Shown one piece after another: positions 1-64,000 of a stretch of DNA of 64,000 nucleotides (the first letter of the stretch is position 1; each line of letters begins with the position of its first letter). Below the pieces are notes generated by a model, which saw only the letters and a program-made list of their open reading frames with translations, was not told the DNA's origin and made no database searches. The position numbers were made by a program, and so were the translations under genes. The stretch is taken from positions 7,266-71,265 of IMG/VR virus record IMGVR_UViG_3300030333_002628. One strand, 5' to 3'. The DNA is from a virus.

Positions 1-12
1 CCCTCTCTTTGC

Positions 13-297
13 ATGGCGTTTAAGGGCGTGCTTCCCTCTGATTTATGGGATAGATATGACTGTGATACAGGATTCGATAGATTAATACTTGATTTAGAAG
101 TAGCCAACGAGATTAATACTAGAATAAACGAAGCAACAAATAGTGCTTCAAAATCTGGTAGTGGGCTTGCAGATTCAGCAAATGCAGTAGTAGCGCGAAG
201 AAATCAAAGGCGAAAAGAATATTTAAGCAACACCAATGATTTCTTTAGTGCCGTAGAGAAAGCAGGGATGCCTGAAAGGAAGCGAGAGGATGGTTAG
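13..297 (+). CDS. Small protein upstream of tape measure gene; probable tail assembly chaperone (possibly 5'-truncated)
   Basis: Ends 3 nt before the TMP start. The frame is open from position 1, so the real start may lie outside the window. Positional inference only. Confidence 0.4.
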   Translation: MAFKGVLPSDLWDRYDCDTGFDRLILDLEVANEINTRINEATNSASKSGSGLADSANAVVARRNQRRKEYLSNTNDFFSAVEKAGMPERKREDG

Positions 298-300
298 AGA

Positions 301-2976
301 ATGGCACGTATAGGCGCACCAAGGGTATTCTTTAACGTTGTTGGTAGTTTTCAAGCAGCGAAATTGCTAGATGATGCTGCATCCCAAATGACTGTCCTTA
401 ACTCTATTTTCATGGACGGTCTCGGTGGTATAGAGGATGCAGCCGTTTCTTTAGCAGAGCAAATGGAAATGGTAGTGCAAGCCACAGTTCCTTTAAGCGC
501 TGAAATAGAAAGAGCGACAATTGAGTTTGAGAAATTCCTAAGTGTTGGTGATGAAGTTAGTGGTAGGCTTGCTGGCGAAATCATGGGGATTGGTGCAGAG
601 GTTGGATTTACTGCTACCGAATCTTTAGATGCTGGTTCTAGGATGGCTCAACTTTCTGGTATATTCAATGATGAGGTTATCCCATCAGCAACAAAAATGG
701 CCCTAGCCTTCGGTCTTATCGGTGATATGGCCCCAGAAGATGCAATGATAAAACTTATCAACTTGCAACAGCAGACCAACTTCGTATTTGAGAATACTAA
801 CAGGGCGGCCTATGACTTAATGACTACACAGCAACAAAGATTACACGTTGAAAGGGAAATGGCAAGGGTTATCAACCAACTTAACTCGGTTGAGGACAAA
901 TCGGCTGCAACGATGAGTAAGATTATCCGTGTAATGAATGAGTTTGCATCGCAAGCAAGACTAACTGGAGAAGAAATATCCTTTATGGCTGCTATGTCTG
1001 CTACACTAATTGAGGCTGGTGAAGAGCAGGGTAAAGCAGGTAGAGCGCTTAGAATGATTTATGCACGTTTGGGTGCAGACACCAACGGGGCAGCCACAGC
1101 CCTAAATAACATAGGTATTGCTACTAAAGACTCTACTGGCGCTCTAAGGCCACTATCAGCCATTCTTGCAGACTTAGCCCCGCAATGGGAGACTATGGGG
1201 AACGCTCAAAAGCAACAGATAGCGCAAGCAGTAGCGGGTAATCTACACTATGTCCGTTTCCTAAAATTGGCAGAAGGTTTTGGGAGAGTTACAGACCTAC
1301 AAAGAGAAGCAGTCGGGCAGACTGGTGCTGTATTTAATGAGGCTGGAGAGGCTACTGGGTTCCTAAATGATATGATGGAATCTAATGCTAACCAACTTGA
1401 AAGAGCAAGAGCAGAGTTAGAGATGGCTAACGCAGAAATCGGTGATAAATTAATCCCAAATATTATTGAAGCCACGCAGTTTCAAACTCAATTCAATCTT
1501 GCTATTGCAGATACCATAGACAAAGCGGGGCCGCTTGGTGGTATTATGTCTGCTATGTTTGGCTTCCAGCAAAAGATGTCTACTACTTATGCGCCATTCT
1601 TCACTATGAACTTGAATATCAAGGCTCTGATGATTTCCCTTGCCACCATGAGGCAGATTTATAGGGCTATGGATGGAGAGATGTTGGCTAGGGATGGGGC
1701 TGAAAAAGCAGGCCACGCTAGAAGAATGAGTCAAGCAAATCAAATAAATCAGCAACATAGCAAACAAATCTTAGCGTATGAAAATGAGAAGACTGCTTTA
1801 CAAGAATTAAATATTACAAGAAACATGGCTATAGGAAAAACTCGCCAGATAGGTTCTATACAAGCGCAGATAGATAAAAGAAATGTTGCTTTCTATGAGC
1901 GCAAAGCAAAGTTTGAGAAGCATGGGATAGCACTACAAACCACTAACATAGATAAATTGAAACTTAGTAAGGCGGCTACCGGAGAACTCAAGGCTGCTAT
2001 TTTGGCTCAGGCAAACGCAGAGGATGAATTGTATGCCGCCATAGAAAGACGTATAGCGCAACTACCAAGACTAATTCAGGGGGAGAAAAAGTATCAGAAT
2101 ACTAAGAAAGATAACGCTATTTACATTTATGATGATGCAGATGCTATCAGAGAAAGCACAGAGAGACACGAAGAAAGAAGCATGGCTTTATCTGACGAAA
2201 CCCTTGCCAATGCAGCACTTAGCAATTCATTTATGAAAGTAGGTGCTGGTGTAATGGTTACTGATATGTTAGTCATGGGTCTTAGTAGCCAAATAGATAA
2301 ATTCGCTGGTAAGGGAACAGCAGCAAGAATAAGCATGGTTCTAACTGGGGCGCAGATGGTTATCATGGCTGGTGAGACTATGATTACCGCATTTGCTATC
2401 CATGAATTGTCAAAACAACAAATAAAACAGAAGGGAACTTCAGATGCGGGGACGGTTTCTAATACTGCTTATGCTGGTAGTTTAGGTAGAGTAAGTGCTG
2501 CTGCCGCTACAGCAGGCAAAGCATTCATGCGCTGGCTTCCGATAATAGCAGCAGTCGGTCTGGTTCTCTACGCAGTCCAAAAGAGATACAAGATATTTGG
2601 TGACACAAGCAAGAAAGCCACCAAAGAAGTAGAGAACTTAAACGATTCGATGAACGACTTAGAATCTCTGGGAACTAAGGTAAAACTCACTAGCGCTGTA
2701 GATACTGACGCTATCTCTGCCGCCGCAGGTGACATACAGGAGTTTGCTGGCGCAAGAGAGGAGATGTTCTTCGGCTTCAAGGCCGGACAGGTTACAGGAG
2801 ATTTAGTAAAGCAAGTATCTATGGGCGGGGTAGAAAACTTCGTAGCAAACACGGAAGTCGTAATGACTAACAACTTCAATGGTATGACTACAGAAGAAGT
2901 AGCCCAACAAATACTAAATGAGATAGAGAGAGGCGCAAAGGCAAGAGATATAAATCTCTCAGGCGTAAGAATGTAG
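301..2976 (+). CDS. Tail tape measure protein
   Basis: 891 aa, Ala/Gln/Met-rich and helical. TP901-type core motif (GEEQGKAGRALRMIYARL...LNNIGIATKDSTGALRPLSAILADL). Hydrophobic segments near the C-terminus. Confidence 0.9.
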   Translation: MARIGAPRVFFNVVGSFQAAKLLDDAASQMTVLNSIFMDGLGGIEDAAVSLAEQMEMVVQATVPLSAEIERATIEFEKFLSVGDEVSGRLAGEIMGIGAEVGFTATESLDAGSRMAQLSGIFNDEVIPSATKMALAFGLIGDMAPEDAMIKLINLQQQTNFVFENTNRAAYDLMTTQQQRLHVEREMARVINQLNSVEDKSAATMSKIIRVMNEFASQARLTGEEISFMAAMSATLIEAGEEQGKAGRALRMIYARLGADTNGAATALNNIGIATKDSTGALRPLSAILADLAPQWETMGNAQKQQIAQAVAGNLHYVRFLKLAEGFGRVTDLQREAVGQTGAVFNEAGEATGFLNDMMESNANQLERARAELEMANAEIGDKLIPNIIEATQFQTQFNLAIADTIDKAGPLGGIMSAMFGFQQKMSTTYAPFFTMNLNIKALMISLATMRQIYRAMDGEMLARDGAEKAGHARRMSQANQINQQHSKQILAYENEKTALQELNITRNMAIGKTRQIGSIQAQIDKRNVAFYERKAKFEKHGIALQTTNIDKLKLSKAATGELKAAILAQANAEDELYAAIERRIAQLPRLIQGEKKYQNTKKDNAIYIYDDADAIRESTERHEERSMALSDETLANAALSNSFMKVGAGVMVTDMLVMGLSSQIDKFAGKGTAARISMVLTGAQMVIMAGETMITAFAIHELSKQQIKQKGTSDAGTVSNTAYAGSLGRVSAAAATAGKAFMRWLPIIAAVGLVLYAVQKRYKIFGDTSKKATKEVENLNDSMNDLESLGTKVKLTSAVDTDAISAAAGDIQEFAGAREEMFFGFKAGQVTGDLVKQVSMGGVENFVANTEVVMTNNFNGMTTEEVAQQILNEIERGAKARDINLSGVRM

Positions 2977-2983
2977 TGATAAA

Positions 2984-5900
2984 ATGCGTAAATTTGATAC
3001 TAAATATGGGGTATGGCTTGCGGGCTATTACGATGATTTTACAGGGGCTAGAGCAATCGCTAATGACTTTAATCAACCCAGCGTAAACGATGATTACAAT
3101 CATTCACTTTCACATCACGGTAATGCCTTAAATGGTGAAGCCACTTTAAATCCCCGTTTTAGGTGGGCGTTTGTTGATAGAAAGAGGACTTCTGGTAGTA
3201 ACTTCTTCTCACAAGCAACTAATAAATTCCTAAAGAATAACGGTTCTTTTGAATGGTTGGGCTTTGATGGAATAAGAATGAAGCCCTCTACTTGGCATGG
3301 TAGAGCGCAATTACAATACCCAGATGGAAACACTAACGCTAACAGGTATCAATTCGATGGAGATAATACAGAAAAAAGTTACCAGATGTTTACTAATGGA
3401 TATAAAACTTCTGACTTTTACCTGATACCTACTGGTAATATGGATGCTTCATTTGCTAGAACTGCAATTAAAAATTATTCTACAACTAATATGGGAACTT
3501 TCAAAGCAGGTCATCCTACTACTACTAAAGCCCCAACTGATGGTTTTATGAGAACAGCACACTTAACTGGTGTTTGGATGGGAGAAGCATTAGATGTTAG
3601 TAACACTACTAATGACACACCATTGAATCTTTTTGCGCCCCTGAAGTCTGCTAGTGGAAAACCCTTTTTATGTATCAGAAGTATGTGTGCGCAAAATAGT
3701 GACATAGGTAACGTTCCCACTATTTACTATGAAGGTTCTCTGAATAGCGCATCTGATAATGATGTTTTTAGCACCAGAGTAGCAGTTAGGTCTCATAGGG
3801 GGACTAACAGAGTTTCAAGCCTTGCGTCATTAAATGGAGATGGTAAAGGAGTAGAGTGGCCCACATTACAATTCCACATAGGTTACAGTAAACCTACTAC
3901 AAATCTAACTAATAATAGAAGAATAAATAAGAATGGATTTGAAGGCACACCTGCTATAAATTATACTATAGATTTCTATAATCATTCCTTGTTTACTTAC
4001 GATGCTTACGGTGCAGAATACGTGGGCGGTGTGAAACAAACCTATGTAAATGACGACTCTTGGTTGGATATAGATTTCGTTATTAACTATACTACTGGTA
4101 AGTATAGAGTTTTTATTAATGGTAAAGAAGATACTACGCATGGTGGAACTGGTTTTAATCTTGCTGGTAGTCCTACTGCCGCCAATATGTATGGTTGGGA
4201 AATGACACTTAAACCAAGAAATTTTACTGCTGAGGAAACTGGAGGTAACGCACATACTCCAGTAAATAACATACAATACTTAATGATAGATAGAGTGGGT
4301 CTTTTCCATTATATCTCAGATGCTTTGCATTTCTCTTCCGATGAAACCCCACTTAAACAACTACAGATAGATATGAATGCTGGTGGTTTGTCTAACGGAA
4401 GTATTACTCTATATGATGACCCAGCCTATGAAGAGGGAACTAATAACTATGGTTTATTAGATTCAAGTTATCATCATAAATTAACAAATATAGTAAAAAA
4501 TTCAAACGATTGGAATATCCTGATATTTGGTAACGAAGATGTGAATAGAAGAGATAGACCTATTTTCAAAGGTTTGATTAGTAATTATCAAATCAAGCAA
4601 CAAAGAAATACAAGACAAATAAAAATTGATTTCGATGAGCCTTCTGCTTACCTAGAAACACAACTACCCCTTTGGGAAGTGGGGCAAAAGGCCGTAACTG
4701 ATGATAGCGATTCTACTCCTTATTGGTTGTTTGATGCACAGGGCTTTAAACATTTGATGAATTTAGGGGAGAGTAAACTAAAACTACTAAACCCAACGTT
4801 AGGGTTTGATGTTGATGATGGCTATACCGAAAGAAGCGACCAAAGAATGCAGTTAAATAGTTCACACCCAATACAGATGTATAATAATGAAGACGAGTTT
4901 GGGCCAAATGACTTAGAAATATACTACGAAGGCGCAAGAATAAAGGGTATTTTTGAAGAGACGATTAGTAGCACTACCTATACTGTAATTAAACTGGGAG
5001 GTAATCACGGTTTAAGTTCCGGTGATAGTATAACAATTACAGGAAGTATGAATTATGATGGGACATATACTACTGCGGCCAATACTTCTGGTAACAAATT
5101 ATACTTTGCTCAAGGAGATATGCCTTATGTCCCAGATGCACCAAAAATATTCTATGGTGGTAGGCACGTGGGCGCTAAACTTACATACGATAACTGGGTT
5201 CCTCCTAATGGTAGCGCACTTGAAACATGGGGCTGGCCTCTACCATACCCTAATCTAACAGAGGCGCAATGGAATCATGGGGTATTTCTAAAGTTATTTG
5301 TTGATGCAGACCCCGGATTAAAAGCCGGAGATATATTAACAATTAATAAAAACGACCAAGGAAATTGGTATGATGGTGAAACCATAGAGGTTACAAGTGT
5401 AGAGGGGCCATTTAGACAGTATATGCCTTCGGCAACCGCAATTTATCCTTTCCAATTAAATAAGGGATTATACGATACTCTTGCTAAAATGTGGATAATT
5501 AATACAAACTATAGATTACCATATCTCAGTAACAGTAGTTCTCTGACGACTGGTGAACTAGGAGTCTATTGTAAAGGTGTAGTATTTAATGGTAATACGA
5601 CACAAAACGAGCCAGAAGTTACAAACGCTAGTGTAAATCTTATCTCATCAGGGGTTAGAGAAGGTTGGAGGATTGAAAACATAGATGGTGTTTCTAATGG
5701 CCTACCAGAAGAAGGAGACCCCTGGGTAATTACAGACGTTGCCGCAAACACCTTAGAATACGATAATTTTAATTGGGCAAACACTACTGGGCAACAGCAT
5801 TTCGTTCAGGGAGACGGGGCGCTGCTGTATTGGGATGGTAGCGCTACCGTTGATAATAGAATAAGATACTGTAGTGATACCAAAGGAGTAGTAACTTCCT

Positions 5901-8900
5901 CTTCTTTCCCACAGGGCTTTAAACATAAAGCACTTCACGCAAAATGGATGCGAGACTTGCCTCTCTCTTTGTGGTTCAAATATCATTTTGGTAGCATTCA
6001 AAACGTCCCAATATCTACAGGTCATCTAATATCAGCAGTAACACCTTCCTCTACAGAAGTTAGAATTACGTCAGAAATGTATTGGCAATTGAAAAACGCC
6101 GGGGAAGAAAGTGGTATAGGCGAGTTAGTAAGTGCCTCATCTAGCGGGGATAAAGTTTCTCATTTCATATACAGGGGATTGAAATTTGCCTCTCCATTAT
6201 CTACAGATAATAGATATTATTTGACAGGGGTTAAATTTATTAGCAAGGATTTTGCGGGTGGTGCTGCAACTAAAGTAAATATATGCAGAATTTATAATGA
6301 TTACAAACACCTATGGATTCTCTGGGCAGATATGAGAAATAACGGGGATGCTGATGCAGACGGAGGGTATAGAAAAGATAGTTTTGGACTTAAATACCCC
6401 ACCACAGAAAACTATGATGTTTCTTTATTCTTTACAGATAGTGTAACAGAACAAGGAAAACCAACAAAGTTTACTGATTTGAAAATAGGAGAAGATATAG
6501 ATATTTGGGAAGTAGATGCCACTAATGACCCCTCTACTGGTGTTGCTTTCTCCAAACCCATAGATTATGACAATTCTCTTCTTGTAGAGCATGGTAAGGG
6601 AACTGATGATATAGATAACAACGGTGGTTTTACTAGAATAACTAAGAACGGTCACGGTCTATCTCAAGGAGATTATGTATACGTCTGGGATATAAAAGAG
6701 GGCGGAAGCCTAGACACTAGTGGGCGATACAAGGTAACTAATGTAAGTGGAGACGCATTTACCATTGGTCTTGCTTGGGGATTAGGGCAGAATGGGACTA
6801 CTTTTGGTAATGATATTTACCCTTCAATTTGGTTTGCTAAAACCGTTGGCTCGTCAATAGCAGATGCTAAATACCAAGATTGGGAAAACAAGGGTGGTGC
6901 GTTTGTAATAATAGACTCTTCTAAATTCTTTAACCTAAACACTATCGCAAACGGCGGTAGGACTGGGCAAGACGCGGGTGGGCAAACAAGATTAGAAGAG
7001 TTTGTAGCATCTACCAGAGGACACCCAGCGCTTATTGATAATTACTACCAAGAGGCAATAAGTCACGGAAAAAATGTAGAGGGGCTTTTTGATACTCACC
7101 CTAATTCAGATAAACTACTTTTCGACTCTACTTATTTAACTTCTAATGTAGGGATGAGACATTCTGCTATATTTGTAAATGATGTATCTCAATTTCCTGA
7201 AACTGGAATGGGTAAATTAAATGTTATTAAAAATACTGGTGGCACTAGGGTAGATGACTCCATAAAATATTATGTGGTTTGGGGAGGGAAACATTCTACT
7301 AAATTACAAGGAACTGTGACTGGGTTTAACGCAGCCTTTGGGTCTACAAGCCCTACTATAGAAATCATAGATATAAATACTGATGTAACTCCAGTAAAAA
7401 ACGGAATGATAGTAACGCATGACAAAAATGGTAGGAAATACAGAGTTATTAATAATGGGACTGCTGCTGGTGGTGGTTCAGGCTCTAACGTATTTACATT
7501 ACACCCTTACGATTTAGATGATAATTTACGCATTAACAGCGCTAATGATACCGCATGGCAAGTAGGGGACAGTTACACAGTCGATACTCAACTATACAAG
7601 ACCATGATTATTTCTCCTTCGGAAGTGTTTTTGAGACCGGAAAGCATTTTTTATGAGGCAGGTTATGGTAGAGCAACAGGAGAGTTAATTTTTGATAACG
7701 CACCCACTACTTCTTCTTCTACTACTGATATAAGCACTACTAACGGGGCTACAATAACAATTAGGTCATGGTTTAAAAACCCAAAACCTTGGCCGACAGA
7801 AGACAGCCCTAGAAATGTAAGAATGGGAGAACCTATAACATACATCTTTAGAAGCGGGCTAGGTGCATTCGGCCAAACTACCACTACAGAAAACTTTAAC
7901 GGGGCTATACACAGTAGCCTAGACATTACTGACGCTTCTGATTTCCCAAATACTGGTAAGGCTTGGTTATATTTTAGTGGTGATAACTATAATGATGGTG
8001 GGTGGAAACTAATTACTTATACTGGTAAATCGGGCAATAAACTAACTGGCATTACTGGAACATATTTTACTTATCCTTCTGGAACTTCGATTCATGCCAG
8101 CAGAAAAGACCCTACACACCCACAGTATGTCAGGGTTAATGGAACAGGAAATACAACCGCTATAGCGACAGATTTAATGGCTGCAATAAACAGCGTAGAC
8201 GGTAATAATGATGGTGTTGTTGATTCCAAAATTAGGGTAGTTCAAGATACCAATAGATTATCTTTTGAGCAAACAACAATAGGCTCTGGTGGAAATAGTG
8301 AAATTATAGTAACAAAATATGGCAACCAATCAGACTTTACTTCACAGAGGGGTATGCAAGGTGGGGCAGATTTAGAATCAATAGCAACTATACAGAATGA
8401 ATCTACTTTACCAAGAGAACTAAGTAGACTATACGAGTTACACATTAGTAACGACAGGTCTTACAACGTTCCCATAGACCTAAGCCAAGATTCTGCGGTG
8501 ATTAGTAATTCACTTTCTCCTCAATATGCTCTGCGAATGATGATGCAGATAGAAGGAAGCGTTAGGAATAAAAACGCTGGAACTTATTTCGACAACGATA
8601 AATTTAGAACTTTATGGCAAGCAGCGTCAATGAATACTTGGCTTCCCCCAACTAATATCAACGTCCCTATGGATATTAACAACGTTCCCATTACTACTAT
8701 GATGGCTTACGATGGTGGCGCTACTAATAAAAATGATTTTGGCTCTACTGTAGACAGTAGAAATAAAACTCTAGGTGCAACTATAGCAGCAGTCAAAAAG
8801 ACTAGCGGTTACAGCGATGAAGGAAACTATATGCCTTTCACAAAAGTTATGGGTCGGGATGGGAGATTAGATTTTAGACCTAAGTTCAATAGTGGTATAG

Positions 8901-11062
8901 CATTAGATAGAACAAGCGTTAGACTAAGTAATATTGAAGGTGGAGTAGTCTCTAAGATAAGTAATGTAAGAGTTTACTATGATGATGGTGCTTCCTTTGT
9001 GGATTACCCCTCTACTAGTGTGCAAGATACTAGTAAGTGGAAAGTATTTCAATATCCAAAAATCAAGAGTTCTTTAGAGGCACTAAAATTAGCAAAGAGA
9101 CAATATTCTACACTAAAGGATTCCCCACTACAAATAAAATTATCACCTATTCTACAAGGTAATGTAGATAGAATGATGTTACAAAGTGGAAGGTTTGGGT
9201 ATATCGCAGACCCCTATAGAATAAGTCAAATTGCTGATGGTGCGACTGGTGCTAATGAAGGAGTTCAGTATTGGAGTAGGGTTGGAACTGGAGGGTGCTT
9301 ATTCCCCGGACAAGTAAACGCTATGGATGGAAATTTAGGAAAGCAAACTACCCTTGCAGGGTCAAAGAATAGACAAGGACGAAGCGACCAAAAACACGCA
9401 ACTAATGATTTAGATTACTTTAGTCAATATTTTTACTATGGGGCTAACAGCCTAGCGTATGCAGCACAGGTAGTTCATATACCTAATAATACACCGTTTG
9501 TTAGTAACACAAGTGGTAATGAGTTAAGAGTTTTTATCTCCCTAAAGAATGGGCAAACTGGGTCAGATATAGATACTGCTAAGTTTGTAGTCTGGTTAGT
9601 GGATTATAATTTTACTGATAACCACCTAAAGAACGTAGATAGTGTGGCGGGACACTCCAGCAAAAACATATACGGTAGCGGTTTTTATGAGATTCCAATA
9701 CCAGATTCTTATGATGGTGGGGGAGGCAATAATAAAATTGTTTTATCTGTTAACGTAGAATATCTAAAGAGTCTTCTACGACATAGGTGTGGAGAAGGAA
9801 CTACGCACTTGTTGAAAAACGCACACGTTTTAGAAGATGGTAGTAGCACCACAGCCTTAAGTAGTATTTCTACCCATGCGGACGCAAGCACTTCCATCTT
9901 CCCTCTAGGCGGAAGGCAATGGTCTACTGTTCTACCCAACAAAGGATTTTTCCAACAAAGAACCTCTTGGTATGCACCAAGAATAAATGTTACCAGAGAT
10001 ATGTCTTATTGGCCCGGCACTTACATTACCTATACAGACAAAGGTATTGACTTGGATAATGAAGTTTTGACTATACAGGAAATTAGATGGCAATTTGACA
10101 ATCAACAGAAAGAAAAACTTGCTATGACTCTTGAGAGGGATATTAGTTTTGCATCCCAAAGTGTTAGTGCCTATCTATTCCCTTCGTTCCCACATAATAC
10201 TCCAGTAACCCACGATTCCCCTACTGAGTATGTTCCTCCTTCCTTCCCTCAAACTGTAGGTTCTGGGACGCAGACAATTGATTCAGATGATTGGATTGCA
10301 CAAAATCCAGCAGACCAAGGAAATCAAACAGGTATCTATGATAACACAGGCAATGCCTTTACTGAGTATAGACAAAGCCAATCTACTTTTAACCAGATAG
10401 GTAGCGGTGCTTGGGCAGACATTAGAGGCTTTGGCTCTATGACTCAAGACCTCATGGGTTCAAGGGGTCAGTTTGGAATTTTGGGACAAGAAAGACCCCC
10501 TAAAATATCTGCTAGTGTGCGTGGTATAGATGTTGAACTAGAATTTACCCCATCAGAAGGAACAGTTACTAAAGCAAAAGAGGGCTATGCTTTCCCCGGT
10601 AATACTCTACCGGGTGGGGAGACAGGCTACGTTGCTAAGAATTCTATGGAAGCAGAGTTTTCTGTGCCTAAAGATATTTTATCAGACCAGATGGAAATTT
10701 CTGCGGCAATCTCTCATGGTGAGGGAGACCTCTCCATAGAAAGAAGTAACAATCTACTTGGAAGAGAATCGAAAGCACTAATGACTACCAAGATAGAAAA
10801 CATTACTAAAGGAACTACTTTTTCTTCGGAGACTCAAGTGAATAAAGGAATGAGTAATGCTAGAACATATCTTTTCCCAACGCAAAGAGTTACGGGTATG
10901 TCTGCTGGAGATAGAATAAGAGTAACTATAACACGTGACCCAAATAACTCTAGTGATACATCTAACTATTCAGCAGTCACACTACATGGAATAAATGTTG
11001 GTCTACAGAGAGCGAACAACACCAGTTTTGGGACTACGAGTTCTCTTACTCCTTATGAGTGA
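2984..11062 (+). CDS. Very large tail/baseplate structural protein (2692 aa)
   Basis: Directly follows TMP. Gly/Thr/Asn/Ser-rich beta-type composition with modules typical of marine virus tail proteins (HGLSSGDSITITG, HGLSQGDYVYV, ITYTGKSGNKLTG). Confidence 0.7.
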   Translation: MRKFDTKYGVWLAGYYDDFTGARAIANDFNQPSVNDDYNHSLSHHGNALNGEATLNPRFRWAFVDRKRTSGSNFFSQATNKFLKNNGSFEWLGFDGIRMKPSTWHGRAQLQYPDGNTNANRYQFDGDNTEKSYQMFTNGYKTSDFYLIPTGNMDASFARTAIKNYSTTNMGTFKAGHPTTTKAPTDGFMRTAHLTGVWMGEALDVSNTTNDTPLNLFAPLKSASGKPFLCIRSMCAQNSDIGNVPTIYYEGSLNSASDNDVFSTRVAVRSHRGTNRVSSLASLNGDGKGVEWPTLQFHIGYSKPTTNLTNNRRINKNGFEGTPAINYTIDFYNHSLFTYDAYGAEYVGGVKQTYVNDDSWLDIDFVINYTTGKYRVFINGKEDTTHGGTGFNLAGSPTAANMYGWEMTLKPRNFTAEETGGNAHTPVNNIQYLMIDRVGLFHYISDALHFSSDETPLKQLQIDMNAGGLSNGSITLYDDPAYEEGTNNYGLLDSSYHHKLTNIVKNSNDWNILIFGNEDVNRRDRPIFKGLISNYQIKQQRNTRQIKIDFDEPSAYLETQLPLWEVGQKAVTDDSDSTPYWLFDAQGFKHLMNLGESKLKLLNPTLGFDVDDGYTERSDQRMQLNSSHPIQMYNNEDEFGPNDLEIYYEGARIKGIFEETISSTTYTVIKLGGNHGLSSGDSITITGSMNYDGTYTTAANTSGNKLYFAQGDMPYVPDAPKIFYGGRHVGAKLTYDNWVPPNGSALETWGWPLPYPNLTEAQWNHGVFLKLFVDADPGLKAGDILTINKNDQGNWYDGETIEVTSVEGPFRQYMPSATAIYPFQLNKGLYDTLAKMWIINTNYRLPYLSNSSSLTTGELGVYCKGVVFNGNTTQNEPEVTNASVNLISSGVREGWRIENIDGVSNGLPEEGDPWVITDVAANTLEYDNFNWANTTGQQHFVQGDGALLYWDGSATVDNRIRYCSDTKGVVTSSSFPQGFKHKALHAKWMRDLPLSLWFKYHFGSIQNVPISTGHLISAVTPSSTEVRITSEMYWQLKNAGEESGIGELVSASSSGDKVSHFIYRGLKFASPLSTDNRYYLTGVKFISKDFAGGAATKVNICRIYNDYKHLWILWADMRNNGDADADGGYRKDSFGLKYPTTENYDVSLFFTDSVTEQGKPTKFTDLKIGEDIDIWEVDATNDPSTGVAFSKPIDYDNSLLVEHGKGTDDIDNNGGFTRITKNGHGLSQGDYVYVWDIKEGGSLDTSGRYKVTNVSGDAFTIGLAWGLGQNGTTFGNDIYPSIWFAKTVGSSIADAKYQDWENKGGAFVIIDSSKFFNLNTIANGGRTGQDAGGQTRLEEFVASTRGHPALIDNYYQEAISHGKNVEGLFDTHPNSDKLLFDSTYLTSNVGMRHSAIFVNDVSQFPETGMGKLNVIKNTGGTRVDDSIKYYVVWGGKHSTKLQGTVTGFNAAFGSTSPTIEIIDINTDVTPVKNGMIVTHDKNGRKYRVINNGTAAGGGSGSNVFTLHPYDLDDNLRINSANDTAWQVGDSYTVDTQLYKTMIISPSEVFLRPESIFYEAGYGRATGELIFDNAPTTSSSTTDISTTNGATITIRSWFKNPKPWPTEDSPRNVRMGEPITYIFRSGLGAFGQTTTTENFNGAIHSSLDITDASDFPNTGKAWLYFSGDNYNDGGWKLITYTGKSGNKLTGITGTYFTYPSGTSIHASRKDPTHPQYVRVNGTGNTTAIATDLMAAINSVDGNNDGVVDSKIRVVQDTNRLSFEQTTIGSGGNSEIIVTKYGNQSDFTSQRGMQGGADLESIATIQNESTLPRELSRLYELHISNDRSYNVPIDLSQDSAVISNSLSPQYALRMMMQIEGSVRNKNAGTYFDNDKFRTLWQAASMNTWLPPTNINVPMDINNVPITTMMAYDGGATNKNDFGSTVDSRNKTLGATIAAVKKTSGYSDEGNYMPFTKVMGRDGRLDFRPKFNSGIALDRTSVRLSNIEGGVVSKISNVRVYYDDGASFVDYPSTSVQDTSKWKVFQYPKIKSSLEALKLAKRQYSTLKDSPLQIKLSPILQGNVDRMMLQSGRFGYIADPYRISQIADGATGANEGVQYWSRVGTGGCLFPGQVNAMDGNLGKQTTLAGSKNRQGRSDQKHATNDLDYFSQYFYYGANSLAYAAQVVHIPNNTPFVSNTSGNELRVFISLKNGQTGSDIDTAKFVVWLVDYNFTDNHLKNVDSVAGHSSKNIYGSGFYEIPIPDSYDGGGGNNKIVLSVNVEYLKSLLRHRCGEGTTHLLKNAHVLEDGSSTTALSSISTHADASTSIFPLGGRQWSTVLPNKGFFQQRTSWYAPRINVTRDMSYWPGTYITYTDKGIDLDNEVLTIQEIRWQFDNQQKEKLAMTLERDISFASQSVSAYLFPSFPHNTPVTHDSPTEYVPPSFPQTVGSGTQTIDSDDWIAQNPADQGNQTGIYDNTGNAFTEYRQSQSTFNQIGSGAWADIRGFGSMTQDLMGSRGQFGILGQERPPKISASVRGIDVELEFTPSEGTVTKAKEGYAFPGNTLPGGETGYVAKNSMEAEFSVPKDILSDQMEISAAISHGEGDLSIERSNNLLGRESKALMTTKIENITKGTTFSSETQVNKGMSNARTYLFPTQRVTGMSAGDRIRVTITRDPNNSSDTSNYSAVTLHGINVGLQRANNTSFGTTSSLTPYE

Positions 11063-11777
11063 ATGAGTCTCTTAGGGCTAATATTTTTTTGGCTTTGTCC
11101 CTACCAATGCCCTTTATTTCCATCAAATCTTTTTGAGTTCTTCTGCTGTGTAGAATTTTGGGGACGCTACCAAATTTTTGTAATAAATCTATGGCTATTT
11201 GCGGCGTAATACCCGGTATTGCGACTAACATAGAAACCCGATTATCGTAGGTAGGGGCCGTTGCTGCCTTCTTTACGAAATCAGGCAGTCTATTTATCCC
11301 ACCCTCTCCATCTAACATCATCTGCGTGTGATTTATGATTAACCAATTAATAAATTCCTCCATACTTGCAAGTTCCATGTATCGTATCTTAGGAAATCTT
11401 TGGTAGAAGGTTTGCTTGAATCTCTCTATCGCCTTTTGCATACGACTTATTTCAATTGCTGTTTTTTGTCTGCTACTATAACCTTTAACGTATGGTTTTA
11501 GTTTAGTTCCATAGACCACTAGGAAAGGATGCTCAAAGTTATTTTGCAAGTCTATTAACTGGTCTACTATAGTTCTTGTTCTACCTATACCTAGAATACT
11601 TCTGTAAAGGTCATTTATTTCCTTTGCCTCTACTCCCCATTGGCCTATAGCATAGTCAGCAGTCATTAATCTCTTTACCCTTGCTTGTCCGCTTGCGTTA
11701 TCGAGAGAAGAGTCACCCATCCTCATTAGTAAGGAATTGATAATCTTCTGGTTTTCCCTGTCATCTATTAGAAGCAT
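11046..11777 (-). CDS. ERCC4/XPF (Hef-like) structure-specific nuclease with C-terminal HhH motifs
   Basis: IDDRE, TADY and VEAKEINDL (variant of ERKxxxD) motifs; two HhH motifs (IPGITPQIA, IKGIGRDKA). Start moved to MLLIDDRE, about 30 nt below a TATA-like box. Confidence 0.85.
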   Translation of the reverse strand: MLLIDDRENQKIINSLLMRMGDSSLDNASGQARVKRLMTADYAIGQWGVEAKEINDLYRSILGIGRTRTIVDQLIDLQNNFEHPFLVVYGTKLKPYVKGYSSRQKTAIEISRMQKAIERFKQTFYQRFPKIRYMELASMEEFINWLIINHTQMMLDGEGGINRLPDFVKKAATAPTYDNRVSMLVAIPGITPQIAIDLLQKFGSVPKILHSRRTQKDLMEIKGIGRDKAKKILALRDSFTHKE

Positions 11778-11812
11778 AACCATACCAAGAGTAAAAGGTA
11801 TATGAAATGATT

Positions 11813-11947
11813 CTAAATGATGCAAGCGCCATCGCCGCAGCAAGATGCGATTTTATTCTTACAGTTAAGACAAACTGACGAGCCATGTAATTCCATGAAT
11901 CCTCTATCGCTTCTACAAATAGGACATAATTGTTTAAGTTCAGCCAT
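11813..11947 (-). CDS. Small Zn-ribbon protein (44 aa, not in ORF track)
   Basis: Manual translation MAELKQLCPICRSDRGFMELHGSSVCLNCKNKIASCCGDGACII; GGAGG SD upstream. Confidence 0.6.
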   Translation of the reverse strand: MAELKQLCPICRSDRGFMELHGSSVCLNCKNKIASCCGDGACII

Positions 11948-11962
11948 TATTCTACCTCCTTT

Positions 11963-12964
11963 TTAATCGTGTAACCAGCATGGGCCAGAGCAAAGATTCC
12001 TTGTTCTGAACCAATCAGTCGAAGGAATGTGAGCGTATTTTAGAAGAGATAACACTTGACTTTTAGTTATTTGCCTATTGAAATCTCTCCAACCTAGAGT
12101 CTCTATGAAAGATGTTATTTCTTCTGCCATATCATAAGTTTCTCTAGCATTAAAATTCTCTGGGGGCGCAAACCACCTGAGACTATCCGCTAGATACTGA
12201 ACTAGTGCAACCCTTACTTCATGTCTTGGGTTCTCATGTCTCATTAATTTATTGAGACATGGTGGGATAGGAACTTCCCCCATACACCCGATTTCACCTT
12301 CAAAATCTTCTAAAGAAACCACGTTTCTTTCGTGCTTAACTGGGTTCTCTGAAACCCATTTAACTATGTTAAAATTAGATGCCGTTTCCGCGCCTCTGAA
12401 GGGGTCAGAGTCCCTAAGTTTTTCGTCAGGGCGGGAGGGTATCACGTAGCCGAAAGGGTCGCCTTTAAACGCATCTAAATCTATGTTAACAGCCCATCTC
12501 TGGCGGGTCACGTTATACGTCCCCGGAACCCTTGTTAATTTCTGTGGATTTCCTACCCCATCTAGGGTCTTTAGACCAGATGCAATCTTGTTCTGATAGC
12601 GTATAATATGTGGTGCTATAGACTGACCTTTAACTGGTTTCTCAAACAATTGATGCACATGAAAACCACGCCCAGTAGCAACGACTCTTACATCACCACT
12701 TAGTCTACCAATTAAAGTATGCACATCTTTCTTGACATCATCTATTGTAGTATCAGCCGTAGTATCAAAATCAAACCAAGCCCTATCCATCACTACTGAA
12801 TCTGGGTCATACTTCCAAGGCTTGGTAGGGTGTGGTCTTTCAAAGTGGAATAAAGATGTGTAGATATTTGCTTTACCATTTAGATTATGCACATAAGTAT
12901 TGAATTCCTTACGTGTATTACAGGGTCTACGCCTTAAGCCAATCTCTCTAGGGAAAGAAAACAT
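11963..12964 (-). CDS. Archaeo-eukaryotic primase: PriS catalytic domain fused to a PriL-like C-terminal domain
   Basis: AEP motifs WFDFD, TGRGFHV and D...QKLTRVPGTYN. C-terminal PPC...HEVRVALVQYL...CSGPC resembles the PriL Fe-S domain. Confidence 0.85.
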   Translation of the reverse strand: MFSFPREIGLRRRPCNTRKEFNTYVHNLNGKANIYTSLFHFERPHPTKPWKYDPDSVVMDRAWFDFDTTADTTIDDVKKDVHTLIGRLSGDVRVVATGRGFHVHQLFEKPVKGQSIAPHIIRYQNKIASGLKTLDGVGNPQKLTRVPGTYNVTRQRWAVNIDLDAFKGDPFGYVIPSRPDEKLRDSDPFRGAETASNFNIVKWVSENPVKHERNVVSLEDFEGEIGCMGEVPIPPCLNKLMRHENPRHEVRVALVQYLADSLRWFAPPENFNARETYDMAEEITSFIETLGWRDFNRQITKSQVLSLLKYAHIPSTDWFRTRNLCSGPCWLHD

Positions 12965-12972
12965 AATCCCAC

Positions 12973-13095
12973 CTAAGCCTTGTAAAGAATGAAAGCAGCG
13001 CCGAACAATACAAGCCCTTGAAATATAATTAGTGGTGCTGCGTCAGACCAAGACACAGTAATGTCATCAATCCAATCTAGTCTAATCTCTATCAT
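12973..13095 (-). CDS. Small membrane protein (40 aa, not in ORF track)
   Basis: Manual translation MIEIRLDWIDDITVSWSDAAPLIIFQGLVLFGAAFILYKA; ATGA overlap with the upstream gene. Confidence 0.5.
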   Translation of the reverse strand: MIEIRLDWIDDITVSWSDAAPLIIFQGLVLFGAAFILYKA

Positions 13096-13229
13096 AGCAT
13101 CACCTTTTGCTCATGGCTACAAGAACATCTTCCAATGGTTTGCATTTCGGATTCCCCCTCCGGTGTTAGTATTGACGCATCCTCAAACCCTTCCCAATCG
13201 TCATCCTTGTCACAAATGTCACACTTCAT
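13092..13229 (-). CDS. Small Zn-ribbon protein, paralog 2 (45 aa)
   Basis: Manual translation MKCDICDKDDDWEGFEDASILTPEGESEMQTIGRCSCSHEQKVML; ATGA-coupled on both sides. Confidence 0.65.
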   Translation of the reverse strand: MKCDICDKDDDWEGFEDASILTPEGESEMQTIGRCSCSHEQKVML

Positions 13230-13387
13230 TCTAAAGCAACCTCCTGTTGGTTGCCACAATCGCAAGCAGCGATAGTAACCTTCTGGGGCTTGTCACCTTC
13301 GCGTCCGGTAACTCTAACCATGTCCTCAAATCCTTCCCACATATCATCTGCCCCGCACGCCGCGCATATTAAATCTTCTACGTCCAT
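13226..13387 (-). CDS. Small Zn-ribbon protein, paralog 1 (53 aa)
   Basis: Manual translation MDVEDLICAACGADDMWEGFEDMVRVTGREGDKPQKVTIAACDCGNQQEVALE. Confidence 0.65.
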   Translation of the reverse strand: MDVEDLICAACGADDMWEGFEDMVRVTGREGDKPQKVTIAACDCGNQQEVALE

Positions 13388-14244
13388 TCTTCCATACTTC
13401 CCGTTAATTCCGTCTCGCAGTTTAGGTGAAAATCACACCACAAAGGGCAGAAATATTCATTCCAATTCATTTCATACTGCTGGGAATTGAGTGAATCTAT
13501 GGTGTGATATAAATTGTTCTCAAAGGCATTAATAGACCTATTCATAACAGGCTCTAAAAGAGCGAAGCCGTTGTTTTCTCCCACCCACATAGTCTTACCG
13601 CGCTTTTTATATTCCTGTAATAGTTTATCGTTAGGGTCAACATTCTCATAGTCTGGGCTAAGATAAAGGAAATGTGAAACCTCATCATAGCCTAACTGTG
13701 AAAGCATCCTATTATAGAATACCAGTTCTTTTCGGGTGCGTCCGAGTTTACCCATATTCATTTTACCAGTCTTAAGTTCTACTAAAATTAATCCTCCCTG
13801 CGGATGCCTCAAGACTCCATCTATCATACCGACCCACACTATAGGTAAAGTAGTATGAGGATGCAATTCTAATTCTTCGTATACTTCATGCTTGACTTCT
13901 GCTTCAACAACATCAAACATAGTAAGGTCGCTCGCTATCTGAAACAGTAGAGACTTGAGTGCTACTGCACCACTATCTTCCTCCATCCCCTCTGCGATAA
14001 GAAAACGTTCCATGTCTTCTGGTTCACCTAAGATGCCATGTTCCATAGCGGCGTGAATAATACTACCTCTAATCGCCTCTTCCGTAGGTGGCGCTTGGGG
14101 GACATCAGCCACATATCTCCAATAGAATTGTCTGGGACACATCTTGTAGGTCATATAGGATGATTTGCTACAGCGAAGAATCTCTCCGCCCGGTTTATAG
14201 GAGGATGCTTGGGACTGTTCTTGTGTAGCACGCACAAGAATCAC
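13378..14244 (-). CDS. Cas4/RecB-like PD-(D/E)XK exonuclease with Fe-S cysteines
   Basis: SKSSYMTYKMCPRQFYW, GMIDGV, VELKTG, and C-terminal CPLWCDFHLNC. Confidence 0.85.
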   Translation of the reverse strand: MILVRATQEQSQASSYKPGGEILRCSKSSYMTYKMCPRQFYWRYVADVPQAPPTEEAIRGSIIHAAMEHGILGEPEDMERFLIAEGMEEDSGAVALKSLLFQIASDLTMFDVVEAEVKHEVYEELELHPHTTLPIVWVGMIDGVLRHPQGGLILVELKTGKMNMGKLGRTRKELVFYNRMLSQLGYDEVSHFLYLSPDYENVDPNDKLLQEYKKRGKTMWVGENNGFALLEPVMNRSINAFENNLYHTIDSLNSQQYEMNWNEYFCPLWCDFHLNCETELTGSMEEWT

Positions 14245-14567
14245 TCCTCTTCTTTATTAGTTACTCCGTTGTCCCAATCTTCTATGCGACTTTGCATGGG
14301 GTCTAGTGGCTTATTACAAGCAGGGCAAGTATCTTGTGGTGGTAGAGCCTTTAGTAGAGGCTGAACAACCCTTTGGCCGCAATGCTCACACTCTATCTCT
14401 TTTATTAATTCAAAATGGTCTAGTATACCAAATATGAGACCATTAACTCTGGCTAAATCTGCACCAACAGCCTCTATCAATTGCTTAACTGTAGCATCTA
14501 TTTCAGATATAGCACGCTCATTCTGTTTAGCAGTAGGCTTACCTGTAAACTTCCTACTTCTACCCAT
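14241..14567 (-). CDS. Zn-finger protein
   Basis: CEHC...CPAC after a helical N-terminus; starts 29 nt below a TTTATATGCGG box. Confidence 0.6.
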   Translation of the reverse strand: MGRSRKFTGKPTAKQNERAISEIDATVKQLIEAVGADLARVNGLIFGILDHFELIKEIECEHCGQRVVQPLLKALPPQDTCPACNKPLDPMQSRIEDWDNGVTNKEEE

Positions 14568-14585
14568 AATATCTCCTCACCTTTT

Positions 14586-14596
14586 CCGCATATAAA
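14586..14596 (-). promoter_or_regulatory. Archaeal TATA promoter, class TTTATATGCGG
   Basis: Identical 11-mer at 14586, 19082, 22086, 23508 and 30328; here 29 nt above the ATG at 14567. Confidence 0.8.
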
Positions 14597-16822
14597 CTAT
14601 AGCCAAGTAACGTTGCCTAACCCCTGCATTGCATTCTCCAATGGTTGTGACGACCAACCTACTAGGCTGTAGTAGGGGGTTATCTTATCCAAAATAAAAC
14701 GCTGACATATAATCTTGTAACCTACTTTAACAAATGAAATATCTTCTTCATTATCAAACGCAATATACTTTCCTTTATCATTTAAAGTAACCTTGAAGAA
14801 AGAACCCTTACCGTAACCCTTACCTAGAAATTCGTTAGACCAAGAAGCAGCAGCAGCATTACCTGACAAGACTTTGTATTCACTTAGATTCTTCTCAAGT
14901 TTACCCTTCATACTAAGCCTATCAATATCCATAGTTCCATTTACTGTAGACTCTATGATTTGGTTTAACTGTTGTGTTACTTCTTCTTCCTCTTTATTGG
15001 CAAGTATTCCGCCGATAACTTCACCCATTGCTTCCTTCATCACCGGAGGCATTCGGGATTGCTTCATCTCTATCCCTTTGACATAGAGTTTAGGTTCGTG
15101 CCACTCTCCGTCAGTCCATACCACGTTCCCAGCATATCTATTCTTTGCCATGAGCAACATACGGTCACAATATCTTTCATACTCTACCTCAATGGGGTGC
15201 ATATAGCCATTGATAATCCTAAGTTTCTCAAACCATTCTCCTGTTAAACCTTTATCTTCATCCACCACGAAGATACTGTCCGTGTGCCCATAGATAGTTT
15301 CCCAACCTACTCTTTGCGCTGCGCTTCTTAGCCTCTTGAGCGTTTGTCTTGAAGTATATGTTATTGCGCCCGCCACTTCTGGGTGATACATACCAAACTT
15401 AGAATCACCAGCAACACCATACATAGAGGCTACAAGAGACTTACAAGCAAATTGCATAGCATCCCAAGTCTCTGCATTTACAGGGTCATCTTGCTTTAAC
15501 TGTTTGTATTTGTTCCTCATCTTAGTCATCTTATCCATCTGAACTACAAGCATACCTTTGCCTTCTTTCAAAAATTTAGAGCCGTTGCCACAATCCTCTC
15601 CTTCTTCATCGTTTAGTTTCTCCCAAGAGATATTATACATAGCAGCGTTGCTGTGATACATCGCTTTGATGTCTAAAATACCTACGTTGTCATACACGCT
15701 GGGGTCTACTTCCATGATGTCTGCGCCTTCGTATGGAACATACTCAAACTGTGGCTTGGTGGGAATTCTCTTAGCGAACCAATCCATATCTTGTAATACT
15801 AGACAAGTAAACATCTTGGTAATAAATGGCGTAGTCTTTAGGTCACATTGCACTAGATGTTGCAGAGAAATATAGTGGTTGATTGCATTTACTTTAGCGT
15901 CTAACTTAGGTAGCAGCCTTACGTCTTGTCGGCAGTAGTGAACGTAAAGTGGTAAGTTAGTATAATAGGTATCGTGTCCGTCAGGTAACTCTACTTTCTT
16001 TTCTCCTAGAACTAATTCAGCAACGTCATCTAGTTTATAGCCCGACAGTTTACCGTTCTTTAACTCCCATAACTTAGAGAAAGCAATCATCAAATCAATA
16101 CAGTTCCTTCCTACAATTGGTTGTTCCCAATCCTTGTAACTGTAAACCAATCTATTATAGGGTGACATATATGACGCATGAAGACCTCTTGCCCTGCATC
16201 TTTCAATAATTGTTTTTATATCTGCGCCGACCACATACCAACCAGTAATAATATCGGGGTCTTGTTTCCTCATGTGCTTTAGGAAATGAGTCAGCATTTC
16301 TTTCTCGCTAGGGAAGGCTTTGGCTGGAATATCATAAGTGTAGTCACCAAATTTAGTTAGGTCTTTACTTTCCTTTAAGGACTTGTCTACAAACCACACG
16401 TATTCCTTCTCGGTGTAAGAATCATATACTACAATAACAGTTAGATGATTGGTGGTAGGATTCCATTCACAATCCAGATACCAAACCCTGTGTTCGTAGT
16501 TAGGAATTGGCTCATGTCCCGCTAGTAGTCTTTCAGACAAGACTCTATTAGTAACTGGTATGTTAGCCTCCCATGTTGGTATATTTGGGTGTGCCTGCTT
16601 GAAGTCATAAATGTCGTTTGGGTGTGAGACTATTATCTTAGTCAGTTCTTCCCCATACAACCCCACGTGACCTCTTTGTTTGTGGCGTGCATCAATGAGA
16701 TAGGAGTCTTGGTTCTGAACAAAGAAGTAAGAGTCGTAGGTAGTAGCGCTAATGCTACATCTCTCACGGTTCTCATCACGATACCGTATGTCAATACCTT
16801 TCTTAGTCCTAGTTACTATCAC
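14597..16822 (-). CDS. polB: Family B DNA polymerase with 3'-5' exonuclease
   Basis: ExoI YLDCE, ExoII-like GWYVVGADI, ExoIII YCRQD; polymerase motifs DIKAMYHS, KSLVASMYG, YGHTDS and KNRY. Confidence 0.97.
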   Translation of the reverse strand: MIVTRTKKGIDIRYRDENRERCSISATTYDSYFFVQNQDSYLIDARHKQRGHVGLYGEELTKIIVSHPNDIYDFKQAHPNIPTWEANIPVTNRVLSERLLAGHEPIPNYEHRVWYLDCEWNPTTNHLTVIVVYDSYTEKEYVWFVDKSLKESKDLTKFGDYTYDIPAKAFPSEKEMLTHFLKHMRKQDPDIITGWYVVGADIKTIIERCRARGLHASYMSPYNRLVYSYKDWEQPIVGRNCIDLMIAFSKLWELKNGKLSGYKLDDVAELVLGEKKVELPDGHDTYYTNLPLYVHYCRQDVRLLPKLDAKVNAINHYISLQHLVQCDLKTTPFITKMFTCLVLQDMDWFAKRIPTKPQFEYVPYEGADIMEVDPSVYDNVGILDIKAMYHSNAAMYNISWEKLNDEEGEDCGNGSKFLKEGKGMLVVQMDKMTKMRNKYKQLKQDDPVNAETWDAMQFACKSLVASMYGVAGDSKFGMYHPEVAGAITYTSRQTLKRLRSAAQRVGWETIYGHTDSIFVVDEDKGLTGEWFEKLRIINGYMHPIEVEYERYCDRMLLMAKNRYAGNVVWTDGEWHEPKLYVKGIEMKQSRMPPVMKEAMGEVIGGILANKEEEEVTQQLNQIIESTVNGTMDIDRLSMKGKLEKNLSEYKVLSGNAAAASWSNEFLGKGYGKGSFFKVTLNDKGKYIAFDNEEDISFVKVGYKIICQRFILDKITPYYSLVGWSSQPLENAMQGLGNVTWL

Positions 16823-17117
16823 CTAAATCACGTTCCTTGTGCCCACGTGACCTTGTAGGTATATTATGTTTGTTCAGCCATTGGTTTACTGCTGCTGGCG
16901 TGATTCCAAACTCCTGTGCAATATCAGCCATAGTCCTTCCACTAAGGTAGTTATCTCTCAACCATACAGGGTCTCTATAGTGCTTGGGTTTTGTTTTATC
17001 AATTAAAACAAACCTTACTTCATACTGGCTATCGCTGGCTATTCCCTCTCCTTCTACGCCATGCGTTATCATACCATTTATTGTATCTCTTACGTCTTCT
17101 GCTATCATACTATTCAC
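16809..17117 (-). CDS. HTH DNA-binding protein
   Basis: YRDPVWLRDNYLSGRTMADIAQEFGITPAAVNQWLNKHNIPTR is a classical HTH. Confidence 0.8.
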   Translation of the reverse strand: MNSMIAEDVRDTINGMITHGVEGEGIASDSQYEVRFVLIDKTKPKHYRDPVWLRDNYLSGRTMADIAQEFGITPAAVNQWLNKHNIPTRSRGHKERDLGDSN

Positions 17118-18105
17118 TCCTTATTGCTGTTTGTAGAACAAAACTATTGTTGTTAAATGTGAACATTATCTTGTAACCCTGATTAGCCCTAGTAAAATCA
17201 AAGAGATTGATTGATACATCTCCGTGTATCTTAGAAAAGAACTGCTCAAGTCCTCCCGCTAATGTCACTTCTTTATCCCATAGGTCTAAGTCTGGATGGA
17301 AATACATCTCCTCTATGGTAGCATTGCGGGCAAACGCCTCTTGTGCCTCATTCACTTCGTTTTTAGTTAGAGGGAGAGTGCTTACAGTCTTCCCCTTGTT
17401 TGCCTTACCAGTAACTACTTCTAAATGGTATGAACCATCGTGTCTCAAAAAGAAGCATAATGTGTATAGGTTCATCTTCTGTTGATTCATAGAATCACAT
17501 CTAAGTGCCTCATACAAATCAGTAGCATCTACAGTCCCCAGTAGGTAGGAATGATACTCGTCTCCGGCTAAGGTTTCATAGATATAACGCCCGTCTCTCT
17601 TGACAGATATTCTTTTCATTACTGACTGCGCTTCCCTTTCCCATTCCCTTAACGACTTGGGATTATTGGGATAAGCAGTAGCATCTGGATTAGCCTCTAA
17701 AGTAGTTTGCTTGTTACTTGATTTAACTCTTAACTTATTACCGTCTTGAGTTAGATTAACTGTTGCACCATGATACTTCAAAGCACCTAAAAGTTTAGAA
17801 ATATCAGTAATGTAAATGGGATTCTTAGAAAAGTATGCTGCTGTCGAAGGACTCAAATGCTCTGGGTTAACTGTGCTTAGGTGAGTAAGAGAAGAAACAC
17901 CATCCTTTGACAAGGCAGTAATGCTCATTACTGTGTCTATAGAACCTATCCCAGTAGAGTTTGTCTTAGTTCGCAAAACGCAAGAATGCACTTGGTCTTG
18001 TAGTTTACCGCTTATCATTTGCGGGCGCTGTATTTGCTTTAACAGCAGAGACAGAGTATCATTCTTGGTCTTTAGCGTCTCCGTCATTTGACTCATCTTC
18101 CTCAC
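17110..18105 (-). CDS. Probable divergent sliding clamp (PCNA-like)
   Basis: Lies between PolB and RFC in the replication operon. Alternating alpha/beta pattern (IYITDISKLLGALKYHGATVNLTQDGNKLRVKS). Not confirmed by a diagnostic motif. Confidence 0.5.
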   Translation of the reverse strand: MRKMSQMTETLKTKNDTLSLLLKQIQRPQMISGKLQDQVHSCVLRTKTNSTGIGSIDTVMSITALSKDGVSSLTHLSTVNPEHLSPSTAAYFSKNPIYITDISKLLGALKYHGATVNLTQDGNKLRVKSSNKQTTLEANPDATAYPNNPKSLREWEREAQSVMKRISVKRDGRYIYETLAGDEYHSYLLGTVDATDLYEALRCDSMNQQKMNLYTLCFFLRHDGSYHLEVVTGKANKGKTVSTLPLTKNEVNEAQEAFARNATIEEMYFHPDLDLWDKEVTLAGGLEQFFSKIHGDVSINLFDFTRANQGYKIMFTFNNNSFVLQTAIRSE

Positions 18106-19063
18106 TCTTTTCTTCTACTACTAAGAAAGGAAGACCAGCCCATGAAACTTCTCCCCCCTTTACTCTGAGTATGTCGTGGGTAGTCCCAACAAACTCCATG
18201 TTCCTACCCTTCATCTCTTCGATAGTCGCTCTGATAACCCACTCATCATCCGAAAGTGACTTATCGCCTTTGACCCCTGCTGCTGGGTCTGCCTTCTTCA
18301 TGTAGCGCCCCAAGAATATCTGTTGAGAAAATCGGCGCATTGTCCCCTTCTCCCAGTCTGGCCTTTCGCCTACTGACATGAGAACCTTCTTACCGCTTCC
18401 GTCATCCATGTATTCTTGTATGGCCTTCAAATGGAAGGTGTTGAATATCATTGGAACGGGTAGGGCGTGTAGCCTATCAAGAACGTCACGGTTCATTCGG
18501 TTGCGCTCTCTCCATTCCTTCTGGTTGAAGGAGTCGTCTTCATTCTCTATGATTCCCTTGTCAAGAAGGGACTGCCTCATAGCAAACTCGCACCACTTTA
18601 GGAAAGTAGAGCCACCATCGAAAACAATACCAGCAATAGAATTAGGATTCTCCTCCAAGTCCTCTGCTAGTAGGTTGATGAACCACTTAGTCTTGTTAAT
18701 GAGAGCGTTGTGATTAACCGAGTTATCGTCATGGTAGATAGAGTCGTCAAACTCATCTAGTAGTGGGATAACTACTATGTTATCTCTGTCTGGGTAGATA
18801 TGGTCTACTGTGGACTTAGCAGAGTTATCGACATCGAGAATTACCACCTTCTTACCAGCAAGTATAGCAGGTTCCATCAGAGATAGAGCCAAGCCAGTCT
18901 TAGCCGTATTCTCATGGCCCACAAGAGCGCCACGATATGTTACCTTCTCTTGTCTGCGTGTATCAAGAAGATTCCTGTAGTATTCTCTATCGTAAAGAGT
19001 CTGTGGCGCTTTAGCCGCCTCCTTCTTCTTTACATCGTTTCCTGTCGTTACCCAACTGCTCAT
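18059..19063 (-). CDS. RecA/RadA/Sak4-like P-loop recombination ATPase
   Basis: Walker A variant GHENTAKT, VVILDVD, Walker B IVFDGGST, FNTFH. Confidence 0.75.
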   Translation of the reverse strand: MSSWVTTGNDVKKKEAAKAPQTLYDREYYRNLLDTRRQEKVTYRGALVGHENTAKTGLALSLMEPAILAGKKVVILDVDNSAKSTVDHIYPDRDNIVVIPLLDEFDDSIYHDDNSVNHNALINKTKWFINLLAEDLEENPNSIAGIVFDGGSTFLKWCEFAMRQSLLDKGIIENEDDSFNQKEWRERNRMNRDVLDRLHALPVPMIFNTFHLKAIQEYMDDGSGKKVLMSVGERPDWEKGTMRRFSQQIFLGRYMKKADPAAGVKGDKSLSDDEWVIRATIEEMKGRNMEFVGTTHDILRVKGGEVSWAGLPFLVVEEKSEEDESNDGDAKDQE

Positions 19064-19081
19064 ATTTACTCCTCACACTCT

Positions 19082-19092
19082 CCGCATATAAA
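19082..19092 (-). promoter_or_regulatory. Archaeal TATA promoter, class TTTATATGCGG
   Basis: 29 nt above the ATG at 19063. Confidence 0.8.
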
Positions 19093-19094
19093 GG

Positions 19095-20588
19095 CTAGGT
19101 TCTCAACGGTATTAGGCAATTACTTCCTAGCACCAGAGAAGCAATCGAAACTGCACTTCTAATTGAACTAATAGTTACATCAAGAGGGTCTATGATACCA
19201 GCCTCAACAAAGTTAACTGTTTTACCAGTCTTAGCATCAATCCCGTATGTAGTATCAAAGGATGCGACTTCTTCAAAGCCTGCATTATCTAGGATTAAGA
19301 ACTTAGGCATCATAAATGCTCGCTGAATAATCAAATCATTATCTGGTTGACTACCAAAATAGTTCAGCAGAAGACCACCACCCGCAATAACACCATTACG
19401 CATAGCGGCTTTAACAGCATTAACAGCGTCATCTACTCGTTCCTTTGTCTCAAGTAGTTCTACTTCTGTATAGCCACCTACTTCAATAGAAGCAATACCG
19501 TTCTCTAGTCTACCTATTCTTCTAAGTAGTATTTCTTCTTCCCACTTGTTATCATCCTTCTTGACGTATTGTAACTCTTGATACAAAGTGTCAAGGTGTG
19601 CATCACAAACAGGTTGACTTACTTTAACAATTGTATTGTCTCGCTTAGACTCCATGCTTAGAATATGACCCATGCCGTGTTCCTCTACATTCGTTATGTC
19701 TCTATCCCAGAACTTACCATATAGTGGGCCTCCAACCATCGCTTGAATATCCTCTAGCCAATCTTCTTGTGACTTACCCATCTCTGGAGTCTTTAGCATG
19801 GCAGCGTTTACTTTCCCCTGCATTACATTGATTAGTAGGTTAGGTAGAATGCGTGGATTAATCTCGTTACAAATTATCAGAAGACCTCTGTTCTGTTTGA
19901 TACTCAATTCTAACGCTGGTAATAATTGGTCGAAAGATTGAATCTGGTCTGATACCAGAAGAACGTTAGACTCGTCCATATTACGTGGGAAGTGTGGGCT
20001 TAATTGTCCTGAATGAATCTCAAACCCGTTACACATCTTATAGGTAGTATCAAAGCCACTTCCTACTTCAACAGATACAACACCATCCTTACCTACTTTA
20101 CCCATTACTTCTGCTATCAAAGAGCCTAACTCTGGGTCGTTGTTGGCTGCGATAGTAGCAACATCAACCAATTGAGACTCATCTTCTATACTGATTGCCT
20201 GTTCCTTTATCTTCTCAATGATTGCCTCTGATTGAGACTTGATTTGATTAACTACAACATCAGGACGAACCCCTTCTGATATTCTCTCAAAGCCCAAATT
20301 ACAAAAAGCCTGTGCTAGAACTGTTGCTGTAGTAGTCCCATCACCACTAATAGTCTGCGCTTGTTCCGCTACTTGTTGTATTAATTCAATCCCCATCTGC
20401 ACATAGGGGTCGTTGTCGTGAACTGCTTTAGCAACAGAGACACCATCATTTAGAACAACAGGAGGCTTATCTCCTTCCCTCTGAATAATAACGGTCTTAG
20501 CAGCAGGGCCGATAGTTCCTTTAACTGCTGTTGCAACCTTGTTAACTCCTTGTAGAAGTTTCTCTCTCGCTTCTTCATCAGTTATCAT
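19095..20588 (-). CDS. groL: Group I chaperonin GroEL-like
   Basis: GVNKVATAVKGTIGP, NDGVSVAK, GDGTTTATVLA, VATIAANND, KERVDDAVNA, GVIAGGG and GIIDP motifs. Confidence 0.95.
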   Translation of the reverse strand: MITDEEAREKLLQGVNKVATAVKGTIGPAAKTVIIQREGDKPPVVLNDGVSVAKAVHDNDPYVQMGIELIQQVAEQAQTISGDGTTTATVLAQAFCNLGFERISEGVRPDVVVNQIKSQSEAIIEKIKEQAISIEDESQLVDVATIAANNDPELGSLIAEVMGKVGKDGVVSVEVGSGFDTTYKMCNGFEIHSGQLSPHFPRNMDESNVLLVSDQIQSFDQLLPALELSIKQNRGLLIICNEINPRILPNLLINVMQGKVNAAMLKTPEMGKSQEDWLEDIQAMVGGPLYGKFWDRDITNVEEHGMGHILSMESKRDNTIVKVSQPVCDAHLDTLYQELQYVKKDDNKWEEEILLRRIGRLENGIASIEVGGYTEVELLETKERVDDAVNAVKAAMRNGVIAGGGLLLNYFGSQPDNDLIIQRAFMMPKFLILDNAGFEEVASFDTTYGIDAKTGKTVNFVEAGIIDPLDVTISSIRSAVSIASLVLGSNCLIPLRT

Positions 20589-20597
20589 ACTAAACCC

Positions 20598-20840
20598 TCA
20601 ATCAATAATACAAATTAGATTATCTATTATAGTAGCGAAAAGCCCTTCTTCTATCTTAATAAGTAAATCATTCTCATCTGCGAGTATCACTATGTCACCT
20701 ACTTTAACTGTTGCAGATTCGTCAGCAACGCTGACAACCCGATACTGCTGTAATCCTCGCTGGATAATCAAACCAGACTGCGTCTGTTCGTTCTTGTTAG
20801 CACAGGGCCATAGTAGAATATAGTTACCTAAAGCCTGCAT
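20598..20840 (-). CDS. groS: Co-chaperonin GroES-like
   Basis: MQALGNYILL...TQSGLII mobile loop, VKVGDIV; directly upstream of groEL. Confidence 0.85.
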   Translation of the reverse strand: MQALGNYILLWPCANKNEQTQSGLIIQRGLQQYRVVSVADESATVKVGDIVILADENDLLIKIEEGLFATIIDNLICIID

Positions 20841-22052
20841 CTACCATTCACCCAGTTCGCCATCATCCATTACATCTTCGGACTCAAGCGAAACGGTAGA
20901 TACTTCATCAAAAGGCCACCAACCGGACACGCCCATGCGCTGTTCACCCGTCTGCTTATCCTTCCAAGTGCTGCCAACAAGTAGAATCTTAGTGCCTACA
21001 CCGAAATCAATCACCCTCTCTGCTGGCGAGTAAACCTCCACCACAGAAGCAGATGAATTAACATCAAGGTCAGCGCAGATTAGCGTAGACGCACCGTTAT
21101 TGCGTGGGTCTATGTGGATAATCTCTGCCTGAACAGCCGCCACAGCGTCCCATCTCTTGGGGTTATCAGCCATGTCTTCCGACCACTTAGGCAAATCCAT
21201 CATACTCTCCATCAAGGAGAGTGGGGCAACCTCTTGTTCTGCCATGCGCTCATCCGATAGAACAGCCATTGGCCCATCTGGGAACATACTGGCTATGCTG
21301 TCATCTGGTGTGAAGTCTAGTAACTTAGCCTTGAGATAACCAACGCCCTTGTTCTGACCGATGCCTACGGCTAGTGAACCGCAAGTAAAGGTAGGCCATT
21401 GAACGTCAGCAGCACCACCGGAACCTCTGATAGCCATAACTCTCCAGTCACCAGTCTTATCCTCTGAACCAACAAAGAGAGAAACCCTCTCTCTGTCGTC
21501 CTGTGGTCTTGGCTGTCCGAACTTGAAGTTATTGTTACCGTTAGCAAACGTTGGGTTGCTCTTATCCCACACGCAGTAGAAGTGAGTATCACCATCTAGC
21601 CTCATACTGTGGCGTGGTAACTCGGTAACAGTAGTCTCCTCTGCACCAAAGAAGTCCTCACGTGCGTAGCGGGTAAAGGAACCGTCAGCATTCTCCTTGA
21701 GAAGAACGACTGCACCCATGTCAACCTTAGCCATGCGAGTTCCCTCATCAGCAGAAAGAAGTTCGTTCTTGTTCTTGTTGTAGATGTTCTTACCCCATTG
21801 CTTGGCTCTTGGCACGCTGATAAACATACCGTGTATCTGCGTAGCACCAGAATTCCTAAGCGCTCTAGTCTCATTCCTAATCTGCACACCAGCAATCTTG
21901 AGGCAAGCCGCGTAAGCCTCCTCATCAGACTTACCGCCTGCTCTTAGTGCTGCCCCTTGTGCCTCATAGACAACATCTGCCTTCGCCTTAAGCGTATCAA
22001 CATCTGTCTCTAAAGTCTTGGCTGTCCTCTCTATAACTTTGTCGTCAATCAT
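20841..22052 (-). CDS. Probable OB-fold ssDNA-binding protein (RPA-like)
   Basis: In the replication cluster. Helical N-terminus, beta-rich C-terminus (DFGVGTKILLVG), acidic tail ending in W. Start moved to MIDDK, which has a GGTGA SD. Confidence 0.5.
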   Translation of the reverse strand: MIDDKVIERTAKTLETDVDTLKAKADVVYEAQGAALRAGGKSDEEAYAACLKIAGVQIRNETRALRNSGATQIHGMFISVPRAKQWGKNIYNKNKNELLSADEGTRMAKVDMGAVVLLKENADGSFTRYAREDFFGAEETTVTELPRHSMRLDGDTHFYCVWDKSNPTFANGNNNFKFGQPRPQDDRERVSLFVGSEDKTGDWRVMAIRGSGGAADVQWPTFTCGSLAVGIGQNKGVGYLKAKLLDFTPDDSIASMFPDGPMAVLSDERMAEQEVAPLSLMESMMDLPKWSEDMADNPKRWDAVAAVQAEIIHIDPRNNGASTLICADLDVNSSASVVEVYSPAERVIDFGVGTKILLVGSTWKDKQTGEQRMGVSGWWPFDEVSTVSLESEDVMDDGELGEW

Positions 22053-22085
22053 CTCATTCACCTTGTAATTTGTCCGCCACCTTTT

Positions 22086-22096
22086 CCGCATATAAA
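22086..22096 (-). promoter_or_regulatory. Archaeal TATA promoter, class TTTATATGCGG
   Basis: Upstream of the SSB-like gene; shares TTTATATGCGGAAAAGGTG with the 14586 copy. Confidence 0.75.
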
Positions 22097-22098
22097 TA

Positions 22099-22992
22099 TT
22101 AGCACAGTTCTCTAATGAAGTTATAGACAACCGCCCTTTCCTCTACAGCCAACGCAAAATCCCTCTCTGCATTGATTGTTGCTTCTACTACTCTCATCTT
22201 ATTCGCGGGCGTAGCAGTAGCAGAATCCATAGCAAAATCGAAGATGCTTAGGATAGCCTCACGCCTCTGCTTGGTCTTCCATAGCAATTCAGAAGCCTCC
22301 TCAAAGTCCCTATCTCGGAAGCAGAGTTCTAAAATTCTCTTACTAAAATTTATCTGGGGCATCGTTGCTGTCATATCTGACAGAAATCCATCGCTGTCAT
22401 CTACTGACGCATAAGCCTGTAAGAAATTAATAGCAGCACGCAAATCTCCCTTGTGTATCTTAGCAATTAATCCAAGATTGTTTGCAGAAATCTCTACCCC
22501 CTCCTTACCTGCTATAACCGCTAATCTATCTACCATAGCCTCTTGACTAATAGGGTTAAATTCCAAAACCCTACATCTTGACTTGAGATAAGGGGTAATC
22601 TTACTCAGGTTGTTGCAAGTGAGAATGAAATATCCGTGTGCGTTCTCAATCACACCCTTCAATGCCGACTGTGCAGCAGGTGTCAATTGGTCTGCCTCAT
22701 CTAGCAGAAAAATCTTACTATAATACCCATTACTAGCCATAGGAATTATCTCGTTCTCGATAAATTCAATTCCTCTCTCAAACTTACTACTAGCATTGTA
22801 GGTCTCAACCACGCAATTCCACTCATTACCCAATGCGTATGCCAAACTTGTCTTACCTGTTCCAGCACCACTACTGTATAGGATAAGGTGTTGCGCCTCA
22901 CTACCCTGTAGAATATCTGTTATATGTTCTTGACCTACAATACCTTCTAAGGTATCTGGCCGATGCTTGATGGCCCAAACATTACGGCTCAT
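22099..22992 (-). CDS. rfcS: Clamp loader, RFC small subunit-like AAA+ ATPase
   Basis: WAIKHRP..L..IVGQ, GAGTGKTS, NASS, LLDEADQLT..AQ.AL, FILTCN, LKSRC, GDLRAAIN. Confidence 0.93.
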   Translation of the reverse strand: MSRNVWAIKHRPDTLEGIVGQEHITDILQGSEAQHLILYSSGAGTGKTSLAYALGNEWNCVVETYNASSKFERGIEFIENEIIPMASNGYYSKIFLLDEADQLTPAAQSALKGVIENAHGYFILTCNNLSKITPYLKSRCRVLEFNPISQEAMVDRLAVIAGKEGVEISANNLGLIAKIHKGDLRAAINFLQAYASVDDSDGFLSDMTATMPQINFSKRILELCFRDRDFEEASELLWKTKQRREAILSIFDFAMDSATATPANKMRVVEATINAERDFALAVEERAVVYNFIRELC

Positions 22993-23309
22993 TGTAATAA
23001 CTCCGAATTCTCTCTTACCATCCATAACTTAGGGGCTTTAATGTAGTCACCATCAGACCCAGCCACGAAGAAATCATGTCTCATCTTCATTACGTTAGCC
23101 AGAGTTCCAGTAGAACTAAAGGTGTTTAGACACTTACCGTTCTTGAACTTGGCGTTATAGAATATCTCCTTGACTGTGCTTGGGCCATTATCTTGTAAGT
23201 ATCTAGCGCACGCACGCATAATGTAACTATTCTTCTTAGTCTTACCAATCCTAATGGGTCTAGTCCTAGTGTTAGGAGAATGAGAACCGAAGCCGCCACT
23301 CATTCCCAT
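22989..23309 (-). CDS. Small basic wHTH-like protein
   Basis: YLQDNGPSTVKEIF...TLANVMK pattern. Confidence 0.45.
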   Translation of the reverse strand: MGMSGGFGSHSPNTRTRPIRIGKTKKNSYIMRACARYLQDNGPSTVKEIFYNAKFKNGKCLNTFSSTGTLANVMKMRHDFFVAGSDGDYIKAPKLWMVRENSELLQ

Positions 23310-23470
23310 AACTCCTCATATCTACCTTCCTCTCTCTGGGTTGTGATACAGTCGGAACAAATACCATCCCCTTCCGCATACCCACACGCTATACAAGGCA
23401 TAGGCTTTAGGTGTAGAAGGCGGTGGAGGAACGATACTATGATGGAAGGGAACCACGACTTCAAACTCAT
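23300..23470 (-). CDS. Small Zn-finger protein (56 aa, not in ORF track)
   Basis: Manual translation MSLKSWFPS...CIACG...CSDC...ELWE; GGAGG SD; promoter box upstream at 23508-23518. Confidence 0.5.
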   Translation of the reverse strand: MSLKSWFPSIIVSFLHRLLHLKPMPCIACGYAEGDGICSDCITTQREEGRYEELWE

Positions 23471-23507
23471 TGTATCAACCGCCTCCTACACATAGCGGTT
23501 ATCTGCC

Positions 23508-23518
23508 CCGCATATAAA
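23508..23518 (-). promoter_or_regulatory. Archaeal TATA promoter, class TTTATATGCGG
   Basis: Intergenic copy upstream of the 23470 micro-ORF and the RFC unit. Confidence 0.7.
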
Positions 23519-23520
23519 GA

Positions 23521-23859
23521 CTATCTCTCAACACTATTCTCTATTGTTAATGCTTCTAGTAATCTAAACAGGTCTGCTGCTTCCCCGTCATGCGATATTA
23601 GGGCAATTAGAATACCATTCAAAAGCCCTCTAGTATAATCGTTAGACCAATCGTAGCCAGCGCTCAAAACAGTCTGGGCCATAGCCTCCAGTTCTGATTC
23701 TGGCTTTGGTGGTTCTGGGTCAGAGCAGAAGTAAATCATATTCTTTATCATCTCACCATGCTTGACATTCTCTTCGGTTATAATATCTGTTAACGTAGGG
23801 TCAACGCCCGCACTTAGTATATTCTCTATCATACCCATCATTACCCGAAAGTCGTCCAT
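23521..23859 (-). CDS. Hypothetical protein
   Basis: 3' part of the 211-aa ORF. Start set at MDDFRV because the upstream part overlaps another ORF. Confidence 0.5.
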   Translation of the reverse strand: MDDFRVMMGMIENILSAGVDPTLTDIITEENVKHGEMIKNMIYFCSDPEPPKPESELEAMAQTVLSAGYDWSNDYTRGLLNGILIALISHDGEAADLFRLLEALTIENSVER

Positions 23860-23884
23860 GTTACTACATAGGAACAATGATTTA

Positions 23885-24103
23885 TTATTGCTTCCTCTTC
23901 CCCCTCTTCTTTCCTTTATCACTTCTTGTCTTACGCCTCTTCCTCTTGGGGATTTGAGCAATGCAATATTTACACAAACTCCTAACAAAACCGTCTGTAT
24001 ACAGGGTGTTAGGCATAATTCTCTTACACTTTCTACATTGCACCTTCTTAGGTGCGTTTGGTAATAGTTTCTTGAGATAACTAAAGTCCCTGTCCTCTCC
24101 CAT
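23885..24103 (-). CDS. Zn-finger protein with basic tail
   Basis: CRKC...CKYC followed by RKTRSDKGKKR. Confidence 0.55.
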   Translation of the reverse strand: MGEDRDFSYLKKLLPNAPKKVQCRKCKRIMPNTLYTDGFVRSLCKYCIAQIPKRKRRKTRSDKGKKRGKRKQ

Positions 24104-24128
24104 AGTGGTGCGGGAACATAGCGGGATA

Positions 24129-24527
24129 TTAACTTTCTCTTATGCAATGCAGACAAACATTACTATTATCTGGGAAAACTCTTATTCTACCACACTCACA
24201 CTTCTGCGCCTTCTCCTTCTCAGAGGGAGTCATTACTGTTAAACTACGTGTGTGAGTAATATCGTCCTTGCTTTGTATTAACTCTCTATTTATGTCGTAA
24301 ACAAGGTGGGTTGCTTTAGCACCTACAGCATTCTCTACTTGTTCTTTCCCAACGACTACTATCTGGGAGTTCTTAGCCATAAGTGCCGACAAACTGTGGG
24401 GTGAGGGAACAGTTCTAACAGACTTCTTCTTAGATAGAATAGCGGCCATTCCTTCTTTCGTCATCTTGCCATGTTCGTATAACAGTTCCACTATGATGCG
24501 CCGGATGCGCCGATTGTTCGCACTCAT
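24129..24527 (-). CDS. wHTH-like protein with C-terminal Zn ribbon
   Basis: IVELLYEHGKMTKE...SPHSLSALM; CECG...CLHC. Confidence 0.55.
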   Translation of the reverse strand: MSANNRRIRRIIVELLYEHGKMTKEGMAAILSKKKSVRTVPSPHSLSALMAKNSQIVVVGKEQVENAVGAKATHLVYDINRELIQSKDDITHTRSLTVMTPSEKEKAQKCECGRIRVFPDNSNVCLHCIRES

Positions 24528-24565
24528 ATAACAATGGTGACTCTTAAGTGTATATGAGACCTTTA

Positions 24566-24763
24566 TCAGTCTTTTAGTTTACCGTAGAATAATTCCATCG
24601 CTTCCGGCCTTTCTAATTGTAAAAGTTCTTCTGGCTCTGGCGCTTGAGAATAAATCTTATTACCATAGTATGGCGCAGCATTTATTATCTCATCAGACTT
24701 ATGTTTACAAAATACTAGAAACAAAGCAAGACCTAAGATAATTATTACTGTTATCAAATCCAT
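24566..24763 (-). CDS. Small membrane protein
   Basis: N-terminal TM helix LITVIIILGLALFLVF. Confidence 0.55.
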   Translation of the reverse strand: MDLITVIIILGLALFLVFCKHKSDEIINAAPYYGNKIYSQAPEPEELLQLERPEAMELFYGKLKD

Positions 24764-25434
24764 TCTGTCACCTGCTCAGAAGTCTTACGCACACCTTTAG
24801 GTAGCGTATCGCCTCTGGCTCGCAGGTCGTTGGTCGCGGGTATAAAGTTTGTCACTATCTCTCTCCAATATAGGTCACTTTGACGGAAAGGAAAGGGGGC
24901 CATGTCTTCTGCCTTCTTCTTCTTAGGCCACTTTACCTTACTTCTCTTACCTGTTATTCCATAAGCAAAAATAGACCTTACTATATCATCACTCATTTGC
25001 ATATTAGCCTTAGCAACCAAGCGCCAGAAATCTATGTCATCTACATTCTCACGAAGAAAGGCAAGAGCATAAGGTATGGGCATCCCCTTTTGACTAACCC
25101 AAACCCTTCTTCTATCGGGCCATTGTAGGATAGCATTTATCCCAACCAAGAGAGAGTCTTTATCTCCTGTCAACGATGGATGAATGATAACATAGGGCTT
25201 TTCATTAGCACTTATCGTAGGCTTCTTACTTGTAACAACAATTAATCTATTGCCTATATGTGGTAGCCACTCCTTCACATCTTTATTCTTGAACTTGTCA
25301 CTATATAGAATAAATGTTGTATCTGGGTCAGTCATGGGCGAGTCTATTTCATTACGCATGATGACAACGTTGCCATGCAGTATGTTCCAGTCTTCTTGGA
25401 AGGTCTCATCTCTGGTAAAAATTACTATTCCCAT
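24754..25434 (-). CDS. Hypothetical protein
   Basis: 226-aa ORF co-oriented in the operon. Confidence 0.6.
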   Translation of the reverse strand: MGIVIFTRDETFQEDWNILHGNVVIMRNEIDSPMTDPDTTFILYSDKFKNKDVKEWLPHIGNRLIVVTSKKPTISANEKPYVIIHPSLTGDKDSLLVGINAILQWPDRRRVWVSQKGMPIPYALAFLRENVDDIDFWRLVAKANMQMSDDIVRSIFAYGITGKRSKVKWPKKKKAEDMAPFPFRQSDLYWREIVTNFIPATNDLRARGDTLPKGVRKTSEQVTEWI

Positions 25435-25485
25435 ATAACCCGCCCAAAATTTTTCTTGTCGTATTTTAGATACGCACTTTATAAA

Positions 25486-25728
25486 TTACCAACCTTTACT
25501 ATAAACGTAGTTCTGTAGGCTACGCATCTGACTCTTGGATAACCCCCAAGCCTCACCTACTGATTTACCTGTTAAACTATAACCACCAACAGACCAATCT
25601 ATCCCAGTAGATAGAATAACTGCTACTACTCCATCATCTTTCATTGCTTCTACTAACTTGGGCCATTCGTCCTTGTTTATCGCACGCGCATTAATGGTGT
25701 TCCTATGCCCACTTCTCCACCGCTTCAT
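25486..25728 (-). CDS. Hypothetical protein
   Basis: 80-aa ORF with ATGA overlap to the upstream gene. Confidence 0.55.
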   Translation of the reverse strand: MKRWRSGHRNTINARAINKDEWPKLVEAMKDDGVVAVILSTGIDWSVGGYSLTGKSVGEAWGLSKSQMRSLQNYVYSKGW

Positions 25729-26393
25729 GTTGCTGCCCCCTTTGGGTATGATTCTACGGGATAGCGCAGACTCTTTAATGCTTTCTTTCTGAATCTCTTG
25801 TTTCCGCAGAGAAAAATATACCTATGTTTTCTAGGTCTCTCTTGCATATAGAATCTGTCACCATACTTCTCTCGGATTAACTTACCTCTGTTTTCATGCC
25901 CCCTAAATTCATCCGCTATTGTTTGGCTGTGTAGGTGTTCTAGTCCCTTTATCTTCCAATCAGTTCTCTTTGCACTTAAACCAGTATAGAGAAAATTCGT
26001 GGCTTGGTAGACAATACCTAGATGTTCTTGTGAAGTATCAGCATAAGAAATAACTATTGCGTCTTGTTCTTCCTTCAATAACCGCAAACTTGCACCGACA
26101 AGAATGCTGGCTTCATTATGTAGATTATTCTTTAAACAAAGTCGGTTTAATTCTAACACTTGATGTTGGTAATCTTCCCCAGCCACGCCCTTCCTCAAGG
26201 TAGCGCTGAAAGGAGTTCCGTAAGTTACTACACCTACTAATTCTAATGTGTCTAGTTTGATTAAACCGTAAGCGTAAGTAACACTAGGCCATCTCTTAGC
26301 ATAATGGATATTTAATATGAAGTCTTCGCAATCACTTCTTTTAACAGGTATTACATCGTATTCTTCACGCATCATCCACAACCTCAAAATCAA
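25725..26393 (-). CDS. Mom-like GNAT-fold DNA modification protein
   Basis: HYAKRWPS, GVVTYG, LELNRLCL, VISYADTSQEHLGIVYQATNFLYTG and KHRY match my recollection of phage Mom-like adenine-modification proteins. Confidence 0.7.
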   Translation of the reverse strand: MILRLWMMREEYDVIPVKRSDCEDFILNIHYAKRWPSVTYAYGLIKLDTLELVGVVTYGTPFSATLRKGVAGEDYQHQVLELNRLCLKNNLHNEASILVGASLRLLKEEQDAIVISYADTSQEHLGIVYQATNFLYTGLSAKRTDWKIKGLEHLHSQTIADEFRGHENRGKLIREKYGDRFYMQERPRKHRYIFLCGNKRFRKKALKSLRYPVESYPKGAAT

Positions 26394-26994
26394 CGTCTTC
26401 TACTCTGGGCGCTCTCAAAGCCTGCATCCTGAATTCTACCTCATCTAACAATTGCGGGTTGTCTTTCAGAACATCAACAAGGACATGATTCATGTTGTTC
26501 ATGTGAGTTTGTGCCAATAGGAATTGAGAGTCAACACCAATCTCTTTCTTTAACTGTGCGATTAACTTAATAGATGAGTTTGCTTGTCCTATTAATCTAG
26601 TCGCATCAGATACAAAGTCAGGGGTTATCATTCCATCATTCTCCTTCCTTTCCTCCAGTTCATTCAAATAACCTTCAATCCTACGCACTATTCCTTCGGC
26701 GCTTGTCAAAGTATCAATCGACCTTTCTCTTGCCTCCTCTACCTCTGCTGCATCTCTTGGGTTGTATTCTAAATGTGCCTCCATGTGATTCATAACTGTG
26801 CCTTCGGGCCAGCCATGCTTCGCCTCAAGATAATCTGGAGTGACTTCTTCTGCTACTAATTGCCTCTCATAGTCAGCCCTATCCTTATGGTCGCAGAAGG
26901 GGCAACCACCATCTAAGACCCAACGGAGAACATCTATAACAAACATATCGTTCTCATTGTGTAACCGTTGTTCTATCTCAATTCTCGATTTCAT
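26365..26994 (-). CDS. Zn-binding/HTH protein with coiled coil (possible terminase small subunit-like)
   Basis: CPFCDH...V.NH...H followed by long helices and a DVDFEVV tail; function uncertain. Confidence 0.35.
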   Translation of the reverse strand: MKSRIEIEQRLHNENDMFVIDVLRWVLDGGCPFCDHKDRADYERQLVAEEVTPDYLEAKHGWPEGTVMNHMEAHLEYNPRDAAEVEEARERSIDTLTSAEGIVRRIEGYLNELEERKENDGMITPDFVSDATRLIGQANSSIKLIAQLKKEIGVDSQFLLAQTHMNNMNHVLVDVLKDNPQLLDEVEFRMQALRAPRVEDVDFEVVDDA

Positions 26995-27325
26995 AGTTCT
27001 CCTCCAGATAATATTCTCTAGCCCCCTTAGTGGGTTGATGGAATGGAATCTTACGCACCCTAAAGACGTAGGCTACGTCTCTGGGTTGAGGACAAATGCG
27101 GGAAGCGCACAAAGAATAATGTCTCTTCTTAGTGCCGTTACTATCTCTTCCGTGTCGCTTAGTCTTCGCTTCTGCTATAATTGTTTTAATAGGCTTGGGG
27201 TTATCAAAACTCGCGTTCTCTTTCAGATAATCTATGACAGCAGGCCACCATGCGGGATGCTTTCTCTGTGATTTCTTCCAGCCTTTAGCCATATTATTTA
27301 CTCCTCTAAAGTGCAGTCGTGACAA
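26978..27325 (-). CDS. Basic wHTH-like protein
   Basis: AVIDYLKENA...PIKTIIAE...VAYVFR. Confidence 0.45.
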   Translation of the reverse strand: MSRLHFRGVNNMAKGWKKSQRKHPAWWPAVIDYLKENASFDNPKPIKTIIAEAKTKRHGRDSNGTKKRHYSLCASRICPQPRDVAYVFRVRKIPFHQPTKGAREYYLEENYEIEN

Positions 27326-27663
27326 TAAGTATGTCCGTCTATATCGGTTCTCATCTCATCCATGTCACAGGCTACACATCTTTTAATATCACAATGCCAG
27401 CACTCATGGACATCTTTATGTGAACCACAGGAATGACATCTATCTGGCTCGTTCTCCTCCTCTTCTATAAGTCGCTCAAGATATACGCAGAAATCCATAG
27501 CCTCTTCTTGGGCGTGCTTTAACCATTCAAGTTTAGACAAGTCTTCACGTTCCATAGTAGTGCCATACTTTGCTTTACCCTTTAATGCACGTGCGGCTAT
27601 TTTAGCCATTACTCTTTTCTCTATTCTACTCACGCAAACTCTCTCCTTGGTGGGGGCAACCAC
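27298..27663 (-). CDS. All-alpha NTP pyrophosphohydrolase-like (MazG-type) small protein with Zn-finger tail
   Basis: GKAKYGTTMEREDLS..EWL.HAQEEAMDFCVYLERL; C-terminal CxxC repeats. Confidence 0.55.
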   Translation of the reverse strand: MVAPTKERVCVSRIEKRVMAKIAARALKGKAKYGTTMEREDLSKLEWLKHAQEEAMDFCVYLERLIEEEENEPDRCHSCGSHKDVHECWHCDIKRCVACDMDEMRTDIDGHTYCHDCTLEE

Positions 27664-27753
27664 ACTTTAGAATAAATGCTACGCCACCTTCTGCTTCGTA
27701 ACTTGTAACCCTCTTCTTACAATGGAAGCATCTTAATTGAAAGGGCGGGGTCA

Positions 27754-29049
27754 TCAGTCTTCCTCCGTTAGCGGGCCTATCCTACATAGTAGTCCTTTCC
27801 TACCTCTCCTATTAGTGTTTGGTTCAAATTCTTTATACCATCCCTGTCCTTCTAAGTTCTCGATAACCCAGCGCTTGGCGCTTTGGTAATCTCCTTGTGT
27901 TATCATACGCGAAACTTCCTTTAACAGTTGTGACTTCGGTAGGTCTTGTTTCCAGAATGTGCTACGAATCAGTTCAAGGTCTGCGTCCATCACACGCCTC
28001 CTCTGCTCAAGCGACTGGGCAAGAATCTTCTCAAGAGTATCATCCATAGTAATGAGCAAAGGAACACCACCATGCCACTCCTCTTTCATCATGTGATACC
28101 CAATAGAAAGCCTGCGAAATAGGTCAGCCTCAAAAGACCTAACATCAGGTCTGTTAATCCATTCACCTATGTCATCATCGAAGATAACACCAGTAGGTGG
28201 ATTCGCTAGAGCGTCTTGCATCCTCTGTCTTAACCAATGTTTTATCTCAAATGCTTGGTTAGCCAAGTGTGTGCGCTCTTCAATTGTCATGTTGGATTGC
28301 TTGTGCTGGGCCTTCTTGTATAATAACTCTTTTTCTGGACTCATCTCGATGTCTATAATAAAGAATCTTCTATCTAATCCAGAGTCTAACTCAAATCTCG
28401 CTGGTTGAGTCCCAGCCCACACAGTATAACGGGTAGTGTATCTAACCCATCCATTGCGAAGCGCTTTCTGAACTCTCCCGTTGTCAAGAGAAGTGAGCAA
28501 TTGGTTCTTCATATCCATGCTGTGGTCTTTCTTGGAGGCATCGGACATTGAGGAGAATTCCTCAAAGCCAAGAAACCCACCGCATAGACTCCTAGCCAAC
28601 GGCTGCCCTACGATTTCACCCTCTTCATCTACTGAACCGAACATACCAGCCTCAGTTACGGAGTTTGGCCCCATCATAGTGTTGAAGCCCTGCCCCATAT
28701 CTACATACTGACTGTGTAGTAGCCCTGTTCCCTCTGCTAAGAACATCATTATCATTACCGACTTACCGCTACCCTTTGGCCCCCTTAGCATCAGGTGTAT
28801 GCGCGTATCAGGTAATTGAGACATCGGTGTATAGAATGGCATATTGTTGTGACGTAGGGGACAATTCTCAATGACGAAATCACCCTCTTCTATGTAAGGA
28901 GAATTAGGGTCGAAGTCACACCTACTACACTTGTTAATGCAGTTAAATATGTGACTGCCTATCGAACATAGAAAAATAGGTATCTTATCTTCCACATCAA
29001 CGTAGTGATTCCCTCTAGCAAAGGAAGTAATCTCATCAAAAACTTTCAT
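27754..29049 (-). CDS. mcm: MCM-like replicative helicase (short)
   Basis: HLMLRGPKGSGKS, SVTEAGMFGSV, GGFLGFEEF and arginine finger SGLDRRF. Confidence 0.85.
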   Translation of the reverse strand: MKVFDEITSFARGNHYVDVEDKIPIFLCSIGSHIFNCINKCSRCDFDPNSPYIEEGDFVIENCPLRHNNMPFYTPMSQLPDTRIHLMLRGPKGSGKSVMIMMFLAEGTGLLHSQYVDMGQGFNTMMGPNSVTEAGMFGSVDEEGEIVGQPLARSLCGGFLGFEEFSSMSDASKKDHSMDMKNQLLTSLDNGRVQKALRNGWVRYTTRYTVWAGTQPARFELDSGLDRRFFIIDIEMSPEKELLYKKAQHKQSNMTIEERTHLANQAFEIKHWLRQRMQDALANPPTGVIFDDDIGEWINRPDVRSFEADLFRRLSIGYHMMKEEWHGGVPLLITMDDTLEKILAQSLEQRRRVMDADLELIRSTFWKQDLPKSQLLKEVSRMITQGDYQSAKRWVIENLEGQGWYKEFEPNTNRRGRKGLLCRIGPLTEED

Positions 29050-29903
29050 TCCTCAAACCCCGTCATATCAAACTCATCTTGTTCGTCCTCTAAGTCAATT
29101 CTTACGAATCGCTCATCTGCTAGATGCTTTAGCGCCTGTGTCATTTCTCTTAAGGCTTGCGGGTCATACGGTAATTTATAGTGTGTTTGAAGGTGATTTA
29201 GTAGGCTATCGGCGCAGTCTACGTCTAGTAATACAGGGGATGGACTGCCTAGTAAAACTTCCGCTAGTCTAGCCTCATGCTCAAAGCAGAAGTTACAGAA
29301 AAGGTCACACCAAATCCATACATTAGGTGCTAAAGCAAACTCTGGTTGCATCAGTAGAGTTTCATCTATACCAAAGGCAGTTTTTATCTCATCCTCCGCA
29401 CTAGCAAAATCGAAAGTGGCGACATGGCCCGCTTCAAGTTTTGTGGTGTGCTGGAAGTCTGGGTGCATAGCGAACAGGTTACTTGTCATATATGTTAATT
29501 TATTTACACCGTAATGATTTAGAATAAGAATTATATCTCTAACGATAGGATAAGTATACAACCAGTTCACATTGCTTTGGGCTGGGTTTGGTGAAATCGT
29601 CACAGGATGCAGTTTAGGGATTCTTAGCACCCAAAACCTATCTCCGTTGGTTGAACGGGTTTCGTATAATCTGTAACCTACCCACGCTGGCGTAGGGATG
29701 AAGTTTATCTGTGGGACTTCCATTAACTTACCGTATAAACAGGCTATTGGTTGCGCGTCACCAATAATTGCTTTACCTGTTAGAGCAGTAGCGCTACCAT
29801 GTTCTTCTTGATGGTAAACTATCAAGTGGGTTGGCTCTACTTCTGGCTTCTGCACAGTCCAGATGCAATCAACGTCCATCCGTGATTCATGTATCTTCGC
29901 CAA
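29046..29903 (-). CDS. Hypothetical protein, possibly PAC2-like (proteasome assembly chaperone fold)
   Basis: YPIVRDIILILNHYGVNKLTYM and C-terminal DCADSLLNHL...YDPQALREM resemble the PAC2/PbaB pattern; weak. Confidence 0.35.
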   Translation of the reverse strand: MAKIHESRMDVDCIWTVQKPEVEPTHLIVYHQEEHGSATALTGKAIIGDAQPIACLYGKLMEVPQINFIPTPAWVGYRLYETRSTNGDRFWVLRIPKLHPVTISPNPAQSNVNWLYTYPIVRDIILILNHYGVNKLTYMTSNLFAMHPDFQHTTKLEAGHVATFDFASAEDEIKTAFGIDETLLMQPEFALAPNVWIWCDLFCNFCFEHEARLAEVLLGSPSPVLLDVDCADSLLNHLQTHYKLPYDPQALREMTQALKHLADERFVRIDLEDEQDEFDMTGFEE

Positions 29904-30309
29904 GTAATTCCCTCCTTCTTTTTCTGTATAAGTCTATGGCGAAAGACGGCAGCGTTTTTTCGTAGTTCTGCTGCGTGTGTCTCTTACCAGCAATCTTCTC
30001 TATGACATCATTGATAGGCACGACCTCATAGAGCGACACGACACGCTTTGAGCCAGTCATCCCTACCTCTCTACGTTCCCCCACCTTATTGAAGAAGTGG
30101 GACACCTTAAGGGTCTGCGCTATCTGATTCATAGTCCACGACCTGCGACTCCTCCATCTCGGTTCCTTTCTATTATTATGACCCACCTTGTAGTCTGTCA
30201 TTTGATTATTCATCCAGTCGTAAATCTCAAAGGTAGACATCGAACCCTCCTCTGCTAACTTGGGATAGAGAACTTCATGCAGCGCTTTGCTACCAGTATT
30301 ACGCGCCAT
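29887..30309 (-). CDS. wHTH-like DNA-binding protein
   Basis: LAEEGSMSTFEIYDWM...WTMNQIAQTLK...FNKVG; starts 29 nt below a TTTATATGCGG box. Confidence 0.6.
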   Translation of the reverse strand: MARNTGSKALHEVLYPKLAEEGSMSTFEIYDWMNNQMTDYKVGHNNRKEPRWRSRRSWTMNQIAQTLKVSHFFNKVGERREVGMTGSKRVVSLYEVVPINDVIEKIAGKRHTQQNYEKTLPSFAIDLYRKRRRELLGEDT

Positions 30310-30327
30310 GTATTATCCCCTCCCTAT

Positions 30328-30338
30328 CCGCATATAAA
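30328..30338 (-). promoter_or_regulatory. Archaeal TATA promoter, class TTTATATGCGG
   Basis: 29 nt above the ATG at 30309; abuts element A. Confidence 0.8.
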
Positions 30339-30343
30339 TATTA

Positions 30344-30515
30344 CATTCTTTTTTTACATTCTCATTAATTCAGAATTAAAAAACCGTGATACTGCGCCCC
30401 TATTCTTTATTTGTTTTATTTCTTCAAAGGTATTTTAGATAGACTCCTTATTATATCTCTAAAATACTATTGAATTAATTGAAGAATTACAGAAAGTGGT
30501 ATACTGCGAGCCTCT
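30344..30515. repeat. Element A: AT-rich quasi-palindromic intergenic element, inverted homolog of 46622-46794
   Basis: GTATTTTAGA(30430-39)-18 nt-TCTAAAATAC(30458-67) inside TTCTTCAA...TTGAAGAA arms; two AAA.....ATACTGCG boxes. Confidence 0.8.
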
Positions 30516-30525
30516 TTTTTTGTTT

Positions 30526-31446
30526 TCACCCCTCAACCTTTCTGAAAGAATTGAGAAACCAAAGATGCTGTATCTTGTCCCACTCTTGGTCTGTCATTTT
30601 TCCTCTCTTCTTGTATCTTACATTAGATGTTATTCTTCTATACTCACTTGTCATATCTGTTATTACAGCATCTAAATTAGCGTATAGAATATCTCTCTGT
30701 AAGTTAGTGAGATTCCTGACGAATCTTTTTAACGGTCTCATCTGGACTAATCCATCATCCACTTCCTTGAACAATCTTATCTCCACCTTGTTTGGTTTAT
30801 GCCTTCCTTTCTTAGTAAGTTTATCCGTTATCTCAACAAACATATCATCATGTATTATTCTAAGAACGCTACTTCTGTGCTTTCTTGGCGTAGTGCCAGC
30901 AGATACTTTAACAGATTTACCAATCTTGATGAAACTCTCCCAAGAGTCAACCCTAATCTTACCTTTAAAGTAGCGCACTATCTCCTCATGCGCTAGGTCT
31001 TGTATTTCTGTGGTGTGCTGCACACCTACAATAACACTTTCTTTAGAGTTACTTTTTTGCACCCAGACTCCAAGAGTTCTATCGTTGTAGTCTAACAGGT
31101 AATCTTCCACTATCTTATAGACGCTAAAGTAGTCTAACATTTCTAGGAAGGTTCGGTAATCTATCTCTGGGTCGAAGTTTCTAATCAAATCCCATAGAAC
31201 TCTTCTATCAATTATAGTAAGTGTCTCCTTCTTGTATGAAATAATTATTATCGGTTGTTTCAGTAAGATAGAATAACGCTTGTTATGTTCCTCATCTCTC
31301 CTATACTCGTAGCGAAATGCCTGCGCCTCTTGTATTTCCATGTGCTTGACAAATAACTCTCGGTAGCGTGGCGTGCCATCGAACCCAACGAAATGCCCGT
31401 CATCGTTGAATAGCGAAGTGCTAGAAGTATAACCCGACTGTGGCAT
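30526..31446 (-). CDS. Hypothetical basic protein (306 aa)
   Basis: Long co-oriented ORF ending next to element A. Confidence 0.65.
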   Translation of the reverse strand: MPQSGYTSSTSLFNDDGHFVGFDGTPRYRELFVKHMEIQEAQAFRYEYRRDEEHNKRYSILLKQPIIIISYKKETLTIIDRRVLWDLIRNFDPEIDYRTFLEMLDYFSVYKIVEDYLLDYNDRTLGVWVQKSNSKESVIVGVQHTTEIQDLAHEEIVRYFKGKIRVDSWESFIKIGKSVKVSAGTTPRKHRSSVLRIIHDDMFVEITDKLTKKGRHKPNKVEIRLFKEVDDGLVQMRPLKRFVRNLTNLQRDILYANLDAVITDMTSEYRRITSNVRYKKRGKMTDQEWDKIQHLWFLNSFRKVEG

Positions 31447-31663
31447 TCCATTCCTCCCACCATTCGGCGTTTTCTTCCTTGTCCCTTCTAATCCACAGGC
31501 TGAAAGCCTTCATGGTAAGGCCGAAGTCATCACGTGTCTTATGCGTGTATTTCTTTGGCCCGTCTACTCCGAACCACTTGTAGGCTCTCCTCAGTAGTTC
31601 TTCTGGGTTATCCGCTAAGGTCTCCACTTCTTCCTCTGTGATTGGCCCTGTGTTTTCCCGCAT
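31421..31663 (-). CDS. Hypothetical protein
   Basis: 80-aa ORF with coupled overlaps. Confidence 0.55.
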   Translation of the reverse strand: MRENTGPITEEEVETLADNPEELLRRAYKWFGVDGPKKYTHKTRDDFGLTMKAFSLWIRRDKEENAEWWEEWNATVGLYF

Positions 31664-31983
31664 TATCTTCTCCTCCTCTTACTTTCTACCCAAGTTACAA
31701 ATCTTTCTTTATCTGTTACTTTAAATGCCTTCACCTGATTGTGATTGAATTCTCGTCCTCTGTTTAGAGTAGATGTCTCGACTCCTTGTGCGCCTCTTAG
31801 TAATTGCGAAATAGAATTGTTAGAGTAACCTGCGTTACGATAACGTCTAGTCTTTCTGTATTGAGTTTTTGCCTCACCGAGTTTGGTGTTGATTTGCTCT
31901 GCACTTAGCGGCTCAGGAGAGTTCAGCAGAACTTGACTTATCTGCTTCCTAATCTGGTAGCGTCCCTTACGTCCGTTTGGCAT
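31663..31983 (-). CDS. wHTH-like DNA-binding protein
   Basis: ISQVLLNSPEPLSAEQINTKL...YSNNSISQLLRG. Confidence 0.6.
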   Translation of the reverse strand: MPNGRKGRYQIRKQISQVLLNSPEPLSAEQINTKLGEAKTQYRKTRRYRNAGYSNNSISQLLRGAQGVETSTLNRGREFNHNQVKAFKVTDKERFVTWVESKRRRR

Positions 31984-31986
31984 AGT

Positions 31987-33589
31987 CTACCCACTCCTAG
32001 TCCGTTTATAGACCTTTTTATTCCTCTCAGTATAGCGTTTTTTTGCTGCAAAATATTCTTCCCATGTCTGGCTCATCAAATCACCCCGAATACTTTTATT
32101 GTTATCATAGCCGCTAGAATAAGATTTACACCACCCATCACAGTTCTCCAAAAAGCCATGACTCCCATGTGGTCGAGATACCATTTTTCACTCATCTTGT
32201 TTTCCTCTCCTATGCGCTGCGCTTCAAATAAGTCGCCCCAGTAACCCATTTACTCACTTAACTCCAAAGTTCCATTGTAATACTTACCGTCTATTTTTAC
32301 TCTTATTCTATAATCAATACCAGAGAATTCATCGTATGCAGAATCGCACTTTACCAGTCTTATTATGTGCGCGTCACCATTTGGTATAACAGGTAATTCT
32401 TCGGTCAATCTAACAACCCCAAATCAAAGTGATGCTTCCAAAATTGTATTGCTTCTTTTTTACAGGAGGGGCAGATAAGCACCCCAGTCACGCCGATGGT
32501 CTCCAACATGACCCCGTTTGGGTCTCCGGTAGTTCTACAGAAATAGCACATCATACTTACTCCTTCCTTTGTTCTAAGTAGCCAAGCGCTGTATCTCTAA
32601 TCTCTTCCAGTTCTTCTAACAGGTCTTCTATCTGCTCTCGACTCATATATTGAATCCTATCTATGTTTTTTGTTAAAGAAAAAGTCATAATTATATCTCC
32701 TAACAGCAAATCTCCCATGAGCAATCTTCTTCAATCTCTCTATCACATTCTCTGCAATGTAGTTTAACGGTTACGTGAACGGTGTTATCCGAAACATCAA
32801 CGTCCATATCTACTCCGTAGCCTATGAATTCAAACTGGCATTTTGCGAATTGCCCAGAATCGGAATCTCTACACATCAGTAAATAGCCCCCTCAACATAA
32901 ACTATCTTACCACACTCTCTGCACTTGATTTCAAACGACACGCACTCTGAGCCACCAACCCACACCTTATCAACCTTTTCTACATCGGTGTCCCATTCTT
33001 CATGGTCGCAGGCGGCCTGCTTTTCCTCTACGAACCTTTCCCACTTTGCGTCCGTATCTTCATCTTCGTATCTATGTTCATCCACCATGAATCACTTCCT
33101 TTATCTCGTCCTCATCATCTAAGTAATCAGTTATTATATCATCACCATCATAATGTGCTTTCATCCTTAAAACACAATGCCACCTTTCTCTATCTGTCAT
33201 AATTCGTGGGTCTCTCGCATTTGGGTTTACTTCATCCCATACTTGGTAGAACTCCGCTTCGTTCATGCAGTCATTCAGGAAGAATATGTCGCCAAACGCT
33301 ACGTCTCCTGTGTTGCAGAAGAAGCACCAGCGCTTGAATCTCCCGTTGTGGGTTTCATTTTTCATCACTTCCCAGCCCATCAGTTTTCCCCCGTCTTTGC
33401 ATTAACAAACCATTCAAAGATGTCCTTGTCTGCTTCATCAGTTATTGTAAAGATGCTACCAGACCTTAGATGAACTTCTATTATAACTTCCTCGTATGGA
33501 ACCTTTACAATAGCGGCTATCTCATCTATCCTGATTGTCGATATTCCAGAGTTTGTCTTAACCGTTACCCATTCTTTCGCGTCACTCAT
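31987..33589 (-). other. Cluster of tightly packed micro-ORFs (small TM, CxxC Zn-ribbon and acidic proteins)
   Basis: ORFs 32876-33088, 33078-33380 and 33380-33589, plus several <60-aa ORFs with CxxC motifs and coupled stop/start codons. Confidence 0.55.
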
Positions 33590-33590
33590 A

Positions 33591-34043
33591 TTACCAGTCC
33601 TCCGTTGCTATGTTCTTAATCTTTATCTTTCGGGCGCTGTTGCCAGTCCACATACAGTCGATGCCGTGTGCGTTCAAGGTCTCGATTATCTCAAGCCCTA
33701 TCCTGTCGAAGTCTGCGTCCTCTGAATCAGCGCCCCAGCCCAAGTAGCATTCGCCTCTTGATACTAGGTTCTCGTTATTTTGATTGTGAAAGTAAACATA
33801 CTTCGTTGCCTCATCTGGGATAGCAGCACAAGCACAAGACATACAGCACCAGAAATTCATGCGAGCAAAGAAACCCTTTCTTCTAAGTTCCACAAATGCT
33901 TTTCTCAAGTCTTCTCTTGTAATAGTTCTTTCAAGTAGGTTGAGTCCCTTGAACATTTTTTCTATCTCTTGTCCTTCATCATCATAACGAATACGAGAGG
34001 CCCAAAGTGAGTCTTCTTCTGTAATTACCCAAGGGTCTGTCAT
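33591..34043 (-). CDS. Conserved hypothetical protein (DUF6891-like)
   Basis: AFVELRRKGFFARMNFWCCMSC...YVYFHNQ...YLGWG...WTGN pattern; family name from recollection. Confidence 0.5.
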   Translation of the reverse strand: MTDPWVITEEDSLWASRIRYDDEGQEIEKMFKGLNLLERTITREDLRKAFVELRRKGFFARMNFWCCMSCACAAIPDEATKYVYFHNQNNENLVSRGECYLGWGADSEDADFDRIGLEIIETLNAHGIDCMWTGNSARKIKIKNIATEDW

Positions 34044-34147
34044 TATCTAGCCTCCGGTATTTTTTCTAGTATAATCTCTACTATATCGCTGCGTCCGTTT
34101 TTGTTTAACATGAATAATACATCATCTAAGTCCATTTTGTATGCCAT

Positions 34148-34486
34148 TTATTCTTCCTCCGTCTTCATTTTTACTGTAATGCCTCTCGCATCTGCTTTGC
34201 CTGTTGCGATATTATAACCTGTAATGTTCATACCTAGCCCCTTAAGTAACGTGTAATCTACCCAATGTTGGCGCTCAGTCGGAACATACCAGTCTTTGGT
34301 TTTTGTATCTTTGTCTTCACCCCTAAAGATATGACCTCCTGTATCAGTTATCTCATGTGATACAATAGTTATTATCCTATGGTTATGTCGGTTTTGGTAT
34401 AAGTGTCCGACTATGAATGTTGTTGCTGCGCTCATACTAACAAGTCTCCCACCATTCATCATCTGAAACAAAGTGTAACACTTCAT
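34148..34486 (-). CDS. Hypothetical protein
   Basis: Co-oriented ORF; the true start is probably MSAATT. Confidence 0.5.
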   Translation of the reverse strand: MKCYTLFQMMNGGRLVSMSAATTFIVGHLYQNRHNHRIITIVSHEITDTGGHIFRGEDKDTKTKDWYVPTERQHWVDYTLLKGLGMNITGYNIATGKADARGITVKMKTEEE

Positions 34487-34919
34487 CGTATGGAATCTTC
34501 ACACCGTTGATTATCAACCATTCTATCTCATTTCCTCTAATGATTATCTTATAGTTAAAAGCCTGTGAGTCATCGTGACTGGTAATGTAAATCCCGCCCA
34601 TCTTACAGGGAGTCTCAAAGTTTCCGTCCTTGGTGTAGTGGTAATTTGTCTGCCTATCCTTGAACCAGCCTATCATTTGAGCCGCTAAACAGCCCGCACC
34701 ATTGGCCCTTCTTTGTCCCATGTCGAAATCTTCCGGTAATGGGAAAACTAAACCGCCATGCTTGAGTGAAACTAACTTTAGGAATTCAAGTATCTCATTT
34801 CCATGAACCGTAGGATAACCGTCAAACTGTCTGTAGAAAGTCACGATAGGAACTTCTACTTCATTTCCGTCCCAGTCTTCTTGTATCTCTACAATCTGTG
34901 TTGTGCTTCTTGTGCCCAT
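34437..34919 (-). CDS. Conserved phage protein, MGTRS...YRQFDGYP family
   Basis: N-terminal GTRS and DGYP..HG motifs are common in phage accessory genes; own promoter upstream. Confidence 0.65.
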   Translation of the reverse strand: MGTRSTTQIVEIQEDWDGNEVEVPIVTFYRQFDGYPTVHGNEILEFLKLVSLKHGGLVFPLPEDFDMGQRRANGAGCLAAQMIGWFKDRQTNYHYTKDGNFETPCKMGGIYITSHDDSQAFNYKIIIRGNEIEWLIINGVKIPYDEVLHFVSDDEWWETC

Positions 34920-34933
34920 GTTTTACCGCACCC

Positions 34934-34949
34934 CATACCCCTTAATAAA
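34934..34949 (-). promoter_or_regulatory. Promoter class TTTATTAAGGGGTATG
   Basis: Identical at 35998-36013 and near-identical at 46554-46568; each is 29-31 nt above an ATG. Confidence 0.75.
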
Positions 34950-35156
34950 GTCTTCCATTTTTCACACAGCCCCCGCCAGATTTGCTATAGCCGCAGCCGC
35001 CGAGAGGCAAGTTGACCCCCAAGCATTTTCTACATTACCAATTCTTCTTAATACCTTGATATAAGTGTCAAAATTGGGTCGCTCGCTAATATCGTAGGGG
35101 TTGCCGTCTGAATCGTATTCTATCATTTAATCTACTCCTGTATTTTAACCGCCATT

Positions 35157-35483
35157 TTAGAATGCTCTGATGATATATCCGCCTGTAGCCTTGATTGGAA
35201 TAACTGTCGTTCTATCCTGTAGGTCTCGCATAGTTTCAATGTTATCGTAGTCTTGCTGTATCTGTTGAAATGACAGGTATTCTACGAATTCAGAATCAAT
35301 TGCTATAACATCTAATTCAAGATGCTCTCCCATATCTTGAGATAGGTCGTAGAGATAGTGGAACAGTTCTTCTAGGCCAAAAGTAGTCCAGCCAGCCATC
35401 CTACCGCGCTCTTGAAAAGCGTTGACGAAACCGTAAACGCCGATAGTTTCTATAATTGCTATACTACCACCCTCCGTTATCAA
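35157..35483 (-). CDS. Acidic conserved phage protein (possible DNA-mimic/anti-restriction type)
   Basis: F.NAF...GR...T..GLEELFHYL......LELDVIAIDSEFVEY; function is inference. Confidence 0.5.
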   Translation of the reverse strand: MITEGGSIAIIETIGVYGFVNAFQERGRMAGWTTFGLEELFHYLYDLSQDMGEHLELDVIAIDSEFVEYLSFQQIQQDYDNIETMRDLQDRTTVIPIKATGGYIIRAF

Positions 35484-35763
35484 TTATTGTATGTGCGTAT
35501 CTGTGCAAGTCTTCCCATGATTCTAAATCACCTGCTTTAATGGTGAAATCATCTAGGTCGGCCTCTGGTTCAAAGATAATGGTTAAACTTACACCGAAAG
35601 AATGAGACTCAGGGGTTTCACTCTCGCCACCGTCCGCCGCTATCTCGTAAGCCACGCCGTTATGAATTCCTTCCCATCTCACGCGGTCTCCTCCTTGTTT
35701 ATCGTGTGCGTTGGGTCGGTGCTTATCTCCCAGCCTGACGGGGTATCGTAGGTCTTGGGGCAA
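35464..35763 (-). CDS. Hypothetical acidic protein
   Basis: Co-oriented ORF; start uncertain. Confidence 0.45.
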   Translation of the reverse strand: MPQDLRYPVRLGDKHRPNAHDKQGGDRVRWEGIHNGVAYEIAADGGESETPESHSFGVSLTIIFEPEADLDDFTIKAGDLESWEDLHRYAHTIIDNGGW

Positions 35764-35984
35764 GGCTCAATCTCCGTGTTCATTGGGCGCATCCAGTCGC
35801 GGTAGAACTTCCCGCCCTCTAGGGGGGATGGGTTCAGCCATGTCTTCATCTGGTGGTTGCTCGTCTTGTTATAGTAAGCCACTAGTGCCTCATCTATAAC
35901 CTGCGCCACTTCTGCCGTTCTTTCTTTAGTCATGTGGTGAAATGCAATACGCATTCTCCATAATTGGGGTTCTTGTTCCGCCAT
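35679..35984 (-). CDS. Hypothetical protein, first gene of the leftward transcription unit
   Basis: ATG 29 nt below TTTATTAAGGGGTATG. Confidence 0.6.
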   Translation of the reverse strand: MAEQEPQLWRMRIAFHHMTKERTAEVAQVIDEALVAYYNKTSNHQMKTWLNPSPLEGGKFYRDWMRPMNTEIEPCPKTYDTPSGWEISTDPTHTINKEETA

Positions 35985-35997
35985 AAATCCCAGACAG

Positions 35998-36013
35998 CAT
36001 ACCCCTTAATAAA
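35998..36013 (-). promoter_or_regulatory. Promoter class TTTATTAAGGGGTATG
   Basis: 29 nt above the ATG at 35984. Confidence 0.75.
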
Positions 36014-36135
36014 CCCACCGATTTACCTAGTGTAGAAAGTAAACCAGCATTATTTAAAGTATGTATTATTCTAAGTCTTAGGATAGCGGGTAAAGTAGAT
36101 TTGCTTTAGCGGATAAAGTAGGTCGGCGGAGGCGC

Positions 36136-36354
36136 TACCTACAAATTTCTTATCTACAAACCTTATCTACAAATGAAGTTATCTACAAATCACGTGGGTA
36201 TAAGTAGTTTGCTAAGGGTTTATGTAGTGGTTTTCTTATCTACAAAGAAAAATCCATTGCGTGCGTTCTAAGGCCGGAAAACGAAATCCAGGTCTCAAGG
36301 TAGCATCGCCGGGTAGTTCGCGCTCAGATTGCACGCCAGACGATTTGTAGATAA
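36136..36354. repeat. TTTGTAGATA repeat cluster 1
   Basis: 4 reverse copies (TTATCTACAAA) and 1 forward copy, plus degenerate copies. Confidence 0.95.
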
Positions 36355-36600
36355 CACCTATAAACAAATTTGTTGATAGGTAAGTGTAGATTCTGCACTA
36401 ATGGTTATTTTTGTAACCTAATGTAATGTATACAGCAGGTGTATTTTGCCACACTTAGTAACTTTTTAGTATTTAATGTTATTTTTGCACGAACTTTACC
36501 TTTTACACCAATTTTAATTTCAGATACCTAGTGCCTCTATCACATCAGGTAATTTTTCCTACATCTGGTGTTATAATTACACCGCCTCACTCGGCCCATG

Positions 36601-36746
36601 TATCTACAAAGTTGTAGATAATAAACTTAGCGGTTTACTTTTTGCACTAACTGTGGGCGCGAAGCGCAAGTGTGATTTCCAACACCTAGTGTAATTTTTG
36701 CACCGCCCCCAGGCGCGTAGCGCCTACCTACAAATTTGTAGATAAG
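36601..36746. repeat. TTTGTAGATA repeat cluster 2 (two palindromic pairs)
   Basis: TATCTACAAAGTTGTAGATA at 36601-36620; TACCTACAAATTTGTAGATAAG at 36725-36746. Confidence 0.95.
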
Positions 36747-36788
36747 GGGGGCGTGGGGTTAATATAGTAGGGGTGCGTAGGGTGAGAC

Positions 36789-37196
36789 ATGGCAATTGGC
36801 GGACATGGAACCATCAACCACTATACTGACGGTGAAACTAGAATAGTCATTAGACCACAACCTGTATTATACACGTTAAAGGAAGTGGTGGTAGGTATGT
36901 GGGACATTGACAAGACGACTGACTGGGATGACGAAGGTAATCAAACTGTTAAACTACACGAAACCCTGTGGCAAGGGACGATGGAGAGATACGGTAACAG
37001 GAAGGGTATGGTAGAATACCTATTAATTCACGTTTACGAGAATGCTATCAGGAACCCAGATTGGTGTCCTACAATAAATACTAACTCAAGATATGACGAA
37101 ATCCCCGATGGGTGCAGAGGTAGAATAGAAGACTTCGTTCTTAGAATAATGCCTACTCTACGTGGAGACAAGCACCCTCACAGGGAGGACGGCTGA
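36789..37196 (+). CDS. Hypothetical protein (island cassette 1)
   Basis: ATG 30 nt below TTAATATA; followed by a T-rich tract. Confidence 0.7.
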   Translation: MAIGGHGTINHYTDGETRIVIRPQPVLYTLKEVVVGMWDIDKTTDWDDEGNQTVKLHETLWQGTMERYGNRKGMVEYLLIHVYENAIRNPDWCPTINTNSRYDEIPDGCRGRIEDFVLRIMPTLRGDKHPHREDG

Positions 37197-37276
37197 AGCG
37201 ACTCACCAGAGACGGAGGTATTTTGACAGTTATTTTATTTTTCTATTTTATTTTTTATTTTTCACAGATATTTTTC

Positions 37277-37336
37277 TTTGTAGATAACCTATAACCAAAT
37301 TTGTAGATAAGGGCTTATCCACAAATTTGTAGATAA
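37277..37336 (+). repeat. TTTGTAGATA repeat cluster 3
   Basis: 3 forward copies plus a degenerate reverse copy, then a TTCATAAC box at 37350. Confidence 0.95.
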
Positions 37337-37378
37337 CCTGGCCGATGGGTTCATAACCTGGTAGGGGGTAGCGGTGGT

Positions 37379-37588
37379 ATGAGTGGCGAAGTAGACTGTC
37401 ATGCAATACCAGAAGAACTAACTTGTGTCCTCTGTGGTTTACCGATTAAAACAGACTGGGCGGGATGGAAGTATGGGCATAATGCGTTACCTGTTAAAGT
37501 AGGTCGAGCCTGTGATGATTGTCAGATTACTGTTATTCTACCTGCGAGAATAGGTATGATAATAGATACAGTAGGGGAGGAAGAATAA
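37379..37588 (+). CDS. Small Zn-finger protein (island cassette 2)
   Basis: CVLCG...YGHNALPV..GRACDDC...VILPAR; ATG 29 nt below TTCATAAC. Confidence 0.7.
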   Translation: MSGEVDCHAIPEELTCVLCGLPIKTDWAGWKYGHNALPVKVGRACDDCQITVILPARIGMIIDTVGEEE

Positions 37589-37590
37589 CC

Positions 37591-37767
37591 ATGATTCCAC
37601 ATCAGGTTGTATGTGATGGGTGCGGGGAGACTCACTTCCTAGATACTATAACAGAAGTAGTAGAATGGATGAGTGCCCACTACGATGCCTGTGATGACCC
37701 GAAGGTATACAAGAAACTCATAGTTAATCTAAAAGATAAACTAGAATACGAAGGGAGGTTAGAATAA
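37591..37767 (+). CDS. Small C2H2-like Zn-finger protein
   Basis: MIPHQVVCDGCG...WMSAHYDAC; GGAGG SD. Confidence 0.6.
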   Translation: MIPHQVVCDGCGETHFLDTITEVVEWMSAHYDACDDPKVYKKLIVNLKDKLEYEGRLE

Positions 37768-37769
37768 CC

Positions 37770-37919
37770 ATGAAATCATGTGAAGTAGACATTGATGACG
37801 ATTGCGTTGGTGAGGCAGAATATCTGGTCTTGGGCTTGCACACACGAAGATATTGCTGTGGCCCTTGCCTAGAACACGCGCCGGGCGATGTAGATATTGT
37901 TAACATTAAAGTAATGTAG
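37770..37919 (+). CDS. Small Cys-rich protein (49 aa, not in ORF track)
   Basis: Manual translation MKSCEVDIDDDCVGEAEYLVLGLHTRRYCCGPCLEHAPGDVDIVNIKVM; GGAGG SD. Confidence 0.6.
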   Translation: MKSCEVDIDDDCVGEAEYLVLGLHTRRYCCGPCLEHAPGDVDIVNIKVM

Positions 37920-37995
37920 TCAAAAAAACAGTTAAACTAGGTCAGATATTTTAATTTTTATTTTATTTTTCATTTTTTCACTCAAAAGGGGCGAA

Positions 37996-38064
37996 ATTTG
38001 TAGATAAGCCCCCAATATACCCAAATTTGTAGATAAGAGCGCTATATACAAATTTGTAGATAAG
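37996..38064 (+). repeat. TTTGTAGATA repeat cluster 4
   Basis: 3 forward AAATTTGTAGATAAG copies about 27-29 nt apart, then TTCATAAG at 38076. Confidence 0.95.
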
Positions 38065-38104
38065 AGAGCGACAGGTTCATAAGGTGGAGGGTGGTGGTGG
38101 TGTC

Positions 38105-38356
38105 ATGGCGAACTACCCAAGAGGGAAAAACACCGATACAATAAACCTAACACCAAGTCCTAGCGGATTCTTCGATATGCTATGGCTCATTGCTACTTCA
38201 AGTGAAAATGTAGGAGACAGGGAGTATGCTAGAAGAACGCTTAAAGCAGGTTACATACGTGGTTTAGCAAGTATACCAGATGACCTAGAAGGTAGTATAA
38301 CAGAAATGACAAGCGGGGAACCAATCGAAGATATGATTCCTGACGAGAGGGAGTAA
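38105..38356 (+). CDS. Hypothetical protein (island cassette 3)
   Basis: Start set at MANYPRG, 29 nt below TTCATAAG. Confidence 0.65.
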   Translation: MANYPRGKNTDTINLTPSPSGFFDMLWLIATSSENVGDREYARRTLKAGYIRGLASIPDDLEGSITEMTSGEPIEDMIPDERE

Positions 38357-38357
38357 A

Positions 38358-38525
38358 ATGGCACTATCAAGAAAGCACTTCAGAGAAATGGCGAAGGCTT
38401 GCGCTCGCCTCCCTGATGATGATAACAAAACAGTTATTGTAAACACGCTCGCTAAAATAAATGCTAACGCAAACCCCAGATTCCAGAGGGGGAGATTCCT
38501 AGCCGCTTGCTATAGGAAGGAGTGA
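38358..38525 (+). CDS. Small conserved phage protein (55 aa; SRKHF...NPRF...RFL.AC)
   Basis: Manual translation MALSRKHFREMAKACARLPDDDNKTVIVNTLAKINANANPRFQRGRFLAACYRKE. Confidence 0.65.
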   Translation: MALSRKHFREMAKACARLPDDDNKTVIVNTLAKINANANPRFQRGRFLAACYRKE

Positions 38526-38606
38526 CCGTTAAAGTAACTGGGATCGAAATAGTTTACCTAGTATTTTATATTTTTATTTTACTTTTTATTTTTATTTTTT
38601 CTTTTT

Positions 38607-38798
38607 ATTTGTAGATAATTTTTTATTTGTAGATAACGGCTATCTACAAATTTGTAGATAGGAGGATGCTGCGATTCTTATCTACAAATATTACCTGGCG
38701 GCTTATCTACAAATTATTATCTACAAATCTGAGCCTGCCGCTTATCTACAAATATTCATCCCTGCTTATCTACAAATGGATTCACACTATCTACAAAT
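38607..38798. repeat. TTTGTAGATA repeat cluster 5 with orientation switch
   Basis: 2 forward copies, the perfect 20-bp palindrome TATCTACAAATTTGTAGATA (38641-38660), then 6 reverse copies. Confidence 0.95.
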
Positions 38799-38865
38799 GG
38801 CTCGGAAGGCCCAAAAATGGCCTAAAATAACGGTGACTATAAGTAGCGGTGGCCTCTCACAGCAC

Positions 38866-39000
38866 CTGCCGACTTGTCGGCCTACCGAAATCTGGCTGGG
38901 AACAGTCAGAAGAACCCGCGCATCCTGATGCGTTTACAGCCCTGACAAAAAGGGGCTGAGGGGGACTTGACGCAGAAAGACGAGTCGGCGCTCTAAGGAG
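38866..39000 (+). ncRNA. Candidate structured 5' leader / cis-regulatory RNA
   Basis: Starts about 30 nt below ACTATAAG (38836). 11-bp closing stem 38868-78/38979-89 encloses three hairpins, one with a GGAA tetraloop. Ends at the AAGGAGG SD. Confidence 0.55.
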
Positions 39001-39009
39001 GAAAAACGA

Positions 39010-40551
39010 ATGGAAAACAGATATGTAGCCATGCGAACCATCCTACTAACCGCCCTGCTTCTCGCAGGGGCCGGAGTAGCGTCTGCCACAGATGACTCTG
39101 TGGTGGTCGAGAAGAACGCCGACATTGGGGGCAACCTAGATGCCTGCTCAGAAGATCGAGTGGTTATCACTCAGGCAGCCCTCAGACTGACCGATGAGCC
39201 GACTGTGTGCCATCCTAACGCGGACTGGAAAGCCCGTAAGAGGAGGCGCACTCTGGCCGCCAACAGTAAGGCACAGAAGGGGGCGCGAGTCCCCAAGAGC
39301 CACAAGCGGAACGGAGAATACCCCATCCGCAAAAACCTGTTGAATCGGCCCGCCGCCATGTCTGTCGCTGGCATTCAGCCAGAGTCAGGGATGAACGCGG
39401 AACAAGTGATTGAAGTCACCGGACTCGGAGACTGGCATTGCGAGAAGACCACGCAATATGCCCGAACCGGAGAAGTGTTGACGCTATACAATCAAACGTC
39501 TGAGGGACAGTTTGAGGCTGTTGAAATCCCCCAATATGAAGAAGTGGTGAACACCAAAGGCAACCTGCAAAGGCTGACCCGCAGAAGTGACACAAGGGTT
39601 CAATTCGGGCCTGTTGGAGACAATTACACCGTCCTCCAGCACTCCGATGCAATCCGAATGGTGCATGATGTGGTTGATGCCCTTGAACTGGACTGGGAGT
39701 ATGTTGGGACTGTTGATAATGGTCGCAAAATGCACGCAGCCCTACTCATGCCTGATGATGCTGCCTTCGCCCTGCCCGACTTCAATGACGGACAGGAGAA
39801 GTTACAGCAATACATCGGTATCACGAACCAGCATGACGGGAAGGGGGCATTCTCCTTCTCGCAGTTCGTGATGAGGATATGGTGCTGGAATCAGTTCGTA
39901 GCCACATTGGGCGCAGTCGGGAACAAGGGTAAGTCAGCCAACGCTGATGTGTCCTTCCGAAAGACGTTCAGGCACAATCAGCACATGGAAGCGAACATCG
40001 CAAAGTGGTCGCAGGTCATGGCGCTGACAACCCAGCATAACAGGGCTTACATCGAACTGGTGGAAGAACTGCTGGATGTGCCGATGGATATGTCTGAGCG
40101 CATTAACTTCTACGTGAACCACTTGGGCCTCAAGGGGCATCAGAAGCGCGTAGAGGCGGACGGAACTAACCCTTACGGGCTATCCACCAAGGGCCAGATA
40201 AAACTAGACACGCTGCTAGACTTGGAGACACAGGAACAGAACCAAGTCGGGCGCATGGATGGGACTGTCTGGCAGGCTGTTCAGGTGCTTCTTGACTACT
40301 ACGACCACGAATACCTCTACGATAAGCAGGGGGACGTTTCCTTGGCACGTGCAAAGGATTCGCTACAAGGTCGGGTGGCAAAGAGGAAGGTGCTAATCCA
40401 GAAGTGCGGATTGATGTCCATTCAGGACGAATCAGCATGGAAAGAGCAGGTGTCCTTCCACGCGCACCTAGTCGAGAAGGATGATGACCCAGAGGACGAC
40501 CCAGAAGCAGAGGAGAACGCGCTTCTGGATGCGGCCCTAGAACTGGCCTAG
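39010..40551 (+). CDS. DUF932 / TIGR03299-like phage-plasmid protein with N-terminal signal-peptide-like extension
   Basis: GLGDWHCEK, RRSDT....GPVGDNYTVLQH, GTVDNGRK, ITNQHDGKGA, MRIWCWNQ, RHNQ, GTVWQAVQ..DYYDH; AAGGAGG SD. Confidence 0.8.
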   Translation: MENRYVAMRTILLTALLLAGAGVASATDDSVVVEKNADIGGNLDACSEDRVVITQAALRLTDEPTVCHPNADWKARKRRRTLAANSKAQKGARVPKSHKRNGEYPIRKNLLNRPAAMSVAGIQPESGMNAEQVIEVTGLGDWHCEKTTQYARTGEVLTLYNQTSEGQFEAVEIPQYEEVVNTKGNLQRLTRRSDTRVQFGPVGDNYTVLQHSDAIRMVHDVVDALELDWEYVGTVDNGRKMHAALLMPDDAAFALPDFNDGQEKLQQYIGITNQHDGKGAFSFSQFVMRIWCWNQFVATLGAVGNKGKSANADVSFRKTFRHNQHMEANIAKWSQVMALTTQHNRAYIELVEELLDVPMDMSERINFYVNHLGLKGHQKRVEADGTNPYGLSTKGQIKLDTLLDLETQEQNQVGRMDGTVWQAVQVLLDYYDHEYLYDKQGDVSLARAKDSLQGRVAKRKVLIQKCGLMSIQDESAWKEQVSFHAHLVEKDDDPEDDPEAEENALLDAALELA

Positions 40552-40586
40552 CCCGGATCGAGTGAGTCCACTTCGGAACAACATAA

Positions 40587-40657
40587 GTCAGCAGGGGGGG
40601 CAGAGAATCGCCGCCCCTGTTGACCCACTTTCTGCGCGGTTTTTTTTCGGTTTTTTC
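40587..40657 (+). terminator. GC-rich hairpin followed by T-tracts
   Basis: GTCAGCAGGGG...CCCCTGTTGAC stem, then TTTTTTTT. Confidence 0.65.
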
Positions 40658-40659
40658 GC

Positions 40660-40986
40660 ATTTGTAGATAAGAAAATCCCATTTGTAGATAAGGATTTTG
40701 ATTTTATTTGTAGATAAGATTTTTATTTGTAGATAAGATTTTGATTTTATTTGTAGATAAAAATTTGTAGATAAGAGGAATTTTTATTTGTAGATAATTT
40801 TTTGGGAAATTTGTAGATAAGAAAATTTGTGTATAAAAATTTGTAGATAAGAATTTGTATGTAATAATTTGTAGATAAAAATTTGTAGATAAGATGGCGT
40901 AGCCTAAATTTGTAGATAAGGCTAGTGCTGTAAATTTGTAGATAAGAAGCCAGGTGAAAATTTGTAGATAGCCCGCTTATCTACAA
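40660..40986 (+). repeat. TTTGTAGATA repeat cluster 6 (densest)
   Basis: 14 exact forward copies, 2 degenerate copies and a final reverse copy, with spacers of 1-15 nt. Confidence 0.97.
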
Positions 40987-41021
40987 TTATTGCTTATAGG
41001 CAGATACCCATTCCGCTATTC

Positions 41022-41144
41022 ATGGCAAACGGAAACAAGCCTACGAAGCACAGCCAGAAACCGCCCAGAGTTACCTTCCTGATGGAAGTGACCTTCGATG
41101 AGCAGGGTTGCACCCTGCAAATCTTCGATGTGAGGAGGGTCTGA
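41022..41144 (+). CDS. Small hypothetical protein (40 aa)
   Basis: Manual translation MANGNKPTKHSQKPPRVTFLMEVTFDEQGCTLQIFDVRRV; ATG about 28 nt below TTATAGG. Confidence 0.55.
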   Translation: MANGNKPTKHSQKPPRVTFLMEVTFDEQGCTLQIFDVRRV

Positions 41145-41145
41145 A

Positions 41146-41583
41146 ATGGATAAGGACGCGCCGATATTCCGAGGAGAGAAGATCGAAATTCCTCAGCACA
41201 TGGTCGAAGACTACCTTCACATTCTGGAACTTGGCTACGGCAACCCCCACAGCCGAAACCCAGATGATACCGAGAAAATAGACGCTCTACGCATCCTCTT
41301 GGGCAGAATGACAATCCAAGAAGAGGCAATTCAAGAACTCTGCTCGGAAGTATTCGACAACCCCAACAGACACCCGAAACTCTACGAGAATGAGGAGGAT
41401 ATGAGGCACTACGACCTTAAGCCATTCACCGACCTATGGCTAATGTATGCGAGTGATTCCAAACTCTACGCATCACAGGGAACCCTAACAGACGCAGCAC
41501 TTGAGGCAGTTAAGGAATACGAGCCAGAGAGCGACATTGAGGCCCGATTTGCCGCAATGGTTCAGAGGGGAGGGGGTTATTGA
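41146..41583 (+). CDS. Acidic hypothetical protein
   Basis: 145 aa; GAGGAGG SD. Confidence 0.7.
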   Translation: MDKDAPIFRGEKIEIPQHMVEDYLHILELGYGNPHSRNPDDTEKIDALRILLGRMTIQEEAIQELCSEVFDNPNRHPKLYENEEDMRHYDLKPFTDLWLMYASDSKLYASQGTLTDAALEAVKEYEPESDIEARFAAMVQRGGGY

Positions 41584-41760
41584 ATGACGGAATTGAGAAT
41601 TGGTCTAATTACTTCCCGCTACCGAGTTTCCCATCCTCAGATTCGACATGACCCAGAGATGGCGGAGAGGGTCAAGAAATTCTTGGCAGAGAAGCAGAAG
41701 GAAGACCGAGATCGAATGTGGGCCAGATTCGCAGAGGAGTTAGACGGACTATTATCTTAG
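41584..41760 (+). CDS. Small hypothetical protein (58 aa)
   Basis: Manual translation MTELRIGLITSRYRVSHPQIRHDPEMAERVKKFLAEKQKEDRDRMWARFAEELDGLLS. Confidence 0.55.
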   Translation: MTELRIGLITSRYRVSHPQIRHDPEMAERVKKFLAEKQKEDRDRMWARFAEELDGLLS

Positions 41761-41769
41761 AAATTCTAC

Positions 41770-41816
41770 GGTGGCGGGGGTGTTTCCGTTCAATTTTCCC
41801 CCGCTACCAAATTTTT
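41770..41816 (+). terminator. GC-rich hairpin followed by T-tract
   Basis: GGTGGCGGGGG...CCCCCGCTACC 11-bp stem right after a stop codon. Confidence 0.6.
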
Positions 41817-41826
41817 CCAGGCTACG

Positions 41827-42040
41827 ATTTGTAGATAATTTTTGAGGCTACGATTTGTAGATAAGGCCAGAATTTGTAGATAAGAATTTGTAGATAAGAA
41901 TTTTAATTTGTAGATAATTTTTTCTTTTTTTATTTGTAGATAGGCGAAAATTTGTAGATAGGGGGCCAGGCCAGGATCGGCGGCCAAAATCGGAAAAAAA
42001 TCCTGCCTGGAAAATCGGCTGAATCCGTCCTTTGTAGATA
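41827..42040 (+). repeat. TTTGTAGATA repeat cluster 7
   Basis: 8 forward copies; the last is just upstream of TTCATAAG (42047). Confidence 0.95.
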
Positions 42041-42075
42041 GGACTATTCATAAGGGGCAACACTATCCCAGAGCC

Positions 42076-42807
42076 ATGCAATCCGGCAATGGAATGTTAG
42101 AAGTAGTAAAATTGAACGCAAAAATAGGGGCTGAAACGGCAGCCTTCCTCAGAGAGAACGGCATGGTGCTAACTAGGGCACAGAACGCCATTCTAGTGCC
42201 AGAGGAGGCCGCCCACATGATGCTCTCGATTGAGGGGCAGATTCAGGCCGTAAACTGGGCCAGAGAGACCCAGAAGAACGGCCTAACGCCAGCAGAGAGG
42301 CCCGACTGCGAATGCGGGGGACACCTGAACGCAGATTACGGCCTATCGGACAGAATTCCGACCTGCTCGCGCTGCCAGACCCCCAGATTCGCGGGGACTC
42401 GCTCAATCAGGGAGAAGGTCAGCCAGACCTACGAGCCAAGCCTGTCAGACCACGTAGACGGGTTCACCTTGGTGATTAGGGACGAGCCAAAGAGAAGGGC
42501 GCTCAAGAAGACCCAGAGCGAAAGGGGCGGCCCTTGGGAGACCCAGACCCTATTCTGTGGGGCAGCAGTCCGACTAAGGGGCTTCGGGGAACAACTGTGG
42601 GCCTTCACAGACAGCACAGGCCGCTATTGCGGTGAGGGGCTTCTATGGGCCTTCGGCGTGTCCCCTAGTGGCATAACGGGCATTGTGGCAATCCACCCAG
42701 CCCAGACCGCGCAGTTCGTAGGCAGGGTTCAGATGACAGCCGACCCCTTCGACCTACTAACCACAGTAGACGCACCCAGCGCACTAATCCGCACCTACTG
42801 GGGCTAG
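42076..42807 (+). CDS. Hypothetical Zn-ribbon-containing protein
   Basis: CECGG...CSRC; ATG 29 nt below TTCATAAG; GC-rich. Confidence 0.7.
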   Translation: MQSGNGMLEVVKLNAKIGAETAAFLRENGMVLTRAQNAILVPEEAAHMMLSIEGQIQAVNWARETQKNGLTPAERPDCECGGHLNADYGLSDRIPTCSRCQTPRFAGTRSIREKVSQTYEPSLSDHVDGFTLVIRDEPKRRALKKTQSERGGPWETQTLFCGAAVRLRGFGEQLWAFTDSTGRYCGEGLLWAFGVSPSGITGIVAIHPAQTAQFVGRVQMTADPFDLLTTVDAPSALIRTYWG

Positions 42808-42843
42808 TCAAGCCAAGATCGAAAGGCTAGAGGAAAACGTAAG

Positions 42844-42918
42844 GTCTGGGGGGGCAGAAGTCCCCCCAGACTGGGCAGATTTTCGCAGGGTCGCCACCCT
42901 GATTTTTTTGATTTTTTT
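42844..42918 (+). terminator. GC-rich hairpin followed by T-tracts
   Basis: GTCTGGGGGG...CCCCCCAGAC 10-bp stem between convergent genes. Confidence 0.65.
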
Positions 42919-42976
42919 CCCAAAAATTTTCATTACTACGACTTACCCTGGGGCTACCGGGTCGAAAAATTTTTTA

Positions 42977-43363
42977 CTAAATTTTTGAAATGGGCTTTAT
43001 TAACTTCCAATGCTTGATGTTATTCTTTTTGGTTGTCAGAACTTCGCCGTTTTTCTCACATATACGCATGAATGCACCTACGGAATACCCATTCAATTGA
43101 GTCCACTTCGGAGGAACCTTCTTGTTGGCGGCTTCGGCAATTTGTGATGATGTCAACCACTCGCCTTCTGCGAAATAAGAAGACAAAGCCCACTCTATTG
43201 CTTCCGCAAATACCGTTCTCTTATTGTTGGGGCCGTGTTTTCTAACCTTGCGGTCTTGTAACTCAAACTTCTTACCAGTTCTCCTATTGCGAGTCTGGCG
43301 CTTATTACGCCCACCGTATGGCCCCTTACCCCACTTACCTGCCACGTATAACCCTCCCGCCAA
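42977..43363 (-). CDS. Basic wHTH-like protein
   Basis: EWLTSSQIAEAAN...LNGYSVGAFMR...HWKL. Confidence 0.55.
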   Translation of the reverse strand: MAGGLYVAGKWGKGPYGGRNKRQTRNRRTGKKFELQDRKVRKHGPNNKRTVFAEAIEWALSSYFAEGEWLTSSQIAEAANKKVPPKWTQLNGYSVGAFMRICEKNGEVLTTKKNNIKHWKLIKPISKI

Positions 43364-44831
43364 GAGCAGACTCCTTTCTATTTATCTTGTAACTTCCTCC
43401 CTGCCATTCCCCCTTCTTCATGGTCTTGAATACGGATGGCATATCTGGAGTCTTATACGAGAACAAATCAATTGCGTGTGCTAGAGCCATAGCACAGTCG
43501 TTATGCTTACCCAAATCTATTATCTCTCCATCGCGCCACGCATGACTCTCTAGTTCTTCTAGCACCATATTAACCATTTTCCTTGTTTCATCGTCACCAT
43601 AGGGAAAACATACTAGTTTACGCTCAAACCAAACCCTCATGCGGTTCAAAAGACCCTGCTTAAGCGTTTTATTACTCACTTTACTCTCTCTATAATCTAA
43701 TACTGCGCCCTTTTGAGAGATAAGGGGGTCATAAAGGTGCTGAAACCCTGCTGCTTCGACAGCAAAGGGGGGAGTCTTGTATTTCTTACTCCACTCAATC
43801 ATCATATCGGCCTGTCTGTCTGGAGGGAAGTCATTCCTACGCCACATATCTACGAAGTGAATATATCCTTCATCGTCTTGCGCTAAACATATCATAACGC
43901 TGTAGTCTTGTCCCAATCCATGTGCTGGGTCGAACCCAATACCGTATTTTAGACCATCTAACTTCTTAGGAGTCAGAACCGCATCCAGATTTAGGTTGCA
44001 TCTAGTTAAACTTCTTGGGAATACGCTCGCTTCGTCATCAATGACCTTACACATATACTCTTGAATAAAAGATAACTCTCCCATAGCCTCTTTCTGCTCT
44101 AACAGGAAATCTATAGGTCTAAATTCAGGCCATAACTCAATAGCAGTCACATTTTCGGGGTCAGCCTTGTATTCGTCCCAATTCTTGACCGCAGACCAAG
44201 ACCCACTCTTCCAAGTGTCGTTTTCTAACATCTCAGTATGATACAAGTCATTCATAGACATCGGAGTGCCTACACAATAGATAGAAGTGCCTGGAGAGAG
44301 CATAGGAGTGACCTTTTTCCTAAACCAATTCCTCAAACCGTCATAATTCATGTCACCAGTATCGTCTAATACGTCATCGAAGGCAATACAGGCCGGATGC
44401 TCACCACGAATCGCAGAACCAACAGATGTAGCCCGAATCCAAGCGCCATTAGTGAATCTTAACTCAAGTTTGTTGCCTCTACGGGTATCTAGGTATTTAC
44501 TTAACTGAGGGTGTCTTTTCATGTCATCTCTAATCTCTTCAAGCCTTCTAATTGCCAAATCTTTGCTCGCTGAGAATAGCCAGCACGAAAAGGGCTTATC
44601 GCGCCACTTTTCAAAGAGACATTGATGTAATAGTTTCACTCTGAGGGTAGTAGACTTACTGTGGTCTCTCGGTGCAATGACACAAACCCTATGGACTTGT
44701 TTCCCGTCTCTTTCACCATACATTTCCATCCATTCGCCAATATGTTCTCCCCACGTATAACCAAGCCACTTGTAAAAGTATTCTACGTCAGTTCTCGACC
44801 TAGCCATAGAGAAATCAGTTCCAAAAGTCAT
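43335..44831 (-). CDS. terL: Terminase large subunit
   Basis: Walker A APRDHSKST, IRGEHP, Walker B IAFDD, VGTP, FIQEY, RNase H GFDPA and HNDCAMALA. Confidence 0.95.
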   Translation of the reverse strand: MTFGTDFSMARSRTDVEYFYKWLGYTWGEHIGEWMEMYGERDGKQVHRVCVIAPRDHSKSTTLRVKLLHQCLFEKWRDKPFSCWLFSASKDLAIRRLEEIRDDMKRHPQLSKYLDTRRGNKLELRFTNGAWIRATSVGSAIRGEHPACIAFDDVLDDTGDMNYDGLRNWFRKKVTPMLSPGTSIYCVGTPMSMNDLYHTEMLENDTWKSGSWSAVKNWDEYKADPENVTAIELWPEFRPIDFLLEQKEAMGELSFIQEYMCKVIDDEASVFPRSLTRCNLNLDAVLTPKKLDGLKYGIGFDPAHGLGQDYSVMICLAQDDEGYIHFVDMWRRNDFPPDRQADMMIEWSKKYKTPPFAVEAAGFQHLYDPLISQKGAVLDYRESKVSNKTLKQGLLNRMRVWFERKLVCFPYGDDETRKMVNMVLEELESHAWRDGEIIDLGKHNDCAMALAHAIDLFSYKTPDMPSVFKTMKKGEWQGGSYKINRKESALGGRVIRGR

Positions 44832-45098
44832 TATCGTGGCCTCAATTCTTCTTCTCCGCAATAAGGACATTTGCGACCCTGTATTTTAGCAGTTAGCATA
44901 CTTTTAGCCATCCAACCGCAAGCATTACATTTGGCAGAAGTCCACATATTACTCATGCCCATACTTGTCATAAATCATTTCATTGCAACGAAGACACACT
45001 CTAATTTTACTTATAGGGAAAAGAACTGTCCCGCTTTCTGTTGGGAAAATCTTCTTACATACCGAACATTGAATCAGGTAGTCGTAGTGATGCACCAT
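44831..45098 (-). other. Two coupled small Zn-ribbon ORFs (44949-45098 and about 44831-44956)
   Basis: Manual translations: MVHHYDYLIQCSVC...CLRC and MSNMWTSAKCNACG...CPYCG; TAATG coupling at both ends. Confidence 0.55.
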
Positions 45099-46537
45099 TA
45101 TTCCACCGGGGCAAACAGATTCCCTATTACTCCTAATTCTTTGTCTACCAAGTGCGCCATCAGACCAGCCCTATTTAGAGTGAAGCCTTTTCTATAGTGC
45201 CATTTATCGTGGCCCGCAAGACTAGGTAATTGGATTACCATACAGCCCGCCTTTTCAGTTTGTTTAATGTGATGCAGATGTCCGTGAAACCAAGTATGAT
45301 GCTCGCAAGCGCCCCACTCACTTCTTGCTTCATGCGACATTAGAGCAGGTAAATCTGCGCCCCTTACTCCGTCACCATGAGTAAACCCTAATAGATTATT
45401 ACCATAGGTTGTGTATTGTCTTAGTTTCAAGTCGTCTGTAATAGTAACTCTATCACTATTCTCATAAACGGCCTGTAGATAAATCATTAAAGCAAGACTG
45501 GAATGCCTATCGTGATTACCACGCATAAAGACTACTTCTACGGGCGCGACCTTAGCAAGCATCTCTATGTGCTGTCTAGCCAGATAAGCGCCATCTCTCA
45601 ATATTAGGGCGGGGCTACCCGCAGTATCTTGTGGTGTGCCTTTAGTGGTAGTTCCCATATCATTATCGACATGGAACCAATCACTACCAGTTCCTATGAT
45701 TATCTTTTCTGGTCTACCTGGTAGCCTATCTATTAGATTCTGGGTTTGTTCCATCAGCCTTTGCTGCGCTGTCTCAAGATTGTAAGTTTCGCCAGTTTCA
45801 TCTTCCCAAGCATCCTTACCATAGTGGAAATCAGTAGGGCTGATAACTACAGCGTATGGGTTTGTATCTTTATCGACATATTGGGCGGTTTTCATCTTTT
45901 CTAGTTTAGGGGCTTTGTAAGGCTCTATAGCCAGTTCACTAAACTCGTTCAATAGTGTTTCTCTGAGAAGTCTGTATTTGTCCGCATCTCTTTCAATAGT
46001 GCGCCAATACTTTCTCTTAGCCTCTTGTAGAACATTTCTTCTCTTTTCTACTACTGCTTCATCTACTAAATCGGCAATACTCTTAATAGAAATCTCCTCA
46101 TCAGTAAAAATGTCCATCCCATGAGTCCAACCGTTGACTCGGATATAATTCTGAACCCAGTCTTCAGGAAGAGCGAATTCACGCGCTAACTCATGCGCCT
46201 TCATGTTCAAACCTTCTGCCGAGTAAGCACGCTTCATCTTCCTGTGCGTGTCACCATCTACGGCCATAAGTTCGTTACTACCAGCAATTACAGAAATATA
46301 GCAATCGCTCGTCTTATCGTAGTATACTTCCATAGAACGCACTACTTTAGGAGAGTCTATCTTCATCTCTCCGCCAGTTTTCTTACGCCAGCGCATTATC
46401 TTCAAGCGCCATGCTTCGGAACTTCTACTTGGGTCTATTTCATGTAGAAATCGACCAAACTCAGAAACACTAGTAAAACTCTTAGTGTTAGCATACTTCT
46501 CTATTAGGCTGTCTCCACCGCTACGGTAAGTCCCCAT
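45098..46537 (-). CDS. Calcineurin-like metallophosphoesterase with N-terminal extension
   Basis: TDFHYG, GSDWFH, GNHD, THGD and GHLH motifs. Confidence 0.85.
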   Translation of the reverse strand: MGTYRSGGDSLIEKYANTKSFTSVSEFGRFLHEIDPSRSSEAWRLKIMRWRKKTGGEMKIDSPKVVRSMEVYYDKTSDCYISVIAGSNELMAVDGDTHRKMKRAYSAEGLNMKAHELAREFALPEDWVQNYIRVNGWTHGMDIFTDEEISIKSIADLVDEAVVEKRRNVLQEAKRKYWRTIERDADKYRLLRETLLNEFSELAIEPYKAPKLEKMKTAQYVDKDTNPYAVVISPTDFHYGKDAWEDETGETYNLETAQQRLMEQTQNLIDRLPGRPEKIIIGTGSDWFHVDNDMGTTTKGTPQDTAGSPALILRDGAYLARQHIEMLAKVAPVEVVFMRGNHDRHSSLALMIYLQAVYENSDRVTITDDLKLRQYTTYGNNLLGFTHGDGVRGADLPALMSHEARSEWGACEHHTWFHGHLHHIKQTEKAGCMVIQLPSLAGHDKWHYRKGFTLNRAGLMAHLVDKELGVIGNLFAPVE

Positions 46538-46621
46538 TGAACAAAGGGTGTTTCATACCCCTTATTAACATTCGCACGAATTGTAATTCTTTCAGTATGT
46601 TCCGTATTTAGTAACAAAATT

Positions 46622-46794
46622 ACAGGCTTGCAGTATAACGGTTTTTTTATTTCTTCAATTATTTCATAAGAGGTTTTAGTTAGGGAACCCTTACTATCTC
46701 TAAACTACCTTTGAAGAAATTAAAAAAATTAGCAAAAATAGAGCAATATAACGGTTTTAAACTGAAAAAAAGCCGAAAAAATACAAAAAGAATG
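46622..46794. repeat. Element B: inverted homolog of element A, between divergent genes
   Basis: Reverse complement aligns with 30344-30515 (AAAACCGT.ATA.TGC; ATTTCTTCAAAGGTA.TTTAGA; TAATTGAAGAA; TATACTGC.AGCC). Confidence 0.8.
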
Positions 46795-46834
46795 AATACG
46801 AAGGTTAAAGAAACAAAGGAAACGTGGATTAGAC

Positions 46835-48223
46835 ATGGCAGAGCGTAGCATCTTGGATAAAATGCTTGGTCGAAACAAAGAACAGACCGTAGCGGCACGA
46901 ATTCCAACAAATAAGACGTTTCAGGTGGCGGCTGGTATACCTGATATAGTTAGAGATACAGAAAGGCTGAACAAAGACTCAAATTACGACAGCGAATTTG
47001 ATATGTATGATTTAATGCTTAAACTAGACCCAGAACTAAACGGGGCAGTTAGAGCAGTTAGCCTAACAGCAAATAACTTTGAGATTAATTACGACAAAGG
47101 ACGTAACGCACGCATAAGGAATGCGGTTCGTGATTTAGTAGAAGAAACTCTTGATTTCGATGACATACTAATTAACGCTATGAGAAATCTCATGGTTTAC
47201 GGTAACGACATCAACAAGATAGTAGGGAAGCAAGGAGTAGGCGTTACAGACCTACAAAATCTCCCCATTATGCAAATAAACATTGTAGATGAGAGGGGCG
47301 GTCTTGGTTCGTATTTCGTAGCAGATAAAGATAATCCAGTAGTTAAGCCAGTAACCTATATGCTTAGGGAGGCTACATCTTACGAGAAGGCCATACCCGC
47401 AGAGGAGATAATGCACATTAAAATTGACTACAGAAGCAATTGGTTTGTAGATAAGAAGGGGCGAAAGACCTACGGCGTTTGGGGTGCGTCCCGATTCTCG
47501 GCGCTTAAGCAGGCTATACGCATGAAGTATAACTCTCTGAATAACAGGTTGTCCCTAGAGGATAGTATGACAAAGCAATATATCACAATTGACAAGTCAG
47601 CCATAGAGCATATCCAAGACCCTGCCGAGCAGTATGACAGGCTTAATACTATAATGAATGATGTAATATCTCTGTTTGAGGGGCTTAGGGGAGACCAGAT
47701 TCCAGTATTGCCCCACTATGTAGAATTACATCACGTAGACTTAGGTAATTCTCTTCCTAACAGCGCAGACTTTTTAGACAGCATAAATGCTGACATTGCT
47801 GCCGTTCTTCAAGTCCCACGTGTAGCAGCAGGGCAAGAAAGAGGAAGCACATTCGCTGCCACTTACAATGCTAATATGTGGGCAGTCCAAGCCATCAGCA
47901 GAATGCACAAAGTTTTACAGCAGGCTTGCCGTGATTTGTTTTCCATGCACTTGACACTACTAGGCATAGAGCATAAAAAGTCAGAATTGCCGACCATAGA
48001 ATTTGATGCTATGGATAGCGAAACACCGCTTAATATTATGCAAAGGGCAAGCATGGGCTATGACTCAGGCATTTTAACACTCAATCAGGCACTTGAAATT
48101 CTGGATTTGCCAGCCGCAAAGAAAGAAGATGGGGAAAAGAGGAAAGAAGCGCCAGACCCCACGATAAACGAGTTACCACCTGAGAATTCGCAACCGGGGG
48201 CAGAGAATGAGCGACCAGAGTGA
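46835..48223 (+). CDS. Portal protein
   Basis: 462 aa, first gene of the head module. DPELNGAV, LMVYGND, EEIMHIK, YGVWGAS, IAAVLQVP, GILTLNQA. Confidence 0.88.
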   Translation: MAERSILDKMLGRNKEQTVAARIPTNKTFQVAAGIPDIVRDTERLNKDSNYDSEFDMYDLMLKLDPELNGAVRAVSLTANNFEINYDKGRNARIRNAVRDLVEETLDFDDILINAMRNLMVYGNDINKIVGKQGVGVTDLQNLPIMQINIVDERGGLGSYFVADKDNPVVKPVTYMLREATSYEKAIPAEEIMHIKIDYRSNWFVDKKGRKTYGVWGASRFSALKQAIRMKYNSLNNRLSLEDSMTKQYITIDKSAIEHIQDPAEQYDRLNTIMNDVISLFEGLRGDQIPVLPHYVELHHVDLGNSLPNSADFLDSINADIAAVLQVPRVAAGQERGSTFAATYNANMWAVQAISRMHKVLQQACRDLFSMHLTLLGIEHKKSELPTIEFDAMDSETPLNIMQRASMGYDSGILTLNQALEILDLPAAKKEDGEKRKEAPDPTINELPPENSQPGAENERPE

Positions 48224-49130
48224 GCAGAACATTATCCAAGAGTTAAATGCTCGATTCCAAGAATTGCGTGCCTTAATGATTACAATAGGCTCAGTTATAG
48301 CCATGCTTCTAGCCGGATTAAATGAAGTAGGGTTTATACAGTTTGCCGTAGATAGTCTTGTAGACTGGGCCGAAGACGACCCAGATAGAAATCCTTACAT
48401 TGATTCTTGTGAAGAAGATTGGGAAATGGTAGCAGACCACTACATAATAGAGACAAACGTTCTGTTTTCCATACATCTACTAGATTACGCTTGGTGCAAT
48501 TCTATACACACTATAAATTATAATGTTAGTATGGACGGTAAATCAAAGGCTGGAGAAAGCGCCGAATTTAGGAATGAGCATCAGTTTGTAGTCACTATAG
48601 AAGACATTAGTGAAGGAACGCATCGTGCGTATATAGAAGTATGGAACGGCTCAGTCTCCTTATTTGAAAGTAAAACAATAGACTTTGAGTATGATTATAT
48701 GGAAATGGAGAGTGCAGTATATGGTTGCACTAACACCACAGCATTAAATTATAATGAGTCTGCAACCCATGATGACGGAACTTGCGAATACCCCCAAGAG
48801 GAAGAGGAAGTTACGGATGATTGCTATGCCTATTTCTACGATGTGTTTTCCTATTGGAATGAAACCAACGAATCGCTCTACAACGAGTTTGATGTAGACT
48901 TTTCTTGTATGGCTAATGTTACGGTGTTTGTGACAATAGACGCTTATGATTCCTTGAATGAAACTCTGTTATATCATGTAGAAGATAACTTTACAACCTA
49001 TCATCAAGAATGGGATTACCAATATCTTGATTTCTATGACAAGCCCTATGAAGCACCACTAAATACTCATTACCAAGTATATTATAATGAGACTCTACAA
49101 GATGAGGCTTGGTATAGGGTAGAGGCATGA
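48207..49130 (+). CDS. Membrane-anchored acidic surface-type protein
   Basis: N-terminal TM (LMITIGSVIAMLLAGL); YGCTNTTALNYNESATHDDGTCEYP motif; several N-x-S/T sequons. Confidence 0.7.
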   Translation: MSDQSEQNIIQELNARFQELRALMITIGSVIAMLLAGLNEVGFIQFAVDSLVDWAEDDPDRNPYIDSCEEDWEMVADHYIIETNVLFSIHLLDYAWCNSIHTINYNVSMDGKSKAGESAEFRNEHQFVVTIEDISEGTHRAYIEVWNGSVSLFESKTIDFEYDYMEMESAVYGCTNTTALNYNESATHDDGTCEYPQEEEEVTDDCYAYFYDVFSYWNETNESLYNEFDVDFSCMANVTVFVTIDAYDSLNETLLYHVEDNFTTYHQEWDYQYLDFYDKPYEAPLNTHYQVYYNETLQDEAWYRVEA

Positions 49131-49228
49131 GGAAAAGCACTTTGGTCTTTATCAAAGTAGGGTTTATTTGTCTTGGTTCTATGGTTGCTTTTTTCATTGC
49201 TGCTATGTTAACCACGAATAGTTCATAA
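49127..49228 (+). CDS. Small membrane peptide (33 aa)
   Basis: MRKSTLVFIKVGFICLGSMVAFFIAAMLTTNSS; ATGA overlap with the upstream gene. Confidence 0.4.
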   Translation: MRKSTLVFIKVGFICLGSMVAFFIAAMLTTNSS

Positions 49229-49251
49229 ATCACTTGCAAACTCAAGTGTTT

Positions 49252-50586
49252 ATGTCGTGCGGATGCGATTGTGAAACAGAAGCAGAAGCAAAAGAGTTTG
49301 TAGAAGAGGTTTCTGCCTTTACAACGTGTGAGGCTTGTGAAACAGAAGCAGGGTGCAAAGACGACAAATCTTGTTCCAAAGGTAGTTACAAAGCAGAAGA
49401 AGAATACGAACCCGTTATTTGTGAATCCTGTGAAGGCGCTTTTTTGAAATGCCCGCCAGGTGAAGAACTGGTAGAGGGAGAGTGCAGAAAGGTTGCTGTA
49501 ACTCTTGAACTAGATATTGATGAAGTAGAGGCAGTAGTAGAAGCCTCTACAGGTAATACTATTATAGAAATAAGGGGCGTGGCATTTCACGAAGGCGTAA
49601 ACAAAAACGGCTGGTCTTTGACTTCTGCTGGTGCTAAGTCTCTAATTCATCAGATGGAGGGTGCAGATGTCACTCTTAATCACCCAGAAGCCTCAGAGCA
49701 TGGTTCTGGGTTTACCCGTAACATGGATGGGGGCGTAGAAGAGGCAGTAGTAGGTTACATCAAGTCTGCTTCTTTCTTTACAACCCAAGATGGCTATGAG
49801 GTTAGATACGTGGCTCATGTAGTTAGGCATGAGTTATTTGGCAGTTTAGAGTCCGGCTTGTGGTCGAGAGACGACTATGGTGTGAGCATCGGCGGGTCGG
49901 GCATACCAATCGAAGCAGATGAAGAAGGTATAGTCTTTGGTGAAGATTTTACTTTCGACCATCTTGCCATTGTTCACAGGCCCGCTTACGAGCGTGCAAG
50001 TATAGAAAGTGTGCGTAGAATTGAAAAACCAGAGGAAATTCAAGCAACCTTTATATCTCATTCAAAAGGTGAGGAGGATAACCAAGAAGTGGTGAGCGCA
50101 ATGACAGAGACGGAAATTGTAGATAACACGAACTTAGAAGCAGAAATAGAGGCTCTAAAGGCTGACCTAGTTCTCGCATCGAGCAGGGTTGCCGAGTTTG
50201 AGGCAGCAGAAGACGCTCGCATCGAGTCAGAGAGGGTCGCTCTTGTAGAGCAGGCTTCCGAAATGGGTATGTCAGGTCACGATGACCTACAGGCAGACAC
50301 CATTCGCAGCCTGATTGCATCATGGGAGGCTTCCCATCCAGAGCCAGCCCCAGTAGTTATGGAAGAAGTTACCAGCGAGCCTTCTGTTGAAGAGACTCCA
50401 GTAGCAGCCTCCGAAACTCCAAGGTCAGTAGTAGCCAACTACCTAAACGGTAAGATTGTAGAGTCCGATGAGGGCATCTACGAGAGGGCATACAACGCTT
50501 GGGCAAAGGCATGGAACGGAACACTCGATAGGGACGAGGACGGATTGAGAGCCAGACCCTACTCAGAGATAAAGGAGATGATTTGA
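49252..50586 (+). CDS. Prohead protease / scaffold fusion with Cys-rich N-terminus
   Basis: GVNKNGW, VTLNH, GVSIG and HLAIVHRPAY motifs, then an acidic coiled coil. Start ATG is 30 nt below TTCATAAA. Confidence 0.8.
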   Translation: MSCGCDCETEAEAKEFVEEVSAFTTCEACETEAGCKDDKSCSKGSYKAEEEYEPVICESCEGAFLKCPPGEELVEGECRKVAVTLELDIDEVEAVVEASTGNTIIEIRGVAFHEGVNKNGWSLTSAGAKSLIHQMEGADVTLNHPEASEHGSGFTRNMDGGVEEAVVGYIKSASFFTTQDGYEVRYVAHVVRHELFGSLESGLWSRDDYGVSIGGSGIPIEADEEGIVFGEDFTFDHLAIVHRPAYERASIESVRRIEKPEEIQATFISHSKGEEDNQEVVSAMTETEIVDNTNLEAEIEALKADLVLASSRVAEFEAAEDARIESERVALVEQASEMGMSGHDDLQADTIRSLIASWEASHPEPAPVVMEEVTSEPSVEETPVAASETPRSVVANYLNGKIVESDEGIYERAYNAWAKAWNGTLDRDEDGLRARPYSEIKEMI

Positions 50587-50587
50587 A

Positions 50588-51001
50588 ATGGCAGCACTAA
50601 ATGAGACAAGGAATTGCGCAGACATACAGGAGACTTTTGACGGTCAGGGTTACTTGGTAAAGTATCACGCAAACGGCATTCTAAAGACGGCGGCTGTGGA
50701 TGACAACCCAATGGGAGTTACCGCAGCAGAGTCCTCAAGGGACGCATCAGGCTCTTTGGAGGCAGCAGGCACAGGAACAGTAGCAGTTTACCCACTATCT
50801 GGAATTGTTTACGTCAAGTGCATGGGAATTGCATCAAACGTCACAAAGTTCGGACTTCCTCTATACTGCGGAACTACAGACGGCTACGCAGATGATGATT
50901 CTTCCAACTCCGCTACCCTAATCGGCTACTACGCCGGAGAGGACGGATTGACGATAACGGCTGGCGATTTGGTTCCAGTCTTCGTGGTGGGGCACAACTG
51001 A
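50588..51001 (+). CDS. Capsid decoration/cement protein
   Basis: 137 aa, Gly/Ala-rich, between protease and MCP; AGDLVPV C-terminus. Confidence 0.6.
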   Translation: MAALNETRNCADIQETFDGQGYLVKYHANGILKTAAVDDNPMGVTAAESSRDASGSLEAAGTGTVAVYPLSGIVYVKCMGIASNVTKFGLPLYCGTTDGYADDDSSNSATLIGYYAGEDGLTITAGDLVPVFVVGHN

Positions 51002-51012
51002 GGTGATGATGA

Positions 51013-51933
51013 ATGGCAAATGATACACTAGATAAGATACTAAACGTAGAAGCAGCAGACGGGCCTTTTTCGGTTCCAGATGCAGTCCTTGAGCAGACTC
51101 TAAGAGACTTCATCCAACTACAGAGCAACACTATCGCAATAGCAACAGACTTGGTTGGCGTAAGGTCAGTCCCTTGGCTGGAGTTCACTTGGTATACCGG
51201 AGTTAACGGAACTTTCGACTACCCGCTAGACGATGTGGCCCTAACTGACCCAACCAAGGTCGGAACGGCTAACTACACGACCAAGTTAGAGAAGGGACAG
51301 GGTAGAGTCACCTTCCTAGACGCTGTAAGACTACGAGGCGAGACTTGGGAGAACATCGACAGGCAGCAATTGGCTATCGTCCGAGCAAGGGCAGACAAGA
51401 TTGACAACAAGATTCTAACCGACCTAATGGCTGGCGTTGGAAACACCGATGTCGCAACAGGTGGCGGAACTTCAAGGTGGGGCTTGAGTGCCGCAGACGA
51501 AGAAGGCAACGTCCTTACGGCTATGGATGCAATCTTCGCTAACGGAAAGGTTAGCGGTAACGAGCCTCTAGCCCTTGTCGCACCAGCAGACAAGAGAAGC
51601 GCACTTCTCAACACTACTCTTTACGGAAACGTTGTTGAGTCCCTAGCAGACCACTTGGCTAGAATCGCATCCCTGCGAATCTACTACACCAGAGACATTG
51701 GTGCTGGTAGCGCTATGGGTGACGATGCTCTTCTTATGGTTCCAGGCGCTGAGACGGCTGAGTTCTTTACCTACAACGGTGAGGGCTTCCAAGAGACTGA
51801 ACTTACCAGAATCCCCGGCCTTGGTTTCGACTGGATGCTAACTTCCTACATGGGAAGCGTTGTTCACGAACACCAAGACGGTGCAGCAGCAGGTAAGAAC
51901 AACCGCATGGTGAAGATTACGACTGTAAGGTGA
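51013..51933 (+). CDS. Major capsid protein (HK97 fold)
   Basis: Position, 306-aa size, GAGGTGA SD, RARADKIDNKIL spine-helix pattern. Confidence 0.82.
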   Translation: MANDTLDKILNVEAADGPFSVPDAVLEQTLRDFIQLQSNTIAIATDLVGVRSVPWLEFTWYTGVNGTFDYPLDDVALTDPTKVGTANYTTKLEKGQGRVTFLDAVRLRGETWENIDRQQLAIVRARADKIDNKILTDLMAGVGNTDVATGGGTSRWGLSAADEEGNVLTAMDAIFANGKVSGNEPLALVAPADKRSALLNTTLYGNVVESLADHLARIASLRIYYTRDIGAGSAMGDDALLMVPGAETAEFFTYNGEGFQETELTRIPGLGFDWMLTSYMGSVVHEHQDGAAAGKNNRMVKITTVR

Positions 51934-51937
51934 TTAA

Positions 51938-52348
51938 GTGGCCGCTAAGACGGCTAAGAAAGCCACAAAGAAGAAGGCGGCAGCAAAGCCAAAGTCCCCT
52001 TCTAAGGCTTCACTTGTAAAGTCGCTTAAGGAAAAAGGCATTGAAGTCCCAGAGGGCGCAGTCATAGCAGACCTACAGCACAGACTAAAGCATTGGACGG
52101 GCGATGCAGGTTACAATGTTAGGTTGCATAAAGGCGTAGGCCCAAAGTGGGAAGGGCATCCTCTTTCTCTTCTAAGTGATAGGAAGGCCATGTATTGGTT
52201 GCCTGCATCTGCTTTTGCTGATGAGATTATCCGCACACGTTTGGTTCTAGTAGTTAAAAGGGGTCTACCTTTAAACAACGCTCTTGTCATAGATGTGCCT
52301 GTAGACTACGGTGGAGATGATGGCAGTAACGACAGCGCAGATTCGTGA
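51938..52348 (+). CDS. Hypothetical protein with Lys/Ala-rich N-terminus
   Basis: AAKTAKKATKKKAAAK followed by a short helical motif; follows MCP. Confidence 0.55.
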   Translation: MAAKTAKKATKKKAAAKPKSPSKASLVKSLKEKGIEVPEGAVIADLQHRLKHWTGDAGYNVRLHKGVGPKWEGHPLSLLSDRKAMYWLPASAFADEIIRTRLVLVVKRGLPLNNALVIDVPVDYGGDDGSNDSADS

Positions 52349-52745
52349 TTTGCTCAATAGGCCCAGAGGACTTACAGAAGCGACTATTAGTGAATATATT
52401 ACTATTAGAACGGCAGAAGTCAATAAGAAGGCTCGCGGCATCAAGTATATTGATGCTACTAATGCAGTCACCGACACCCTCAAAGAATCTGCTATTAAGT
52501 TTTTAGTATGCACCGATTGTTTGAGGGTATTAGTAGATACAATTCATGCTATTGTTCCTGAGAAAGAAAAGGGCGCACAGGATATTAGATTTGCTGCTCA
52601 GTTAAAGTCTATGGAAAAGCAGGCACTAGAAGCAATTAGAGCGATAGAAGAGAAGGGTGGAACTGCGTTTAAGGTCAAGGCCACTACAACTAAGGTTGGT
52701 GGCACTACGAGTTCGCAGTTAAGCGGTAGTTTGCACACCCTATGA
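52320..52745 (+). CDS. Probable head-tail adaptor
   Basis: MAVTTAQIRDLL...ISEYI..; typical size and position. Confidence 0.55.
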   Translation: MAVTTAQIRDLLNRPRGLTEATISEYITIRTAEVNKKARGIKYIDATNAVTDTLKESAIKFLVCTDCLRVLVDTIHAIVPEKEKGAQDIRFAAQLKSMEKQALEAIRAIEEKGGTAFKVKATTTKVGGTTSSQLSGSLHTL

Positions 52746-52759
52746 ATTAGGGTGTAAAT

Positions 52760-55700
52760 ATGGCAGATTATTTTTGGAAAGCGGTAGGCTCTTCTACAGA
52801 CCCTACTGTTGCAGGTAACTGGGTAAACTCTAGCGGTGTAGCATACGGAAGCGAACCGGATAGCGATGATATTATCCATTTTACAAGCGGTGGTAATAAA
52901 CCCTGTAATTTTACTAATCTAACTAAAACTTATGCTGGTATGCAAATCCATAGTGATATAGATACTGGGACAGGCGTTACTCTTGATAATACAGATATTA
53001 CTTTATCTGGTGATTTGAAATTTTACGGAAGTAATATACTAACAGTAAAAAATGATTCTACTATAACATTTACAGGTAGTTTTGGGAATGCACCAAGAGT
53101 CTACTATCCAGAGGGTTCAGATTGGGAACCAAGAAACGGTGTGTTTACAAATTCTTCTTCAAGAAGTAACTTAACTATAATATTTAACGGAAGTGGTAGC
53201 ACTACCTTCGTGCATGGTATTTACCCTAACATCACATTTACTGGTGGTAATTTATCCCCTACTGCTCACACTTCTATTACAAATAATTACAGTAAGGCAT
53301 CTATCTTAGATTTTAACTTAGGTGCTAATTGTAATGTTCAACCTTATTCTTCTGGCGCTACAAGCGAAAATGATTTAGATTTACACTTTTCCATAGAAGG
53401 TGAATTAACTCTTACAGGAACTTCTTTCAAATGGGGTAAATGTATCTTTGAACTTGCACCATACGCAGCAAATAAACCATTTCCTTTTGATGGTAATATT
53501 GCTAACTTTGGTGGGGGAACGCCAAAGACGTTTAGAGCAGAATACTATGATTTGAGAATTATACCCAGAGGGGGAAGTAAAGAAGGATATTTTACTTTAC
53601 CTACTGGTGCTATTATCAACTGTAACTCTTTTTATTTGTTGGATAATGGTAGGATATATGGGTCATCTTCTGGTGGTGGCGCAGAAATACATTGTGTAAG
53701 AAAGCCGGATATTAAAGGAGACTGGAATTTCCAACAAATATCAAAAACAGTTTACAGAACAATAGGGGCAAAGCCCTTACTTGGAACTCCTTTCGGTGGG
53801 ACTGGATTAGGCGATATAGGAACTTCGGGACAAGTTCTTGCTGTTAAATCTAATGGAACTGAATTAGAGTGGTCTTCTACCGCAGGCGGTGGTGGCCTTA
53901 GCACATTAGATGTAGTAGCAACGGATAGTGGTTATACTTGGGGAACAAATGATATTACCACTATTACTAATCTAAAAGTAGTCGCTGGTGCGAATGTTAC
54001 TCTTGCGACTGATACTACGAATAAAGCATTAAGAATTACTTCTACTGATACAAATACTACTTATAGCGCTGCTTCTACTAGCGCTGCTGGTTTAGTCACC
54101 GCATTACCTAACCCACACGGAGGGAAATTTCTTAGAGGCGATAATACATGGGTTGTTCCCCCCGATACTGATACTACATACACGGCCTATGCGGGCGCAA
54201 CTTCGCCCGGAACCGCCGCTTTAGTCCCTGCAAGAGATAGCGGAAGCACTACTACCAAATATCTTAGAGAGGATGGAGATTGGGTAGTCCCTCCTGATAC
54301 TGATACTAACACTACCACTACTGCTGATGTTCTAGCAGCACTTAACGCAGATTGGGGGGCAAGCAAAACCTTTGGGACGCAATCAAATGATACCGCTACA
54401 TTTAGTGGCCCAATTACTTCTACTGAGGGGACAATTACAGGAATTCTTTTTGGCACATCAGCAGATAATAGAATAAGATTTGATGAGTCTAATGATAGAA
54501 TACATCTTGAAACAAATGCCACTACAAGAATGAGTTTTTACAATGATGGCACAGTAAGCATGACAGGGAAATTAAATGTAGACCAATTAGCCCTTGATGA
54601 TAAAAGTATAACGGTTCATCCCTCAAATCATAATACCGCCGGACAAATTCTCACAATAAGGTCTGGAGATACGACTGCCGGAACAACTGATAACATAGCG
54701 GGCGGAAATTTAGTTTTAGCGGGCGGTGCTGGTAAAGGAAATGCTGCGGGAGGAAAAATAGTTTTCAAGGTTGCAGATTCGGGAACAGCAGGCGTAAGTG
54801 GCTTTCCCCTAAACCCTAAAGCAACCGCTATGACAATTAACGCTAATAAAAGTATTACAATGGAGTCTCATTTGACAATAGATGGAAATCTTACTGTAAA
54901 TGGGACTGAAACTACAGTAGATACTGCTACTTTATCGGTGGAAGACCCCCTAATAATATTAGCAAGCGGTAATAGTTCTGCTGATAGTATTGATATTGGT
55001 TTTTATGGATTGTATAATGCAAGTTCAACTCTTAAGTGGGCAGGTCTTTTCCGTGATGCAAGTGATGGTAAATTCAGATTATTCAAAGATTTAGAAGCCG
55101 AACCTTCTACTACAGTAAATACTAGCGGGACAGGTTATGCCATAGCGACTTTAGTAGCAAATCTTGAGGGAACAGCCTCTAGTGCTACAACGGCCACTAC
55201 TGCTACAAATGTAGTTATTACAGATAACGAAAACACCGATGAAGATAACGCAGTAGTTTTCGTTGCGGGCGCAGACGTTGATGGCTCTACAAGTGCAGGT
55301 TTAGAGTCTGATGGAAACCTAACTTACAACCCATCCACAGGACAATTAAGTGCTACTAAATTTGCAGGTGATGGTTCAAGTCTGACTGGATTAAGTGGTA
55401 ATGCTACTACAAGTGCTGTGACTGTGCAAGCAAGCCCCGATGATGAATTCAACTTAATACCCTTTATCGCAGATGCCGCTACTGCTTCGGGCAACCATGC
55501 TTTAGAAATGGATGCAGGCTTAAAATATAATCCCTCTACTAATGATTTTTTAGTAACGGGAATGTCACAAAACTACTTTACGACTACTGATTCTTTGAGA
55601 AAAGGTTTTGATAGTAGGGTCACTCAAACAGGCACTTCATGGACGGGAAATTCATCGCTTACAGTAGGGGCGAGATTTAGGGCCATACAAAGTGGGGCTG

Positions 55701-58588
55701 TTGCATCGGGCGAAACTTCAACTATTAAAGGAATTGAAGTATTAGCGGAAGATGGTGTAGGCGCGACTAACGTTGGAGTTTGTAATGTTCTTGGTGGGAC
55801 TATAGAAGCCATAGGCACGCAAGACGGAAGTGGTGCTACAACTGCTACAGGATTAAAAATTACTACAAGTGGTGCAGATACCAACTATGGTTTGATTGTA
55901 GATGGTGGTAAGGTTGGGGTTGGTGTCTCAAACCCATACGCAAATCTAACAGTAGATGGAAACCTCTTAGTTTCCAGTTCGGGAGATACGGCAGACCCGA
56001 AGGTGGAAGGCATATTGCATCGCATCACAAACGCTTCCAATGACAACCCCGACATGGAGATATTCTTCGTTGAGAATCATGGTCTGGGTTATGGTTTCCG
56101 TATGCAGTATGACGGCACTAACAACCGCATGAGATTCTTTACTCACGACAATAATACAAGTGGTTCAGAAGTAATGAGGTTCAACAGGGCGGCGGCAGGT
56201 GATATTTGGTTAGGGCCAAGTGGTAGTAAGGTAATCATTGGTGCGACTACTTCGCCTGTATCTCTTTTACATCTTGAGAAGACTGCTTACGACTTCGACT
56301 CGTCACCCGAAGATGGCGATTTCCATCTCATGCTCAAAGCCACAGAAAGTAGCACCACCGGAGATGCACTTTCGATTGGATTCGCTCAAACGAGTGATGC
56401 TACGACAGTAGGTGCGAAGATAAGCCACCTTGTCTCCGGCTCATACTCAAGGGGTCATTTGATATTCTCAACCAACAATACGGCTTCCGGTGGAGATACA
56501 ACCGAAGAGAGAATGAGAATAACAGATGCGGGTAATGTCGGAATAGGCAATACAACTCCATCTGCACCACTTGTCATAACTGCTGATACAGACGGTGGAG
56601 ATACAGTAAGAATAGAAGGGTCTGATGCTAACGGAAACCTATCAACTCCCGATTTAGCCCTAGTTAGAACGAATGGCTCACCTGCCGGAAACACTTGGTT
56701 GGGGCACATACATTTCAAAGGTATGAATAACGCTTCGGGAACAAACGAAGAAATCACTTACGCTTCCATAGCGGGACAAGTAGACGCAGGCACAGATGGG
56801 TCTGAAAAAGGTAGGTTGAAATTCTTTACTATGGTTTCTGGGACACATACACAAGTATTGACAATTGATGAGAATAAAGTAGGTATAGGGACAGGCGACC
56901 CGGCATTTCCATTAGACGTAAGTGGTTGGATTTCTACTACAGATGGACTTGTGCATACTGGAGATACTAACAACACCATTCAATTTGATACTGATATTCA
57001 GAAATTTAACACCGGAGGGTCTACAAGACTGACAATAAATGATAAAGAAGTAAAGTCACACGTAGAATTGCGAGGAAATGATAACAGACAATGGACTCCT
57101 AACTCATACACATTAGGAGTCGCTAATGGAAGTAACGCAAACAAGTGGATTAAGGTTTGCGAGTGGGTTATGGATGGAACTAACTATGATTCATTCTCAT
57201 TCCATGCAAAGGTCACTCAAAGAGGAAATGCTACTGATTGGCATGAGTTAGTGATTCGTGGTGAGTTCGCTACTACTTGGTGGACTAAGGATTTCAACAT
57301 TCATGGGCCTTATGCTTCTGCTTCTCAAGATAACTACCTAATGGTATTCGACCATAGTAGCGGAGGTTCAAACCCGAAGGCAACCCTATACTATCGAAAT
57401 AGCAACGCTTGGAATAAGAAATATCTGCAAATCATACAAAATGTTAGACATGGGGATAACATTCCCGCTACTTCTTGGACTTGGTATAACACTACAACAA
57501 GTTCCACAAACACTCCTACAACAGATGGAGAGACTAACTCTAGCACACTTTCTCCTGACTATTACAGAACAATGGGGATGGGTATAGGCTCAGGCGCAAA
57601 TGATACACAATATAGAATATATGATGGGACTACTGCAACCCCACTATATCTTGATACGGGCGACCAAAGGGTAGGTATAGGAACGGGCGCAGATGTTAAA
57701 TCTCCTTTACACATACGCGATACGGGTGATGGTGCAGACCAATGGTCGGGTATTAGAATGTCCGGTGCTGGTAGCCAAACAAGTGAAACAGATTTGAATT
57801 CTTATCATAGAATCTTTGCTTTTAGAAAAAGTGGTTTGGCGGTAAGCGGTGGGCAAAGTGGCACTAGTGGGTCAAGGGCTATTATTACCTTCAATAATCA
57901 TGGTTTGCGCTTCTTTACAAATGCGGCTTCTGACACAGATGCGGCGGCTAACCTATCTACTATGAAAAGATTTGAAATCCCTCCGGGTAGCGGCCCTGCT
58001 GTCTTCTCCGTTCCTGTGGATATTACTACGGGTGCGGCAGGTAAATTACTAGAATTGAATGATGGCAATACTTCAGGAACATACATGGGGATTGCGGGAG
58101 ATAGAGCGCAAGTAGGTTATTCGTCAAACGGTGTGACTATACAGGGTGGCTTTTCTAAGGGAATTAACTTTGCTGTAAATAATGCGACATTTGGTAGTGG
58201 TATAGTAGCAACGTTTGATACTGCGGGAACATTCAATGTAGTAGGTGCAATAACCGCCGCCACTAAGGAGTTCGTAATACCACACCCCACTAAAAAAGAT
58301 ATGCAATTACATCACGGTTCTCTTGAAGGGCCGGAACACGCAGTATATGTGAGAGGACAGAATAATGCAAGCATAATTACCCTACCGGACTACTGGGAAG
58401 GGCTAGTAGACGAAGATACAATAACCGTTCAATTAACTCCTATTGGAGAACATCAAGAGTTATTCGTAAAACAGATTAAGAACGGTAAGGTAAGAGTAGC
58501 ATCTAAGAAAAGAAACCAAATGCTCAAATACTTTTACTTTATCCAAGGAGAACGTAAGGACGTAGAAAAACTGGAGGTTGAGGTATAA
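52760..58588 (+). CDS. Long mosaic tail/fibre protein (1942 aa)
   Basis: Repeated GNVGIG/ERMRI fibre modules; C-terminal KEFVIPHP...HGSLEGPE..VYVRG domain. Confidence 0.85.
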   Translation: MADYFWKAVGSSTDPTVAGNWVNSSGVAYGSEPDSDDIIHFTSGGNKPCNFTNLTKTYAGMQIHSDIDTGTGVTLDNTDITLSGDLKFYGSNILTVKNDSTITFTGSFGNAPRVYYPEGSDWEPRNGVFTNSSSRSNLTIIFNGSGSTTFVHGIYPNITFTGGNLSPTAHTSITNNYSKASILDFNLGANCNVQPYSSGATSENDLDLHFSIEGELTLTGTSFKWGKCIFELAPYAANKPFPFDGNIANFGGGTPKTFRAEYYDLRIIPRGGSKEGYFTLPTGAIINCNSFYLLDNGRIYGSSSGGGAEIHCVRKPDIKGDWNFQQISKTVYRTIGAKPLLGTPFGGTGLGDIGTSGQVLAVKSNGTELEWSSTAGGGGLSTLDVVATDSGYTWGTNDITTITNLKVVAGANVTLATDTTNKALRITSTDTNTTYSAASTSAAGLVTALPNPHGGKFLRGDNTWVVPPDTDTTYTAYAGATSPGTAALVPARDSGSTTTKYLREDGDWVVPPDTDTNTTTTADVLAALNADWGASKTFGTQSNDTATFSGPITSTEGTITGILFGTSADNRIRFDESNDRIHLETNATTRMSFYNDGTVSMTGKLNVDQLALDDKSITVHPSNHNTAGQILTIRSGDTTAGTTDNIAGGNLVLAGGAGKGNAAGGKIVFKVADSGTAGVSGFPLNPKATAMTINANKSITMESHLTIDGNLTVNGTETTVDTATLSVEDPLIILASGNSSADSIDIGFYGLYNASSTLKWAGLFRDASDGKFRLFKDLEAEPSTTVNTSGTGYAIATLVANLEGTASSATTATTATNVVITDNENTDEDNAVVFVAGADVDGSTSAGLESDGNLTYNPSTGQLSATKFAGDGSSLTGLSGNATTSAVTVQASPDDEFNLIPFIADAATASGNHALEMDAGLKYNPSTNDFLVTGMSQNYFTTTDSLRKGFDSRVTQTGTSWTGNSSLTVGARFRAIQSGAVASGETSTIKGIEVLAEDGVGATNVGVCNVLGGTIEAIGTQDGSGATTATGLKITTSGADTNYGLIVDGGKVGVGVSNPYANLTVDGNLLVSSSGDTADPKVEGILHRITNASNDNPDMEIFFVENHGLGYGFRMQYDGTNNRMRFFTHDNNTSGSEVMRFNRAAAGDIWLGPSGSKVIIGATTSPVSLLHLEKTAYDFDSSPEDGDFHLMLKATESSTTGDALSIGFAQTSDATTVGAKISHLVSGSYSRGHLIFSTNNTASGGDTTEERMRITDAGNVGIGNTTPSAPLVITADTDGGDTVRIEGSDANGNLSTPDLALVRTNGSPAGNTWLGHIHFKGMNNASGTNEEITYASIAGQVDAGTDGSEKGRLKFFTMVSGTHTQVLTIDENKVGIGTGDPAFPLDVSGWISTTDGLVHTGDTNNTIQFDTDIQKFNTGGSTRLTINDKEVKSHVELRGNDNRQWTPNSYTLGVANGSNANKWIKVCEWVMDGTNYDSFSFHAKVTQRGNATDWHELVIRGEFATTWWTKDFNIHGPYASASQDNYLMVFDHSSGGSNPKATLYYRNSNAWNKKYLQIIQNVRHGDNIPATSWTWYNTTTSSTNTPTTDGETNSSTLSPDYYRTMGMGIGSGANDTQYRIYDGTTATPLYLDTGDQRVGIGTGADVKSPLHIRDTGDGADQWSGIRMSGAGSQTSETDLNSYHRIFAFRKSGLAVSGGQSGTSGSRAIITFNNHGLRFFTNAASDTDAAANLSTMKRFEIPPGSGPAVFSVPVDITTGAAGKLLELNDGNTSGTYMGIAGDRAQVGYSSNGVTIQGGFSKGINFAVNNATFGSGIVATFDTAGTFNVVGAITAATKEFVIPHPTKKDMQLHHGSLEGPEHAVYVRGQNNASIITLPDYWEGLVDEDTITVQLTPIGEHQELFVKQIKNGKVRVASKKRNQMLKYFYFIQGERKDVEKLEVEV

Positions 58589-61272
58589 TGGCTGTAATAA
58601 CAAGCACGCAATCGGGAGATTTTGATGCGGGTAGCACTTGGGTAGGTGGGTCAGCACCTTCTGATGGCGACCAATTTGTTATAGCCACAGGCCACACGGT
58701 GACAATAGATAGTGCCAGCCACTCAGTAAGCGCCCCCACAAATGGTTTCCATGACTCTTCTGTTAATGGTATTCTGAAAATGATAGGGGCAAATGCTTCT
58801 AACAAGGCTCTACTACACATGAATGGTAAACTTACCATTACTACTAACGGCACGCTTTGGCAAAGGCCACACTCGGAAATTCTGATAAAGGGGACTAAAG
58901 GCAACAGGCATGGACTTGTTCTTAATAACTCAAGTGCGGCTTCTTGGATTGCGGAAGGTAGCGACCCAACGCCCACTACCACTACGTCTTCTGCTAAGGT
59001 AGTAAGGGACATGGTGCTTCCTGTAGCAGACGCTTCTGATTTTGCTGTGGGGGAATGGATTGCAGTATGGTATAATGGCGCGTGTGACGCAGGCGATACG
59101 GGTGACTCAAGCAAGACTAAGTGGCTTGATGAGGGAATGTGGATTCACGATATAAACGGCAACGATATTTATTTCCGTGAATTTGTTGGGCCGGAAGACA
59201 CAAGCATTACCTCAGTAAGTGGAAAGGTTCTTACTCTTTCAAATACTACACACGCAGATACAAAAATTGTATCTAAGGGCGCAAAAAAATTCCCTGTAGG
59301 ACAAAGAGTTATTTTCGGGACAGGCTCAAATAGAAACGCTACTTACGTTACAGCCCAAAGCGGTGATACTATAACAGTTAATGATACTATTAATGGTAGT
59401 GTTGTAGGGGAGAAAATATATTGGACTGGGTTAGACAGGGATAAACCAAGCGGAAGCCGAGTAAGAAAGATGGCTACTGTGACAACGGCGGCTACTAACG
59501 GTGGTAACAATACCATAACTGTTGCTGATGCAACAGGGATTATTGCAGGCGATGTTCTTAGTATAGAGGCTAGAGCAGAATGTGGTGCATCCGGCGGGAC
59601 TGCCGAAGTAAACGATGTAGAGGGTTGGCAGACAAGTCCCGATACATGGAGATACAATGATAGATACACAGTCCAAAGCGTAAGCAATAACGTAATTACG
59701 CTGACAGGCAACGTAGAATTTAACGTTGTCTTAGGTGCTTTAGTAGTTAAAGTAAATAGAGATGTTGTAGTAGGTGCAAGGACTTTTGGGACAGACTGCC
59801 CCTATGTTTACGCAGTAAGTTATACAAGTAACTTTACTAGAAAACTGATTCTCAAAGATGTTTGGTTTAAAGGTGTTGGTAATTCTACAACAAATACAGA
59901 ATCGGGCCTTGTATTTAGGGGTTATTTCTCTACCAATGATGGGGCTGACGGGGATGGTGGAGATGAGGACGGTTCTGATTGGACTCAAAATACGCAAGCC
60001 CTTCCTGTCACAGTTTCTATAGGCTACATAAAAGACGATAGAAGCCCCTACATAGAGGGTATTGTATACGATGGTGGAGATGCTTCTGTATCGTCAGCAG
60101 CAGGGGGTTCAGATGCGGGGGCGGCGCAAGACGACCACATACGCGACCATAGCGGTATTTGGTTATGGGATTCTTATAACACCCAAGTTAGATGCGGTGT
60201 TGTGAGAAGAAGTAATGATGGGCTACACCCCTATAACGACCCTAATGAGGCTTTCTTCAATTGTTATTCTGCTTGGAACAGATTCAGGGGAATAAGAGCA
60301 GACTATATGCAATTTAGATGTGAACTTGCTTATTGCTATCTATCGAGAAATGCAAGACCCCTGTATGTAAACCAAATCTACTCTATGTTCGGTATACATC
60401 ATATTATAGTAGATGCTGTAGAGCAATACGGTTTGTATGTCTACAAGTCTCCACACATGGGCGGTGGTCTATGGAATATCAAATGGAATGGAACTCGTTA
60501 CGGTTTGATAGAAGGCTACAGTCATTCAAAACTCGCAATACTTAGGTCTACCCATAGACAGGCTACTGCATACCATGACGCAAGCACTTCTGAGTTTAAC
60601 CAAGCAGGTAGTTATTGGGGTGGCTTCTTTGGTAGGAATGGAAATGAGCAATCTGTAATTAGTCTAATAGACAATAACTTTGAGGAAGGTGTGAACCAAC
60701 ATTGGTCTTACTATGCGCGTTGGACTTGGGATTCGTCAAAAAATGCTTGGCACTTTGAAAGAAGGTATAGTAATGACTATTATCCTATTATGGAAGATTC
60801 TATCTATGTCCCACCAAACACCACGCTAAAGGCTAGGTTTATCTTGAAAAAGAAAGAAAGCGATTATTACGGTGGTTTTCAAGGAAGTAATTACCCTAGA
60901 GCATATCTTAGCACATCACATACTAGGCAAAATTGGGGTAGTAGTAACAATGCTTCCGCTACAGAATGGATAAGCATGGGTGGTGGGGGACACGTTGTAA
61001 GCAATGCCATTGATATTAGCGGCGGAGATTGGGTGACAACCGACTTGACTGCGCCCGCAGTAGAGTTTGGTAGATTCATTAACGTTGGTGTTTGGTCTAA
61101 TAATAGAACAATGGCAGAAGGTTATTACGTTAAACCATTCCAAATAATACTAGACAGCAACGTTTCTTATGACACTCAACGTATACAACAACATAAGATA
61201 ACGTGGGGTAAACTGGCTATCAAATCGAGTTTAGACGACCAAGTGATACATTTAGGTGGGGGGATTAGTTAA
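58588..61272 (+). CDS. Tailspike-like protein (G8-like N-terminus, beta-helix-like C-terminus)
   Basis: STQSGDF...TWVGGSAPSDGD...IATGHTVT start; aromatic, Asn-rich C-terminal half. Confidence 0.65.
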   Translation: MAVITSTQSGDFDAGSTWVGGSAPSDGDQFVIATGHTVTIDSASHSVSAPTNGFHDSSVNGILKMIGANASNKALLHMNGKLTITTNGTLWQRPHSEILIKGTKGNRHGLVLNNSSAASWIAEGSDPTPTTTTSSAKVVRDMVLPVADASDFAVGEWIAVWYNGACDAGDTGDSSKTKWLDEGMWIHDINGNDIYFREFVGPEDTSITSVSGKVLTLSNTTHADTKIVSKGAKKFPVGQRVIFGTGSNRNATYVTAQSGDTITVNDTINGSVVGEKIYWTGLDRDKPSGSRVRKMATVTTAATNGGNNTITVADATGIIAGDVLSIEARAECGASGGTAEVNDVEGWQTSPDTWRYNDRYTVQSVSNNVITLTGNVEFNVVLGALVVKVNRDVVVGARTFGTDCPYVYAVSYTSNFTRKLILKDVWFKGVGNSTTNTESGLVFRGYFSTNDGADGDGGDEDGSDWTQNTQALPVTVSIGYIKDDRSPYIEGIVYDGGDASVSSAAGGSDAGAAQDDHIRDHSGIWLWDSYNTQVRCGVVRRSNDGLHPYNDPNEAFFNCYSAWNRFRGIRADYMQFRCELAYCYLSRNARPLYVNQIYSMFGIHHIIVDAVEQYGLYVYKSPHMGGGLWNIKWNGTRYGLIEGYSHSKLAILRSTHRQATAYHDASTSEFNQAGSYWGGFFGRNGNEQSVISLIDNNFEEGVNQHWSYYARWTWDSSKNAWHFERRYSNDYYPIMEDSIYVPPNTTLKARFILKKKESDYYGGFQGSNYPRAYLSTSHTRQNWGSSNNASATEWISMGGGGHVVSNAIDISGGDWVTTDLTAPAVEFGRFINVGVWSNNRTMAEGYYVKPFQIILDSNVSYDTQRIQQHKITWGKLAIKSSLDDQVIHLGGGIS

Positions 61273-63551
61273 TGGCAGATACAGTTAAGGTCACTCCCGC
61301 CTCTAAAAAGATTGAGTTTTTCGATGCAGACTCTACACCGTTTCAAGGTAAAATTTCATTAGATTCTAATGATAACTTGGTGCTTGAAAGCCCCAATGAT
61401 ATTTACTTAGGAGATTCTTCTGCTACACTCAGTATAGCAACAGATATGCTATTCAGCGCAAGCAAGAAGATTGCGGCTAGTGCTAACAACGTGGATATTA
61501 CTATAGGCGATACATCAAGTCTAACGGGTAATGATATTATTATAGATTCTCACTCTTGGTCGGTCACTTCGGGCGGTGCGGCTACTTTTACAGGCGGTAT
61601 TTTAGGGGGTATACTTAACGATACGGGCGCAATGACAACGCCTGCCGCCGCAAGCGGTGGGTATAAGCATATCCAATTAACTGCTAATAACAACCTGTAT
61701 GGAACTAATAGAAGTGCTACTTTCTCATTCCGCGCCCCTAATAGTGATTCACAGCCGCACATGATGGTGTATGGCTCAAATAGGGCGGCTATAGCAGTTA
61801 ATAATACACAAAGCAATTCCTCACCGAGTATATGGTTATTACATGATTATTACCAACCAATAGTAGACCAAACAGGCTACGGCGGAGAAGACTTTGGACT
61901 TGCTAATGCTTCTTCTATGGTTAGTAGTGGGCAAGGGACTGCTACCAACGACCCCGTTATTTTAACCCTTATTGATAGCGGCGATACCAATAGCGGTGAC
62001 GCAATAATGGCTTTGGGGACAGGGACAAGCGGTGGTGGCTCGTTAAATCAAATAGCAGATGGTAAATTATATTTCAAAATAGACGATAGCGGCGATGCTA
62101 TTTTTTACAAGAACGTAGGAATAGCAAACAAAGCCCCTGCCGCCGCCTTGCACGTTGAAGGTGACGGACTATTCACTAACACTATGGTTGAGACTACGCT
62201 TGACGGTGCTATTTCTGCGGGTGCTACTACTATTACACTAACAGACGCTAGTGGTTTTGTAGATGGGACAGGATATGGTGCTATAGATAACAGCGACCAA
62301 TTTTCTTGGACTGGTAAATCGGGAAATCAATTAACAGGGGTGACGGGTGTTGCTACAAGCCACGCTGATAACGTGGTTGTGACACATTCAACCGATGCTT
62401 CAATTCTGACGCTTAGATGTATTGGTGGCCCTGCTTCTTCCTTACAAAGCCAATTGAAATTAGAAGCAGACGATTACAGAGGCGCAGGTATTCGCTTTGA
62501 GTCTTCGGGAGATGACTCTACTTATAGTCCCTGGTTTGCAGGTAGGCCGTATGCTTCACAAGGATTTCAAATAGGTTATGACTCTTCAGACCCCAAACAG
62601 CCGGAGTATAAGGCCAATGCAGTTATATATTTGGAAACAAACGGTAAGGTAGGTATTGGTAATTCAGCCCCCGGACATTTGTTAGAAGTCACAGGTGATG
62701 GTGCTAATGGGGAAATCGTAGTAAATAGGGCGAGTGGTTCTGAGATTATACTACAAGCACAGGCTTCTCTTGGTAAATTAGGGACAAATACCAATCACGA
62801 TTTAGCATTGATGACTAATGGTTCTACGAGAATGCACATAGAGAATGGCGGTAATGTCGGAATAAACGATACTACCCCTTCCTATAAATTAGACGTAAAT
62901 GGAACGGGTCGCTTTACGGGAGACTTATTGGGGAACAGTAGGATTAGGTGTGACAAGGCTTCGGGAGAAGTAGAGTTTAACTCAACAGATGGTGTTTTCT
63001 TAATTACTGAATATGTCGCCACAGGTGGAACACCCGCTACACCTACAATATCAAACATAAACCAAGCCATTACTTCTGTCACTACATACGGAAACTGTGT
63101 TAGAGTAAGCGGGACAGGAGGCAACACTAACTTTGAGCCTACGGGGGCGGCGGGTAGTAAAGTCATGCTATTTGCTGTGGTGCTTCATGGTGACGGTAGT
63201 GTATTAGACCACTTCCAATCTTTCGACTGCACAGTATATGTTGGGGATGCCTCACATAATTACGTTCATAGAAAAACGATAAAGTGCGTATACGATGGGG
63301 CAAATACTAATTTGATTTATTCTTATGTTGATGAAATGGAAAACTTTACTACTGGTATGATAGATGTTAAAGTAGATTACAGTTTAGGGGACTCAACACT
63401 TGTTTCTATGACGCAGAATAACATTAAAGTAGCAAGGGTGTATATTGAATTTGGGAACCTTAGTGGATTAAGCCCTAATAAAATATCACAAGATACGTTG
63501 GATTGGTCGTGGGAATTTACAGGGTTGAAGGATGAGGCACACGTTGGTTAG
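61272..63551 (+). CDS. Tail fibre protein
   Basis: NVGIAN..P...LHV, GKVGIGNSAP..LLEV and GNVGINDTTPSYKLDVNG repeats. Confidence 0.8.
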   Translation: MADTVKVTPASKKIEFFDADSTPFQGKISLDSNDNLVLESPNDIYLGDSSATLSIATDMLFSASKKIAASANNVDITIGDTSSLTGNDIIIDSHSWSVTSGGAATFTGGILGGILNDTGAMTTPAAASGGYKHIQLTANNNLYGTNRSATFSFRAPNSDSQPHMMVYGSNRAAIAVNNTQSNSSPSIWLLHDYYQPIVDQTGYGGEDFGLANASSMVSSGQGTATNDPVILTLIDSGDTNSGDAIMALGTGTSGGGSLNQIADGKLYFKIDDSGDAIFYKNVGIANKAPAAALHVEGDGLFTNTMVETTLDGAISAGATTITLTDASGFVDGTGYGAIDNSDQFSWTGKSGNQLTGVTGVATSHADNVVVTHSTDASILTLRCIGGPASSLQSQLKLEADDYRGAGIRFESSGDDSTYSPWFAGRPYASQGFQIGYDSSDPKQPEYKANAVIYLETNGKVGIGNSAPGHLLEVTGDGANGEIVVNRASGSEIILQAQASLGKLGTNTNHDLALMTNGSTRMHIENGGNVGINDTTPSYKLDVNGTGRFTGDLLGNSRIRCDKASGEVEFNSTDGVFLITEYVATGGTPATPTISNINQAITSVTTYGNCVRVSGTGGNTNFEPTGAAGSKVMLFAVVLHGDGSVLDHFQSFDCTVYVGDASHNYVHRKTIKCVYDGANTNLIYSYVDEMENFTTGMIDVKVDYSLGDSTLVSMTQNNIKVARVYIEFGNLSGLSPNKISQDTLDWSWEFTGLKDEAHVG

Positions 63552-63559
63552 GTGAGAAT

Positions 63560-64000
63560 ATGGGAACGGAATTAGTAAAGAAAGACCAATTGGAAGCAAG
63601 TCAGTCACTTCATTTTCATGTTAATGGGAATGAAAGGCTTACTATCGCTAACAACGGTAATGCGTCCTTTACTGGAACAATAACTACAGATAATGGAAGC
63701 CACTATGTTAAGGAAAAGGCTAACGCCGCCGGAGACAGCGCAGGTTATGGGCAGTTATGGGTCAAGAATGCCACACCTAACGAACTCTATTTTACTACGG
63801 ATGCAGGTGACGATATTCAATTGACTTCGGGAACATCTACCGCAGGTGGTGGTGGTGGTAGTGTAGATGCCGATACTAACTTAGCAAACAATCCCGTATG
63901 GACTGTCACATCTACAAGCGGTATAGGACTCTATATTGTGAGAGATAAAGACGATGCAAACTCAGACAAAGAGGTTGTTCGCATCCGTGACGACAACGCT
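63560..64000 (+). CDS. Tail fibre-like protein, truncated by window end
   Basis: GGTGA SD; MGTELVKKD...ERLTIANNGN...GYGQLWVKNATPNELYFTTDAG; no stop seen. Confidence 0.7.
   Translation, partial: MGTELVKKDQLEASQSLHFHVNGNERLTIANNGNASFTGTITTDNGSHYVKEKANAAGDSAGYGQLWVKNATPNELYFTTDAGDDIQLTSGTSTAGGGGGSVDADTNLANNPVWTVTSTSGIGLYIVRDKDDANSDKEVVRIRDDNA

Follow-up and report, generated by a model that had tools for sequence, protein, structure and literature searches.

Why should one gene in an island whose other transcription units look leaderless be preceded by a long untranslated stretch that folds stably? In the virus described here, this question is raised by nucleotides 38867-39009 (~143 nt), which lie on the coding strand between a promoter-like box and the Shine-Dalgarno (SD) sequence and ATG of a gene for a DUF932 protein, and which have no coding capacity of their own. 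We conclude that the DUF932 mRNA has here a structured 5' leader that is real and conserved in part, and that this leader probably acts on mRNA stability or translation.

The virus and its repeat island

The DNA analysed, called the window here, is 64,000 nucleotides long and comprises positions 7266-71265 of a 71,265-base IMG/VR virus record (C1) that is rated complete. It carries a tailed-virus morphogenesis set (tape measure, terminase, portal, and cement protein) and, on the opposite strand, an archaeal-type replication set (family B polymerase, RFC-like clamp loader, ERCC4/Hef nuclease, and thermosome-type chaperonin). In GenBank, the viruses that best match the family B polymerase are haloarchaeal and tailed, with ~25% identity across 89% of its length, and the sequencing runs that contain the locus are all marine. 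Passages of the founding magrovirus paper describe group A magroviruses with thermosome genes and a "pattern of homology to haloviruses" (PMC5434244). On the basis of the gene content, the haloarchaeal polymerase matches, the marine runs, and the traits given in those passages, we infer that the source is a magrovirus-like archaeal tailed virus, a label that is not a formal classification.

The two modules are separated by an island of short genes on the + strand (36.1-42.8 kb), whose units each end in T-runs (T5-T8). Searching the window for TATCTACAAA with at most one mismatch gave 63 matches where 7.6 were expected; none of 100 shuffles reached 63, and 52 of the matches fall in intergenic stretches within 36136-42040. 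In this 6-kb island, 11-mers with the core CTACAAAT occupy every intergenic stretch, with three copies ahead of each leaderless promoter, 10 ahead of the DUF932 gene, and 15 behind it. The DUF932 gene is bracketed by arrays of opposite orientation; in the array behind it, 14 matches are exact and on the - strand, and one, with a single mismatch, is on the + strand. The array ahead of the gene, which precedes the DUF932 promoter, presumably consists of operator sites or iterons (Table 1).

Repeat islands recur in three relatives, with 34, 34, and 39 core copies compared with 0-3 for a reversed control. Islands of this kind are present in records G001-G003, the source records of loci L248-L250. 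Among the relatives the islands are kept and the first bases of the repeat word are altered (TATC, TAAC, TTGC), which points to a co-evolving DNA-binding protein. The repeats, putative protein-binding sites, may serve as operator, partition site, or origin.

Two other places in the island deserve mention. At 36199 there is a second TATAAGTAG box, with reverse-oriented repeats ahead of it and ATG-TAG behind it, followed by ~560 nt with further repeat copies and no ORF longer than 30 aa; the segment 36199-36789 may be another non-coding transcript or the long leader of the gene at 36789-37196. Behind the ORF at 42076-42807, the segment 42805-42985 contains a strong inverted repeat (GGTCTGGGGGGGCAGAAGTCCCCCCAGACTGG) and T-runs and is among the most stable windows of the folding scan described below. 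This inverted repeat is probably a terminator between convergent units.

Table 1. Features in and around the DUF932 transcription unit, in window coordinates
Feature	Position	Strand	Remarks
T-rich run, probable oligo-T terminator ending the operon ahead (38105-38525)	38560-38606	+	like the T-runs after other island genes
Repeat array, ten 11-mers with CTACAAAT core	38607-38798	.	3x ATTTGTAGATA, 7x TATCTACAAAT
Promoter-proximal block GGCTCGGAAGG..CCTAAAATA (Box 1)	38799-38829	+	near-identical in L039/L250, recognisable in L003
TATA-like box ACTATAAGTAG (Box 2)	38837-38846	+	29-nt spacing rule
Predicted transcription start	38866-38868	+	+29 rule from Box 2; end-closure statistic highest there
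P1, 5' strand GCCGACTTGTC	38868-38878	+	P 0.93-0.97; holds conserved YTGTC word
Hairpin H1, TCTGGCTG-GGAA-CAGTCAGA	38891-38910	+	P 0.94
P2, CCC (38915-38917) with GGG (38961-38963)	38915-38963	+	P 0.81
Hairpin inside P2, GCGCAT/ATGCGT	38918-38933		P 0.94
Hairpin inside P2, CAGCCCT/GGGGCTG	38937-38958		P 0.99
GACGC, unpaired	38969-38973	+	kept in all three long-type lineages
P1, 3' strand GACGAGTCGGC	38979-38989	+	holds conserved GACRR word
Shine-Dalgarno AAGGAGG	38995-39001	+	AGGAGGAA(A/G)AAA kept in L003 and L039
DUF932 gene, 513 aa	39010-40551	+	ATG at 39010
T8 and T6 runs, likely terminator of the DUF932 transcript	40640-40656	+	
Second and largest repeat array	40661-40987	.	15 matches of the 10-mer search
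Box/ATG pairs of the other island promoters	36760/36789, 37350/37379, 38076/38105, 40993/41022, 42047/42076		

Promoter and predicted transcription start

The original prediction had placed the ATG about 29 nt below a TATA-like box at the other island promoters. We found a TATA-like 8-mer 29 nt ahead of the leaderless ATG at all five of the other island promoters read, and the same box-to-ATG spacing ahead of three leaderless genes in the relative L250. Two of the L250 boxes (CTTAAGTAG and TTGATAAAG) are the box types of the L003 and L039/L250 DUF932 promoters. Applied to ACTATAAGTAG, the 29-nt rule predicts a transcription start at ~38867, one base ahead of helix P1. Another A-rich box that is conserved, CCTAAAATA (38821-38829), could give an alternative start near 38850, and with that start CCUCU (38853-38857) is predicted to pair with the SD (P 0.94).

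Contigs from an RNA library are limited to 38962-40548. The 5'-most of them starts at 38962 and runs unbroken to 39303, across the ATG, so that the coding part is joined to no less than the final 48 nt of the leader; such contigs cannot mark a start, and the library may contain DNA. None of the contigs of four runs covers 38883-38961, a gap that counts neither way. Since contigs cannot mark a start and the gap proves nothing, the contig ends were given no weight, for or against, in judging a start at 38867. Positions 38649-38882 are covered by the DNA run X4, which differs in the repeat and promoter area only, so that it carries no covariation information.

A conserved upstream peptide was considered and rejected, as a 36-codon GTG frame in the leader is not kept among the relatives. 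In L250, two 1-nt deletions break the leader frame that is open in L039.

The DUF932 protein

The DUF932 domain (PF06067) spans residues 200-447 (83.9 bits against a cut-off of 23, E 1.9e-23), and the protein matches phrog_1221 (E 1.4e-31), a PHROG of unknown function. An N-terminal hydrophobic, signal-like helix is followed by a disordered basic linker and then by the domain. The AF2 model (pLDDT 75.8) has a helix at residues 2-20, disorder at 21-109, and a confidently modelled domain. The hydrophobic N-terminal segment and a basic AANSKAQKGARVPK block are kept in all four of the DUF932 homologues, which, together with an in-frame TAA at 38995-38997 just 5' of the ATG, makes the start codon at 39010 secure. 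A Foldseek search of the model against the PDB gave no match at E<=0.001, the best being a Whirly protein (E 0.04); a PDB sequence search gave no match, and in a structural comparison the best VIA Z was 4.7.

The DUF932 family has 8493 representatives at E<=0.001, and the long type forms five 50%-identity clusters among the best 150 of these. Short-type homologues (~330 aa) lack the N-terminal helix (residues 2-20) and the ~90-residue linker.

Predicted fold of the leader

The MFE fold of 38866-39009 contains all four helices of the original prediction, with base-pair probabilities of 0.81-0.99. Every helix and motif lies at the position given there, including a second GACTTG (38964-38969) and CGAGTC (38981-38986). 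P1 has 11 pairs, one of them G-U, and its arms were also recovered as inverted repeat I23. Together with 38875-38881, the 5' strand of P1 forms the palindrome GCCGAC-TT-GTCGGC. On the + strand the segment folds at -58.6 kcal/mol with a z of -4.61, and none of 200 dinucleotide shuffles was as stable; on the - strand the z is -2.01, and four of 200 shuffles were as stable. With the box spacing described above, this stability upholds the proposal that, in an island that looks leaderless elsewhere, a promoter-like box is separated from the SD and ATG by a long and unusually stable untranslated stretch.

As a control across the 64 kb, 3550 windows of 144 nt were folded on both strands at a step of 36. 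The leader ranked 22nd by GC-adjusted MFE (top 1%), and when the 40 best windows were retested with 40 shuffles each it came fourth, with a z of -5.36, behind two repeat-array windows and one window inside the ORF at 42076-42807. Ninety random windows had a mean z of -0.22 (sd 1.09, minimum -3.67). The fold of the leader is real and unusual, yet it is not unique. GC content is 0.60 in the leader and 0.54 in the DUF932 gene, compared with ~0.42 in the genome.

The ORF at 42076-42807, which is GC-rich, encodes 243 aa and has no Pfam or PHROG match. In its segment 42229-42372, the - strand has an MFE of -66.3 and a z of -5.11, and the + strand a z of -3.67. Given a fold this strong at 42229-42372, a high z in the GC-rich part of the island is not in itself evidence of a regulatory RNA.

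Leaders of related viruses

Three other lineages were compared with the window, without P0002 (a protein homologue 89% identical to the DUF932 protein of the window), P0126, and P0127. These are L003/L004 (42% protein identity to that of the window, repeat word TAACTACAAAT, leader of 127 nt), L039 (= L248) and L250 (35%, TATCTACAAAT, 95-97 nt), and L005/L006/L249, which are of the short type without the signal segment (31%, TTGCTACAAAT, ~155 nt). All four lineages have the same order of T-run, inverted and then direct repeats, box, long spacer, AGGAGG, and DUF932, with leaders of 95-143 nt in the window, L003/L004, and L039/L250. Two further short-type DUF932 genes lie inside operons and have no array.

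The leaders of the window and L003 are alike in sequence (z 3.2, none of 500 shuffles), as to a lesser degree are those of L003 and L039 (z 1.8, 25 of 500 shuffles). Between the window and L039 there is no significant sequence likeness (z 0.84, 110 of 500 shuffles), and the L005 leader is like none of the others compared. The three long-type lineages have in common the words YTGTC near the start, GACGC, an A-rich gap, GACRR, and the SD. The L248 and L250 leaders differ at 5 of 115 columns and their third codon positions at 36 of 514, so the leader shows no extra constraint over third codon positions in this pair.

A metagenome scan for leader relatives yielded L002-L006. An HMM of the window and L003/L004 leaders, run against 879 kb of loci, found nothing else and missed L039/L250 at E<=10. 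No homologous leaders were found in viral contigs searched by protein or by exact leader word, or in species genomes, and GenBank phages gave only DUF932 at <=25% identity. Two loose repeat patterns had unrelated DNA among the matches listed; tighter patterns and a wider protein alignment gave L248-L252, L254, and L261, which are the same two relatives, plus short-type loci only.

The short-type leaders of L005/L249 contain CTTGCGTGGTCG twice (L005 2769-2781 and 2830-2841). The same word occurs once in a 95-nt spacer ahead of a 72%-identical gene in L286 (about 2548-2560, - strand). The virus of the L286 locus is another complete virus, in which the repeat array is absent at the spacer before its DUF932 gene.

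Conservation of structure

An anchor-based alignment of the window and L003 leaders gave a 14-pair consensus consisting of the P1 core (TTGTC/GACRA), H1, and P2. RNAalifold gave -13.9 kcal/mol, which none of 300 column shuffles equalled, for an alignment that was tuned to H1, and the structure conservation index (SCI) was only 0.30. In L003, H1 is TTCGGG/CCCGAA between shared anchors, with three of the six pairs changed on both sides, and the CCC/GGG pairing of P2 is kept. Taken alone, the L003 leader is no more stable than its shuffles (z -0.07 and -0.87). The fold that L003 itself prefers is closed by CCUUA/UGAGG, and imposing the P1 core (TTGTC/GACAA) on it costs 7.4 kcal/mol. The L039/L250 folds have a z of -3.2 (-2.25 and -2.7 from the predicted starts) and a closing helix, CUGUCG/CGACAG, on the same conserved words, and the L005 leader has a z of +0.78. 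Four leaders aligned with MAFFT and RNAalifold gave only six pairs because L039 misaligns, and a covariance model from the window and L003 was dropped, as MAFFT misaligns both ends.

We also counted the expected pairs between the first 16 and the last 45 nt of each leader, an end-closure measure that was picked after the folds were seen and that rests on inferred starts. By this measure the window, L003, L039, and L250 leaders have 11.4, 11.5, 9.8, and 10.7 pairs, compared with 2.7-3.8 pairs in shuffles, of which 1, 0, 2, and 2 of 100 reach the observed value. End closure is absent from L005 (3.7 pairs, 35 of 100 shuffles as high). In the window and L003 it peaks at the predicted start, and shifting the start by 7-14 nt weakens it. 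For L039 and L250 the value is much the same with a start 7 nt downstream (9.5 and 10.8), and upstream shifts abolish the closure. The profile thus agrees in part with the start prediction. On these predicted folds, 5'-3' closure appears to be the most consistent property shared by the leaders, the interior being mostly changed.

A probable closed leader domain

The explanation that we favour, and to which we give an even chance, is that the leader forms a closed domain that serves mRNA stability or acts as a protein platform. Transcription would begin ~29 nt below ACTATAAGTAG, at ~38867, downstream of the ten TATCTACAAAT sites, which are presumably bound by a regulator. The leader RNA is predicted to fold into a single domain in which P1, of 11-12 bp, would join the 5' end to a segment ending six bases ahead of the SD and would enclose three hairpins, two of them nested in the short helix P2. 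The ribosome site would be largely open, and by burying the 5' end the domain could protect the mRNA from 5'-end-dependent decay. Alternatively, the domain may be a docking platform to which a protein would bind.

The open ribosome site makes 5'-end burial or protein docking more likely than control through the SD. For a transcript starting at 38866, opening the SD takes 1.4 kcal/mol, a value equalled or exceeded in 39 of 60 controls with shuffled upstream sequence; for one starting at 38849 it takes 4.5 kcal/mol (12 of 60 as high). Masking of the SD was rejected as a mechanism in this virus, the opening energy being not above that of the controls; a stronger value was found only in L039 (7.4 kcal/mol, 1 of 60 controls). 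A ligand-driven on/off switch is also less likely than 5'-end burial or protein docking.

Bacterial and phage mRNAs can be stabilised by 5'-terminal stem-loops, such as that of the ompA leader, and it is by analogy with these that the role of the domain is proposed. Like these, the DUF932 leader has a helix within 1-4 nt of the predicted 5' end and a structure lying in cis upstream of an accessible ribosome site. Unlike them, it belongs to an archaeal-type virus and is a 120-nt multi-hairpin domain rather than a single hairpin. Autoregulatory mRNA leaders that bind proteins include ribosomal-protein leaders and the archaeal L7Ae-type K-turn leaders. The few invariant unpaired words of the DUF932 leader (GACGC and GACRR) resemble these as a putative protein site, although no known protein-binding motif was identified in it. 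Archaeal mRNAs may have long SD-led 5' UTRs, as opposed to leaderless ones. The leader described here is similar in that leader and SD stand at the first gene of a unit, other first genes being leaderless, and differs in its exceptional stability and in the closure kept among relatives.

Alternative explanations

The most credible of the alternatives, although an unlikely one, is that the DUF932 mRNA starts at ~38960, from a weak internal promoter or by cleavage. The working leader would then be ~48 nt long (GACGC, GACGAG, and SD), and the hairpin domain 38867-38960 would be removed or never made. The sequence GTTTACAG at 38933-38940 is loosely TATA-like and lies 28 nt ahead of 38962, but the ATA core found in the eight boxes read is missing from it, and the matching place in L003 or L039 has no AT-rich box. 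The words GACGC, GACRR, and SD, kept in three lineages, all fall within the last 45 nt, as such a short leader would have it; a start at ~38960 leaves unexplained why the 5' strand of the closing helix lies exactly at the start predicted from the box.

Next in probability, and likewise unlikely, is a constraint on the DNA rather than on the RNA. The palindrome at the start site would be the operator of a lineage-specific dimeric repressor, and the fold would be a by-product of a GC-rich spacer. The start palindromes do differ among lineages, being GCCGAC-TT-GTCGGC in the window, GCTAA..TTAGC in L003, and GGCCTCGTG..CACGAAGGCC in L039, and they span +2 to +15, -7 to +17, and -16 to +10 from the predicted start, respectively; a protein operator would account for them just as well. 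The half-site GTCGGC occurs again at 38984-38989, and the island is rich throughout in repeats of the protein-binding type. However, the transcribed strand folds distinctly better than the other, H1 and P2 are far from the start, and the pairing of H1 survives double changes. The sole substitution in the palindromic 5' hairpin of L039/L250 changes a G-C to a G-U, which keeps the RNA pair and breaks the DNA palindrome.

A more specific reading, which we regard as doubtful, is that the leader is a virus-specific riboregulator, whose unpaired GACGC...GACRR would be read by a viral protein and would time the production of the membrane-targeted DUF932 protein. The reader might be the protein that binds the CTACAAAT arrays or DUF932 itself.

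A ligand- or temperature-sensing switch of the riboswitch type, in which the P1 fold and local hairpins would alternate and control translation, is very improbable. The layout is indeed the usual one of riboswitches, with a long, structured region upstream of the SD in which P1 closes a multi-branched junction, and in L039/L250 a CCUUC can pair with either a 5' GAAGG or the SD. The alternative pairings for which the leader had been called switch-like are present as sequence but are not competitive, since the alternative state, at -49.0 compared with -57.6 kcal/mol, is 8.6 kcal/mol less stable, and the duplicated GACTTG and GTCGGC on which it depends are absent from L003 and L039/L250. In predicted folding of 20-96 nt transcripts, the local hairpin forms first, so the alternative state can be a folding intermediate; on these models it is not an equilibrium switch.

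The riboswitch-like character once proposed for the leader fares no better. Rfam 15 (4227 models) gave five matches in 36000-42000, at E 1.5-9.3, and no family overlaps 38866-39009 even at E<=10; at the gathering score there were no matches in the whole window, nor did ARAGORN find a tRNA or tmRNA gene there. No conserved aptamer core was found among the leaders, in a comparison of three lineages only that has low power. As for an expression platform, the leader has no terminator and no SD-hiding alternative fold of similar energy. Its longest T-run (38867-39009) is 3, which excludes a transcription attenuator by sequence, and the SD is not specially hidden, as its opening energy (1.4-4.5 kcal/mol) was equalled or exceeded by 12 to 39 of 60 controls.

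Words resembling C/D boxes and a hammerhead (CUGAUG, CUGA, GAAA) were noted by eye and rejected, as they are wrongly spaced for such motifs and none of the Rfam models matches there.

A separate small non-coding RNA of ~100-140 nt from the TATAAGTAG promoter, a further suggestion of the original prediction, would suit the compact, stable, closed fold and the second such box at 36199, which also precedes non-coding sequence, but it is the least probable reading, because no T-run longer than 3 or other terminator lies between the box and the SD and ATG, all other island units end in T-runs, and the RNA-library contig connects 38962 to the coding region.

Implications

Very little is known of how viruses of uncultured marine archaea regulate their genes. 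The founding magrovirus paper does not use the words repeat, promoter, intergenic, or non-coding, as far as its main text was available (PMC5434244). In a literature search on riboswitches in archaeal viruses, neither term appeared in a title or abstract among the matches listed, and no literature match joining Poseidoniales with leaderless transcripts was found. In these passages and literature listings we found nothing comparable described for viruses of marine archaea.

The locus offers a testable unit consisting of an operator array, a promoter, a closed structured leader, an SD, and a gene whose family is very large and has no known function. If the leader has no control over mRNA life or translation, it would be an ordinary GC-rich spacer, and the repeat arrays would then be the more interesting feature. 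If it does have such control, leaderless and leader-dependent expression would be mixed within one module. Were the riboregulator reading true, no class of cis-regulatory RNA would have been described in archaeal tailed viruses before this leader.
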